Shown in pieces: positions 1 to 50,332 of a stretch of DNA of 50,332 nucleotides. Positions within the stretch are counted from its first letter, which is position 1; each line of letters starts with the position of its first letter. The DNA is from a virus, in IMG/VR virus record IMGVR_UViG_3300042090_001664, positions 1-50,332 of that record; one strand, 5' to 3'. Made by a program: the position numbers and the translations under genes. Below the pieces are notes generated by a model that saw only the letters and a list, made by a program, of their open reading frames with translations, was not told where the DNA came from and searched no databases.

Positions 1-278
1 CCGGAGAACAGGGCCAGCAGGAGGAGCAGCCCGGCGCGCCTGGCGCCTCGCCCTTCCCGCCGAAGCTAGGCGCCCGACCTGGCAAGCCGCCGCCCCCCGC
101 GCTCGTGCCGCGACCGGGTCGCCCGCCGGCGCTTCCGCCGAAGCCGATGCCGTCCCCGAAGGGACGCGCCGCGATTCTCGCCGCCAAGCGGCAGCCGCCC
201 GCGGCCGCACCCGCACCGGCCGCCCCGCCCCCGCCGCCTCCCGCGCGCGGCCGCGCCCCCGCCAAGACCGGAACCTGA
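1..278 (+). CDS. 3' end of an upstream gene with a Pro-rich tail, possibly the portal protein (partial)
   Basis: Frame is open from nt 3 (GEQGQQEEQPGAPGASPFPP...PAKTGT) to TGA at 276-278, 3 nt before the next ATG. Portal identity is from position only. Confidence 0.5.
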   Translation, partial: GEQGQQEEQPGAPGASPFPPKLGARPGKPPPPALVPRPGRPPALPPKPMPSPKGRAAILAAKRQPPAAAPAPAAPPPPPPARGRAPAKTGT

Positions 279-281
279 CCC

Positions 282-1223
282 ATGGCCGACGACGACGCGC
301 CCAGGCGCCTACGACGGTCCCCGGTCAAGCACTTCACCGACGACATCCGCCGCGCCGCGGTCGATGCGATCGATGCCGTGAGCATCGATGTCCAGACGCT
401 TCAGAGCCTCGTCTACGTTTCGCATCACCGATGCCGCGGTGACAAGGCGCACGCCCTGCATCGGCTCCTCGGTGAGTACGCCATCGCCCTCGTCGAGTAC
501 ACGGACGTCCTGACCGAGCTCGTGGAGCAGCTCGGCGGCGAGTCGAGCGGCACGGTCGAGGAGCTCGCCGACGGCACCCGGCTCGAGCCGTTCCCCAAGG
601 GAGTGGCAGACGGCCCCGAGATCGCCTGGCTCGTGCTCGACCGCAGCTCGGTCGTCCTGGCGTACGCGGAGCAGGCCATCTCGACCCTGCTCGGCCTCGG
701 CATGCAGGCTGCGGCGAACGACGTGATGACCGTGCAGAGCGGCATCCAGAAGTGGGCGTGGAAGGTCGGCGCCGGCCTGCCGCTCGAGGAGAACCTCGCC
801 CAGCAGGTCTACGAGCAGCTCGCGGAGGACTTCCCGTCCGAGGCGATCGACTGGGTCCTCCACGTGGACTGGGAAGGCCCGGTCGTCGTGCCGCTCGCCG
901 ACATCGACTCGAGCGGCCGCGACAAGTGGACCGCGACGCAGGAGCCGGAGCGCGTCCAGAAGTTCGTCGACGTCCTCAACGACGGCGGCAAGGTGAAGCC
1001 GCTCGTGCTCGTGCAACCGCCGGGCGACATGAAGGCGCTCGAGGATGGCCACCACCGCTACCTGGCGCTCGAGAAGGCGGGCCGGACCATGGGCATGGCG
1101 TACGTCGCCGCGGTCCCCAGCAAGAAGGGCCCGTGGAAGGACATGCACGCGCAGCAGAACCGCGGGCCGTCGAAGCAGGACGAAGCGCCCGTGAGCGAGC
1201 GCACCGCCGACCAGGGCAACTAG
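282..1223 (+). CDS. Dps/ferritin-like domain fused to a ParB/Srx-like domain
   Basis: N-half has exact Dps spacing H-x11-H-x14-D-x3-E (HHRCRGDKAHALHRLLGEYAIALVEYTDVLTE), plus EQLGG and KWAW. C-half has PLVLV...LEDGHHRYLA (ParB-N motif). Confidence 0.8.
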   Translation: MADDDAPRRLRRSPVKHFTDDIRRAAVDAIDAVSIDVQTLQSLVYVSHHRCRGDKAHALHRLLGEYAIALVEYTDVLTELVEQLGGESSGTVEELADGTRLEPFPKGVADGPEIAWLVLDRSSVVLAYAEQAISTLLGLGMQAAANDVMTVQSGIQKWAWKVGAGLPLEENLAQQVYEQLAEDFPSEAIDWVLHVDWEGPVVVPLADIDSSGRDKWTATQEPERVQKFVDVLNDGGKVKPLVLVQPPGDMKALEDGHHRYLALEKAGRTMGMAYVAAVPSKKGPWKDMHAQQNRGPSKQDEAPVSERTADQGN

Positions 1224-1236
1224 CCCGACAGATTCT

Positions 1237-1388
1237 CCGACCTCGGCAGGGGTCGGGCGAAAGCCTCCACCGAGCGCCGGCCGCGCGGAGGTTCAGCAGT
1301 ACGGCCGGAGGGCACCCGGGACCTACCCGGACAGGGTAGCGACGCACCCTCAGCGTCGCACTTCGCAACCGCGTACCCGTCGCGGTTG
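1237..1388 (+). promoter_or_regulatory. Structured leader (tandem hairpins) upstream of the scaffold gene
   Basis: Stems at 1237-1256, 1256-1265 (GAAA loop), 1323-1339, 1339-1359 and 1366-1388. Confidence 0.5.
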
Positions 1389-1399
1389 GCCGAGGCATC

Positions 1400-2320
1400 G
1401 TGAGCACCGAAAACGGACAGGGCGACGGCACCCAAAACGCCGCAGGCACCAAGGACGACAACGACAACAAGCCCATCGGGCTGAAGGATCTCGAGAGCAC
1501 GATCGGCAAGGTCTTCAACAAGGCCTGGAGCGACCGTGAGTCCCAGTCGGCAAAGGCCCGCGAGAAGGCTCGCGAGCAGCGAGAGACCGCACGCAGAGCG
1601 GAGCTCGAGCAGCGCGAGGAGGCGCTCCTCGGTCGCGTCACCCAGATGTTCGAGGAGAAGATGGGCGGGGTCGCGCAGACCATCGACCAGCGTCTCCGCG
1701 CGCTCGCTGGCGGTGGTGCGTCCGCAGGAACGCAAGGCGCCGCAGCTGGCGCCGGCGGAACCGCAGGTGGCGGCACCAGCGGCACCGGCCTCGCGGCCAC
1801 CGACCTCGCCGAGCTCATCGACAAGCATCCCGCGCTCGCGGAGCTGAAGCGAAAGCTCGAAGCAGCCGAGAAGACCGCGGGCAAGCTGAAGAGCGACGCG
1901 GACAACGAGAAGAAGCTGCGCGAGCTCGCACAAGAGCAGCAACGCGCCGAGCAGCTCGTGACCAAGGTCACGCAGTCGCTCACGGGCAAGGACGTCGGCG
2001 TCGCCGCCGACCGCGCCAAGGTCGCCATGACGTACCTCAAGTCGGAGGGGCGCCTCCGGTACGAGGACAACGGCAAGGGCACCGCCATCGTCTTCGTCAA
2101 GGAAGATGGCGAAGAGGTTCCGCTCCTCGAAGGACTCAAGGAGTGGGCGAAGTCGGACGAAGCGCAGATTTTCCTCCCCGCGAAGAACCCCGGCGGCAGC
2201 GGGGGCGGTCCGGCTCGCGCCCGGGCCGCAAGCCAAGCCGCCACGAACAAAGGTAACGCCGATCCCCTGCGAGCAGCAGTCACGGGCGGCATCGCAAAGC
2301 TCATCCTCGGCCGGAACTGA
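1400..2320 (+). CDS. Capsid scaffolding protein
   Basis: Charged coiled-coil protein with a Gly-rich linker and C-terminal FLPAKNPGGSGG; lies directly upstream of the capsid gene. Confidence 0.75.
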   Translation: MSTENGQGDGTQNAAGTKDDNDNKPIGLKDLESTIGKVFNKAWSDRESQSAKAREKAREQRETARRAELEQREEALLGRVTQMFEEKMGGVAQTIDQRLRALAGGGASAGTQGAAAGAGGTAGGGTSGTGLAATDLAELIDKHPALAELKRKLEAAEKTAGKLKSDADNEKKLRELAQEQQRAEQLVTKVTQSLTGKDVGVAADRAKVAMTYLKSEGRLRYEDNGKGTAIVFVKEDGEEVPLLEGLKEWAKSDEAQIFLPAKNPGGSGGGPARARAASQAATNKGNADPLRAAVTGGIAKLILGRN

Positions 2321-2353
2321 TCCGCGCCGGCCGGGTGAGGTCGGAGAGACACC

Positions 2354-3418
2354 ATGAGCAATGTCGAGACCCTCGCAGTCCTGTCCGCGGCCCTCAGCCA
2401 GCTGTTCGATCGCCAGCTGCGGTTCCAGTGGAACCGCCGAGTCCAGGCGCTCTCGGGCGTGCGGATCACGGAGGGCTTCGGCAAGAACGTCCCCTGGGAT
2501 GCGCAGTTCCCCACGTCGGAAACTCCGGCGGCGGCCTTCGCCCCCGGTTCCGACGTCGCCTCGACGGAGTTCACGACCGACCCCGAAGTCCCGGCGACCC
2601 TCTCGTGGGCCAACTACCGCGCCCCGACCAAGATCGAAGGCCTCGCGGTCGACGCCGCCGCGACGTCCGCGGGCAGCCCGGACATCATCATGAAGCTGTT
2701 CGACGCCAAGATCGGCGGCGCCATCACCCGCCTGATCAAGCTGCTCAACGACGACTTCTACACCGGCACCGGCACCGACGGGAACGGCAACCAGAACCTC
2801 GTCGGCATCTTCGGCGGCGCCCTCGAGCTCACCGGCTCCTACGCCGGCATCTCCCGCGGCACCTACCCCAGCTGGGCCGGCAACGTCCTCGGCAACAACG
2901 GCACCCCCCGCCCCCTGACGGACGACCTCCTCCGCCAGATGTGGAACAACATCCTCATCGCCTCCGGTCGCGAGCCGAACCGCATCCTCTGCTCGTACGG
3001 CATCCAGCGGAAGTACGCCTCGCTCTTCACGCCGCTCCAGCGCGTGCAGACCCAGGGCGCCATGCCCGACCAGCTCGCCATGGGCACCCAGAAGCTCCTC
3101 TGGAACAACATCCCCGTCGAGCCGGACATCTCCTGCCCCGCAGGCCACCTCGCGATGATCAACAGCGACACCATCGAGCTCGTGTCGCTCCCCCGCGCCA
3201 TCCCCGAGATGTTCGACATCCTCGGCTCCGACACGCAGGGCTTCGCCGGCAACGGCCTCGGCGCCGAAGACCAGCAACAGCAGGTCGCGCTCTCCCTGCG
3301 CGTCGAAATCCTCCCGAAGACCGGCGACGCGTACCCCGTCAACATCTTCGTGCGCACGCAGCTCAAGGTCGACCACCCGAACGCAAACGGGTACGCGCTC
3401 GATTTGAGCGAAACGTGA
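2354..3418 (+). CDS. Major capsid protein (HK97 fold)
   Basis: 354 aa, strongly biased codon usage, follows the scaffold; DDFYTGTG and NIPVEPD motifs; RBS GGAGAG. Confidence 0.8.
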   Translation: MSNVETLAVLSAALSQLFDRQLRFQWNRRVQALSGVRITEGFGKNVPWDAQFPTSETPAAAFAPGSDVASTEFTTDPEVPATLSWANYRAPTKIEGLAVDAAATSAGSPDIIMKLFDAKIGGAITRLIKLLNDDFYTGTGTDGNGNQNLVGIFGGALELTGSYAGISRGTYPSWAGNVLGNNGTPRPLTDDLLRQMWNNILIASGREPNRILCSYGIQRKYASLFTPLQRVQTQGAMPDQLAMGTQKLLWNNIPVEPDISCPAGHLAMINSDTIELVSLPRAIPEMFDILGSDTQGFAGNGLGAEDQQQQVALSLRVEILPKTGDAYPVNIFVRTQLKVDHPNANGYALDLSET

Positions 3419-3426
3419 GGGCTAAA

Positions 3427-3454
3427 GTGTGCCATCCCTCTAGGGATGGCACAC
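3427..3454. terminator. 13-bp perfect inverted repeat after the capsid gene (terminator or mRNA-stabilising hairpin)
   Basis: GTGTGCCATCCCT-CT-AGGGATGGCACAC; no U-tract on +, short T-run on -. Confidence 0.5.
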
Positions 3455-3566
3455 CAAAGCCGTCGAGGGCTGGCGCCGACAAGTGCTCGGCGCGGTGCCG
3501 GTCTCGCGCCTTCGAGGCGCGGCGGCGCGAGGCGGCGGCGGCGCAGGCAGAGGGCGCGCAGGTCGC

Positions 3567-4289
3567 ATGATCGCGCGCCCGACGAAACAACACTTCCAGG
3601 CGGGCGCCGCAATGGGCGAAGATGCCCGCGGCCGGCGCCTCAAGTCCGAGGCGCTCGCACAGAACAACGAGGCATCCGTGAGCACCATCGACTTCGACCC
3701 GACGAAGACCACGACCTGGCTGAACGATCACCCGACCGAGAAGGCGCGGCTGCGCATGTTCGTCGGTCCAGGGAAGCGGCACATGGCCTTCACCTGGGTG
3801 GAGTTCGAGCCCGGGGAGCGGAAGACCCTGCCGTCGGCGTGGGACCAGGCGATCCACACGACCGACCGGCTCGGGAACGTCATCGGCGGCATGGGGCCGA
3901 TGCTCAAGAAGGTCGGGCAGGACGGCCTGCCCATCACGGCGTCGGTGATGGCGAGCATCGTGCGCGCGGCGCAGGGCGGCGACAAGGAGCGAGCGTTCGC
4001 GACCGCTGGGATCGTCGGCGAGGCGGTGAACCTCGACAAGCTGGCCGAGCTCAACCACCGGGTCGACAAGCTCGTGGCGCAGAACGCGGAGCTCGAGAAG
4101 AAGGCGGCGGCCGCGGCGGCACCGAAGCCGGTCGACGAGAGCGAGAGCCTTCGCTCCAGGATCGCGGAGCTCGAGGCGAAGCTCGCCGCGGCGCCCGCGT
4201 CGGCGAGCGCCGTGCCTCCGTCGGCCGACCTCAAGCTCGAGGCGCCTGTAGCCCCAAAAGGCGCAGGCGGCGCTCCGCAGCGAGCGTAG
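3567..4289 (+). CDS. Hypothetical protein after the capsid gene (coiled-coil C-terminus)
   Basis: GC3-biased ORF; start uncertain (ATG at 3567 or 3612). Confidence 0.6.
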   Translation: MIARPTKQHFQAGAAMGEDARGRRLKSEALAQNNEASVSTIDFDPTKTTTWLNDHPTEKARLRMFVGPGKRHMAFTWVEFEPGERKTLPSAWDQAIHTTDRLGNVIGGMGPMLKKVGQDGLPITASVMASIVRAAQGGDKERAFATAGIVGEAVNLDKLAELNHRVDKLVAQNAELEKKAAAAAAPKPVDESESLRSRIAELEAKLAAAPASASAVPPSADLKLEAPVAPKGAGGAPQRA

Positions 4290-4368
4290 CCGTCGCCGAG
4301 ACACCTGACTCCGAAGCCGAGGACGAGGTCGCGCCCCCGGACACCTGACCCGCGCCGAGGAGTAGCCG

Positions 4369-4770
4369 ATGTCCCTGAGCTTTGCCCAGAAGGCATCGGT
4401 TCGCCGGTACCTCGGCTACTCGCTGCTCTACTCGCAGACCGACCCGGTGCTCGAGGGGCAGTTCCAGGCGCTCGACAACCTCCCTGACGCGGGCGCGACC
4501 GAAGCGCTCGTCATCCAGTACATCACCGCGCTCGACGCGATCTTCGCGGGGATGGACACGTTCCAGCCGGTCGCCGAGCTTGGGGCTGCGGACGACGCGA
4601 AGCAGATCGACGTCTACCGCGGCCTCATCACTAGGATCCGGCGCGGCAAGCAGTACGTCCAGGTGCTTTCGCAGGCGCTCAACATGCCGGTGCGCGCCGA
4701 CTGCTTCGGCGTGCCGAAGTACGACCCAAGTGCGGGGGCCTTCCCCGGTATGCGGCAGACCGCAAGCTGA
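4369..4770 (+). CDS. Putative head-tail connector/adaptor
   Basis: 133 aa helical protein beginning QKASVRRYLGY; RBS GAGGAG; position in the head-tail region. Confidence 0.55.
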   Translation: MSLSFAQKASVRRYLGYSLLYSQTDPVLEGQFQALDNLPDAGATEALVIQYITALDAIFAGMDTFQPVAELGAADDAKQIDVYRGLITRIRRGKQYVQVLSQALNMPVRADCFGVPKYDPSAGAFPGMRQTAS

Positions 4771-4827
4771 CCTCGATCAACGAGCGGCGCTCGAGCCGCC
4801 CTCTCCCCCCACCACGGAGCAACAGAC

Positions 4828-6948
4828 ATGGCCCTCTTCGTCAGGAACAACTCTTCGGCGTTCTTCGCGCTCGTCGCGGCCTACAACGCCAAGCAGCGCA
4901 CCGACGCGCGCGGTGACACCTCGAGCGGGCTCTTCGCCGACGGCTCCGACGGCGCGGCCACGATGGACGGCACGTCGACGGTCACCGGAGCCTCGAGCCT
5001 GTCGCTGGCGCCGACGAACGGCATCTACACGGCGACGAGGGACCTCAACTGGTCGACCCTCCAGGTCAACCCCGGCGTCGTGTTGAACATGGCCGGGTTC
5101 AAGCTCTTCGGGGCGACCCAGATCCAGAACGGGCTGGCGACCGCGGCGACGACGGCGATCGCGTCGGGGTCGAACAACCAGGCGCTCCCGCAGAGCACCA
5201 TCAACGTCGGCAGCACGACGGGCTTCCCGACCGCGGGCGCGGCGATGGTCGTCATCGGCGGCGTCCAGTGCGTGTTCCTATACACCGGCGGCGGCGGCGG
5301 CGGCACGAGCTTCACCGGGTGCACGATGCTCTCCGGCTCGCCGGTCGGCACGCTGCTCACGAACCAGGTCGTGACGGCCTGGGCGGTCATCCACAACGTC
5401 GGCAACGCGGGCCTCGTCGGCACGGCCGGTACCGGCGGCGCCGCAGGTGCCATCTCGGCGGCGGGCTCGACCGCGCAGGGCACGGCGGGCGGCGCGGGCG
5501 GCTCGGGCAACAACGTGGGGGCCGGTGGCACCAACCAGACCTCCGGCTTCCCCGGTGGCACCGGGGTCGGCGGCGCGGGCGGCGCGGCGACGAACGCCGG
5601 CGGTGCTGCGGGCACCTGGGCCGCGCTCGTCGCGACCAAGGGCGGCGCGCGCCACCTCTTCAACCTCGTCATGGGCGGCTGCTTCGGCACCAGCGCATGG
5701 TCGCCGTTCGCCGGCGGCTCTGGCGGAGGCGGCGGCGCGGGCGACAACGCGGACGCGGGCGGTGGCGGCGGCGGGGGCGGGGGCGGGGTGCTCATCATCG
5801 CGGCCTGGAACCTCATCAACTACGGCGGCATGTACGCCAACGGCGGCACTGGTGGCCCCGGCTTCAGCACCTCGCACGACGCCGGCGGTGGTGGCGGCGG
5901 CGGCGGCGGCGTGGCCATCACGGTGAGCCGCACGCGCTCGGGCACCGGCTCGGTGACCGCGGCGGGCGGGCCCGGCGGCGCGAAGGTCGGCACCGGCTCC
6001 GTCGGCAACCCGGGCACCGCAGGCGTCGTGCTCCAGACGGGTGTCGCGGGCTACTTCCACTTCGACCAGACGCCGGGCATCTTCCCGAGCGAGGTCAACT
6101 GGGAGACCCCGGTCGTCGTGCCGGCGCTCCAGATCAGCGCGGCCGCGCCGACGACGCTCGTGCAGGTCGTCGCGCTGGCGGAGCAGATCCGCGCGGTCCT
6201 GCTCACGCACATGGCGGATGCACCGAACGTGGGCCTCGCCGTGTCGCCGGGCGGCGCGCATGCGGTCGCCGACACGACCAACAACAGCGCGATCCAATAC
6301 TGGTCGCTCGCGCCGCTCCTCGCGCCGGCGGCCGGCACGCCGCTGCCCTCGAGCGTGCTCGGCACGGGCGCGACCTACGCCGCGGTCACCGCGGGCCACC
6401 AGCTCGTCGTGAACTTCGGCGGTGGGCAGCCCAACGTGACCTTCACGTTCGCCGGCACCGAGGCCACGCAGGCGGCCTTCCTCGCGGTGCTCAACAACGC
6501 GGAGGTCCCGCAGCTCGCGACCTCCGCGATCCCGTCGCGCGGGCCGATGCCGATCGGCCTCGCGCTCAACTCGGGTGGCCAGACCCTGCTGGTCGCGACC
6601 AACCCGACCGGCACGCCGGCGGTCATCGTGTCCGGCAACTCGGACGTGCTCGCGAGCCTCGGCCTCGCGGTCGGCGCCTTCACGCCGGTGGCGACCGTCA
6701 CGCAGCCCGCCACGCAGACGCAGGCGAACGCGTTGCTCAACGCGCTTCAGACCGCGCTGAACGCGCACCTCACGCAGCTCCAGTCGGCGACGGCGTGCCA
6801 CGTGCAGAACGACAACTCGAACACCTCGAGCGCGGCGGCCGCGTCGAGCCTCGGGACGAGCGAGACCCTCGCGAGCAACCTCCAGGCGTGCATCAACGCG
6901 CACATCCTGAGCGCCGCGCCGGACCCGCTCGTCCGCGTCATGACCTGA
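4828..6948 (+). CDS. Gly-rich virion protein (decoration or fibre-like)
   Basis: 706 aa with poly-Gly tracts, helical repeats ending in NAH/H, and a domain shared with the sheath. Confidence 0.65.
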   Translation: MALFVRNNSSAFFALVAAYNAKQRTDARGDTSSGLFADGSDGAATMDGTSTVTGASSLSLAPTNGIYTATRDLNWSTLQVNPGVVLNMAGFKLFGATQIQNGLATAATTAIASGSNNQALPQSTINVGSTTGFPTAGAAMVVIGGVQCVFLYTGGGGGGTSFTGCTMLSGSPVGTLLTNQVVTAWAVIHNVGNAGLVGTAGTGGAAGAISAAGSTAQGTAGGAGGSGNNVGAGGTNQTSGFPGGTGVGGAGGAATNAGGAAGTWAALVATKGGARHLFNLVMGGCFGTSAWSPFAGGSGGGGGAGDNADAGGGGGGGGGGVLIIAAWNLINYGGMYANGGTGGPGFSTSHDAGGGGGGGGGVAITVSRTRSGTGSVTAAGGPGGAKVGTGSVGNPGTAGVVLQTGVAGYFHFDQTPGIFPSEVNWETPVVVPALQISAAAPTTLVQVVALAEQIRAVLLTHMADAPNVGLAVSPGGAHAVADTTNNSAIQYWSLAPLLAPAAGTPLPSSVLGTGATYAAVTAGHQLVVNFGGGQPNVTFTFAGTEATQAAFLAVLNNAEVPQLATSAIPSRGPMPIGLALNSGGQTLLVATNPTGTPAVIVSGNSDVLASLGLAVGAFTPVATVTQPATQTQANALLNALQTALNAHLTQLQSATACHVQNDNSNTSSAAAASSLGTSETLASNLQACINAHILSAAPDPLVRVMT

Positions 6949-6955
6949 GCGTCCC

Positions 6956-7444
6956 ATGGCCGGCTCGTCTGGTCTCGCGACCCCCCCGCTGCTCCCCGCG
7001 CTGTCGCTGGTGCGGGCGACAGCGGGGTTCCTCGGGATGAACCAGGTCTCGGTCACGCTCACGAGCTGGGTCTGGACCGCGGCCGACGGCCGCAACGACA
7101 TCGGAACCGGGACGCCAACGCCGAACGCGAGCCTGCCGATCGGGGATGTCTTCCCGGGGAGCGGCCTTCAGAACCCGAAGGTGATCGGAACGAGCGGCGA
7201 CCCGGAGGTCACCATCGACCTGATCACGCCCGCGTATTACGCGGCCGATGGCGTGACACAGCTGGGAGGCTTCACGCCCGACCAGCTGAACCCGCTCGAC
7301 TCCCCGGGCCTTGAGTACCTGTACGTGCTCGGCTGGCCCCAGGGCCCTCGGAACTACGCGCTCAGCGCGCGCGGGGTCGAGTTCCACCGGCCCATGCACT
7401 ACACGCTCCACCTCATCGCCGTGGATCGCGCAGTTCCGTTTTGA
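6956..7444 (+). CDS. Putative head-closure/head-tail joining protein
   Basis: 162 aa, beta-rich; position in the head-tail module. Confidence 0.45.
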   Translation: MAGSSGLATPPLLPALSLVRATAGFLGMNQVSVTLTSWVWTAADGRNDIGTGTPTPNASLPIGDVFPGSGLQNPKVIGTSGDPEVTIDLITPAYYAADGVTQLGGFTPDQLNPLDSPGLEYLYVLGWPQGPRNYALSARGVEFHRPMHYTLHLIAVDRAVPF

Positions 7445-7447
7445 CCG

Positions 7448-7846
7448 ATGGGCCCACGGATCGTCATCTGTGGCGGCCCGAAGACCGGCAAGACGACCCT
7501 CGCCGGCAAGGTGGCGCACCGCATCCGCGCGCGCGAGGTGCGCCACACCGACGAGCTCATCGGTGTCCTGCCCTGGTCGGAGGATTCGGAGGAGGTCGCG
7601 CGATGGTTCTCCATCCCTGGCCCGTGGATCGTCGAAGGGGTCGCCGCCGTGCGCGCGCTCCGGAAGTGGCTCGCAAGCCATCCCGAAGGCGCCCCGTGCG
7701 ACCTCGTGTGCTGGCTCTCTGAACCGAAGGTCCCGCGCACGCCCGGACAGGAGCGCCTAGCCAAAGGGACGGCGACCGTCTGGGCAGGCACCGAGCAGGG
7801 TCTCCGTAACCGCGGCGTCATCATCGTCGAGAACGGGGAGCTCTGA
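7448..7846 (+). CDS. Small P-loop NTPase (adenylate/nucleoside-kinase-like)
   Basis: RIVICGGPKTGKTT Walker A, HTD, WIVEG. Confidence 0.75.
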   Translation: MGPRIVICGGPKTGKTTLAGKVAHRIRAREVRHTDELIGVLPWSEDSEEVARWFSIPGPWIVEGVAAVRALRKWLASHPEGAPCDLVCWLSEPKVPRTPGQERLAKGTATVWAGTEQGLRNRGVIIVENGEL

Positions 7847-8826
7847 TGCCGAGTCCGGACGCAGCGGTTGGCCTGGTCCAGTACCCGCTCGCGCCGGGAG
7901 CGACCGACTCCGCGATCGGCGACCCGCTGCTCGAGGGGCTGGCGAGCTGGTTTCAGGTCTGGCTGAACCAGGACCTCAACCCGAAGCTCCAGAACATCAA
8001 CGGCATGACCGGCGCGATGGCCGTCACGCCGGGGAACGTCTTCTACTGGAACCCATTCGCGCGGCCGCATGCGATGTTCCTGCGCGGCAAGCAGGACGGC
8101 AAGGCGACCGCCGGACTGCCCGTCTGGGCGCCGCTCACCAACTTCCTGACCGGGACGATCGCGACGCTCGGCGCGAGCCTCGTCCTCTGCACCGAGGGCG
8201 GCGAGACCGGAGCCAGCGGCACGGCGCCGAGCCTTCAGACGAACACGCAGGTGTCGGGGGCGACGACGTGGGCGTACCTCGGACCGATCAGCGCGGGCGT
8301 CCCCAAGGTGCCGGCGCTCTTTCTCTGGCGCGACGGGTCGAAGCCGGGGAGCTTCAGCACGCTCCTCGACATCCGCGAGACCCAGGTGAAGGTCGCCTGG
8401 GTCTGGAACAGCCTGCTCTTGCCGGGGACGTGGACGGACCGCTACGGGATCTACACCCAGGTCGACGCGAGCCTCCAACGCGCGATGTCGATCGGGCATC
8501 ACCCGAACGTGCAGGCGGACTCATCGATCGCGGTGCTCCTCGGGCTCGCGAAGGACGGGATCTGGATCACGAAGAGCGAGTACCTGCTCATCGGGCCGAT
8601 CGTCTCGCCGGGCGGACCGGCGGACCAGCCGATCACGAGGGGGTTCCCGGCGGTGGTCATCACGATGACCGCGCAGGAGGGGATCCAGCTCCCGACGAAC
8701 CTGCCGAGCGAGCAGCCGGCCGACCTCCAGCTCGGGATCAACGTGGTCGACGACACCGACCCGCGCGGGCCGCTCACCGTGCTCAACGAAGTGGTGCCAG
8801 CAGGACCCTATGCCGACGACACCTAG
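7846..8826 (+). CDS. Putative tail terminator/completion protein with an inserted Trp/Gly module
   Basis: Coupled to the upstream gene by TGATG; position upstream of the sheath; PALFLWR motif. Confidence 0.45.
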   Translation: MPSPDAAVGLVQYPLAPGATDSAIGDPLLEGLASWFQVWLNQDLNPKLQNINGMTGAMAVTPGNVFYWNPFARPHAMFLRGKQDGKATAGLPVWAPLTNFLTGTIATLGASLVLCTEGGETGASGTAPSLQTNTQVSGATTWAYLGPISAGVPKVPALFLWRDGSKPGSFSTLLDIRETQVKVAWVWNSLLLPGTWTDRYGIYTQVDASLQRAMSIGHHPNVQADSSIAVLLGLAKDGIWITKSEYLLIGPIVSPGGPADQPITRGFPAVVITMTAQEGIQLPTNLPSEQPADLQLGINVVDDTDPRGPLTVLNEVVPAGPYADDT

Positions 8827-9049
8827 CCTCCTGCTCCTCGCGATCGCGCTGGCCGGATGCGGCGCGGTCGTCGAGGACGCGCCAACCTGCGCGGACGTCT
8901 GCGCGCGCGTGGCGGAGCTCGGGTGCGCGGTGACCCCGGCGCCGCCGTCGTGCACCGACCGATGCACGGCGATCGCGTCGGCCATCCCGCTCGAGGTGAT
9001 GACCTGCATGGCGTCGGCGGCGAGCTGCTCCGACTTCGACGGCTGCTGA
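8810..9049 (+). CDS. Small Cys-rich lipoprotein
   Basis: Hydrophobic stretch plus lipobox LAGC; 8 further Cys; paralog of 35080-35394. Confidence 0.7.
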   Translation: MPTTPSLLLLAIALAGCGAVVEDAPTCADVCARVAELGCAVTPAPPSCTDRCTAIASAIPLEVMTCMASAASCSDFDGC

Positions 9050-9052
9050 ACG

Positions 9053-9607
9053 ATGACCCTCGCGGCCGGCATCTATCCGAGCATCGCGGCGCTGCGCGGC
9101 GCGCCCGCGCCATTCGTGCAGACCTTCGCGCGCGTGCTCGGGGGCAAGCCCGCCGGGCTGTTTGTCTACCAGCCCGGGTCGACGAGCATCACGGACGACG
9201 GCTGGTCGACGATCATCCCGAGCAACCCGCAGAGCGGCGGCGGCGCATGGCTCATGGTTCCGGAGGATGACCGCGGGCTCGACCTCACCGCCGCCAACGG
9301 CTTCGCGACGAGCGGCGCGTACACGCTCGGGATCTACAGCGGCCCTTGGCTGGTCCTGCCTGCGGCGACCCTGACGGGCGGGCTGTCCATCACGCTCGAC
9401 CCGAACAACAAGGACGGGAACATCATCCCGCGCGGCTCGGTGATCGAGTTCACTAGGCTCGACCTCGGCGCCTACACGGTGGCCATCCTGAACGGCGGCG
9501 GCGCCGGCGGGACGCTCTGCACGCTCCCGGTGAGCACCGCCGCCTACGCCAAGCTCTGGTTCGATGGCGTCAACTGGGGCAAGCGCGACGCACACACGAT
9601 GCTCTGA
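9053..9607 (+). CDS. Virion protein with a tailspike N-terminal-like domain
   Basis: SIAALR...GLFVY...STSITDDGWSTIIP...GAW resembles the attachment domain at tailspike N-termini. Confidence 0.5.
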   Translation: MTLAAGIYPSIAALRGAPAPFVQTFARVLGGKPAGLFVYQPGSTSITDDGWSTIIPSNPQSGGGAWLMVPEDDRGLDLTAANGFATSGAYTLGIYSGPWLVLPAATLTGGLSITLDPNNKDGNIIPRGSVIEFTRLDLGAYTVAILNGGGAGGTLCTLPVSTAAYAKLWFDGVNWGKRDAHTML

Positions 9608-9616
9608 GGAGAGACC

Positions 9617-10261
9617 ATGCCGAAGTTCTTGCTCGTGTCAGCGCTCTTGATGGGGCCCGGCGGTCATCCGCACCTCGTGCTCGATGCGCACCTCGCCACA
9701 TCGGACCGGCCGCGCGTGCGGTACGTCGGAGTCCGCGCCGCGAGGCCGCGGCCCGACCCTGTGCGCGGACGTCAGGCGCCGCAGGACACGCACCGCGCCG
9801 CGCGATACGAATTGGCCGAGCAGATCGTCCTCGACCACGAGCACTACCGCTCGGCGGCGAACACGACCCTCCGGATTCACGCCGAGGTCGAAGCCATCGA
9901 CTCCGAGGCGGCGGCGGTCGCCTTCGACAAGCTCGAGCAGTCGAAGACGAAGGCCGCGCTGGTCCACCAGACCGCGCACGCGCTCGTCGGGCTCGGCCTC
10001 AAGCCCGAGGTGGCGCAGAAGAGCGCTCATCACCTGGTCTCGAGCGGGCTCGTCGCGGAGCACTCGCACGGCAAGGGGCACACGGTCTTCGTGCTGCCAA
10101 CCACGCCCGACGGGCAGGACCCGCAGCACGAGCTCGTCGGTGGGCTGAAGCAATGGCTCGCCTCGCAGGAAAAGCCCGCGGCGCCCACCGCGACGCCCGA
10201 TCCTGTCGCATCCCCCGAAGACGAAGACGACGCGGCGCCCGCTGCGGTCGAGGAGGCCTGA
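9617..10261 (+). CDS. Hypothetical pre-sheath protein; C-terminal part resembles the scaffold C-terminus
   Basis: RBS GAGGAG; GKGHTVFV...LVGGLKQW vs scaffold GKGTAIVFV...LLEGLKEW. Confidence 0.6.
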   Translation: MPKFLLVSALLMGPGGHPHLVLDAHLATSDRPRVRYVGVRAARPRPDPVRGRQAPQDTHRAARYELAEQIVLDHEHYRSAANTTLRIHAEVEAIDSEAAAVAFDKLEQSKTKAALVHQTAHALVGLGLKPEVAQKSAHHLVSSGLVAEHSHGKGHTVFVLPTTPDGQDPQHELVGGLKQWLASQEKPAAPTATPDPVASPEDEDDAAPAAVEEA

Positions 10262-10264
10262 TCC

Positions 10265-12580
10265 ATGGCTCAGTTCCCGCCCGTCAGCTGGCCACTTCCA
10301 TACAGCTCGAGGCTTCTCCAGCCCGCGCAGGGCTCGACCCTCGCGAACGGCACGACGTGGTCGGTCGCCATCGTCGCGAACATGCTCGCGAGCGGCACCG
10401 AGGTCGTCGAGACCGTGGGCGCGCCGATCAGGAGCCAGACGGACTGCAACACCCGGTTCGGCAACCGCAGCGAGATGGCGTGGGCCTATCGCGCGTTCCG
10501 TGCGGTCGACCCGAACACCCAGGTCACCGGGTGCGCGATGGCGCAGGCCGGCGGCTCGACGACGTCGACGAGGGCCTGGACGTTCAGCGGCAACGCGAGC
10601 GTCGGGTGCGACCTCTACATCGACTTCTGCCAGATCGGCATCCCGAACAAGAGCCGCATGGGCGTCGTCGTCGCCGCCGGCGATACGCCGTCGACGCAGG
10701 TCACGAACGCGGTCAACGCGATCAACGCGGACCCGGACTGTCCGTTCTCGGCGGCGAGCACCAGCGCGGCGACCTTCGGGTCCGAGACCTCGAACGCCGG
10801 CACCTTCCCCGTCGCGCTCGTCAACGGCGACACCCTCGTTTGCAAGATCGACGAGAACGCGAACCAGACCCTCACGATCTCGGCGACGGGCGCGACCCTC
10901 CTCGGCACCGGCGCGACCTACGCGGGCGGCGCCGGCGGCACGCTCACGCTGTCCTTCGGCGGCGTGCAGACGGTCATTACCTTCGCAGGCTCGGAGGCGA
11001 CCCAGGCGGCCTACTTCCTGAAGATCAACTCGGGCCTTCCGGGCGGCATCTCGGGCGGCGTCGCTTCGAACAGCTCGGGCCAGACGCTGCTCACCTCGAA
11101 CCAGCTCGGCAGCGGCGCGACTGGCGCGGTGGTCGCCGGCACCGCCTACATCCTGACCAGCCTCGGGATCGCCGTGGGCGCGTTTACCGCGGGCACGGGC
11201 AACGTCCCGAACGTGGCGGCGGTCACCGCGGCGCAGCTCGGCGCCCTGATGGTCTCGACCTTCACGAACGGCGCGGGCGGCAACTACACGGTCAACGCCA
11301 ACGGCGGCATGACCTGGGCCACGAACACCGCGGGCGCGACCCCGAAGGGCGTGCAGTTCACGTCGGGGAGCATCGTCGCCAAGGTGCCCGGCTGGGACAC
11401 GGCCGAGCACAACGGCGCAGCTTCGGGCGGGTCGAACTCGATCACGCTCACGACCTACCAGGGCGGCGTGCGGTCGGCCTACTGGCTCGCGAACGTGCGC
11501 TTCACCTACGACGACCCGACGAACGCGACGACCATCACCAACGGCGCGCTCACGGTCGGCGCCGGCCAGGACTCCGTGGTCAACGCGTACAACGCGCTCG
11601 ACAAGAGCGGCGCGCACACGCTCCACATCATCTCGTCGGCGGCATCTGGCACGACGGGCGGGCAGCTCTACTGCAACACCGGCAGCGTCAACTCGTCCGA
11701 TGGCGGCATCGGCCAGTACAGCGCCTACATCACCTCGAGCCTCAGCCCTCAGAACGGCAAGGGTCAGGCCTTCATCGCCGCGGTCGACGTCTACCAGTAC
11801 CCGACCACGGGCGGGTCGTCGGGCGGGTCAACCTCGTCGTCGACGGCCGCATCGGTGGCCCAGAACGCCGCGGTCAACAACGTGTTCGGGAAGATCGTCC
11901 CGTTCTCCGGGTCCGACTGGCACCCGGTCATGAACGCTGCCCACTACGGCGGGATCGTCTCCTCCGAGCGCAGCGTCTACTCGGCCTTCAACTTCCGCAG
12001 CTACACGACCGACCCGAACGCGGACACCATCTGCTCGTTCCCGGTCCCGTTCAACCTCGCGAACAAGTGGGCGCTGGCGGACGAGCTCACCCTCCTCAAC
12101 GGCGGGTGCTGCGACGTCATGTGGAACAGCTCCAACGCGGCCTTCATCCGGCGCGACATCACGAGCTACTCGTGGCTGCCGCCGGGCGGCCCGACGACGA
12201 CCTTCGACGCCCGCGCGCGCGAGGGCCACATCCCGTTCGTCATGCTCGACTTCTGGGCGGCGTTCGACGCGGCCTGCCTCGCGCAGAAGCTCAACCGCGG
12301 CAACGTCGCGGCGAACCCGAAGAGCGGCGTCAAGCCGCTCCCTGGCCAGGTCTACCCGCGCACGGTCGAGTCCCTCGCGAACACCCTGATCGGGCAGATG
12401 TGCGGCCCCTACGAGGACGGCATGCCCATCCTCGACGTGACCTACCTCGCGCAGATGCAGGCGGCGACATCGTGCGTGCTTCTGCCGCAAGGCGGATGGG
12501 CGCTCAATGTCGGCCTCCGCGCCGCACGCCACAACCTGTTCGATCAAACGGTCCTCCAGGAGACCTCGGATCCTCAGTGA
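10265..12580 (+). CDS. Tail sheath protein (Mu gpL-like) with inserted domains
   Basis: FGNRSEMAWAYRAFRAVDPNT N-terminal sheath motif and C-terminal IRRDITSY; 771 aa; followed by tube and tape measure genes. Confidence 0.8.
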   Translation: MAQFPPVSWPLPYSSRLLQPAQGSTLANGTTWSVAIVANMLASGTEVVETVGAPIRSQTDCNTRFGNRSEMAWAYRAFRAVDPNTQVTGCAMAQAGGSTTSTRAWTFSGNASVGCDLYIDFCQIGIPNKSRMGVVVAAGDTPSTQVTNAVNAINADPDCPFSAASTSAATFGSETSNAGTFPVALVNGDTLVCKIDENANQTLTISATGATLLGTGATYAGGAGGTLTLSFGGVQTVITFAGSEATQAAYFLKINSGLPGGISGGVASNSSGQTLLTSNQLGSGATGAVVAGTAYILTSLGIAVGAFTAGTGNVPNVAAVTAAQLGALMVSTFTNGAGGNYTVNANGGMTWATNTAGATPKGVQFTSGSIVAKVPGWDTAEHNGAASGGSNSITLTTYQGGVRSAYWLANVRFTYDDPTNATTITNGALTVGAGQDSVVNAYNALDKSGAHTLHIISSAASGTTGGQLYCNTGSVNSSDGGIGQYSAYITSSLSPQNGKGQAFIAAVDVYQYPTTGGSSGGSTSSSTAASVAQNAAVNNVFGKIVPFSGSDWHPVMNAAHYGGIVSSERSVYSAFNFRSYTTDPNADTICSFPVPFNLANKWALADELTLLNGGCCDVMWNSSNAAFIRRDITSYSWLPPGGPTTTFDARAREGHIPFVMLDFWAAFDAACLAQKLNRGNVAANPKSGVKPLPGQVYPRTVESLANTLIGQMCGPYEDGMPILDVTYLAQMQAATSCVLLPQGGWALNVGLRAARHNLFDQTVLQETSDPQ

Positions 12581-12584
12581 GATT

Positions 12585-12671
12585 ATGCCCAAGCAGGGCA
12601 TCGGCTACCTGAACGATGACACCGCGCTCGTCGCGGCTGCGGCCGAGTACCTGAAGAGACACCAAGACTGA
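12585..12671 (+). pseudogene. Remnant of an endonuclease VII-type homing endonuclease (C-terminal 28 aa)
   Basis: MPKQGIGYLNDDTALVAAAAEYLKRHQD matches the EndoVII tail pattern GLGxFxDDxxxLxxAxxYL. Confidence 0.6.
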
Positions 12672-12705
12672 CGACGCTCGCGCCATGCGAGCTGAGGAGC
12701 ATCGC

Positions 12706-13116
12706 ATGAGCGGAATCGCGGGACTCGGTGAAAACCTCTTCCTGGAGCTCTACTCCCCCGCGCAGGGCGGGGGAGGGCTCCGTGCGAACGCGGTCTCGCT
12801 CGAGACCAACCTCGACGGCAAGCGCGAGACGCTCCGGAGCATGGTGCGCGACTACATGGGTGTCGCCGGCGGGAGCACGACCCGCATGATCGACCTGACG
12901 GAGCACGTCGACTTCCAGTGGCTGAATCAGGGGTTCGACCCGGAGCTCTCGTTCCTGAACAACGAGATCCTCCAGTACCGGATCATCAAGTGGTCGAACG
13001 GGCAGCAGGCGAGTGGGCAGTGCCACATCAAGACCGGGCCGAAGATGACGACGAAGGACGGGGCGATCACCGACATCACCATCTCGCTCGAGGGTGACCC
13101 GTCGCCGTTCCAGTGA
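12706..13116 (+). CDS. Tail tube protein
   Basis: 136 aa beta-rich protein just after the sheath; RBS GAGGAG before ATG at 12706. Confidence 0.7.
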   Translation: MSGIAGLGENLFLELYSPAQGGGGLRANAVSLETNLDGKRETLRSMVRDYMGVAGGSTTRMIDLTEHVDFQWLNQGFDPELSFLNNEILQYRIIKWSNGQQASGQCHIKTGPKMTTKDGAITDITISLEGDPSPFQ

Positions 13117-13124
13117 GGTAGTGC

Positions 13125-13712
13125 GTGACCGCGATCGGTCCGCCGAAGGACGTGCCGCCCGAGCGGCTGTTTCGATTTCTGATGGCGAAGGTTCCGGAGC
13201 GCGCGCTGGTCCACAGGATCGCGGGGCTGCCGGACATCGAGTTGTTCGTACGCGCCGTGCCAGGCGCCGTGTTTGAGGCGCTGCGCGACGACGCGGCTCT
13301 CCCCGATGTTCCCATGGTGGAGCTGTCTCGGACCGTCAGGTCCTGGATGGCGGCTACGCTGTGGACACGAGGAGGGCGGCTCGCCACGTCCGGCGATGAA
13401 CTCGGCCGTCTGAGCGCGAGGGTTCTCCTGGCCTTGCTGGGAGCCTGGGTTGAAGCGGTCAACCTCATCTGTCCGACGTTCGGTCGGAGTGACACGAGAG
13501 CCTGGCGAAAGGTTTTGGTGGAGGGAGCGGTCCATCCATCGAACGAGCGGGTGGCGGAGCGGTTGGCGTACTGCGGAGACCCGCTGGTTCTTCCGACCAA
13601 GATTGCTTGGGTGACCCGCCCGGAGCGCTACTGGTCGATGCCTCCCGACGAGCTGCTCGATGGCCATGTGCTGTGCTTCGAGGCCGCACGGAAAGCGATG
13701 GGCGTGAAGTGA
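13125..13712 (+). CDS. Putative tail assembly chaperone or hypothetical protein
   Basis: Between tube and tape measure genes; less biased codon usage. Confidence 0.5.
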   Translation: MTAIGPPKDVPPERLFRFLMAKVPERALVHRIAGLPDIELFVRAVPGAVFEALRDDAALPDVPMVELSRTVRSWMAATLWTRGGRLATSGDELGRLSARVLLALLGAWVEAVNLICPTFGRSDTRAWRKVLVEGAVHPSNERVAERLAYCGDPLVLPTKIAWVTRPERYWSMPPDELLDGHVLCFEAARKAMGVK

Positions 13713-14404
13713 CCGAAGAGAAGCTCTCCCCGCTCGCTCAGCTGGTGAAGGACCAGCCGCGCGACTTCGAGGTCTGGCCGGTGACCGGCTTCTTCCGCGC
13801 GCCCGGCGCGGAGGTGATGAAGATCGCCATCTTCCTGCCGACTCCGGCGGATGACGATGACATCCTGTGCCTGGCTGCCCAGTACCGGGCCGACCTCGCG
13901 AAGAAGTCGGCGGCGGGCGAGCCCGACGTGCGCGCGGACGACCGGATTCGCCTGTCCGCCGAGATCATGGAGGCGCTCTGGCGTGCCTGCCACACCGTGG
14001 CCGAGGACGGTACCGTCGACATGTACGGGCACTGCTTCCCGGATCCTCGCTGGATGCGAATGACCCTTCGGTCGGACCAGTGGGGGCAGCTTTATGCGCT
14101 CTACCAGGCAACGCGCGACAAGTTCCGCGACATCCCGCCGATGACGGCGGAGCGGATCGAGGAACTCCTGCCCGCGCTTTGCGCCGGTGGCCAGACCCCA
14201 GACATTGTGCTCGCTGGGTACGACCGGAGCGAGATCATTGCCGGCTGGGTCGTGACCGCCGACATGGCCGTACGCGACCGGAAGTGCGCGGAGGCAGCTC
14301 TCCAGGAACGTGACGAGCTCGATGCGCGCGTCGCGGAGCTCGAAAAGGACCTGGCGGAGACGCGCGCCTCTGTCGCCAAAGCCCCCGAGGATCAGGGCGC
14401 CTAG
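13709..14404 (+). CDS. Putative tail assembly chaperone
   Basis: GTGA overlap with the upstream stop; position before the tape measure gene. Confidence 0.55.
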   Translation: MTEEKLSPLAQLVKDQPRDFEVWPVTGFFRAPGAEVMKIAIFLPTPADDDDILCLAAQYRADLAKKSAAGEPDVRADDRIRLSAEIMEALWRACHTVAEDGTVDMYGHCFPDPRWMRMTLRSDQWGQLYALYQATRDKFRDIPPMTAERIEELLPALCAGGQTPDIVLAGYDRSEIIAGWVVTADMAVRDRKCAEAALQERDELDARVAELEKDLAETRASVAKAPEDQGA

Positions 14405-14413
14405 GTCTGAGCT

Positions 14414-14845
14414 ATGGGGGCGATCCTCTACACGTTCACCGTGTCGGGCGTGGAGGATCTCGCCGCGGCGATGCGCGCGGTCGCCGCCGAGGCTGGCGAC
14501 GAGAGCATCGTCGACGACGTCGTCTCGCAGTTCACGCCGGAGAACGTTGAGGCGGTGATGAAGGACTGCCTCGACGAGGCCACGCAGGAGGCGCTCTCGT
14601 CGGCGGCGTACAAGTCGCGCACCGGCGCGCTCGACGCGAGCACCTACGCAGACGACGCCTCGAGTTCCCAGGCGCGCACGAGCGGCGGGCAGTTCTCGAG
14701 CGGGACCGACGTCTCGGTGACCTGGGGCGCGCGCGCGGAGTACGCCAGCTACGTCGAGAAGCGTGGGTTCTCGAGGACGGTTGAGGTCGGCGACGCCGCG
14801 GTGGACAAGATCGACGCGGCGCTTGCGGCGCTCGGCGGGACGTGA
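14414..14845 (+). CDS. HK97 gp10-like tail completion/morphogenesis protein
   Basis: SRTGALDAS and AEYASYVEKRG motifs. Confidence 0.65.
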   Translation: MGAILYTFTVSGVEDLAAAMRAVAAEAGDESIVDDVVSQFTPENVEAVMKDCLDEATQEALSSAAYKSRTGALDASTYADDASSSQARTSGGQFSSGTDVSVTWGARAEYASYVEKRGFSRTVEVGDAAVDKIDAALAALGGT

Positions 14846-14848
14846 GCC

Positions 14849-16891
14849 GTGGCCGACGTAGAGAAGGAAATCCAGTGGAAGTTCTCCCGCCTCGGGGACG
14901 ATGACGTCAGCAGCGTCATCAAGAGCCTCGGCGAGGAGGCTACGCGCGCGAACGCCAAGCGCCTGAAGGAAGAGGACGACCTCTGGAAGGCGAAAATCAA
15001 GGCGGCCGAGCAGGCGAAGAAGGTCGAGGAAAAGGCCTGGGCTGACGTCGAGAAAGCGGCCGAGAAGGCGTCGAAGGCGCTCGCCAAAGAAGCGTCTGAC
15101 ATCGCGAAGGCGCACGAGAAGGCCGCGAAGGAGACCCAGAAGGTCTGGGACAGGGCGAACAAGCAAATCCTCGACAGCTTCGCCAGCGTCGGCAAGGGCA
15201 TCGCCAACGGGCTAGGGCTGGCGACCTTCAGCAGCGTCACGTCCTTCGTGTCTGGCGCCGCGCGCGACGCGATGAAGCTCCAGGGACAATCGCGCAGGAT
15301 CGCAATCGACGCCCGCCGGCCCGGCGAGGCGATGGTCGACCCGAACGTGCTCCGCAGGGAGTTCGAGCGCACGGCCATTGCGAATCCAGGAATGAACGCC
15401 TCGGATGTCGCGTCCGGCGTCGGCGCATTCCGGCAGACGTCCGGCAATCTCGACAAGGCCCGCGAGTTCTCCGGCGTCATCGCGAAGATGAGCCAGGCGT
15501 TCGGCAAGGATGCGGAGGAGGTCGGCAAGGTCGCCGGCAAGGTGTTCCGCGAGTTCAAGCCGAAGTCGGCCGAGGAGATGGGCGACGCGCTCGCCGCGAT
15601 CAACGCGCGCGCGAAGCAGGGCGGGGTCACGTTCGAGCAGGCCGCGGGCCAGTTCACGATGGCGGCCGGGCGCATCAAGGGCGCCGGCTACAGCCTCGAG
15701 ACGCTCGGCACCAAGGGCCTGAACGCGCTGATGGTCTCAGCGGGCGAGGGCGGCGACCCGGAGAAGGCGGGGCAAGCAGTCGGCATGTTCATGTCGAAGC
15801 TCAGCCAGCAGGCCGTGAAGCTCAAGAAGAAGGGGAAGGGCGGGCTCGGGCTCGACATCTACGGCACGACGCAAGACGAGCGCGGTCAGGCCCAGATGCG
15901 CCCCATTCAGGAGATCATTGCCGACCTCGCCGGCAAGGCGCGCGACAAGTTCAAGGACAAGGGGCTCGCCGACAACGCGGCGCCGATGATGGCCGAGCTC
16001 CGGAAGATGTTCGGCGGCGGTGGGCGCGGCTCACCGTTCGCCGTCATGGAGCCCATGCTGAATGCCTTCAACAAGGCGTACGGCGCGACGAAAGGCACGG
16101 CGGCCGAGAAAACCGCGGCGGGCCAGGCGGCGGTCAAGGCGAAGTTCGAGGAGCTTTCCGCCGCGCAGGGCAACTACAAGGACGCGCTCCAGGATGCCGC
16201 CGAGGTTCAGAAGACGCTCAGCGCGCGATGGACCGCCGCCCAGGAAGTCCTGAAGGAGAAGATCGCCAACGCGATCTTGCCTGGACTCGTGACCGTCAGC
16301 GAGAAGCTCGGCAAGGGAGAGTTCGTCAACGCGCTGGACGCCCTCGGCGCGCACATCTGGAAGATGGCCCACCCCGAAGGGCCGACCAAGATGGAGGAGC
16401 TCCAGAAGGCGCAGAAGAATCTCTCCGACTGGAAAGCGACGATGGCCGGCAAGATGAACTGGACGCCGGAGGACATGAAGAAGAAGCGCGAACTCGAGCG
16501 CGCGGTCGATGTCGCCGACGCCGCCGCCATGTCCGGCAGCGTCGGTAAGACCGCCGCCGGCCCGATGGGGCGCGAGGAGTTCGTCAAGCGTTATGCGGAG
16601 CTCGGTGGCAACACCGACCTAGACAAAATCTCCGGTGAATCTGCGTACGAGCGGGCGATGGGCGGCAGCGACTTGTTCCACCCGCTCGCCACGCCGCAGA
16701 CCAACGCGCAGGAGACCCTCGTCAACGACGTGAAGGCTCAGGTCGCCGAGGACGAGGCTGCGAAGAAGCAGGCGGCAGCGGCGCTGCTCTTCGGGTCGCA
16801 TGTCGACGCCTTCGGCCGTGTCGTCGCAAACCTCGAGAGCAAGTCCGGGTCCGGCAGCGCCCTTACCGGCGCGCCAGGCCGGAGGTCCTGA
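14849..16891 (+). CDS. Tail tape measure protein
   Basis: 680 aa Ala/Lys/Gly-rich helical protein between chaperones and baseplate genes. Confidence 0.85.
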   Translation: MADVEKEIQWKFSRLGDDDVSSVIKSLGEEATRANAKRLKEEDDLWKAKIKAAEQAKKVEEKAWADVEKAAEKASKALAKEASDIAKAHEKAAKETQKVWDRANKQILDSFASVGKGIANGLGLATFSSVTSFVSGAARDAMKLQGQSRRIAIDARRPGEAMVDPNVLRREFERTAIANPGMNASDVASGVGAFRQTSGNLDKAREFSGVIAKMSQAFGKDAEEVGKVAGKVFREFKPKSAEEMGDALAAINARAKQGGVTFEQAAGQFTMAAGRIKGAGYSLETLGTKGLNALMVSAGEGGDPEKAGQAVGMFMSKLSQQAVKLKKKGKGGLGLDIYGTTQDERGQAQMRPIQEIIADLAGKARDKFKDKGLADNAAPMMAELRKMFGGGGRGSPFAVMEPMLNAFNKAYGATKGTAAEKTAAGQAAVKAKFEELSAAQGNYKDALQDAAEVQKTLSARWTAAQEVLKEKIANAILPGLVTVSEKLGKGEFVNALDALGAHIWKMAHPEGPTKMEELQKAQKNLSDWKATMAGKMNWTPEDMKKKRELERAVDVADAAAMSGSVGKTAAGPMGREEFVKRYAELGGNTDLDKISGESAYERAMGGSDLFHPLATPQTNAQETLVNDVKAQVAEDEAAKKQAAAALLFGSHVDAFGRVVANLESKSGSGSALTGAPGRRS

Positions 16892-16893
16892 CC

Positions 16894-17868
16894 GTGGCCG
16901 GTCTCGCCTCCGCTCTGGGCACCAGCCCTGCGCAAGCCGCCAGGGCGCTCTCGCAGGCATCGTGGCGCGGGCTCCCGCTACCGCCGTACTCGAAGGTGCC
17001 GCTCGACTGGGAGCCGCGCCTGCCGAAGCGCGAATACCCCTACGTCGACATCGCTGGCCACGACTTCACGGGGGTCGACTACAAGCCGTTCGAAGTCGAC
17101 CTGCGGTTCCTCAACACCCTGAACCAGGCGCCGCCGAACGGCGCGTCGTCGTGGTTCCCTGGCTACTGGGAGATTTTCAAGGCGCAGATCCTGGACGGCA
17201 AGCCGGGCGACTTCGTCCACCCCCTGGTCGGGAGCGTGCGCGCGCGCGTGTGCAAGGGCGCGGCGCTCGTCTCCGACGAGACCCTTGCCGGCATCGTGGT
17301 GCGCGTGTCGTGGGAGCTCACGAACGAGGACCCGACCACCGACCAATACTTCGAGATCCTCCAGGGCAACCCGTCGGCGCTCGCCTCCGCGGCCGATGCG
17401 TCCGCTGGCGAGTTCGGGGTTGCGGTCGGGCTCGGGCAGCGGACGGCCTACCAGTTCGCCGCGCAGTACGGGACGAACGCCTCTCTCGGGCTCCCGAGCC
17501 TCTCGTCGATCTGGTCGGCGATCTCCGGCCTCGTGTTCTCCTTCGACTTCGGCGTGCTCAGCTTGCTGAACGCGCTCCTTGGCGATGTGGACGCCATGGT
17601 CGAGGCGATCATCCTGCTCGACGACGTGACGACCTGGGAGGCCCTGGCGGATCTCTTCGCCTTCAGGACGTACCTGTCCCTCGCGACCACGAGCGTTCAG
17701 GCGTCGAACCGCAAGGTGGCGCAGCGCGCGATCACCGCGCCCATCACGCTCGACGCGTTCGCGCGCCAGACGAACAACGACCTCGGGGACATCATCGCCT
17801 TGAACTGCCAATTCGTGGCCGACCCGCAGGTCCCCGCCCGAAGCATTTTGCGGTACTACGCGAGCTGA
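16894..17868 (+). CDS. Mu gpN-like DNA circularisation/tube initiator protein
   Basis: ASWRG...REYPYVD...G.FVHPLVG motifs; LysM-like C-terminus (DIIALN). Confidence 0.8.
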   Translation: MAGLASALGTSPAQAARALSQASWRGLPLPPYSKVPLDWEPRLPKREYPYVDIAGHDFTGVDYKPFEVDLRFLNTLNQAPPNGASSWFPGYWEIFKAQILDGKPGDFVHPLVGSVRARVCKGAALVSDETLAGIVVRVSWELTNEDPTTDQYFEILQGNPSALASAADASAGEFGVAVGLGQRTAYQFAAQYGTNASLGLPSLSSIWSAISGLVFSFDFGVLSLLNALLGDVDAMVEAIILLDDVTTWEALADLFAFRTYLSLATTSVQASNRKVAQRAITAPITLDAFARQTNNDLGDIIALNCQFVADPQVPARSILRYYAS

Positions 17869-17871
17869 CCG

Positions 17872-19068
17872 ATGGCCAACCAGCGCGCGCAGCTCCGGCT
17901 CGAGCATGTGGCGAGCGGTCTCACGATCAACACGTTCCTCTCGGCCACGCTCAAGGATGCGTGGCTCGAGCCGCTCGGGTCGCTCGAGGTGGAGATCGCG
18001 CCGCCCGACACGCAGTGGTCGACCTGGTTCCGCACCCTGGTCAAGGGCGAGGCGATCCAGTTCTTCATCAACGGCGCGAGCCAGGGCCTCTACCTGATCC
18101 AGGAACGGAAGACGAAGCTCGGCGCGAAGGGCGGTCGCACCTTCAAGCTCCAGTGCGAGACCTACCTGTGCACGGCGCACGAGGCGAACGTCGACCCGGA
18201 CTACGGGATCAACGCGAACAGCAGCGTGCCCATCGAGCGCGTCGTGCTCAAGGTGATGGCGCCGTACTTCACCGACCCGCCGCTGACGAGCGCGGTCGCC
18301 CACGTGGAGGCTCTCTCTGGTCAGCCGCTCCCCGGAGGTCAGGCTCTACCCTTCCCGCTCTCTGCGCTGAAGGCGTCCGCATCGAAGGCGTCCGCGGGCG
18401 AGTCCAAGCAGGCGTTCGTCAACAAGCTCGTCACGCGCCTCGGGGTCGTGATGCGTGTCGACGGGAACGGCCGGCTCATGCTGGTCGCCCCAAACTACAC
18501 GCAGGGCCGGTCGTGGTCGGTTGGCGCCTCGAGCACGCGGCTCATGACGCCAGACTTCGACGTGTTCTACGGGGACATCGACCTCGTGGAGACGAACAAG
18601 GGGCAGTTCTCGCAGGCGCGCGTCATCGGGCAGGGGAACCAATCGCCGCCGGTCGGCAACGCCGGCGTGACGACCGTGAGCCGACCGAAGCCGTCTGCGG
18701 TCCTCGCGCAGGGGCTCGTGCCGAACCGTTGCCTCTACCAGAGCTCGGTCCATCCGCTGAAGGAGATCGTCTTCAAGGACAAGCACTCGACGGACACGAC
18801 CACGTGCCTCTCGAGCGCGCAGCTCATCCTCGGCGAGCACGCCTCGAAGGCGTACGTCATCACCGGCATGGTCGACGGCTGGACCAACAAGAGCGGCGCG
18901 GTCTGGACCACGGACACGCAGGGCCGCGTGAAGATCGATGACTTCGACCTGGACGAGACCTTCTGGCTCTCGGAACGCGAACTCCACATGACCAAGGAAG
19001 GCGAGGCGGCGAAGCTCACGGCGATCCCATCGGGCGCGCTGATCCTCGGGCCGAAGCCGGGGACCTGA
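17872..19068 (+). CDS. Baseplate hub protein (Mu gpP/gp44-like)
   Basis: 398 aa, follows the N-like gene; C-terminal GWT...VWT and FWLSERE pattern. Confidence 0.7.
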   Translation: MANQRAQLRLEHVASGLTINTFLSATLKDAWLEPLGSLEVEIAPPDTQWSTWFRTLVKGEAIQFFINGASQGLYLIQERKTKLGAKGGRTFKLQCETYLCTAHEANVDPDYGINANSSVPIERVVLKVMAPYFTDPPLTSAVAHVEALSGQPLPGGQALPFPLSALKASASKASAGESKQAFVNKLVTRLGVVMRVDGNGRLMLVAPNYTQGRSWSVGASSTRLMTPDFDVFYGDIDLVETNKGQFSQARVIGQGNQSPPVGNAGVTTVSRPKPSAVLAQGLVPNRCLYQSSVHPLKEIVFKDKHSTDTTTCLSSAQLILGEHASKAYVITGMVDGWTNKSGAVWTTDTQGRVKIDDFDLDETFWLSERELHMTKEGEAAKLTAIPSGALILGPKPGT

Positions 19069-19877
19069 TGGAGTGCGACTTCGAGCTCGAGTGGTTTGCC
19101 GTCCTCGCGTCGCAGGACCCAGACGGCGGCGCCACCGCGAACGTCGGCGACTCGGCCGACGACTTCGGCACCGCCGCGAGCGCGCCGCTCTGCTCTCCGC
19201 TCGGCTTCTATGGCGGGGCATCGCCGCCTTCGACCGGCTCGAGCGGGCCGCAGAACGCGCGCGTCCTCCAGCTCACGATGGGTCCTTGGGCGACCCTGAT
19301 CGCCGCAACCGACGATCGCGAAGTCGCGTGGATCGACACGTTCTCGGAGGCGCAGCGGGTTGCCAGCGACAGGTTCGTCACCGCGTACGGCAAGAACAGC
19401 CGCCTCGAGCTCCGGACCAGCAGCGCGGACAGCATCGGCCTCTACGGAAACTACGGTCGCAAGGTCCTCGTCGATGACCAGAACGGGAATGTCACCGTTC
19501 AGTGGAACGACGAGCCGCCGAGCCAGGTCAACGCGGAGGCGACCTTCAGCGATACCGGGGTCTCGCTTTCGTACACGGACGCGAGCGGCAACACCTGCAC
19601 CGTGCAGCTCAGCGCCTCCGGCGCCATCGCACTGACGGGGATGACACTAGCCTTCGGCGGAGCGCCATCTTTCGGAGGCGTGCCGGTCAACATCACCGGG
19701 GACTCGAGCCATCTATCCATGAACCAGGGCGGCGCTTCGTGGACGCTCTCGGCGGCCGGTGTTGTGCTGAGCTTCGGAGCGGTATCGCTCACGCTCACTG
19801 CGACCGGCGCCGCGCTCGTCGGACCGCCTGGCACCATCGCCTTCAGCGTCAACGGCACGCCGATCGTTGTCCCGTAA
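19068..19877 (+). CDS. Baseplate spike (Mu gp45/P2 gpV-like)
   Basis: PLGFYG N-terminal motif and beta-repeat C-terminus; synteny. Confidence 0.6.
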   Translation: MECDFELEWFAVLASQDPDGGATANVGDSADDFGTAASAPLCSPLGFYGGASPPSTGSSGPQNARVLQLTMGPWATLIAATDDREVAWIDTFSEAQRVASDRFVTAYGKNSRLELRTSSADSIGLYGNYGRKVLVDDQNGNVTVQWNDEPPSQVNAEATFSDTGVSLSYTDASGNTCTVQLSASGAIALTGMTLAFGGAPSFGGVPVNITGDSSHLSMNQGGASWTLSAAGVVLSFGAVSLTLTATGAALVGPPGTIAFSVNGTPIVVP

Positions 19878-19886
19878 GGAGCTCGC

Positions 19887-20288
19887 ATGCCCGGAGGCTA
19901 CGGACAGACCCCGTTCGGCTTCGGGCCGTACGGGCAGGGGGTCGCCCCCTTCGCCTACGGGATCCCGACGACCTCCGTCGCCTGGAAGATCGACCCCATC
20001 ACGCAGGACTACGTGATGGGCGCCGACGGGAACGCGGTCGGCATGGACGGCACCGATCAGCGGGTCGAGCTCATCTGCGTGAACGCCGAGATCGACATCA
20101 AGATCATCACGCCGTCGGCGCTCGACCAGCAACGGCAGGCCTACCTCGCCGCCCTTCAGCCGCTCGTCGCCGACCTGTCGATCTCGAACCTCGTGGTGAC
20201 CGTGACAGATGGCGGCGGCCAGCTCGTCAAGCGCTTCATCTCCTACAAGAACAACGGCACGAGCCAGGCGAAGACCATCGAGCTGTGA
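19887..20288 (+). CDS. Baseplate wedge protein (gp46/gp25-like)
   Basis: 133 aa between spike and J; IDPITQDY and AALQPLV. Confidence 0.6.
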   Translation: MPGGYGQTPFGFGPYGQGVAPFAYGIPTTSVAWKIDPITQDYVMGADGNAVGMDGTDQRVELICVNAEIDIKIITPSALDQQRQAYLAALQPLVADLSISNLVVTVTDGGGQLVKRFISYKNNGTSQAKTIEL

Positions 20289-20294
20289 CCTAGA

Positions 20295-21917
20295 ATGCCG
20301 ACCGTCGCCTACCCCTCCCCGTCGCAGCTTTTGTCCATCCACCTGGACACGCTGCGGTACGCCTTCGAGGCGCAGGGGATCACCCCTGAGCTCGGAGATG
20401 GTGGCGACCTCTACAACCGCGCGCTGGCGAACGCGAACCGCGCGGCCATCGCCATCTCGAACAACAAGATCAGCCTCGCGCAGTCGAACCCGTTGACGTC
20501 GACGGGGCAGGACCTCATCAACCTCTGCGCGGTGTTTGGCGTCGTGCCGGACCAGCCCGGCTACGCTACCGGATCGGTCATCGTCTCGTTCGGCGGGTCG
20601 GCGATCACGCTGCCGCAGGGCTTCACCGGGACGATCGGCGCGAACCGCTACCAGACGGTCTCGGGTGGCACGTACTCGCCCGGGCCGACCGCGAGCGTGC
20701 AGATCGTCGCGCTGGTCGCTGGCTCGGCGGCGAACGAGCCAGCCGGTTCGGTCTTCACGTGGGACTCGGCGAGCATCGGCCCGCTCTCGCAGAGCGCCGC
20801 GGTCGACTCCAACGGCATCGCGGACGGCGTGGACGGTGACGGCGACCCGGACGGCACGCGGCCGGACCTCGACGCGCCTCTCCGAGCTCGCCTGCTCCAG
20901 AAGCTCAGCGCGCCGCCGGTCGGCGGCAACGCCTCGATGGCGGTCGCGATCGCGGAGGAGAACGCGAGCGTCGAGGCCGGGTACGCCTACTGCGGGATCC
21001 AGGGCTGCGGGTCCATGGACATCGCGGTCACGGGCGCCGGCGCGGCGAACGCCGCGGGGCAGTCCTCCGTGACGCCGGCGGCCGCGCGCCAGGTGCTCGG
21101 CACGACGCTCGCCACCATCCGAACGAACCTCGCCGCGGTGTACCCCGGGCAGGAGCAGCTCAGCGTCATGGGCTGCACCGGCCAGCCGGTCGACATCACG
21201 CTCGCCGCCGTGCTCGCGCTGCCGCTCCAGTCGGGCGGGGTCGGCGGCGGCTGGAAAGACCCGGTGCCCTGGCCGGCTGCGTTCGATGTCCAGGTCGTTG
21301 CGACCTCCGCGGGCTTCATCAGCCCGGCAACCGGAGTGACCGGCGCTGGGAACATCTACACGGTCTGTGACCCGAGCACGCTCGGGCCGAGCGTCGGCAA
21401 CTCGGTCGCCATCTGGGACCCGAACGCGGTCACCACGAACACGTCGACCGGGCTCTCGCAGCGCGGCAAGATGATCGAGATCATCATCGCGACCGTCACG
21501 CTCGTGAGCACCCCGTTGAACCTCTGGAACATCACCTTCCAGGTGGCGCCGACGTTCGTCACGCCGGCGTGGCCGCTCGGCGCCTACGTGTCGGCAGACG
21601 CGACCAACCTGGTGAATTACGCGCTCACCTTCGCGGCCGCGATGGCGCTCCTCGGGCCGGGCCAGAAGACCGCGCTCCCGGAGCTCCTCCCTCGAGCAGC
21701 TCGGCAGCCGACCGTCGACGTCGAGAACCGAAGCGACCTCACCAACCGGCTGATCGATTCGGTGCTGAACGGCTTCGGCGAGTTGGAAGACTTGCAGTAC
21801 AGGAACACGTACATCAGCGGCACGACGACGACCGTGACGTCGCCGGTCATTCCGAACACGAGCGCGGATCCGCCGGGCGTGTTCGTCCTTCAGTCCTTCG
21901 CGATCAGGAAGCTCTGA
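20295..21917 (+). CDS. Baseplate J-like protein (Mu gp47)
   Basis: TSTGQDL, ATGSV, GSAAN and LRARLLQKLSAPPVGGN motifs. Confidence 0.85.
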   Translation: MPTVAYPSPSQLLSIHLDTLRYAFEAQGITPELGDGGDLYNRALANANRAAIAISNNKISLAQSNPLTSTGQDLINLCAVFGVVPDQPGYATGSVIVSFGGSAITLPQGFTGTIGANRYQTVSGGTYSPGPTASVQIVALVAGSAANEPAGSVFTWDSASIGPLSQSAAVDSNGIADGVDGDGDPDGTRPDLDAPLRARLLQKLSAPPVGGNASMAVAIAEENASVEAGYAYCGIQGCGSMDIAVTGAGAANAAGQSSVTPAAARQVLGTTLATIRTNLAAVYPGQEQLSVMGCTGQPVDITLAAVLALPLQSGGVGGGWKDPVPWPAAFDVQVVATSAGFISPATGVTGAGNIYTVCDPSTLGPSVGNSVAIWDPNAVTTNTSTGLSQRGKMIEIIIATVTLVSTPLNLWNITFQVAPTFVTPAWPLGAYVSADATNLVNYALTFAAAMALLGPGQKTALPELLPRAARQPTVDVENRSDLTNRLIDSVLNGFGELEDLQYRNTYISGTTTTVTSPVIPNTSADPPGVFVLQSFAIRKL

Positions 21918-21920
21918 GCC

Positions 21921-22475
21921 ATGCAACCGATCACGCGAGGCAACTTCGGCCCGAACAAGACGAACGCGGTCGTGCCGAAGAACCCGTCGACGGACTTCGA
22001 CGCGGCGATGGCCAACGGGCTCTTCGACCTGACGTCGCAGACGACTTTGCAGAACAACGGCCGGATGAAGGTCGTGTTCTCGACCTCGACCGCATCGACC
22101 GGCAGCGGGCCGGTCCAGATCACGCCGACGTGGGGCACGGCCGAATGGGGCAATGCCCCGGCAAACTACCCGGTGGTCCAGAAGACCGCGACCGGCACGT
22201 ACCTGGTCACGGCGCCGGCGACCTGGACGAACAGCCTCGACACGCCCTCCGCTGGCGAGCTCCAGATCAGCCAGGTGGAGACCGTGAGCTTCAACTGGAC
22301 GCTCGAGAAGGCGGTCGGCAACTCCGGCGCCGTCCTAGCTTCGAAGGTCGTTACTACGTTCGCCGGGAACGTCATCACCGTGTTCGTGTATGCGGTCACC
22401 GTCTCGGGCGGCGCGCTCGTGTTCACGCTGTCCGACCTCAGCGGCGGCGTGCCCATCTTTCTGTCGGCCGGCTGA
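21921..22475 (+). CDS. Hypothetical tail/baseplate protein
   Basis: Thr/Val-rich beta protein with KTATGTYLVT motif; in the operon. Confidence 0.6.
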   Translation: MQPITRGNFGPNKTNAVVPKNPSTDFDAAMANGLFDLTSQTTLQNNGRMKVVFSTSTASTGSGPVQITPTWGTAEWGNAPANYPVVQKTATGTYLVTAPATWTNSLDTPSAGELQISQVETVSFNWTLEKAVGNSGAVLASKVVTTFAGNVITVFVYAVTVSGGALVFTLSDLSGGVPIFLSAG

Positions 22476-22480
22476 TCGCG

Positions 22481-23128
22481 ATGGCTGGGCTCGGACAACC
22501 CCTAAGCGCTCCACTCGGCGGCGGCCCCACGGCGGTCGAGGTGGAGTACCAGGCGCTCCTCGACGCGCTATCGCCCGGGCTGAACCCGCTCGACCCGGTG
22601 AACCAGGCGCAGTGCTGGGCCGAGGCGGTGATGCTCGCGAACACCTGGGCGGTCGACGAGCGCCTCCGTGGCCAGTTCATCCCGGCCCGCATGATGGAAG
22701 ACCTGCCGACCTGGATTCAGGCGTGCTCGCTCGTCGCGCAGCCGGGGGATGTCGACCAGACGATGCGTGGGGAGGTGGCGGCGCAGTTCCTCGGCTTCGT
22801 CGGCAACTCGATGCCGCTCGTCTACGACATCATCGTCGCCATCGCCGGCACGCGGTTTCTCGGCTTCAGCTTCCCGCTCTGGACGCTCTACTACGCGCCG
22901 GGGATCAACCCCGGGCCGCCGGGCTTCGAGTGGAGCGGCACGCGGAGCCAGTTCGCGGTCATCCTCTCGAGGACCGGAACGATCACCTCCGACTTCCTGA
23001 ACCTCGTGCGCAAGGTCCGGGTCCAGCTCTCGAAGGTGCTGCCTGGCTGGGATGTCGCCGTGGTCGGGACTCAGGATGGTTGCGTGCCAGACGTCGCGGT
23101 CCCGGACATCAGCTTGCTCGCTTCGTGA
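22481..23128 (+). CDS. Baseplate protein, Mu gp48/P2 gpI-like
   Basis: ATG at 22481; QFIPARMMEDLPTW and KVLPGW; follows J. Confidence 0.6.
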   Translation: MAGLGQPLSAPLGGGPTAVEVEYQALLDALSPGLNPLDPVNQAQCWAEAVMLANTWAVDERLRGQFIPARMMEDLPTWIQACSLVAQPGDVDQTMRGEVAAQFLGFVGNSMPLVYDIIVAIAGTRFLGFSFPLWTLYYAPGINPGPPGFEWSGTRSQFAVILSRTGTITSDFLNLVRKVRVQLSKVLPGWDVAVVGTQDGCVPDVAVPDISLLAS

Positions 23129-23139
23129 TAGAAGGCGTC

Positions 23140-23778
23140 ATGGACGACACCACCACCAACCCTGCCGCATCCCCCGCTGTCTCGTACCCGAGGCTCGTCT
23201 TCGGTCACCCGGTCCGCCCGCCGTTCTCGGTCGGCGCCGCCGACTTCACGCCCACCCCGAAGGGCCGGCTCGCGCGGATCGACGCCGCGCTCCGCGAGGC
23301 CGGCGGCGTCGCGCAGGCGCGCTACCGCGAGTGGTGCGAGCAGGAGACCAAAGACCAGGAGCAGGAGGACCGCGCACCGCGGCCGCCGCCGCTCATCCTG
23401 GTCTGTTGCGCCGACTCGACCATCGGCAGGTCGCTGATCGATGCGGGTCGGCCTGGGCTCAGCGGGCAGGTCTGCGGCCCGGTCGTCATGCTGCTTCACG
23501 TGCAGGAGCTCCTCCAGCTGTTCCAGGCGAGCGCGCAGAGCATCATGCAGGAGCTGAGCGCGCTCGAGGCGAAGCCCGGCCAGCCCGTGTGGGGCTTCGC
23601 GGTGAACGGCAACCTGTTCGACTTCCGCGTGATGACCGTCGAGACCGCACCGCCGGCGCCAACGGCCCCCGCCGAGGCAGCCAAGCCTGAGCCAGTGATC
23701 GTTCCGCCTGCGCCGCCCGAGGAGCCCGCGCCGACCATCGAGGTCGAGCCGGCCGGAGAGCCCGCCGCGGCAACGTGA
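23140..23778 (+). CDS. Hypothetical protein with a Pro/Ala-rich tail
   Basis: ATG at 23140 after GAAGG; its stop codon forms part of the IS target TGAC. Confidence 0.6.
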   Translation: MDDTTTNPAASPAVSYPRLVFGHPVRPPFSVGAADFTPTPKGRLARIDAALREAGGVAQARYREWCEQETKDQEQEDRAPRPPPLILVCCADSTIGRSLIDAGRPGLSGQVCGPVVMLLHVQELLQLFQASAQSIMQELSALEAKPGQPVWGFAVNGNLFDFRVMTVETAPPAPTAPAEAAKPEPVIVPPAPPEEPAPTIEVEPAGEPAAAT

Positions 23779-23849
23779 CCCGCGAACCGCAAGCCCCCGC
23801 CTCGCTCCGCAGGCGGGGGTCCACCAGGATCCAGTTTCCCATGGCAGCG

Positions 23850-24257
23850 CTAGTCCGGTCTCTTCTGGTTTTCGACGTACCGCTTGAGGATCTCGATCGG
23901 TGCTCCGCCCGCGGAGATGATGCAGTAGCTCGGCGACCAGAGGACGGCTTTCCCGCGGTACGCCACGCGGAGCGCGGGAAACTCGGAGCGGAGCCTACGG
24001 GAGAGCACGGTTTTGATGTTGTTGGTGAGGTCGCTGGGTCGGACCTTGGGAGGCATGTCGAGGAGCATGTGCACGTGGTCGGCTTCGCCCGAGCATTCGA
24101 CCAGTTCGCCTTGCCAGGCGACGCAGAGGCTCGTGAGGATCTCCTTGCAGCGGTCGAGCATCGGGTTGGTGAAGACGCGGCGGCGGTACTTGGAGACGAG
24201 AACCAAGTGGTAGACGAGACGGAAAACGGCGTTGTTGTTGCGGTGGAGTGCTTGCAT
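23850..24257 (-). CDS. tnpA: Y1 HUH transposase TnpA
   Basis: LVYHLVLVSKYRR, DHVH (HUH), LWSPSY, catalytic Tyr in KRYVENQ. Confidence 0.95.
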   Translation of the reverse strand: MQALHRNNNAVFRLVYHLVLVSKYRRRVFTNPMLDRCKEILTSLCVAWQGELVECSGEADHVHMLLDMPPKVRPSDLTNNIKTVLSRRLRSEFPALRVAYRGKAVLWSPSYCIISAGGAPIEILKRYVENQKRPD

Positions 24258-24286
24258 GAGTCTACCGAACGAAGTACATCGTACGC

Positions 24287-25447
24287 GTGGTCCGCGTCTA
24301 CCGCTACCGGCTCAGCCCCACGCGGGCTCAGGAAGCCGCGATGCACGGGACGCTCTACCGGCTGCGTGAGCTTTACAACGCGGCGCTCGAGGAGCGGATC
24401 AAGGCGTACCGCCAGCGCGGCGTCACGCTCTCGGCATACGACCAGATGGCCGAGCTGCGCGAGGTCCGCGAGGTCCGGCCCGAGTACGCCGCCATCCACA
24501 CGCACCTGCTCCAAGACGCGCTCACGCGGCTCGAGCGCGCGATGCGGGCGTTCTTTCGACGGATCAAGTCGGGCGAGAAGCCCGGGTTCCCTCGCTTCAA
24601 GGGTCGCGACCGCTACTCGACGTTCACGTTCAAGGACGCCGCGAACCACAACGGCGTGCGGCTCATGGCCGGCGGCAAGCGGGTCAAGCTCACCGGGATC
24701 GGCAACGTCAAGATCAAGCTGCACCGGCCTCTCCAGGGTCGGATCAAGCAGGCCAGCGTTTCGCTCGATGGCGACGGCCACTGGTACATCGCCTTCGTCT
24801 GCCAGGACGTGCCGACGAAGCCCCTGCCCGCAACCGGAGCGAGCGTCGGCGTGGACGTCGGCATCACGACCTTCGCGGCGCTCTCGACCGGCGAGTGCAT
24901 CGACAACCCACGGCCCTACGAGACCGCTCACCGGAAGCTCGCTGCTGCCCAGCAACGCGTCTCCCGACGGAAGAAGGGCTCGCGACGGCGCCGCAAGGCC
25001 GTCGCGCTGCTCCGCAAGCACCATGCGCACGTGGGTCGCGTGCGGCTCGACTTTCACCACAAGGTGGCGCTCTACCTGGTTGAGCACTTCGATTCCATCT
25101 CGGTGGAGAAGCTCAACATCAAGGGCCTCGCGCTCTCGTCGCTGGCCCTGCAAGTTCTCGATGCCGCGTGGGGCCAGTTCACGACGATTGTCGACGGCAA
25201 GGCAGAATGGGCCGGTCGCGACTTCAACGCCGTGGACCCACGTGGGACCTCCCAGGAATGCTCCGGCTGCGGCGCGTTGGTCCGAAAGGATCTTCGCGTT
25301 CGCGTCCACCGCTGCCCGCACTGCGGGCTGGTGCTGGACCGCGACGTCAACGCCGGAATCAACATCGATCGGCGTGGACAGCGCCTTCGGAGGCAGAAGA
25401 GCGCTGGGGCTCTTGCTGTTCCGAGAAGCCGCTCCCTCGCGCTTTGA
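24287..25447 (+). CDS. tnpB: RNA-guided endonuclease TnpB
   Basis: YRYRL N-terminus, GFPRFK, RuvC D (GVDVG), E (VEKL), D (DRDVNA), and CSGC/CPHC zinc finger. Confidence 0.95.
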   Translation: MVRVYRYRLSPTRAQEAAMHGTLYRLRELYNAALEERIKAYRQRGVTLSAYDQMAELREVREVRPEYAAIHTHLLQDALTRLERAMRAFFRRIKSGEKPGFPRFKGRDRYSTFTFKDAANHNGVRLMAGGKRVKLTGIGNVKIKLHRPLQGRIKQASVSLDGDGHWYIAFVCQDVPTKPLPATGASVGVDVGITTFAALSTGECIDNPRPYETAHRKLAAAQQRVSRRKKGSRRRRKAVALLRKHHAHVGRVRLDFHHKVALYLVEHFDSISVEKLNIKGLALSSLALQVLDAAWGQFTTIVDGKAEWAGRDFNAVDPRGTSQECSGCGALVRKDLRVRVHRCPHCGLVLDRDVNAGINIDRRGQRLRRQKSAGALAVPRSRSLAL

Positions 25448-25490
25448 GCGCAGGGAGGGGAGATGATCACTTGATCCTGTCGTCGTACGC
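25330..25490 (+). ncRNA. Predicted TnpB omegaRNA/reRNA (scaffold in the right end; guide is the flank from 25471)
   Basis: Hairpins at 25388-25423 and 25429-25460; established IS605 architecture. The 5' boundary is a guess. Confidence 0.6.
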
Positions 25491-26445
25491 GGAGCTCCGC
25501 AAGCACTTCGCGCAGGCTGCTCTCACCGTCACCAACGCGGTCAACAACGGCGCCGGCGCGGTCAGGCTGACCGTCTCGCCGAACACCTCCCTCCTCACGA
25601 CGCTCAAGTACGTCTCGGTCCAGAACATCCCGTCGTGGAGCACGTACGAGGCGAACGGGGTCTGGCAAATCTCGGTCGTGGACGGCACCCACATCGACCT
25701 CAACGGCTCGACGTTCGTCAACGCGTGGTCGAGCCCCGCGGGCGCGACACCGTTCCTGTTCATCCTCGCCAACGACGGCTTCCCGGTGTGGCCCGGGCCG
25801 GTCCTCGCCAACGGGAGCATCGACGGTTCGGTCGGGCAATCGACGAGCGGCTCGATGCTGCGCAAGTACCTCTTCGGCTGGAACCAGCTGGGGACCGTCC
25901 GCACGAGCGGGGCGCAGGCGGACTACTTCCAGATGACGAGCCAGGGCGGCACGACGATGACCTCGGCGTCCGCGATCGGTCCGCTGCTCGACCCAACGAA
26001 GCTAGCCGGCGGCGACGTCGGGTTCCCCTTCACCATCTCGCTCAACAACGCGGTCGCGGACCCGACCCCCGGGCAGCACCAGTTCAAGTGGTACCTTAGC
26101 CAGCGGCGCGACCCTGGGTCGGTGGCGGATCCCACCGGCACGACCACGACACCGTGGGGGCCGAACGTTCTGACAACGGCGGCGAACACCCCGCCGTTCT
26201 TCATGGTCCACCCGAACGTGGTGAACAGCTCGATCGTCACGCTCGGGCTCAACTTGCCGGCGATCGCGCAGCTCGTACCAGGCGTCACCGGCACGGGCCT
26301 GATGAACCCCGACGTCCTCGCGGTGCTCTTCCGAAACGTCGGGATCTACTGCCTTCGAGTCGCCGGAGTCGGGACTCTAGGCGACGGGTCGATTCAGTAC
26401 GCGAGTCTCTACCTGCCTCCAGGCGCCCCCGCCGGAACGGATTGA
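25471..26445 (+). CDS. Tail/virion protein with an N-terminal E1-FCCH-like beta domain
   Basis: Likely TTG start right after the IS end; NNGAGAVRLT...EANGVWQI...THIDL. Confidence 0.65.
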   Translation: MILSSYAELRKHFAQAALTVTNAVNNGAGAVRLTVSPNTSLLTTLKYVSVQNIPSWSTYEANGVWQISVVDGTHIDLNGSTFVNAWSSPAGATPFLFILANDGFPVWPGPVLANGSIDGSVGQSTSGSMLRKYLFGWNQLGTVRTSGAQADYFQMTSQGGTTMTSASAIGPLLDPTKLAGGDVGFPFTISLNNAVADPTPGQHQFKWYLSQRRDPGSVADPTGTTTTPWGPNVLTTAANTPPFFMVHPNVVNSSIVTLGLNLPAIAQLVPGVTGTGLMNPDVLAVLFRNVGIYCLRVAGVGTLGDGSIQYASLYLPPGAPAGTD

Positions 26446-26448
26446 CGC

Positions 26449-27723
26449 ATGGCCTTCGGTCTTCAGCCCGGCGCACCTCTGGTCCCCGGTGCGGGCACCA
26501 TCCCGTCCGCAGCCCTCAACGCTTGGCGGGCGAACTTCCCGAGTTGCGTCGACGGCGTGCAGGGCGGCACGTACAACCTCGTTTCGAACGGCGTCGGTGT
26601 CACTCCGACCCTCTCGTTTCCAGGCGGCCAGACGAACGACCCTGTCATCTCGTGGGGCTGCGCCGTCGCCTTCAGCGGCCATGTCGTGTCGTGGCCGGCG
26701 GGTCTCAACTTTGCCGGAATCCAGGCAGTCGGTGACCAATCGCATCCGGGCGTCCTCGCGACCGGAGGCGCCGGCGGGAACGGCATCACGGCCTCGGCGC
26801 TGCCGGTCTTTTTAGGTGGCACCGGCGCCTTCGGAGGGCAGTTCACCGGCGTCCTCACGTACGCTGGCGTTTATGGCATGGGCGGCGCCAGCGTGGCAGT
26901 GGGCGGCACCGTCTCGTCTGTTGGCGTGTACGGCATCGCTGGCCCAAACGGGACGGCCGGCGTGTACGGCCTCGGGCAAGGCACCAGCGCGGCGCAGGGC
27001 GTCGGCGTCCTTGGACTCGGGACAGGTGCGACCGGAGTCACCGTACCGACCGGCGCTGGCGTTGTCGGCTTCGGCGGCCCAACGAATGCCTACGGCGTCT
27101 ACGGGATCGGTGGCGCGACCGGGATTGGTGGGTACTTCCTCGGCGGAGGCGGAAACGCCCAGGCCATCAACGGGATTGGCGCCGGCACCGGTGCTGGCGG
27201 TCGGTTCTTGAACAGCGGAACGAGCCTGCCCTACACCGCAGGACCGAGCGGAAACAACTCGATTGAGGCCTACGTCGGGCCGATCTGGGTGCCGACAAAC
27301 CCGTCCTCGGTTGGGATGGTGGGCGGCACCAATACTCTGTGGGGCTCGAATATCTGCAAGGCGTGGGCGTTCGTTTCGATCGCGCACGGGTCTGGCACGG
27401 TCACGATCCTGGGTGGGCACAACATCGCGTCGGCGAGCTACATCGCCGTGACTGGCTACTCGGGCGGAATTCAGTTCACGTTCGCGACCAACATGGGCGG
27501 GGCGTCGAGCTACGCCGTAAGTGTCTCTCCTGTGACGACGGCCGCGGGGCAACCGGATCTCGGTGGGTTCGTCCTCGAGCTTGGCAACTCGCAGTCCCCG
27601 CCGACCGCAGCGCACTTCACGGTGTGTGCGACGCAGATCACCGGGTCGCCTGGCAGTGCAGGCGATTTCAACGGTGGGTCGTCTACACGCTACTTCTCCG
27701 TGTTCGTGTTCGGGACGCAGTGA
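26449..27723 (+). CDS. Tail fibre/receptor-binding protein
   Basis: GVYG-type Gly repeats; C-terminal CKAWA...HNIAS...FTFATNM...YAV domain typical of fibre tips; lower GC3. Confidence 0.7.
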   Translation: MAFGLQPGAPLVPGAGTIPSAALNAWRANFPSCVDGVQGGTYNLVSNGVGVTPTLSFPGGQTNDPVISWGCAVAFSGHVVSWPAGLNFAGIQAVGDQSHPGVLATGGAGGNGITASALPVFLGGTGAFGGQFTGVLTYAGVYGMGGASVAVGGTVSSVGVYGIAGPNGTAGVYGLGQGTSAAQGVGVLGLGTGATGVTVPTGAGVVGFGGPTNAYGVYGIGGATGIGGYFLGGGGNAQAINGIGAGTGAGGRFLNSGTSLPYTAGPSGNNSIEAYVGPIWVPTNPSSVGMVGGTNTLWGSNICKAWAFVSIAHGSGTVTILGGHNIASASYIAVTGYSGGIQFTFATNMGGASSYAVSVSPVTTAAGQPDLGGFVLELGNSQSPPTAAHFTVCATQITGSPGSAGDFNGGSSTRYFSVFVFGTQ

Positions 27724-27726
27724 GCG

Positions 27727-28020
27727 TCAGTAGGTGACGAAGTAGACGATTTCGGTGGCCGAACCGCACTCGACGGAACCAACCGAACCGCGGAATTGAA
27801 CGGAAGCCTCAGCGGCAGTGATGCCGTTCGGCGATGGCGTACCGTCGAGCAAAGCTCGCACCTTTGCGAGGGTCGCCGGATCGCTCGTGCCGAAATCGTA
27901 GGAAGCGGTGCCGTCGGGACCGCACGCAACAGCGTGCTCGTCATCGGATCCTAGCCCACCGCAACCGGCGAGTAGGGCTGCCGCCGCCACCGCAACCACC
28001 AACATCATCGTCCACTTCAT
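27727..28020 (-). CDS. Antisense lipoprotein (candidate superinfection exclusion or receptor blocker)
   Basis: MKW, hydrophobic stretch and LAGC lipobox; RBS AGGAG; has its own promoter. Confidence 0.75.
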   Translation of the reverse strand: MKWTMMLVVAVAAAALLAGCGGLGSDDEHAVACGPDGTASYDFGTSDPATLAKVRALLDGTPSPNGITAAEASVQFRGSVGSVECGSATEIVYFVTY

Positions 28021-28048
28021 GGTCGTCTCCTGGGGCCCGGTCGGGCCC

Positions 28049-28091
28049 TGTCGTCCTCGAGAAGCGTACGGCTGCGCACGCAGCCTCTCAA
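28049..28091 (-). promoter_or_regulatory. Sigma70-like promoter A
   Basis: On -: TTGAGA-17nt-TACGCT-6nt-GGACGACA; spacer palindrome GGCTGC-N4-GCAGCC. Confidence 0.7.
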
Positions 28092-28137
28092 GACTGAGTG
28101 CCTGCGCAGTGCAGGCCTCCGCCCGTAGGTGCCCCCG

Positions 28138-30102
28138 ATGGCCAACCCGAGCCCCGCATTCCAGCTCAGCACCGATGGCGTGACCTGGGGTGCGCCCGGC
28201 GCGAAGATTGCGGTCTCTGGCTCCGCTACGTTATACGCGCGGCTCGCCTCGACCGCGGGGGTGCAGTCGGTTCAGTGGGTCGTCTCGAGCACGGACGAGA
28301 CGACCCCACCGGGCACCTACGCGAACCAGCCGGTCCCGGTCGGGCTCCCCGGGCCGACCGCGGTGGTGACCCTCACGACGCAGGGCGCCGGCACGTGCGG
28401 GATCCTCCAGTGCACGATCAACGGCGGCGTCGTCGGGGTCGTCGGGAACAACTCGAACATCAACTACGCGCTCACGCGCACGACCGCCAAGTGGTACGTC
28501 AGCCCGGAGATCGGGGCGGTCGGCGAGAACATGGAGTCGGACCCGGTGAACGGGTTCGCGGCCTGGCTGAACCCAGCGGTGCGCGCGTACGCGCTGCTCG
28601 CGGCGCCGAGCGTGGCTCCGACCCCGTCGCTCGTGCTCCTCCGCGACACGGGGGGCCAGGGTCGGTGCACGAGCTTCGCGACCGACATCCCGGCGAACGT
28701 GGCCGCGGGGGGCGTCTACCGGCTGCCGGCTGGCAACCAGACCGCGATGGCGGCGAAGGGGGCGTCGCACGCAACGGTCGCGCTCGTGTCGCTCTCGAAC
28801 AGCGGAGCGACCCTCCAGCTCGGCGACGGGGTGGAGATCACCGCCGCGGACTTCCGGAGCGCCTCGCTGGCGAACCTCGGCGTGTCCAACTTCGTGCCGG
28901 TGACTGCGCCGTCGTCGCCGGTGAGCGGGTGGAACACCTTCGCGGATACCGCGGACTACCGCCTGAAGCTCCAGACGACGACAGGGAAGCAGCTCGCCGT
29001 CGGCGTCGGCACGCTCCTGTTCGACCAGACCGTGACCGGAGCCACGATCGGGCAGGACGTCGTCACCGGCAACGGCGTGAACGTGGGGCAGTCCCTGCTC
29101 ATGCGTGCGCAGCAGGGCCAGAGCGTCGGGAGCGGTTCGAACAACAACGGCGGCCCGGTGACGGTAGCGGGCGGCCTCGTCGGCACTGGCGGTACGAGCG
29201 GAACGGGCCTCCAAGGTGCTGCGAGCCTGCAAGGTGGTGGCAGCACGGCGAGCCTTGGCCTCGCGGTTTCCAATACGACCGACACGACGCCGACCACGAT
29301 CTACACGGTCGCGGTGCCAGCAGGTCAGGTGGTGTCCGTCGACTACGAGATCATCGCCAACCTCGCGCCACTCGGCACGAACCCGTGCATCGCGCTGGGG
29401 GTCTTTCGGCGGCGGTTCGTCGCCGCCCGCGTCGGCACCGCGAGCCCCGCCATCAGCAGCTACACCGACGTCACGCAGGGGCAGTCGCCAAACGGTCAAT
29501 ACGCCGTTGGGACGATTACGAACGGGCCGTTTTGGGACGGGCCGGACAACGGGAACAGCGGATCGTTCTCCGCGGCGTTCAACGGGGCCATCACGCACTC
29601 GATCGCAGGGAACTCGATCAACATTGTGGTGCAGGGGTTCCACTCGTCGCCGCCTGCATGGGTCACGCTCAATCCGTACCTCCTGTCGGTCGGCGTCTCC
29701 GGCACGGCCAACAACGGGTCAGGAGTCATCCGGATTCACACAGCGTCTGCGCACGGGCTCGCCTCGGGCGCGCAGGTGCAGATTACAGGTGTCGGCGGAA
29801 CCGTGGAGGCGAACGGGTGGTGGGTCATCACGATCGCCGACAGCACCCACTTCGACCTCACGGGTAGCACGTACACGAACGCCTACACGAGCGGCGGAAC
29901 GGTCACGATCCCAGCGGCGTTCGTGACGTATAGCTCCAACATCTACGTGCTCACCGCTCCGGGTTCTTCCGGTGCGACAGGGCCCGTCGGGACGGGGACA
30001 GGTCTTTTCGACGGCACCTGCACGTGGGCCTACGTAGGGCCCGCTGCGAGCGGCGTTCCCGTCCGCTGGACGCTCGCCGAACTTCACCAGCGGTACGGCT
30101 GA
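28138..30102 (+). CDS. Multidomain tail fibre/virion protein
   Basis: Gly/Thr-rich, with an FCCH-like module and a DGTCTWAYVGP module near the C-terminus. Start is ATG 28138 or GTG 28129. Confidence 0.7.
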   Translation: MANPSPAFQLSTDGVTWGAPGAKIAVSGSATLYARLASTAGVQSVQWVVSSTDETTPPGTYANQPVPVGLPGPTAVVTLTTQGAGTCGILQCTINGGVVGVVGNNSNINYALTRTTAKWYVSPEIGAVGENMESDPVNGFAAWLNPAVRAYALLAAPSVAPTPSLVLLRDTGGQGRCTSFATDIPANVAAGGVYRLPAGNQTAMAAKGASHATVALVSLSNSGATLQLGDGVEITAADFRSASLANLGVSNFVPVTAPSSPVSGWNTFADTADYRLKLQTTTGKQLAVGVGTLLFDQTVTGATIGQDVVTGNGVNVGQSLLMRAQQGQSVGSGSNNNGGPVTVAGGLVGTGGTSGTGLQGAASLQGGGSTASLGLAVSNTTDTTPTTIYTVAVPAGQVVSVDYEIIANLAPLGTNPCIALGVFRRRFVAARVGTASPAISSYTDVTQGQSPNGQYAVGTITNGPFWDGPDNGNSGSFSAAFNGAITHSIAGNSINIVVQGFHSSPPAWVTLNPYLLSVGVSGTANNGSGVIRIHTASAHGLASGAQVQITGVGGTVEANGWWVITIADSTHFDLTGSTYTNAYTSGGTVTIPAAFVTYSSNIYVLTAPGSSGATGPVGTGTGLFDGTCTWAYVGPAASGVPVRWTLAELHQRYG

Positions 30103-30123
30103 CCCACCACGAAGGGATCCACG

Positions 30124-31155
30124 ATGTCCTGGTTCAACGACACGATGAAGCGAATGGCGTTCGCCATCGCGATGGGCTTCGGCCTCCTGGCCGTCGTCGT
30201 GGTGCTGTGGCGGAAGACCGAGGTGCCGCCTGTCGTGCCGGCGCCGCAGCTCCCGCCGGTGGTGCACATCGCCGAGAAGGCCACCGGGCCAGGCTTCGAC
30301 CACTCGGCGGCGGCAGCGTCGCTCACGGCGGTGTGGGATGGGCTCTCGACGGACTATCCAGACTCGGGCACCGCGCAGGTCGTCGTGAGCACGCAGACGA
30401 TGGCGGACGTGCTCGTCGTCGCAACCGGGAGCTGGACCGGCACCGTGCAGTTCGAGGCGACCGCCGACCAGACCAACTGGTTTGCGGCGCCGGTCGTGCC
30501 GATCGGCGGCGGGAACATCGTCACGAGCGCGACGGGCGATGGGCAGTGGGTCTTCCAGGTAAGCGGCGCGCAGTCGTTCCGAGCTCGCTGCTCGGCGCTG
30601 AGCGACGCGGGCAGCCCGCCAGTCATCGCGCTCGCGGCCTCGAGCGCGGGCGGCAACACGGGCGGCGCCGGGTCGCAGGTCACCGTCAACAACGATGGCG
30701 GCGCGCCGGTGCCAACCGGCGGCGCCATCGCTCCGGTGGTCTACGACGACGGAGGCACGAGCCTCTCTGGCGACACGGGCGCGACATGGAAGCTCGGAAA
30801 CATCGCGTCGGTCCCATCGGGCGCCAAGGCTGCGATGTTCATGGTGAGCTACTGGGGCGGCGGGACGACGTCGCAGCTGAACTACCGCGTGCGGCTCACC
30901 CACTACACGAGCGACGCCGGCGCGGCCGCGGTGCTGCGCGCGGTCGGGCCCGGCAACCCGTCAGGAACGATCGTCACGCAGACCGCGTACTACCAGACGG
31001 TCACGCTCGCAGACACGGGGTCGGCGCAGGTGAACGCGCCCGTGCAAGTCGACGTCACCGGCGGCGTCGTCGGAGTCGCGCTCGACTTGCAAGAGGCCGT
31101 CGTGTCGCCGACGGATGCCGGCGTCGACACCATCTCTCTGAGCTGGAGCTACTGA
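30124..31155 (+). CDS. Membrane-anchored or exported beta-sandwich protein
   Basis: N-terminal hydrophobic helix; GSWTGTVQFEATADQTNW...FRAR phage beta domain; several DAG/DGG motifs. Confidence 0.7.
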   Translation: MSWFNDTMKRMAFAIAMGFGLLAVVVVLWRKTEVPPVVPAPQLPPVVHIAEKATGPGFDHSAAAASLTAVWDGLSTDYPDSGTAQVVVSTQTMADVLVVATGSWTGTVQFEATADQTNWFAAPVVPIGGGNIVTSATGDGQWVFQVSGAQSFRARCSALSDAGSPPVIALAASSAGGNTGGAGSQVTVNNDGGAPVPTGGAIAPVVYDDGGTSLSGDTGATWKLGNIASVPSGAKAAMFMVSYWGGGTTSQLNYRVRLTHYTSDAGAAAVLRAVGPGNPSGTIVTQTAYYQTVTLADTGSAQVNAPVQVDVTGGVVGVALDLQEAVVSPTDAGVDTISLSWSY

Positions 31156-31706
31156 TGAAGACCAGGATCCTCGCACTGCTCGCATTCCTCGCACTGCTCA
31201 TCGGGTGCTCGAACGCGCCGTTCGCGCCGGACGCCGGTCCTGGCGTTCCGATGAAGGCGGCGCCGGGCTTCCAGGCCGGGCCGGTGTACCTGAGCTCCCC
31301 GCCGACGCTCTCGAACAACCAGACGACGCCGCTGCTCACCGACTCGCTCGGCAACGCGCAGCAGAACATGGCGACGAAGCTCGCGGGCGAGGACCTCGCG
31401 AACGACGTCATGAAGTCGGAGCTCCGCTACTCCTACCTGCACCAGGCGGGGACGACGGCCGGCGTGACCGTGAAGAGCGGCGCGGGGTTCCTGCACGCGC
31501 TCAACCTCAACACGCCGGTCGCCTCCACCGTGGTGACCCTCTACGACAACACGGCCGCGTCGGGCACGGTCATCGCGGTCATCACGCTGCCCGGCACGCT
31601 CGTGTCCGAGGGCCCGTCGACCGCCATCTACAACGTGTCGTTCACGACGGGCTTGGAGCTCGTGGTCGCGACCGGCGCCGCCGACGTGACCGTGAGCTAC
31701 CGCTGA
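31155..31706 (+). CDS. Lipoprotein with a phage virion-type C-terminal domain
   Basis: MKTRILALLAFLALLIGC lipobox; VKSGAGFLH...TLYDNTAASGTVI...FTTGL. Confidence 0.75.
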   Translation: MKTRILALLAFLALLIGCSNAPFAPDAGPGVPMKAAPGFQAGPVYLSSPPTLSNNQTTPLLTDSLGNAQQNMATKLAGEDLANDVMKSELRYSYLHQAGTTAGVTVKSGAGFLHALNLNTPVASTVVTLYDNTAASGTVIAVITLPGTLVSEGPSTAIYNVSFTTGLELVVATGAADVTVSYR

Positions 31707-31726
31707 AGGAGACTCGGAGAACCGCC

Positions 31727-32167
31727 ATGAAGACCAGGAACCTCGCCCTCGCTCTCGTCGCGTTCGCCCTGTTCGCCGTCGCCATCGTCTGGCGCTCGCC
31801 CGAGCCCATCGGTCCGGTGCCCGACGAACACGTCGTCGAGCAGCGCAACAGCCAGGGCCAGACGCAGACCATCAAGTACACGGTCACCGCCCAGTCGTCC
31901 TACGACATCACGGTCAACCTGGTCTTCCCTGACAACTCGACGCAGAACGGCCAGCACTTCGACATCCACCCCATCTCCGTGAGCGTCGCGCAGGCGCTCG
32001 CCGACGGGGGCGTGGACTCGGGCGCCCAGGAGCTGGTCATGTTCAACAACTGGATCTTCCCGCAGGTCATCGCCATCTGGCAGGGCAACCTGATCGCCGC
32101 GCAGAACCTCGCGGCGGCCGAGAGCCTGACCGCCATCCTGAACGTCCAGCAGACCGTCACGCAGTGA
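31727..32167 (+). CDS. Exported or membrane-anchored hypothetical protein
   Basis: MKTRNLALALVAFALFAVAIVWR; RBS GGAGA. Confidence 0.7.
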   Translation: MKTRNLALALVAFALFAVAIVWRSPEPIGPVPDEHVVEQRNSQGQTQTIKYTVTAQSSYDITVNLVFPDNSTQNGQHFDIHPISVSVAQALADGGVDSGAQELVMFNNWIFPQVIAIWQGNLIAAQNLAAAESLTAILNVQQTVTQ

Positions 32168-34185
32168 GGATCGCTGTGTCCCGATCGGCCTCGCGTGCGC
32201 TCCGCGTGCTGCTCCTGGCGCTCGTGTGCCTGCTGGCGAGTGGCGCGCACGCGACCCCACGCACGCAGATCCCGGGGCAGCGCGCGCAGGTAGCGCAGCT
32301 CCAAAACCTCATTCCCTATTCCGAGGACCTCACCCAGTCGGTCTGGAACGCGTCGAGCTTCGCCGCGACCATTACCGGCAACGCCGTCGCAAACCCGGTG
32401 AACGGCGCCGTTACGGCGTCGCTCATCACGGACAACACATCGAACACGCCGCACGGTGTCTCGCAGACGGTGACCCTCACCAAAGGCGGGATCTACACGC
32501 TCTGCGCGTATGCGAAGGCGGCGGCGAGCGGCCGGTACATCGCCCTCACGGCGAACAGCGTCGGCGTGATCCTGATCTACGACCTGTCTGCCGGCGTGTA
32601 CGGGACGGTCCAAGGGAGCCTGGCGAGCACGTTCATCGGCGCGTCGATCGTTCCGGTGCCGAATCAGTCCGGCTGGTGGCACGTCTGCCTGACGGCGAAC
32701 AACTCGTTCGCAACGAGTGTCGCGACGAGGATCTACACGGCCACCAGCCTCCTCGCCTACACGTACGCGGGCACGGGCTCCGCGCAGCTCTACGTGTGGG
32801 GCGTGCAGCTCACGCAGAGCTGGGGACCGCCGCAGAACTACGTCCAGACCACGAGCGCTGGCGTGGGCTCCGGCCCCGTGCGCGCGTCGCTGCTGCCGCA
32901 GAACCAGAACTGGCTGACCAACTCGCTGGGCACGTCGTCGAGCTGGGGCAACTCGAACACCTCGGAAACGACCAGCGCGGCGACAGCTCCCGACGGGACC
33001 AACACGGCGACCGCGCTGATCTCCACCACGGTCTCGAGCGTCGGGCACTACGCGCTCCCGAGCAACGACCTCGTTCCGATCAACCAGTACCAGACGTTCT
33101 CGATCTACGCGAAGCCGGCCGCAGTCACGTACATCACGCTCCTCGAGGACGGGACGTTTGCCGAGGCGGCCTACCTCCTCAGCGGCGCGGGCTCGGTCAA
33201 CAACGTGTCGTCCGGCGGCAACAACGCGACCGTCGGGATCGTCGCTCTGCCGAACGGTTGGTATCGGCTGTGGATCACGGCTCTCCGACTCCACAATGCA
33301 AGTTCGATCCGCATTTACTACAACAGCACGTCGACGCCAGGCGGCTCCTACGCCGCGGCCGACACGGTGAACCCGCAGGTGTATGTGTGGGGCGCGCAGA
33401 TCACGAACACCAACGCGCCCGGCCCGTACCAGCCGACGACCTCGGTCGCGCTCAACGTGCTCGGCACGCCGCGGTACGTGCCACCGGTCACGCAGAACTT
33501 CCTGACCTTCTCGCAGGCGTTCGACAACGCGGCGTGGACCAAGACGGCGAGCACCATCAACACGGCGGCGCTCCTCGCGCCGGACGGCACGCTCACCGGG
33601 GAAGCCGTCGTCGCGAACACCACGTCGTCTACGCTCCACTATGTCGCAGCGACGGAGCCGGTCCTCAGCGGGAAGACGGTGACGTTCAGCGTCTACGCGC
33701 AAGCCGGCGCGGTTTCGTGGATCCTGCTCGCCACGCAGAATGCGAATTTCCTCCAGAACTTCAACCTGAGCACGTGCGTGACCGGAACGGGGAGCGGACT
33801 CGGCGCGAGCACCCAGCTCGTCAACGGGTGGTGTCGTTGCTCGATGGTGGTGACGGGCTCCTCATCCGTTGCGCCCGGGGTCCGCATCTACGCGGCGAAC
33901 GCGAACAACGGCTACACGTACGCGGCCGGTAACACGACGTCCCCCCAGGTGTATCTCTGGGGCGCGCAGTACGTGCAGGGAAACTGGGCCGGCCCGTACA
34001 AGGCCACGACGTCGACCGCGACCGACACGGCGACGGCGAACAACGGCTCGATCCGCTGGGTCGCGCAGGGCGCCCCGCCGGTGGCGGCGCTCCTGCCGGC
34101 GCTCGCCGCGCTCGCGCGCGTCCTCCGTCGGCGCGGACGAAAACCTGCCAACGACAACGCTTCGCAGGGTAGGATGGCGGCGTAA
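32164..34185 (+). CDS. Secreted protein with three CBM/head-spike-like repeats and a CTERM-like tail
   Basis: Signal peptide ending AHA; repeats QN(L/W/F)...W...T(L/F)(C/S).YA...GW....YVWG.Q starting near 32302, 32905 and 33493; ends in a hydrophobic helix plus RRRGRK. Confidence 0.75.
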   Translation: MRIAVSRSASRALRVLLLALVCLLASGAHATPRTQIPGQRAQVAQLQNLIPYSEDLTQSVWNASSFAATITGNAVANPVNGAVTASLITDNTSNTPHGVSQTVTLTKGGIYTLCAYAKAAASGRYIALTANSVGVILIYDLSAGVYGTVQGSLASTFIGASIVPVPNQSGWWHVCLTANNSFATSVATRIYTATSLLAYTYAGTGSAQLYVWGVQLTQSWGPPQNYVQTTSAGVGSGPVRASLLPQNQNWLTNSLGTSSSWGNSNTSETTSAATAPDGTNTATALISTTVSSVGHYALPSNDLVPINQYQTFSIYAKPAAVTYITLLEDGTFAEAAYLLSGAGSVNNVSSGGNNATVGIVALPNGWYRLWITALRLHNASSIRIYYNSTSTPGGSYAAADTVNPQVYVWGAQITNTNAPGPYQPTTSVALNVLGTPRYVPPVTQNFLTFSQAFDNAAWTKTASTINTAALLAPDGTLTGEAVVANTTSSTLHYVAATEPVLSGKTVTFSVYAQAGAVSWILLATQNANFLQNFNLSTCVTGTGSGLGASTQLVNGWCRCSMVVTGSSSVAPGVRIYAANANNGYTYAAGNTTSPQVYLWGAQYVQGNWAGPYKATTSTATDTATANNGSIRWVAQGAPPVAALLPALAALARVLRRRGRKPANDNASQGRMAA

Positions 34186-34210
34186 CCGGCCGCCCACTCG
34201 AGAGGATCCC

Positions 34211-35083
34211 ATGACCACACGTCGCGCGACCGGCCTCATCTTCGACCAGCCGCACCAGAAGCCGAAGACGCTCTACCGGGCGACGCCGGGCTTCAAGCTG
34301 TCCGACCTCGTGCCGTGGGACCTCTCGAGCTTCTGCCCACCGCCTCCGGACCAGGGCAAGCTCGGGCAGTGCACCGGCGTCTCGTTCGTCGGGTCGTGTA
34401 AGACGTACGACAATGCGAACGGGCAGCCCAGCGCGCTCGGGAGCTGCCTCGCGGCATACTGGGGCGGCCGGTTCGAGGACTGGCTCGCGAGCGGTGGCGG
34501 CGCCGGGCTCTCGGGTGACCAGCTGGTTCAGGCCTTCATCGCGCAGGACACCGACTGCGGGAGCTCGCACGCGTCGGTCTGCCTGGGCGTGAGCCAGCTG
34601 GGGCTCCCGCCGGCCTCCGCCTGGCAGGGGAGCTACGACGACACGGGCTCGCCGCAGGACCAGTTCCGCATGCGGCCCGACGCCGAGGCGCAGCGGCTCG
34701 GCTGGGACACGCGCTCGGAGCTCGTCCGGCTCGGGCTCGACGACGAGGACACGGACGCGAAGATCGTCGACCTGAACCACGCCGGCATGAACAAGCAGCC
34801 GATCGACATCGGGCAGATCGTCGACGAGCAGTTCTGCTCGGAGGAGTTCGACCCAAACGTGGCCTACGCGCCCGACGTGACCAAGCCCGCGGGCGGGCAC
34901 GCGCTCTACCTCGTCGCGATGCGGATCAACCCGCAGACGGGCGAGCGCGAGTACAAGGAGGCCATGAGCTGGGGGCCAGGCGCCTACGCGTTCATCTGGG
35001 TCCCGGAGAAGACGGTGGTGGCGCCGAGCACGCAGCTCACCATCATCAAGCGAGCGCCCGTGCTCGTCGAGGCGGCAGCGTGA
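34211..35083 (+). CDS. Papain-like (C1 family) cysteine peptidase
   Basis: DQGKLGQC (Gln/Cys), GGHAL (His), MSWG in place of NSWG. Confidence 0.8.
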   Translation: MTTRRATGLIFDQPHQKPKTLYRATPGFKLSDLVPWDLSSFCPPPPDQGKLGQCTGVSFVGSCKTYDNANGQPSALGSCLAAYWGGRFEDWLASGGGAGLSGDQLVQAFIAQDTDCGSSHASVCLGVSQLGLPPASAWQGSYDDTGSPQDQFRMRPDAEAQRLGWDTRSELVRLGLDDEDTDAKIVDLNHAGMNKQPIDIGQIVDEQFCSEEFDPNVAYAPDVTKPAGGHALYLVAMRINPQTGEREYKEAMSWGPGAYAFIWVPEKTVVAPSTQLTIIKRAPVLVEAAA

Positions 35084-35394
35084 GGGCCCTGGTCCTGTTC
35101 GCGCTCGTGCTCGCGGGGTGTTCCGGGTGCCACGAGGCACCCGGACCGCTCACCACCCCGCTCGGGTCACAGCCGGTCTCGACCGTGCGCCCTGGCGCGC
35201 TGACGGCATACGCGCCGACCTGCACCGGGGCGTGCTCGAGGGGCCACGACCTCGCCTGCCCGAGCGCGGCGCCGTCGCCGGGCGGGGTCGCCTGCGTGGA
35301 CAGGTGCACGCAGAGCTCGCTCGCGCCGTGGGATGTCACGTGCATGGCGGCGGCAACGACGTGCGCCACCTTCGACGCGTGCGGGTCAAGATGA
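35080..35394 (+). CDS. Cys-rich lipoprotein (paralog of 8810-9049)
   Basis: LAGC lipobox; PTC...C.DRCT...TCMA.A..C..FD.C. Confidence 0.75.
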   Translation: MRALVLFALVLAGCSGCHEAPGPLTTPLGSQPVSTVRPGALTAYAPTCTGACSRGHDLACPSAAPSPGGVACVDRCTQSSLAPWDVTCMAAATTCATFDACGSR

Positions 35395-35633
35395 TCCGCC
35401 GGGCACTCCTCGCGGTGGTCGGTCTCGTCCTCGCGGCGAGCTGCGCGCCGCTTCCGATCCTCGGCACGCCGGCGCAGCGCTGCGACGTGCACTGCGCCGG
35501 GCACATGTGCTGCGACCAGGGCGATGTGTGCGGCGGCACGGAGGTGGGGTGTCCTGCCGGGCAGTGCTGCTACACCGGCGACATCTCCGACTTCGGCGCG
35601 CGGCGCACGCATCCGCAGCACCCCGCGCCGTGA
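35391..35633 (+). CDS. Cys-rich lipoprotein
   Basis: MIRRALLAVVGLVLAASC; CC motifs; ATGA overlap. Confidence 0.7.
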   Translation: MIRRALLAVVGLVLAASCAPLPILGTPAQRCDVHCAGHMCCDQGDVCGGTEVGCPAGQCCYTGDISDFGARRTHPQHPAP

Positions 35634-35941
35634 GCCGCATCCACCGCGACGACCTGGACTGGCTCGTCGCGATCGTGATCTGGCTCGTGGTCGCGGTCGC
35701 GCTCGTCGCGAGCATGCTCGCGCTCGCGGTGACGGAGACCGGGTGCGACGCCAAGCCCGCGTTTCCGCACTCGATGCCTGGCGTCGAGGTGCCGATCCGC
35801 GACGCCCCTCCGCGGCACTCCGACGGCGGCGCATGGCTCGTCATCCCGGCGCCGCCGGGCGAGGCCGGAGCACCGCGCTACCACTTCGAATGCGACCTGG
35901 ATGATGGCGGCGCATCCTGTCGCGAGGTCCCGAACCCATGA
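35630..35941 (+). CDS. Single-TM protein
   Basis: GTGA overlap; long hydrophobic N-terminal helix. Confidence 0.6.
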   Translation: MSRIHRDDLDWLVAIVIWLVVAVALVASMLALAVTETGCDAKPAFPHSMPGVEVPIRDAPPRHSDGGAWLVIPAPPGEAGAPRYHFECDLDDGGASCREVPNP

Positions 35942-36447
35942 GCGTGCAGATCCTGTTCTCGACCGGCCGGACGGTGATCTCGAAGGCGATCCGCGCCATC
36001 ACGAAGAGCCCGGTCTCGCACTGCGGGGTGCTCCTGACGGACGCGGATGGACTCTGCGGCGCCAAGGTGGTCCTCGCGGAGGATGTCGGTGGGTTCAAGC
36101 CGATGCTGTTCTCGGTCTTCACCCAGAGCAACGACGTCGTGCGGCTCTTCACCCCGGTCGTTGACCTGCGACCTGGGGTCGAGGCGGAGCTCCCACGACT
36201 CGGCGCCGGCTACGACTACGGAGCGCTCGTCCAGGATGGGGCGGACGTCGAGATCGCGAAGGTCGCGCCGTGGTGGCATCCCCGCGTGTGGATGCACGAG
36301 CCTGGAGCGATGTTCTGCTCCAACGTGCTGGTGAGGATGATGCAGCGGGTGAACTACCCGGGCACGGCGGGGCTCGAGCCGGTCAAGACGGAGCCGGCGC
36401 AGCTCTACAGCCTCTGCCTCGCGCAGGACGCCAAGAGGGCTGCGTGA
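35938..36447 (+). CDS. Permuted papain-like NlpC/P60 amidase (YiiX/YebB-like)
   Basis: ISKAIRAITKSPVSHCG (His first), YDY, MFCS (Cys last). Confidence 0.8.
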   Translation: MSVQILFSTGRTVISKAIRAITKSPVSHCGVLLTDADGLCGAKVVLAEDVGGFKPMLFSVFTQSNDVVRLFTPVVDLRPGVEAELPRLGAGYDYGALVQDGADVEIAKVAPWWHPRVWMHEPGAMFCSNVLVRMMQRVNYPGTAGLEPVKTEPAQLYSLCLAQDAKRAA

Positions 36448-36551
36448 GCAGCGTTCCGGCTCCAATCCGCTGGGCTGCGCTTCTTGCGTGCGTGCTCCTC
36501 GCTCTTGCCGCTGGGGGCTGGCTCTACCTGGCGTGGCCGAGGCCGCGATGA
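36444..36551 (+). CDS. 35-aa single-TM peptide
   Basis: GTGA/ATGA overlaps at both ends; WAALLACVLLALAAGGWLYLAW. Confidence 0.5.
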   Translation: MSSVPAPIRWAALLACVLLALAAGGWLYLAWPRPR

Positions 36552-36835
36552 CCGGCAAGCCGAACATCGGCGCGACGTCCGACGACACCGACGCGATGGG
36601 TGCGGACCCTGGCGCGATGGACCGCCGCGATGCCACCCTCGACGCCTTCGCGCGCGAGGGCATGCAGCCGAAGCTCGCGGACTACGTCCCGCCGCCGGCG
36701 ACCGCCGATGTGGAGGAATCCATCGCGGACGCGCGCGCGCAGGCGGGCCTCGGCGAGCTCGCGCCCGAGGCGCCTCCGGTGCACGATCCGATCGACGATG
36801 TCGCGGCGCTCGTCGACAAGGCCACGAAGACGTGA
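36548..36835 (+). CDS. Acidic hypothetical protein
   Basis: Coupled overlaps at both ends. Confidence 0.55.
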   Translation: MTGKPNIGATSDDTDAMGADPGAMDRRDATLDAFAREGMQPKLADYVPPPATADVEESIADARAQAGLGELAPEAPPVHDPIDDVAALVDKATKT

Positions 36836-37050
36836 GGAGCTCCGCGGCGCTCGGGGTCGTCCTGGCGCTCGCGAGCTGCTCTCCGCCGGCCGCGGTGACG
36901 CCGGCGGCGCCGGTCCGACCGAGCTGGGGCTGCCAGCCGGCCGAGCCCATGCTGGCCTGCCTGCGCCGGGGACGAGAGACCGACCCGGAAGCGTTCGCGG
37001 AAGAGATGCGCGCGTGCCTGCGCTGCGCGCTCAAGGAGCTTCGACCATGA
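36832..37050 (+). CDS. Small lipoprotein (o-spanin candidate)
   Basis: LALASC lipobox, Pro-rich, near the endolysin. Confidence 0.55.
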   Translation: MRSSAALGVVLALASCSPPAAVTPAAPVRPSWGCQPAEPMLACLRRGRETDPEAFAEEMRACLRCALKELRP

Positions 37051-37631
37051 GCGACCAGGACACCGCCCCCGACACCTCGCCGACGGGAGAGCCGGCGATC
37101 TGCGTTCGCGCGCGCGGCGCCATCTCCTGCGAGGACGACGACACCTACCGCAAGGTAGTCGACCCGGCCGGCCCGTACGCCGAAGAGATCCAGGTCGCGC
37201 ACGCGGTCAGCTCTTGTATGTGTTTTGCTGCCTGGCTCATCGGCTGGGACGGCCGGTTCGTCGCCGACACGATCCAGAACGTGCTGCGTCGGATGTGGGG
37301 CGGCACCGGGCGCAAGCCGGACGCCGACAACGTCGTGAGCCTCGGTGCGCAGGTCTGGTGGGCCGCGAGCGCCACGGCGCCGGAGCACGTCGACGGCTGC
37401 GTGGTCGGGGTCGAGCGCACAAGCGAGTACGTGGTCACCCTGACCGTCATCGCCGGCGGGCAGCGGGTCACGCAGCAGGACATCGACCAGCGCGTCTTCC
37501 CGCAGTCGGCGCTCGGGAAGCGGTGCATCAAGAAGCTCCTGCGCTCGGTAGTCTGGACCGACGGGGTCGGCTGGGTCGACCAGGGCGACAACCGCCACAT
37601 CCTCGGCGTGCACGACTTGGAGGCCGCATGA
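37047..37631 (+). CDS. Putative Cys/His-dependent (CHAP/NlpC-like) hydrolase
   Basis: SSCMCFA followed by EHV and IAGGQ; adjacent to the lysozyme. Confidence 0.45.
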   Translation: MSDQDTAPDTSPTGEPAICVRARGAISCEDDDTYRKVVDPAGPYAEEIQVAHAVSSCMCFAAWLIGWDGRFVADTIQNVLRRMWGGTGRKPDADNVVSLGAQVWWAASATAPEHVDGCVVGVERTSEYVVTLTVIAGGQRVTQQDIDQRVFPQSALGKRCIKKLLRSVVWTDGVGWVDQGDNRHILGVHDLEAA

Positions 37632-38323
37632 TCGACCCCGGCGTTCGAGCCAACTGGCGCGTGTGGAACCGGAAGTTCGAGGGGGAGATCCCGTACGCCT
37701 ACTGCGATACCCACAAGCCCCCGCTCGTGACTTGCGCGGTCGGCGTTTTGATCGACCCGGTGAGCGCTTCGCTCGCGCTGCCGTGGAGGAAGCCAGCGGA
37801 CGGGTCGCTCGCATCGAAGGGCGAGATCCTGGCGGACTGGTACCGCGTGAAGGCGATCGGCGAGGCGAACCCGCAGGGGCTCGTCTACACGCACTACCAT
37901 TCGCCGACCGGGCTCTACCTCGACGACGACGCGATCGGCGAGCTCGTGCTCGCGCGGCTCGATGCGAACGTCGCGATCCTCGAGAAGGAGTACCCCGGCT
38001 TCGACACCTTCCCGCCGGACGTCCAGTGCGGGATCGCGAGCATGGCCTGGGCGATGGGCGCGGGCTTCCCGAAGACCTGGCCGAAGTTCTCGGCGCTCGT
38101 CGCCGCGCGCAACTGGAGGGCGTGCGGGACGTCGCCAGGGCTCGGCGAGGACGGCAAGCCGATGCCCGAGCCGTGCTGGATCAACGCCGCGGGGAACGCG
38201 GGGGTGATCCCGCGCAACACCGCGAACATCGCGCTGTTCCTCGCAGCGGCCGACGCCGTCGACGCGGTCGCCACGCCGGACACCGACCCGGCGCCGCCGC
38301 CGGACTCGAGCCCGAGTAGCTAA
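37628..38323 (+). CDS. Endolysin, GH24/T4-lysozyme-like
   Basis: FEG...Y.D...VT.AVG (E-x8-D-x7-T), SMAWAMG, RNTAN..LF; last gene of the late operon. Confidence 0.8.
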   Translation: MIDPGVRANWRVWNRKFEGEIPYAYCDTHKPPLVTCAVGVLIDPVSASLALPWRKPADGSLASKGEILADWYRVKAIGEANPQGLVYTHYHSPTGLYLDDDAIGELVLARLDANVAILEKEYPGFDTFPPDVQCGIASMAWAMGAGFPKTWPKFSALVAARNWRACGTSPGLGEDGKPMPEPCWINAAGNAGVIPRNTANIALFLAAADAVDAVATPDTDPAPPPDSSPSS

Positions 38324-38343
38324 CCGCGCGCAGCGACCGCACT

Positions 38344-38583
38344 TCAGGCCCCGTGGCGCTTCGGCGTCGCGGGGCTCTTCTCGTTCCATGGCTCGAACAG
38401 CTTCTCGAACCGCTCGGTGGAGAAGTGCTCGACCACGCTGACCGAGTGGTAGCAGCTACGGATACGGACGCAGGGGATGAACGCGCCGGCGGCGAGGCCG
38501 AGGTTGAACCGGGCGGTCACCTTCCAGCGCCGCCCGGTCGCGCGCTCGCGCACGAACTCGTCGCGGATGCGCTTGTCGCTCAC
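38344..38583 (-). CDS. Hypothetical protein
   Basis: GTGA-coupled last gene of the - strand operon. Confidence 0.55.
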   Translation of the reverse strand: MSDKRIRDEFVRERATGRRWKVTARFNLGLAAGAFIPCVRIRSCYHSVSVVEHFSTERFEKLFEPWNEKSPATPKRHGA

Positions 38584-38810
38584 GACGGTCCGAGCGCGTC
38601 CAGTCGCAGAACGAGGACGATCATCCGCGCAGCGATGTGCACCGCGACGACGCGGAGGGAAGTGGCCCTACCCTTCCGGCGCAGCATGTCGAACTCCTCG
38701 AACATGTGCGAGGCATCAGCGAGCTTCTGTAGATCCCAAGAAGCCAATCGCTCGACCTCCGTCGTCACTTCAGAGAGCACCTTTGCCCGCTCGTCCATCG
38801 TCGTCGTCAT
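38580..38810 (-). CDS. Hypothetical protein
   Basis: ATG at 38810 overlaps the upstream stop; MTTTMDERAK. Confidence 0.55.
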   Translation of the reverse strand: MTTTMDERAKVLSEVTTEVERLASWDLQKLADASHMFEEFDMLRRKGRATSLRVVAVHIAARMIVLVLRLDALGPS

Positions 38811-41095
38811 GACGCCTTCCTCACGCGGGACCGGCGCTTCTTCTTCGGTGGGCTGGTCGCGACCTCGAGCACGCGCCCGAAGGCGGCGCCTCGGCCGGCG
38901 ACGGTCACGTGCCAGCGTGGATCTCGAGCCGTGCGCTCGAGAAGGCCCGCGTGCGCGAGCGCGAACAGATCGCTCCGGGCGACCCCCTTCAGCTGGAGGG
39001 TGCTCCACGTCGCCCCGAGCTCGTACTGGACGAGCAGGTCGAGCGCGCGGGTCTCGACCTCGGGGGCGCGGAGAGCGAGCGCGGCGCCGTCGCGGTGAGG
39101 CGCGAGCGTGACCGGCGGCGGGCGCGGGGCGTCCTGGGCCATGCGGAACGCGCGACCGCAGATCAGCTCGAGCGGGTCGAGTGTGTCGGGCCCGAGTTCG
39201 ACCGCGAGCTCCGCCGAGGCGAGCGCCCAGGTGACGTGCTCGTCGCGCGAGCGGCCGACGAGCGCCGCGCCGCACCCGGAGCAGATCGGCCCGAGCTCGC
39301 GGTCCACCCGCACCACGGCGTGGAGGCACTCCTCCGGCGCGGGCGGTGTCACTGGCGCTGTGTCTGGCCGGTCCACTGGCGCCACCACGACCGTGTCGAT
39401 CTCGGGCGTCTGATTCGCAGGATCCAGTTCATCCGATCGACCCAAGTTGCCGGTTGGCACAGCTTCCGCATCGGTCTTCTCCTCGTCGAAGCGCATCCCG
39501 GCCACGGGCATGACGTGCCCGCCGAGCTGCGCGGTGGTGTTCGGGTCGGTCAGGCAGCGCGTGCACGGTGCACCCGGGGCGGCGAGGGGTGTCCCGCACG
39601 CCGTGCAGGGGAAGAGCACGCGCGGCGCGGGGGCGCCCGGGAGCGGCTTCGTCCACGGGTTCTCCTTCTCGGCGACCTGGCCCTTCGGCTTCCGGCTCCT
39701 GCGAGGCTTCGCCGCGGGCACCAGCGGCGCGCCAGCGACGTGCACATCGCCCCCTCCGACGGTCGCGCCGGTCGTGGCCTTGTACGCCGCGCTCAGCAGG
39801 CTGGCGAGGTCAGCGTCAGCCTCGGGCCGGTGCACGCGCCACTGGGTCTCAGGCACCTCCACGAGCGCGCCCATGCCCTTCGCCCGGCCGTAGATGAGCG
39901 CGAGCTTCTGCTCGACCTCCGCCGGCGGCAGGCCGCGGGCCTCCAGCACGCGCCGGATGCTCGCTCGCGAGATGACCCGCGGCGCAGCCTCGGCAGCGCC
40001 TGCCCGCCCAAGGACGTCCTCGAGCAGGTCCCACGCCTTGATCGGGTCGAGCTCGTGCGATGTCTTCGCCTTCGGGCCGTAGACCTTCCCCCCGCCGACC
40101 GTGAGGGGCGCGCCGGTCGCCTCGACGTACCCGCGCGCCAGGTCGCGGATCTGCTTCTCGAGGCTCGCGAGCATCGGAAGCAGTGTGACCGCGCGCGAGA
40201 GCTTGTCCGGCCCGAGGGCGCCGGGGACGAGCATCCCTGGCTCTCCGGTGAGGAGCCGGGCCACGGACGCGGTCTTGGCCGGGCAGGACGTGCGCGCGGG
40301 GCAGTAGGTGCAGTGGGGGCCCTCCACGAGCCCGGTGAGGGGCTGGCCGGCGGCGAGGAGCCGTTCCTGCTCCCGGATGGCGCGGACCTCGGCGCCGAGG
40401 GCGCGGAGCTCCGCCGCGATGGCGTCCTGGTCGAGCGGCTTGCCCTGCTCGAGGGTGCCAGGGCCCTTCCGGATCCAGAGCAAGCTCGGGATGACGGAGA
40501 TCCGGTCCGGGTCCTCCCAGCGGACCCAGCGGGCGGCGAGCGCAGCGCCCATGCGCACCTGCGCGTTGTGGTCGACCGGCTCGGCGCCGTCCTCGCCGCC
40601 GCTCTTGAAGTCGGTCACGTGCAGCGCCGCGCCGGCGGGCACCACCGGACGGCTTTCGCCGAGGACATCGTCGTAGTCGAAGTCGAACGAGTACGGCTCG
40701 GCGTGCAGGAGGTCGATCGTCGCCGCGAAGGGGGCATGGATGTCGGCGAGGTCGTACCGGCCCTGCCCGCCATCGACCGGCGCCGCGCCGGAGCGGGTGA
40801 GGCCGAGCGCAACCTCGGAGAGCGCGCTGGCGGGCGGCGTCCAGGTCCACCCGCGCGCGCGGGAGACGAACCGCCGGGCGTCCTCCGCCGAGAGCCGGTT
40901 CGCCGTCGAGATGGCCTCGAGCGCGTCGGGCGCCAGAGCTGCGTCGACGCCGACCTTCGAGCGCTGCTCCGCGTGCTGGTGTAGGCTTGTGCCGACCTCG
41001 GAGGTCCCGATGGAGTCGATGTGCGGAAGTAGCGCCGAGGGGGGGCACACGCGCACGCGCCCCCTCGTGCTGCCGCTGAGGAGGAGGCGCGTCAC
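38807..41095 (-). CDS. PD-(D/E)xK nuclease, Cas4/RecB/DUF2800-like, with a long C-terminal extension
   Basis: RVCP, GTSLH, SEV, TIDL, VTDFKSG, Q motif and HCTYCPARTSC (4-Cys Fe-S pattern); GTG start at 41095. Confidence 0.8.
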   Translation of the reverse strand: MTRLLLSGSTRGRVRVCPPSALLPHIDSIGTSEVGTSLHQHAEQRSKVGVDAALAPDALEAISTANRLSAEDARRFVSRARGWTWTPPASALSEVALGLTRSGAAPVDGGQGRYDLADIHAPFAATIDLLHAEPYSFDFDYDDVLGESRPVVPAGAALHVTDFKSGGEDGAEPVDHNAQVRMGAALAARWVRWEDPDRISVIPSLLWIRKGPGTLEQGKPLDQDAIAAELRALGAEVRAIREQERLLAAGQPLTGLVEGPHCTYCPARTSCPAKTASVARLLTGEPGMLVPGALGPDKLSRAVTLLPMLASLEKQIRDLARGYVEATGAPLTVGGGKVYGPKAKTSHELDPIKAWDLLEDVLGRAGAAEAAPRVISRASIRRVLEARGLPPAEVEQKLALIYGRAKGMGALVEVPETQWRVHRPEADADLASLLSAAYKATTGATVGGGDVHVAGAPLVPAAKPRRSRKPKGQVAEKENPWTKPLPGAPAPRVLFPCTACGTPLAAPGAPCTRCLTDPNTTAQLGGHVMPVAGMRFDEEKTDAEAVPTGNLGRSDELDPANQTPEIDTVVVAPVDRPDTAPVTPPAPEECLHAVVRVDRELGPICSGCGAALVGRSRDEHVTWALASAELAVELGPDTLDPLELICGRAFRMAQDAPRPPPVTLAPHRDGAALALRAPEVETRALDLLVQYELGATWSTLQLKGVARSDLFALAHAGLLERTARDPRWHVTVAGRGAAFGRVLEVATSPPKKKRRSRVRKAS

Positions 41096-41472
41096 GGCGG
41101 CCCCATCTCCGCGATGGCCTCGTCGATCTGGGCGAGCAGCTCGACGAGCTCTTCGTCGACGTAGACGTAGCCACCGATCCCGAGCGGAGAGCTGCACTCG
41201 TGCTTGAGCACGACGCCGTTCTCGAGCTGCTCGACCTCGCCGAGGCTCGGCGCGATCTGCGGGCGCTCGCCACGTTCCCATGCCTCGCATGCGGCCTTGT
41301 GAGCTGCGAGCTCGGCTGGCGTGCAGCACTCCTCGTCGGGCGAGAACTTTCGCGGGTCGTAGTCGCCACCGGGGAAGTGGCCGTAGGTCTCCTGCGGCCG
41401 CGCGAATTCCTCGATGTAGGCGCGGGCGGCCTCGAGCGCCTTGACCGCGACCTCGTGTGCGTTCTGGTTCAT
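41092..41472 (-). CDS. Hypothetical protein
   Basis: 126 aa; coupled overlaps. Confidence 0.6.
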   Translation of the reverse strand: MNQNAHEVAVKALEAARAYIEEFARPQETYGHFPGGDYDPRKFSPDEECCTPAELAAHKAACEAWERGERPQIAPSLGEVEQLENGVVLKHECSSPLGIGGYVYVDEELVELLAQIDEAIAEMGPP

Positions 41473-42161
41473 GGGTTACTCCGAACAGTAGGTGGGGCCT
41501 CCACGATGGAGAAGCCGTCGATCGTTTTGACGAGCACGGGGCCGAACGCGGTGTTCTTGGCCTCGCATCGCGGACACGACGCGGGGTAGGTCCCGTCGCC
41601 GAGCAAGGTGCGGGCGCGGCCCATCTCGCCCTCGTGGCCGATCCATCCGCACTGCGTGCACTCGACGTTGTCGTGCTTCAGGAAGCGCGGCGCATGCCCG
41701 GTAATCGCTTCCGGGACCTCCGCTCGAATGGGCTTGAGCTCGGCGGCGAGGAGCGGCTTCGCGATCACCCAGCACGCTTCGCAGCAGCCGATCGTTACGT
41801 GCCGCTGGATGAACACGAAACGATCGGCGAGCTCCCACGCTCCCAGCGTGAGCGGGCGGTCGTGGTTCGGCTGCCCCTTGACCTTGTAACGACTCGACGT
41901 GCGCTTGTGCGGAGCGTACCCGGCATCCTTCCCGCACACAGGGCAACAGCGAATGCCCATGTGGGTGAAGATGAGTCGTCCGCTCTGCTTGGCCTCCGCG
42001 ACGGCAGAAGCCACGAAGCGCGCGATCTCCGGAGCGGCTCCGGTGGCTGCGACTCGGATGGCGAAGCGGACGACATCGACGATGTCCTGCACCTCCGGCG
42101 AGCACTGTCCGTCCAGGAGGATGAGCTCGTCGTCCGTGAGCGAGACGCTCGTGGTCTTCAT
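41469..42161 (-). CDS. Zn-ribbon-containing hypothetical protein
   Basis: CPVC, CEAC, CTQC, CPRC; ATG at 42161. Confidence 0.6.
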   Translation of the reverse strand: MKTTSVSLTDDELILLDGQCSPEVQDIVDVVRFAIRVAATGAAPEIARFVASAVAEAKQSGRLIFTHMGIRCCPVCGKDAGYAPHKRTSSRYKVKGQPNHDRPLTLGAWELADRFVFIQRHVTIGCCEACWVIAKPLLAAELKPIRAEVPEAITGHAPRFLKHDNVECTQCGWIGHEGEMGRARTLLGDGTYPASCPRCEAKNTAFGPVLVKTIDGFSIVEAPPTVRSNP

Positions 42162-42532
42162 CCGGAAGGGTCCAGCTTGGCGACCATCGCCAGCACGGCG
42201 TCGACGATGGCGAGCACTGACGAGGCTTCCGCGTCGTCGCCCTTGGCCTTGCCGAACGCCACGACGGCATCGAGCACGGGCTCGAGGGCCTTCCGGATCT
42301 CGGCGAGCTTGGCGACGTGCGCGCGCAGGTCCGCCGAGAGCGCGTCGTCGCGCTTGGGGCACGAACGGATGTGGTCCAACATCTCGGCGTTGTCGCGCGG
42401 CGACATGTGGCCGCAGTAGACGCAGACGCTCTGCTGCGTGGCAGCCTCCAACTCGCGCACGCGGGCGACGAGCGCGGGGATGTCCGCCGCGGTGACGGTG
42501 TCGAGGTCGAGCTTGGTGGTGGTCATCGTCAT
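42158..42532 (-). CDS. Ead/Ea22-like hypothetical protein with a C2HC finger
   Basis: DIPALVARVRELE; CVYCG...HIRSCPK. Confidence 0.55.
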   Translation of the reverse strand: MTMTTTKLDLDTVTAADIPALVARVRELEAATQQSVCVYCGHMSPRDNAEMLDHIRSCPKRDDALSADLRAHVAKLAEIRKALEPVLDAVVAFGKAKGDDAEASSVLAIVDAVLAMVAKLDPSG

Positions 42533-42702
42533 CGTCTCCTTCGGCCGCCGTCCCTCTCGAGGATGCGCGCCATCTTCTCGCGTTTCCAGCGCTGGACGCC
42601 TTGAGAGGTCCAGTCGCGCCCGTCTTCGTGCTCGGCGCGGTCGATCGACTCGCGCAGCGCGGCGGCGATGAGCAGCCGCAGGAAGACCCCGAGTGCGTTC
42701 AC
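42529..42702 (-). CDS. Small hypothetical protein
   Basis: Fills the gap with GTGA/ATGA overlaps. Confidence 0.45.
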   Translation of the reverse strand: MNALGVFLRLLIAAALRESIDRAEHEDGRDWTSQGVQRWKREKMARILERDGGRRRR

Positions 42703-43139
42703 GACCCACCGACCTTCGGGCGGATCTCGGCCGCAGCGACGAGGTCGAACACCGCCTTGGCGGTCGGGTGCATCTTCACCCCACCGCCGATCTTGGTGAG
42801 CATGCTGAGCACGAGGCCGCCCTGATCGCTGTTCATCGGCCCGTTCGTGACCTTGCACCCGTGCGGGCAGACCATGAGCGGGTTGTCTACCCCGCCAAAC
42901 AGTCGGCAGATTCCGGGCCTCTCGTCGTACGACGAGCACCGGCCGTCGACGAGGTTCGTGCACCGGCCGTCCTTCACCGCCGGGGTCGCGCCCGCGGCGA
43001 CCATTCGGAGGTACTCGGCCTTCGACATCGGGATCGGCCCGCACGTGTCCGTGCAGAGCCCCTTGCAGTCGACGACCGGGAGCGTGCGGTAGATCGTGTC
43101 GATGGCCTCGAGCGCCAGCTTGAGCTTGCGGCGGTTCAT
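42699..43139 (-). CDS. YkgJ-family Cys-cluster (Zn/Fe-S) protein
   Basis: CKGLCTDTCG...CTNL...CSSYDERPGICRLFG. Confidence 0.8.
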   Translation of the reverse strand: MNRRKLKLALEAIDTIYRTLPVVDCKGLCTDTCGPIPMSKAEYLRMVAAGATPAVKDGRCTNLVDGRCSSYDERPGICRLFGGVDNPLMVCPHGCKVTNGPMNSDQGGLVLSMLTKIGGGVKMHPTAKAVFDLVAAAEIRPKVGGS

Positions 43140-44284
43140 CGGGGGAAGTCCTCCGGGTCCGTCGGCGCGGGCCCGTCGCCGAACGCGTCGTAGGTGGCCG
43201 CTGCCATCGGATCGGTCGGTGGGTTGGAACTCGCGGGCTGCGACCCCGGCGCCGCGGGTGCGCCGTTCGCTGGCGCGGCCTGGGCTGCCTTCGCCTTCGC
43301 GGCGGCGTCCGCGATGATGCGCTTCCGCCGTGCGGCGAGCCACGCGGTGGCGTCCTGGCGCAGCCCGTCATGCGGGTCGCGGTCGATGCGCTGCCCGAGC
43401 GCGTCGCAGGCGTAGACGTCGGTGCACGCGCCGATGGCCTTGCGCCACGCGCCCGCGCGCGGGTTGCCGTCCTCGATCGCGAGGATCGGGTCCTGCTCGA
43501 TGGCGACCTTCGGCTGCTGCGCCGGCGCGCGCTCGCCGTCCTGGCACCAGGCGACGACATTGTTCGCGAGGCCCTCGCCGGGGTTGTCGTAGAAGGCGCC
43601 GACCGCGAGGTCCTCGAAGTCGATGACGCGCCCCTTCTCGATGGTGAACCGCACGCGGCCCTTGCCGAGGCTCTCCATGCGGGCGAAGAGGTCTGGCTCG
43701 TAGCTGATCCCGTCGCGCGCGACCTCGCCGAGGCCGACCTTGACCGGGACCTTCTTTCCGCCCTGCTCCTCGAGCACCCACTCCTGCTTCTGCCGCACTG
43801 TGAAGATCACGTGCGCCTTCGTCTGCATCACGCGCTCGATCGCGCGATTGTAGATCGGGCTCTGCTCCTTCCAGCCGGTCGAGAACTTGTTCGCGCTCGA
43901 GGTCTTGTCGACGACCTCGAGTACGCCACCGATCCCGTTCCACATGTGGGAGAGCGAGTCGATGACGATGACCCCCGCACCCTGCTGCTCGCAGTAGGTC
44001 AGCGCCGCGTCGTAGGCCTGCGTCGAGTTGTCCTCGGGCGGCATCACCACGTGCTTGAACTTGAAGCCCTTGCCGCTCTTCGGGCTGAAGGCGTAGCGGA
44101 GCGCGCTCTTGTGCTCGGTGTCGATCACGTAGAGCGGCCCGAGCTCGAGCTTCTCCACCATCGCCGCCCCGAGCATGAGCGCGGTGTAGCTCTTCCCTGC
44201 GCCGGAGGATCCGGCGATGCCGATGCGCGCGAGGATCTGCTCGCGTACCGCATCGACCGCTTCGAACTTGTACGTGCGTCCCAT
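43136..44284 (-). CDS. Sak4-like/AAA_24 ATPase (ssDNA-annealing recombinase)
   Basis: GSSGAGKSYTAL, VIDTE, VIDSLSHMW, YEPD. The frame is open upstream to 44488. Confidence 0.8.
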   Translation of the reverse strand: MGRTYKFEAVDAVREQILARIGIAGSSGAGKSYTALMLGAAMVEKLELGPLYVIDTEHKSALRYAFSPKSGKGFKFKHVVMPPEDNSTQAYDAALTYCEQQGAGVIVIDSLSHMWNGIGGVLEVVDKTSSANKFSTGWKEQSPIYNRAIERVMQTKAHVIFTVRQKQEWVLEEQGGKKVPVKVGLGEVARDGISYEPDLFARMESLGKGRVRFTIEKGRVIDFEDLAVGAFYDNPGEGLANNVVAWCQDGERAPAQQPKVAIEQDPILAIEDGNPRAGAWRKAIGACTDVYACDALGQRIDRDPHDGLRQDATAWLAARRKRIIADAAAKAKAAQAAPANGAPAAPGSQPASSNPPTDPMAAATYDAFGDGPAPTDPEDFPR

Positions 44285-44465
44285 GGTCTCGTTCCTCGGT
44301 TGGTTGCGGGCGGTCAGCCCATCTTGATCGACTTCGCGGCTTTGGTCGTGAGCGGCACCTCGGGGCGGCGGCGCTGCTCCGAGCGGCAGCGGTTGGGAGT
44401 CTCCGGTGTCGCCGGCAGAAGCGGCCTTCCCCGGTGGCGTTCCGGTGTCTCCTGCCGAGGCAGCT

Positions 44466-44639
44466 TTACTTGCTCGCATTGGGGCCATCGTTCACGCGCA
44501 TCGAACAGTCGGCCCCATAGCTTGTGCCGTCGATGCCGATCTGGTTCGCCCCCCTCGGCACGGTGATGCGCAGGGTGACCGGCGGGATGTAGAGTGCGGG
44601 CGGCGCCGGCGCGGCCTTCGGCTGCTTCGTCTTCTTCAC
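44466..44639 (-). CDS. Small hypothetical protein
   Basis: GGAGG RBS before GTG at 44639; directly downstream of promoter B. Confidence 0.55.
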   Translation of the reverse strand: MKKTKQPKAAPAPPALYIPPVTLRITVPRGANQIGIDGTSYGADCSMRVNDGPNASK

Positions 44640-44649
44640 GTGTCCTCCA

Positions 44650-44720
44650 GCGCATCGGCGTGGCCGTGCGCGTGCTTGTCGTCCGGGGCTGTAGTGTAAC
44701 GATCCGACTGCGGATCTCAA
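44650..44720 (-). promoter_or_regulatory. Sigma70-like promoter B plus leader hairpin
   Basis: On -: TTGAGA-16nt-TACACT-8nt-GGACGACAAGCACGCGCACG; palindrome GATCCG-N4-CGGATC at 44701-44716. Confidence 0.7.
44665..44684. repeat. 20-bp exact repeat, copy 1 (copy 2 at 50205-50224)
   Basis: CGTGCGCGTGCTTGTCGTCC at both positions. Confidence 0.95.
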
Positions 44721-45538
44721 GCGACATTCGCCGCGGTTGGCGCGAGTCTCGCGAGGAGGTTCTCTCGCCACTCGAGGGACCATGACGCGCAGTTGTTGCA
44801 ATGCTGGTGGCCGGTCTTCCGACCGAAGCCGGGCTTGTCGTGGCCCTCGAGCGGGGGCCGGTGGCGCGCGGCGTCGCTCCACGCCATCGAGTCGGCCGAC
44901 GCGAGCTCGCCGGCGCACGCCTCGAGCCCGTCGACCTTGAAGCCGAAGCCGTGGAGGCGCAGCCCGTCGACCGCCAGCGTGTGGATGATGGTCTTGCCGG
45001 TGAGGGTGTCCTGCCGACGGCAGACCGTGCCGACCCCGACGAGCGGCTCGGCGCGCAGGTCGACCCCTGCCTTGTCGTAGAGCTCCTGGCACGTCCAGTA
45101 GGAGCCGATGCTCCAGCCCTGGAGCACGGGGATGAATGGGATGTCGGGCGCGAGCGCGCGCAGCTCGAGGAAGTTGTCCACGGTGCGGCGCTGGTGCTCC
45201 TCTACCGAGAGGCCGGTGCCGGCGAACGTCACCCCCTTGTGCGTGCCGCCGTGGATCACGACCGGCTCACACATCCAATCGCCGGGCGCAGCGAACAGCA
45301 GGCCCCCGATCTCGTCGCGGTACCGGCGCACCTCGGCAACGTACTCCTTCGCACTGATGGTCCAGCGCCCGTGCATCTGGAGCTCGGAGAAGCCGCCCGA
45401 GTCGAGCGCCCATTCGCCGAAGGCGCGCGGGAGCTTCTTGACCTGCGAGAGCGTCCGGCGCGAGACGAACAGCGGCACGTCGAGAAAGCGCGCATCCTCG
45501 AGCCAGTGCGGCTTCGCCGTTCCGAGCATGAAACGCAT
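44717..45538 (-). CDS. dpdA: DpdA-like (TGT-fold) 7-deazaguanine DNA transglycosylase
   Basis: WALDSGGFS, DWMCEP, IPVLQG, VGVGTVCRR, LHGFG and SADSMAWS motifs. Confidence 0.75.
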   Translation of the reverse strand: MRFMLGTAKPHWLEDARFLDVPLFVSRRTLSQVKKLPRAFGEWALDSGGFSELQMHGRWTISAKEYVAEVRRYRDEIGGLLFAAPGDWMCEPVVIHGGTHKGVTFAGTGLSVEEHQRRTVDNFLELRALAPDIPFIPVLQGWSIGSYWTCQELYDKAGVDLRAEPLVGVGTVCRRQDTLTGKTIIHTLAVDGLRLHGFGFKVDGLEACAGELASADSMAWSDAARHRPPLEGHDKPGFGRKTGHQHCNNCASWSLEWRENLLARLAPTAANVA

Positions 45539-45541
45539 GGT

Positions 45542-45763
45542 CTACTCCTCGTCGATGGTGGGTGGTGGCGGTCGCGGTGGCATCGCGGTCGTCTTCTCGG
45601 GTGCGTGCTGCGCGCATCGGGTGCCACGCGCGTGGTCGGCACACATCGGCCGCGCGCAGCGCACGCCGCCCGGGCCGGCGCCGTCGCAGGCGCGCACCGC
45701 GGGCTGGCCGCAGCGGTAGCAGTCGGGTCGTCGTCGGCCGCAGATGAAAACGTCGATGCTCAC
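45542..45763 (-). CDS. Small Cys/His Zn-finger protein
   Basis: CYRC...CD...C..PMCADH...CAQH. Confidence 0.6.
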   Translation of the reverse strand: MSIDVFICGRRRPDCYRCGQPAVRACDGAGPGGVRCARPMCADHARGTRCAQHAPEKTTAMPPRPPPPTIDEE

Positions 45764-46023
45764 GAGACCGCCTCGCGGTCCGGCTCCTCGCGCCGGAGCC
45801 CGCGAATGTAGAGCTTCCAGCGGAGCGCCTCGGTCGCCGTCCCCGCCATGAGGACGTAGCGGGTCGCCACGTCGGGTTGGACGGCCTCCGCCGCCACGGG
45901 CTCGAGGTCGAGCGTCACGGTGCCGGCGCCGCTACGGTGGAAGAACACCATGGCGCCACAGCGGGAACAGCTCCCGACGTGGGGCGCCGTCCCTCCGTCG
46001 GCGATGCGCTTGCGGATCTTCAC
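45760..46023 (-). CDS. Hypothetical protein (CSRC ribbon)
   Basis: Likely GTG at 46023, coupled via a 26-codon ORF at 46020-46100. Confidence 0.5.
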   Translation of the reverse strand: MKIRKRIADGGTAPHVGSCSRCGAMVFFHRSGAGTVTLDLEPVAAEAVQPDVATRYVLMAGTATEALRWKLYIRGLRREEPDREAVS

Positions 46024-46096
46024 TTGGCCTCCGGCACCAGCCACGGATCGCCAGCGATGGAAGCATCGCCGGTGAAGCGCCAGGGTGACGCGCTGT

Positions 46097-47092
46097 TCAC
46101 GACGTCTTCCCGAGAGCTTCGCAAGGATCGCCAAACATCGCCAACGTCTTACCTTTCGCGTTCGGTTCGGCGGCGGCCAGGTTGCGTGCCGCCATCTGGT
46201 AGTAGCTGGCCTTCAGCTCGGCGCCGACGAAGCGCCGACCCTCTTGCAAGGCGACGTAGCCCTCACTGCCGATGCCTGCGAAGGGCGAAAGCACGACATC
46301 ACCGGGCGCCGTCCATAGTCGGATGGCGCGTCGGATGACGCCGAGTTGAAGCGGTGCGATGTGACGCTCGTCATCGCCATCCCTGGCCGCCATGTATTGC
46401 AGCGTGTCGCCTTGGTCGATACCGCTTGCGTCCGTCTCGGTGTCGCCCTTGCGCGGGTTGCGGAAGGCTGTGAAACCCTCGCCATCTTCGCCTTCCGAGG
46501 TCGCCCAGACGGGGCTGGCGTACCGTTGCCATCGCTCGACGGGGAAGTCGTCGTGCGTGTGGCTGATGGGCTTCGTGTTCTCGCCGGGCTTCACCACGAC
46601 GACGAGGTAGTCGGCCATCCCCTGCCGTGACGCAACAGAGTCCTTGCGAAGCTGCATGTGAAGCAGCCCCTTCGCCTTCGTTCGCTGCATCTGCATGACG
46701 GGGTCCTTCCAGATCGTGACTTCGCTGTGGAAGACGAACCCGGCCGCCTGAGCGGCTCGGATCATCTCGCCGCGGAAGTCGCGCAGCCCGATGTAGCCGT
46801 CGCGCACCTTGCTCGTCGGAATCAGCATGCAATGGATCGCCATCAGCCGACCGGGGCGAAGCACGCGAAACAGCGACGGCATCAAGTGACCGAAGTGCTC
46901 CCCAAATTCGCCGTGAGTGCGACAATTTCCAAGGTCGCGGTCGGAGTTGGAGTAGCAGTAAAGGAATGCGAAGGGCGGCGAATACACCGAGAAGTCGATC
47001 GACGACTCAGGGAGCGATGCGCACACTTCGACCGTGTCGGCGTTGTAGAGATGCCAGCCATTGCCACTGGCCTGATCGAGAACCTTGGTCAT
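46097..47092 (-). CDS. DNA methyltransferase, N4-C/N6-A beta class
   Basis: Catalytic SPPF motif N-terminal to the SAM-binding motif VLSPFAGIGS. Confidence 0.9.
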   Translation of the reverse strand: MTKVLDQASGNGWHLYNADTVEVCASLPESSIDFSVYSPPFAFLYCYSNSDRDLGNCRTHGEFGEHFGHLMPSLFRVLRPGRLMAIHCMLIPTSKVRDGYIGLRDFRGEMIRAAQAAGFVFHSEVTIWKDPVMQMQRTKAKGLLHMQLRKDSVASRQGMADYLVVVVKPGENTKPISHTHDDFPVERWQRYASPVWATSEGEDGEGFTAFRNPRKGDTETDASGIDQGDTLQYMAARDGDDERHIAPLQLGVIRRAIRLWTAPGDVVLSPFAGIGSEGYVALQEGRRFVGAELKASYYQMAARNLAAAEPNAKGKTLAMFGDPCEALGKTS

Positions 47093-48495
47093 GGAGCCTC
47101 TGGTCCGGTTCGGACCCATTGGGGGACCGTCATCGTGACGGTCGGTTCGTAGGCGTCTGTCTCTCGTTCGGCGCCGCGCACGTTGTGGCGCACGGTCGCT
47201 GCCGTGTAGCGCCGCATCTCGTCGGCGAGCTTCGTCGCGTCGGCTTCCTTGCGGCGTAGATTGGCCAACACGGCGCCTTCCAACTCCGCGACGATGATGT
47301 GACTGTGAACCTCGCGAGTCTGGCCAAACCGCCAGTTACGACGCACCGCCTGGTACCACTGCTCGAAGCTGTGAGAGACACCGACGAATAGGGACCGTGC
47401 GCAATGCTGGGCATTTACGCCGAACCCGGCGACGCTCGGCTTGGTTACGATAACCCGTGACCGACCGTGCAGCCAGTCGACCATGCGCGCCCGCTTCTCG
47501 GTTGGGGTCATGGCGCCCGTGATCTCAACGGCGCCGTGAATGGCCGCCGTAAGGGCCTCGCTCTCGGCGTTTAGCTCGCACCATACCATCCACGATTCCG
47601 TCGGCTCCGATGCGACGACATCGGCCGCGAGTCGAACGCGGTCCTTCATCGAAGCACGCCGAGCATCGCGTTGCTCGCCGAGCGTGATAGCTGGCGCAGC
47701 GAAGAGGAGCCCATGCGCTCGCGCCTGCTCGGCCGTGGCGGCGACGCGGTGCTCGTGCATGACGAGCGGCGGCAGGTCGTAGCCGATGTCGTCGTAGCCG
47801 ATGTCGGACGGACGCTTGACAAGTGCCGCCCACGAGCAAACCCAGCGCCAGAATGCTTCTCGCGCGTGGCCCTTGATGTACCAGTCCTGCGTGCTGCCGC
47901 CGTCGTGGGCGAAGAACATGGCCAGCATCTCGGTGCGTCGCATGACGCCCAAGAACTCTGCATGATTGCCAAGCTCGGTGAAGTCGTTCGGAGACGGTGT
48001 TGCCGTGCATGCGAGCCGGTACGGCGTCGCCGCGAAGCTATCGATCATGGCCGTGCGCGTCTCCCCGTCGCTCGACTTGAGGATCGATGATTCGTCGAGC
48101 ACGACGCCAACGAACGCCGCCGGGTCGAAGTGATCGCGCATCTCATAGTTCGTGATGAGGATCGGGGCGTCCGACTCGGCAAGCGACCGCGCGTAGACGA
48201 CCGGGACGCCGATGGCGGCACCTTCCTCGACAGTCTGCTCTGAGACGGCAAGCGGCGCGAAGATGATGATGCGACCCTTCGTTCGCTTCGCGACCTGAGC
48301 CGCCCACATGAGCTGCATGCGGCTCTTCCCGAGCCCGGTGTCGGCGAACAGGGCCGCGCGCCCGCGTCGCAGCGCCCACGTCGTCAGGTCGGCCTGGAAG
48401 GGGAAAAGATGCGGGGACTCGATGGTTCTGCGCAGCTTGAACCCGGCGACCGGCGCGACGAGAGCCTTGGTGCGTAGAAAATCCTGATAGCTCAC
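47089..48495 (-). CDS. SNF2-like superfamily 2 helicase
   Basis: DTGLGKS, ITNYE, LDESS, TATPSPN, GFGVN, QAVRRNWRFGQ. Confidence 0.9.
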   Translation of the reverse strand: MSYQDFLRTKALVAPVAGFKLRRTIESPHLFPFQADLTTWALRRGRAALFADTGLGKSRMQLMWAAQVAKRTKGRIIIFAPLAVSEQTVEEGAAIGVPVVYARSLAESDAPILITNYEMRDHFDPAAFVGVVLDESSILKSSDGETRTAMIDSFAATPYRLACTATPSPNDFTELGNHAEFLGVMRRTEMLAMFFAHDGGSTQDWYIKGHAREAFWRWVCSWAALVKRPSDIGYDDIGYDLPPLVMHEHRVAATAEQARAHGLLFAAPAITLGEQRDARRASMKDRVRLAADVVASEPTESWMVWCELNAESEALTAAIHGAVEITGAMTPTEKRARMVDWLHGRSRVIVTKPSVAGFGVNAQHCARSLFVGVSHSFEQWYQAVRRNWRFGQTREVHSHIIVAELEGAVLANLRRKEADATKLADEMRRYTAATVRHNVRGAERETDAYEPTVTMTVPQWVRTGPEAP

Positions 48496-49007
48496 GTCGC
48501 CTCGTAGCCCGGATCGCAGGTGTCACACCATGCTCCCGGCTTGACACTGCGGCCTTCCGCCGTGGGATCGGCGACGACATGCGTCGACAGTTCTCCGCAG
48601 CCGTCGCATACGAACCACTTCAGCGCGTTGAACGCGACGCGTGCAATGGGTTTTTGGTCCGTGTCGGGGTGAGACTTGTGAGCGAGATCGTCCAGGTTGG
48701 GCAGCCAACGCGTCGCCACCTCGACGGGCGTGTCGGCAAGGACGTTCAGCAGAAGCGCAAGCGCGTGAGCGTTGGATGCCTTCGCGAGCTCGCCAGCCCG
48801 CACGAGGATGGCGCAGAGCTGTTCCTCACCCTCAACATCGTGGCGAACACGTGCCGTGAGGTCGGAAAGCGTCATCGTCGCGATCACGCCGACATCTGCC
48901 CCATGGCTCACGTTGTGCTCCGTCTGCGAGTCCGTGGACGCGCCCAGTTCGTCACGATCGACCAGATATTTGTCGAAGAACCCGGCCAAATTCTCGAACG
49001 TCGTCAT
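48492..49007 (-). CDS. Hypothetical protein
   Basis: RBS GAGGAG before ATG at 49007; C-terminal CxxC pairs. Confidence 0.55.
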   Translation of the reverse strand: MTTFENLAGFFDKYLVDRDELGASTDSQTEHNVSHGADVGVIATMTLSDLTARVRHDVEGEEQLCAILVRAGELAKASNAHALALLLNVLADTPVEVATRWLPNLDDLAHKSHPDTDQKPIARVAFNALKWFVCDGCGELSTHVVADPTAEGRSVKPGAWCDTCDPGYEAT

Positions 49008-49054
49008 GTGATCTCTCCTCGGTGAATGATTGTCGCCCATGTCGCGCGCTCCCA

Positions 49055-49348
49055 TCATGCGCCCGCCTCCCTTGCAGCGAGTTGCTCCGCGAGCGTCCCG
49101 TGAATGTCGTAGGCAGACGGCTTAGGAGCCTCGAGCGGCTCGGCCCAGAAGCGGCGCCCGTCGTGGCGGTGCGCGGCGGTGAGGATGCGCGCGACCCGCT
49201 CCGCGTCGTCCTGGAGCAGCGGAGGTCGCGCGCGGTCGACGCGGGGTAGCCGGTCGATGACCCGGAAAGATGCGCCGTCCACGCCGACCCGGCCGAGGCT
49301 CGAGCCGGGCGCGTCGCGCGAGCACACCACGAAGAGGGTGGGCGTCAT
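49055..49348 (-). CDS. Hypothetical protein
   Basis: ATGA-coupled start at 49348. Confidence 0.5.
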   Translation of the reverse strand: MTPTLFVVCSRDAPGSSLGRVGVDGASFRVIDRLPRVDRARPPLLQDDAERVARILTAAHRHDGRRFWAEPLEAPKPSAYDIHGTLAEQLAAREAGA

Positions 49349-49521
49349 CGCGGCCTCAGCAGCATGACGCACTTCTTCCCGTCACTGGCGTCTTCGAGGA
49401 CCACGTCGGCGCACTCGCCGGTGCAGTCGCACCCCTCGGTGAAGACGGGCGCGTCTGGCGGCATCTGCCGCAACCGCTCGATGAGCTGTGCCACGGTGAG
49501 GGTGTCGGTGTCGTCGCTCAT
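49345..49521 (-). CDS. Small phage protein (TVAQLIERLRQMPPDAPV type)
   Basis: Common small phage protein motif; coupled overlaps. Confidence 0.6.
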   Translation of the reverse strand: MSDDTDTLTVAQLIERLRQMPPDAPVFTEGCDCTGECADVVLEDASDGKKCVMLLRPR

Positions 49522-50150
49522 CGGAGATGCTCCTGAAGGTTGGTGCAGTCGTAGCTCTTCGTCTTGCCGCGGATGAACGCGTCGAGCGCGCTGGCGTTGA
49601 CGACCTGGACCACGCGCGCAGCCTTCGGCTCGTCGGTGCACTTGCGGGCGTCGAAGATGTGCGCGACGTCGATCCCGTAGTGGCAGAGCGGCTCCGGCAA
49701 GTCCGGCGTCCAGAACGACCCGCGCACCGAAATCTGGTGGTGGCGGTGACAATCGGCGGGGGCCGATTCCTGGCACATGAGCACGAGCCGATGGCCGGCG
49801 GCGTACCAGGTCCGGAGCGTGTGGATCCCCTCCGGGCGAGGCCCCGGCACTCCGCCCCCCGGCCCGCCGAGCACGTGCCCCGCGTAGCGGTAGCGGGAGC
49901 CGAGCGCGTCGGCGAGCTGGTAGCGCCTGAAACCGTCTCTGACATAGAGCGGCTTCCGGCTCCCCGCCGGCGGCGCATGCTCGGGACCGGCCAACGCCCG
50001 GCAGTCGACGAGCACAGCCTTCAGGCCGAGCACGATGTTGAACAGGTCCTGCGGCTCATCGAGCGAGCCAGGCTGGCGCTTGCTCCCCTTGTACGGCGCG
50101 TCGCCGTAGCCGATCGAAAATAGAATCCCCGGCGTCTTCTTCTTCGTCAT
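49518..50150 (-). CDS. DUF488-family protein
   Basis: FSIGYG, VLVDCR, YRY...LGG, LMCQE..P..CHR. Confidence 0.75.
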   Translation of the reverse strand: MTKKKTPGILFSIGYGDAPYKGSKRQPGSLDEPQDLFNIVLGLKAVLVDCRALAGPEHAPPAGSRKPLYVRDGFRRYQLADALGSRYRYAGHVLGGPGGGVPGPRPEGIHTLRTWYAAGHRLVLMCQESAPADCHRHHQISVRGSFWTPDLPEPLCHYGIDVAHIFDARKCTDEPKAARVVQVVNASALDAFIRGKTKSYDCTNLQEHLR

Positions 50151-50168
50151 CGTCCCTCCGATGGTACA

Positions 50169-50262
50169 ACGCATCGACCCCGGCGCCGAGAGTCGGCCCG
50201 AGGTCGTGCGCGTGCTTGTCGTCCTCGGAGCAAGGTAGCGCTCCGCGGGTGACCTGTCACCC
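50169..50262 (-). promoter_or_regulatory. Sigma70-like promoter C plus long leader hairpin
   Basis: On -: GTGACA-17nt-TACCTT-7nt-GGACGACAAGCACGCGCACG; palindrome GGGTGAC-N2-GTCACCC at 50247-50262. Confidence 0.65.
50205..50224. repeat. 20-bp exact repeat, copy 2
   Basis: Identical to 44665-44684. Confidence 0.95.
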
Positions 50263-50332
50263 CTCCGGGATCGGTCGCGCGACATCGCCCTTGAAGCGCT
50301 CGCGGAGGTCCTCCACGACCGTCTTCATCCAT

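What the first reader, a model, noticed from the sequence alone, without database searches (positions are those of the whole stretch)
44650..50224. Conserved leader RNA motif with a bulged-A stem (nut/put-like candidate)
Seen: leader B is GGACGACAAGCAC-GCGCA-CGGC-cac-GCCG-A-UGCGC. Leader C is GGACGACAAGCAC-GCGCA-CGACCUCGG-GCCGA-cuc-UCGGC-g-CCGGGGUCG-A-UGCGU. They share a 13-nt single-stranded box, a basal stem and a bulged A, while the upper stems differ in sequence and length yet still pair. Leader A has GGACGACA plus a GGGCCC hairpin. Each is followed by an RBS. Inference: an undescribed cis-acting RNA element for antitermination, 5' stabilisation or binding of a phage protein, coordinating early operons.
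Basis: partly seen in the sequence, partly recalled or inferred. Interest (0 to 1): 0.75.

Follow-up and report, generated by a model that had tools for sequence, protein, structure and literature searches.

The report
Phage transcript-start box plus repeated hairpin
Three distantly related phages, likely of myxobacteria, put the same seven letters (GGACGAC) just after promoter-like sites and repeat a bulged-G hairpin 15 to 39 times between early genes, so the reported "leader motif" is two separable signals: one that likely helps transcription start and one that likely cuts or shields the messenger RNA.

Summary
The sequences are as described, but they are two separable elements, and the bulged A is not the conserved feature.

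(1) Box. A 7-nt core, GGACGAC, lies 6-9 nt after a TAnnnT -10 hexamer: 6 sites vs 0.24 expected here, and 8 vs 0.42 in an independently found phage. Of 25 gene-linked sites in three phages, 17 head leaders (box, GC hairpin, SD) and 8 are leaderless ATG-GAC-GAC starts. It most likely marks the first transcribed bases and acts at initiation.

(2) Stem. C belongs to an intergenic hairpin family (15, 39 and 22 copies) with strong covariation and a bulged G in 65 of 69 parsed copies. The B/C bulged-A junction is in 1 of 71. B and A are short hairpins; B scores only marginally. Likely role: RNase III-type processing or 5' protection.

put/nut criteria are not met, there is no Rfam match, and no RNA data were available. 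The scan had already described the hairpins just beyond this window (e1-4036187); the promoter box, its leaderless form and the 22-copy phage G407 carrying both come from this work.

The parts
44715..44720 (-). Promoter B -35 hexamer TTGAGA; overlaps the TGA stop of the upstream queuine-tRNA-ribosyltransferase-like gene
44701..44716 (-). 6-bp inverted repeat in the promoter B spacer
   Evidence: chance level not tested
44693..44698 (-). Promoter B -10 hexamer TACACT (16-nt spacer)
44678..44684 (-). Box B core GGACGAC, 8 nt after the -10 (13-nt form shared with C runs to 44672)
44650..44671 (-). Short hairpin B, 9 pairs with bulged A at 44655; basal GCGCAC of the long family but no bulged G
   Evidence: 19.9 bits E 0.057; 16.8 bits E 1.4
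44637..44648 (-). SD GGAGG and GTG start of a 57-aa ORF, followed by an AAA/Sak4-like gene and, further on, an exonuclease gene
50255..50260 (-). Promoter C -35 hexamer GTGACA; overlaps the TGA stop of the upstream ORF
50232..50237 (-). Promoter C -10 hexamer TACCTT (17-nt spacer)
50218..50224 (-). Box C core GGACGAC, 7 nt after the -10
50169..50211 (-). Long hairpin C, 19 pairs; family bulged G at 50184, private bulged A at 50174
   Evidence: (55.5 bits, training member)
50148..50159 (-). SD GGAGG and ATG of a 210-aa ORF of unknown function that has homologues in both relatives
28063..28091 (-). Promoter A: TTGAGA, 17 nt (containing a 7-bp inverted repeat), TACGCT
28049..28056 (-). Box A GGACGACA, 6 nt after the -10
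28018..28048 (-). 6-bp hairpin A, SD AGGAG and ATG of a lone 97-aa counter-oriented ORF in the tail region
23129..23148 (+). Weak -10-like hexamer TAGAAG then ATG-GAC-GAC: candidate leaderless box start; its orthologues in G001 and G407 keep the (G/T)GACGAC letters

Best explanation
Leaders B, C and A are built from two separable parts: a 7-nt box that follows a sigma70-type promoter sequence and likely forms the first transcribed bases, where it would favour productive initiation by the host RNA polymerase, and a GC-rich hairpin ending just before the Shine-Dalgarno site that likely acts later on the mRNA. Shown: the box sits 6-9 nt after the -10 in three phages, it also appears as ATG-GAC-GAC at predicted leaderless starts with no family hairpin, and C's stem belongs to a covarying bulged-G family repeated between early genes. 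Inferred for the box: it lies within the first 9-10 nt, which form the initial RNA-DNA hybrid, is U-free, and acts before any hairpin can fold, so it would tune promoter escape. Inferred for the stem: long hairpins (C type, 11 or more pairs around a bulged G) are single-cut RNase III-type processing sites that punctuate the early polycistron and leave protected ends. Short hairpins (B, A; 5-9 pairs) are too short for that and would only block 5'-to-3' decay and keep the SD free.
For: BOX. Six strict sites vs 0.24 expected, P 2e-7. It is the top-ranked of 892 seven-mers after TAnnnT. Three of the 4 best -35/-10 promoters in the genome carry it. G001: 4 strict sites, reversed-pattern control 0, all ATG-GAC-GAC. 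G407 was found by a hairpin pattern alone and has 8 strict sites vs 0.42, top-ranked, control 0. Spacing is about 7 nt in leadered and 8.4 nt in leaderless sites, as expected if both start about 6-7 nt after the -10. ATGGAC opens 6 of 15 leaderless-type genes vs 5 of 171 other ATG genes in G001. One orthologous gene starts Met-Asp-Asp, Met-Asp-Asp and Met-Thr-Thr while keeping GACGAC, so the constraint looks nucleotide-level. The box is predicted partly paired in 4 of 17 leaders. Slow-escaping initial sequences carry T's in the first ~7 bp (PMC5961368, passages); 15 of 17 leaders have no T in 9 nt. HAIRPIN. 87% of cells paired vs 72% shuffled and 94% vs 75% in the untrained G407 set. G-U 31 vs A-C 10 on the sense strand; UUCG 9 and GCAA 6 of 47 loops. 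69 of 71 lie between genes, 66 of 71 have an SD-like word, and 46 of 71 start within 6 nt of the upstream stop. The helix has 11 or more pairs in 61 of 69 parsed copies; 11 bp is the E. coli minimum and bulges or loops restrict cleavage to one bond (PMC1540722, passages). Host-family genomes encode RNase III (2 of 2) and an RNase J C-terminal domain (6 of 6).
Against: No start site, cut site or expression was measured. A purely energetic role explains a U-free purine-rich start but not why one exact 7-mer is kept, which hints at sequence-specific reading. The pattern is no more frequent than its control in six cellular genomes, so it is not a general host promoter feature. Many G001 promoter-like TGCTAGACA sites lack the box. 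In G407 the leaderless enrichment is weaker (2 of 13 vs 6 of 180). Site D has a poor -35 and its -10 overlaps a stop codon; the relaxed -10 set used was partly chosen after seeing the sites. The stems are about 76% G-C pairs, and only 33 of 71 have any register free of the E. coli RNase III antideterminants as I coded them. The invariant bulged G and the non-covarying basal GCGC/CGU (0 pairs with two-sided change) are more than RNase III is known to need. The alignments were fitted to the model.
Confidence: 0.5

Rival explanations
1. The box is a 5'-terminal RNA tag, and/or the bulged-G hairpin is a binding site, read by a phage RNA-binding protein that stabilises or translationally favours phage mRNAs. 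The candidate is a PHAX-RNA-binding-domain protein with a C-terminal Arg-rich tail, encoded next to the control hub in all three phages.
For: The exact 7-mer is conserved at a near-fixed distance from the predicted 5' end and is predicted unpaired in 13 of 17 leaders. The bulged G and basal letters are invariant. The PHAX-like gene is present and similarly placed in all three phages, matches PHAX structures by sequence and has a box promoter in G000.
Against: No binding evidence. In leaderless mRNAs the box would lie under the initiating ribosome. The PHAX-like domain is widespread (725 representatives), so its presence is not specific. The box is partly paired in 4 of 17 leaders.
Confidence: 0.2
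2. The box is a DNA operator over the start site, bound by a phage repressor or activator that times these promoters.
For: It is tied to promoters regardless of leader type, is phage-specific and has an asymmetric, oriented form. G001 encodes LexA-like and HTH proteins.
Against: It is only 7 bp and non-palindromic. It occurs 40, 100 and 73 times per genome, mostly inside genes. Spacing to the -10 varies by 3 bp. No HTH regulator shared by all three phages appeared in the BLAST comparisons (G000 is only about 53% complete).
Confidence: 0.14
3. Promoter-box-hairpin-SD units are PeSL-like cassettes whose main role is to supply homology for gene gain and loss in a hyperplastic early region.
For: The layout is stop, promoter, stem-loop, SD, ATG, with G/C-tract stems and spacer inverted repeats as in PeSLs (PMC2839356 passages). 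Gene content between shared anchors differs strongly among the three phages. B and C share an exact 20-mer. A Sak4-like gene follows B (weak match).
Against: Copies are no more alike within a genome (58%, 53%) than between genomes (55%), and the median longest exact match is 7-8 nt. Most hairpins carry no promoter. Pairing rather than sequence is conserved. Shared genes stay collinear. It may still be a side effect.
Confidence: 0.08
4. Box plus stem is a put- or nut-like element that modifies elongating RNA polymerase to read through terminators.
For: It is promoter-proximal like putL. It heads long early operons. A candidate Arg-rich RNA-binding protein lies beside the hub.
Against: put needs two stems over about 70 nt (PMC9378689 passages); B and C have one before the SD. 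No boxA match falls in leaders A, B or C, and there is no boxB in G000 (consensus recalled). The box also heads single genes and leaderless genes. 15-39 copies per operon is unlike a persistent modification. The bulged A is not conserved.
Confidence: 0.06
5. The long hairpins are attC-like single-stranded DNA recombination sites of a gene-cassette array.
For: Gene-hairpin-gene array, an extrahelical G, and GTT often closing the 3' arm (attC anatomy recalled).
Against: No tyrosine recombinase in G000, G001, G006 or G407, two of them complete. No conserved AAC triplet. Folding favours the sense strand with RNA-type loops. Shared genes are collinear.
Confidence: 0.02

Closest known systems
RNase III processing hairpins of phage T7 early mRNA (R1.1 and its minimal substrate)
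   Same: Hairpins of 11 or more pairs with an internal loop or bulge and tetraloops including GCAA, placed just upstream of ribosome-binding sites in an early polycistron (helix rules from PMC1540722 passages; T7 placement recalled).
   Different: 15-39 copies instead of about five (recalled), about 76% G-C pairs, a near-invariant bulged G, a 3-4-bp basal stem with fixed letters, and E. coli antideterminants often present. B and A are too short. Cleavage is untested.
PeSL cassettes of T4-like phages (PMC2839356, PMC4122927)
   Same: Intergenic stop-promoter-stem-loop-SD-ATG units in a gene-variable early region, with G/C-tract stems.
   Different: The main hairpin lies downstream of the predicted start rather than in the promoter; most hairpins have no promoter; there is no AT-rich upstream tract and no homogenisation; a fixed +1 box is present.
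Initially transcribed sequence effects on promoter escape (PMC5961368)
   Same: First ~10 transcribed bases, U-poor and purine-rich.
   Different: That work reports base preferences, not one shared motif; here a single 7-mer recurs across leadered and leaderless promoter-like sites of three phages.
Start-associated sequences (SAS/ESAS) of cluster K mycobacteriophages (PMC3203893)
   Same: Short asymmetric repeat, oriented, near gene starts, conserved across a phage group, function open.
   Different: SAS is a 13-mer immediately upstream of gene starts; this box is a 7-mer at the predicted transcript start, 36-80 nt upstream of the start codon or inside codons 1-3, with an unrelated sequence.
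HK022 put RNA and lambda nut
   Same: Promoter-proximal structured RNA in early operons.
   Different: One stem, no boxA/boxB, variable stem length, high copy number.

Membership tests
HK022 put RNA | Two adjacent stem-loops over about 70 nt | tested here: not met
   B and C have one hairpin before the SD; feature from PMC9378689 passages
HK022 put RNA | Binds the beta-prime zinc-binding domain and suppresses termination | not testable with these tools
   needs in vitro transcription
lambda nut | boxA plus boxB hairpin downstream of the promoter | tested here: not met
   No boxA match (up to 1 mismatch) in leaders A, B or C and no boxB in G000 (consensus recalled)
lambda nut | N-like Arg-rich antiterminator gene | tested here: inconclusive
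   PHAX-like protein with a C-terminal RRRP motif beside the hub in three phages; function unknown
RNase III substrate (T7 type) | Helix of at least 11 bp above the cut | tested here: met
   61 of 69 parsed long hairpins, C included; not met by B (9 pairs) or A (6)
RNase III substrate (T7 type) | No G-C pair at proximal-box positions 2 and 4 (E. coli rule) | tested here: inconclusive
   33 of 71 have a permissive register on predicted folds; host enzyme rules unknown
RNase III substrate (T7 type) | RNase III available in the host | tested here: met
   2 of 2 Polyangiaceae genomes, 0 of 3 phage records; host is inferred from capsid relatives
RNase III substrate (T7 type) | Cleavage shown | not testable with these tools
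   needs RNA end mapping or an in vitro assay
PeSL | sigma70 promoter, stem-loop and SD in one intergenic unit | tested here: met
   A, B and C; only a minority of the long hairpins carry a box promoter
PeSL | Stem-loop acts as terminator | tested here: inconclusive
   U-run of 4 or more in 1 of the first 18 copies scanned before the script stopped; function not testable
PeSL | Copies conserved enough to recombine; indels at copies | tested here: not met
   53-58% identity, median exact match 7-8 nt; no close phage pair available for breakpoints
integron attC | Tyrosine integrase available and conserved AAC/GTT ends | tested here: not met
sigma70-type promoter | -35 and -10 hexamers 16-18 nt apart | tested here: met
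   A, B and C are 3 of the 4 such sites among 164 TAnnnT in the genome
sigma70-type promoter | Mapped transcription start | not testable with these tools
   needs 5' RACE or dRNA-seq
any Rfam 15 family | Score at gathering threshold | tested here: not met

The most novel reading that the evidence does not exclude
These phages license their own mRNAs with a two-part code read by a phage-encoded PHAX-like RNA-binding protein: a 5'-terminal GGACGAC tag written into both leadered and leaderless transcripts, and a bulged-G hairpin before most early cistrons. That would be a bacterial-virus use of an snRNA-export-type domain for selective mRNA handling.
Probability: 0.12. Interest if true: 0.85.

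Novelty: new variant of a known kind. Interest (0 to 1): 0.55.

Why it matters
Initially transcribed sequences are known to change promoter output, but the study I read reports base preferences and no shared motif. A natural 7-mer kept across 25 promoter-like sites of three divergent phages, even inside start codons, gives a direct test case. The hairpin family offers about 70 natural variants of one fold with an invariant bulge, a ready substrate set for Myxococcota RNase III or a phage RNA-binding protein. Both could serve as expression parts for Polyangiaceae, if the host inference holds.

Tried and rejected
Exact 18-mer search in viral contigs: 2 hits, neither followed by the family hairpin and both apparently coding; chance. 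First hairpin pattern: 5 loci, none with an array. Model R1 on 21 other records and genomes: 1 positive (G006, single copy). The six cellular genomes had only 150 candidates scored each, so those blanks mean little. Four prophage-bearing regions (396 kb): no array (best 24.3 bits) and 1 box site vs about 1.4 expected. Three metagenome loci: nothing. Third pattern: 4 loci, 1 real (G407), 3 without arrays. A scan with a conserved structural protein found no fourth phage. BLAST of leaders B and C against annotated phages gave only 25-26-nt chance matches. Sequencing runs: no RNA holder listed. No sigma70 region-2 domain in the three phages. Pairing of abortive box transcripts with the hairpins (after PMC2952870, abstract only): no full complement is evident in the hairpin alignment and I did not test it further. 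A CsrA/RsmA site was considered from recall and dropped, because the upstream CA is not conserved. A structure prediction of the PHAX-like protein had not finished, so no fold comparison was made. Three rows with no gene within 4 kb were dropped from the 25-site count but are included in its spacing means and test.
Full report
CONTEXT. The window is the first 50.3 kb of an 82.3-kb, 69% G+C virus record, estimated 53% complete. It encodes a major capsid protein, exonuclease, helicase, methyltransferase and transposase-like genes. Capsid relatives at 33-45% identity lie in Sorangium and Polyangiaceae genomes, so a Polyangiaceae host is inferred, not shown. B and C sit in a long minus-strand early region running from about 60 kb to 38 kb.

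OBSERVATION. They share an exact 20-mer and are the only exact 13-mer matches in the window. C is far more stable than shuffles (z -4.4); B is not (z -1.7). A has 8 shared letters and a 6-bp hairpin. No Rfam family reaches threshold in the window, the adjacent 16 kb or the arrays of two relatives.

THE BOX FOLLOWS PROMOTERS. A, B and C each have a -35 hexamer within one mismatch of TTGACA, 16-17 nt, and a TAnnnT hexamer. They are 3 of only 4 such sites among 164 TAnnnT words in the genome. TAnnnT followed 5-10 nt later by GGACGAC occurs 6 times against 0.24 expected, and GGACGAC ranks first of 892 seven-mers found in that position. The complete phage G001 (162.8 kb, capsid 73% identical) has 4 strict sites, control 0, and all four are ATG-GAC-GAC gene starts without a family hairpin. 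A third complete phage, G407 (155.6 kb, capsid 40% identical), was found by a hairpin pattern only. The box prediction then held there: 8 strict sites vs 0.42 expected, top-ranked, control 0.

With a relaxed -10 set, partly chosen after seeing sites, 28 sites were listed. Three with no gene within 4 kb were dropped, leaving 17 leadered and 8 leaderless. Spacing averages 7.2 nt (strays included) and 8.4 nt, consistent with starts 6-7 nt after the -10 at the first G or at the A of ATG. In the 17 leaders the box is followed by a GC-rich hairpin, long or short, and an SD-like word; it is predicted unpaired in 13 and partly paired in 4. Only 7 letters are invariant. One orthologous gene starts Met-Asp-Asp in two phages and Met-Thr-Thr in the third while keeping GACGAC, which points to a nucleotide-level constraint. 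Against generality: the pattern is no more common than its control in six cellular genomes and 15 other virus records, it is at chance level in four prophage-bearing regions, and most of the roughly 50 TGCTAGAC promoter-like sites of G001 lack it.

THE STEM BELONGS TO A LARGER FAMILY. Beyond the window end, C's hairpin recurs in the gaps between early genes. A model from 14 copies finds 15 in G000 and 33-34 in G001. A second model finds 39 in G001 at E up to 0.06, 22 in G407 and 1 in the unrelated-looking record G006. Pairing is conserved while letters change: 87% of cells paired vs 72% in shuffles, with 133 vs 44 two-sided changes, for 49 copies; and 94% vs 75% for the G407 set, which was not in training and includes 2 weak rows. 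Both alignments were fitted to the model, and the basal helix shows no two-sided change.

The invariant feature is a 3' bulged G: 44 of 47 parsed out of 49, and 21 of 22. The bulged-A junction of B and C occurs in 1 of 71, C itself. B lacks the bulged G and scores 19.9 bits (E 0.057) and 16.8 bits (E 1.4), so it looks like a shortened relative, probably copied from a C-like leader (inference). G-U pairs outnumber A-C 31 to 10, and UUCG and GCAA are the commonest loops, favouring folding as sense-strand RNA. Of 71 copies, 69 lie between called genes, 66 have an SD-like word and 46 begin within 6 nt of the upstream stop. Copies are 58% and 53% identical within genomes and 55% between them, which fits selection at each site rather than recent copying.

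MECHANISM. The box is separable from the hairpin in both directions and lies in the first 9-10 nt of the predicted transcript. I therefore infer that it acts at initiation. Slow-escaping starts carry T's in the first ~7 bp (PMC5961368, passages), and 15 of 17 leaders have none in 9 nt. Host-family genomes carry CarD-type domains (the family also covers Mfd); that CarD slows escape I saw only in a search listing (PMC6648326). The weak point is that energetics alone does not demand one exact 7-mer, so an RNA tag or an operator remains a real rival.

For long hairpins, 61 of 69 meet the 11-bp minimum of E. coli RNase III, and bulges can limit it to one cut that leaves a protective 3' hairpin (PMC1540722, passages). 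However, only 33 of 71 have a register free of its G-C antideterminants as I coded them. RNase III and RNase J domains are present in host-family genomes and absent from the phage records tested. Short hairpins such as B and A cannot meet the length rule. A PHAX-RNA-binding-domain protein with a C-terminal Arg-rich motif lies beside the control hub in all three phages; it is a candidate reader only, and its domain is widespread.

COMPARISON. put needs two stems over about 70 nt (PMC9378689, passages): not met. nut boxA/boxB (recalled) are absent from the leaders. PeSLs share the layout, but their stem-loops mostly lie in the promoter and act as terminators (PMC2839356, passages; PMC4122927, first of three parts). 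attC is rejected for lack of an integrase. SAS/ESAS (PMC3203893, passages) differ in sequence and position. Searches for a printed description found none: GGACGAC with promoter and phage as whole words, leaderless with phage and initial-transcribed terms, and phage RNase III stem-loop terms. The library lacks most subscription papers, and figures and supplements of the PeSL papers were not seen.

VERDICT. The feature is real, but it is two signals rather than one bulged-A RNA. I rate it a new variant of known kinds, interest 0.55. Every functional step is inferred from sequence comparison of three phages.

Noticed in passing
G000 C1:76,620-77,024 (+), outside the window; G001 C1:137,324-137,725 (-): A promoter-like site is followed by a 6-codon ORF ending CGC-TGA and a stretch nearly identical in both phages. 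The Pth2-like reading frame downstream is in the +1 frame with no start of its own: candidate prfB-like +1 frameshift. The motif was not found in G407.
   Followed up: partly
G001, about 50 sites, e.g. C1:6,910-6,930 and 127,707-127,727: Motif TGCTAGACA(GTG), often as an inverted pair 10-14 nt apart, overlapping an extended -10; candidate operator or bidirectional promoter; not seen in G000.
   Followed up: partly
G000 C1:61,529-62,221; G001 C1:134,575-135,348; G407 C1:88,379-89,134: PHAX-RNA-binding-domain protein with a C-terminal RRRP motif at the head of the replication operon in all three phages.
   Followed up: partly
G001 C1:~148,590-148,650 and G407 C1:~91,535-91,595: A 59-nt segment 86% identical in the non-coding hubs upstream of the hairpin arrays; no match to it in the G000 hub. 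Bears on note e1-4036188.
   Followed up: partly
window 23850-25447: Divergent pair of transposase-family genes (IS200/IS605 TnpA and TnpB-like by size; label recalled) inserted in the tail region.
   Followed up: no
G001 C1:89,775-90,632 (-): A second, 285-aa protein 34% identical to the major capsid protein over 176 aa, with a leaderless box start.
   Followed up: no
G000 C1:78,738-78,880: Back-to-back box promoters beside the DUF5131 gene; G407 has the same divergent pair at about 68,540-68,610.
   Followed up: partly
G000 C1:63,520-63,610: Tandem AAGCAAACC-type repeats upstream of the DnaB operon; possible origin iterons.
   Followed up: no
G407 C1:~62,606-62,620 (-): Exact 15-nt match to the recalled lambda boxB inside a coding sequence; most likely chance.
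   Followed up: no
L004:11069-11357 (G000 C1:77,069-77,357): Two tRNA genes called (Ala-cgc, Cys-gca), with a further tRNA-like stretch between them.
   Followed up: no
window 44717-45538 (-): Queuine-tRNA-ribosyltransferase-like gene directly upstream of promoter B, also in G407; may indicate deazaguanine DNA modification (role recalled).
   Followed up: no
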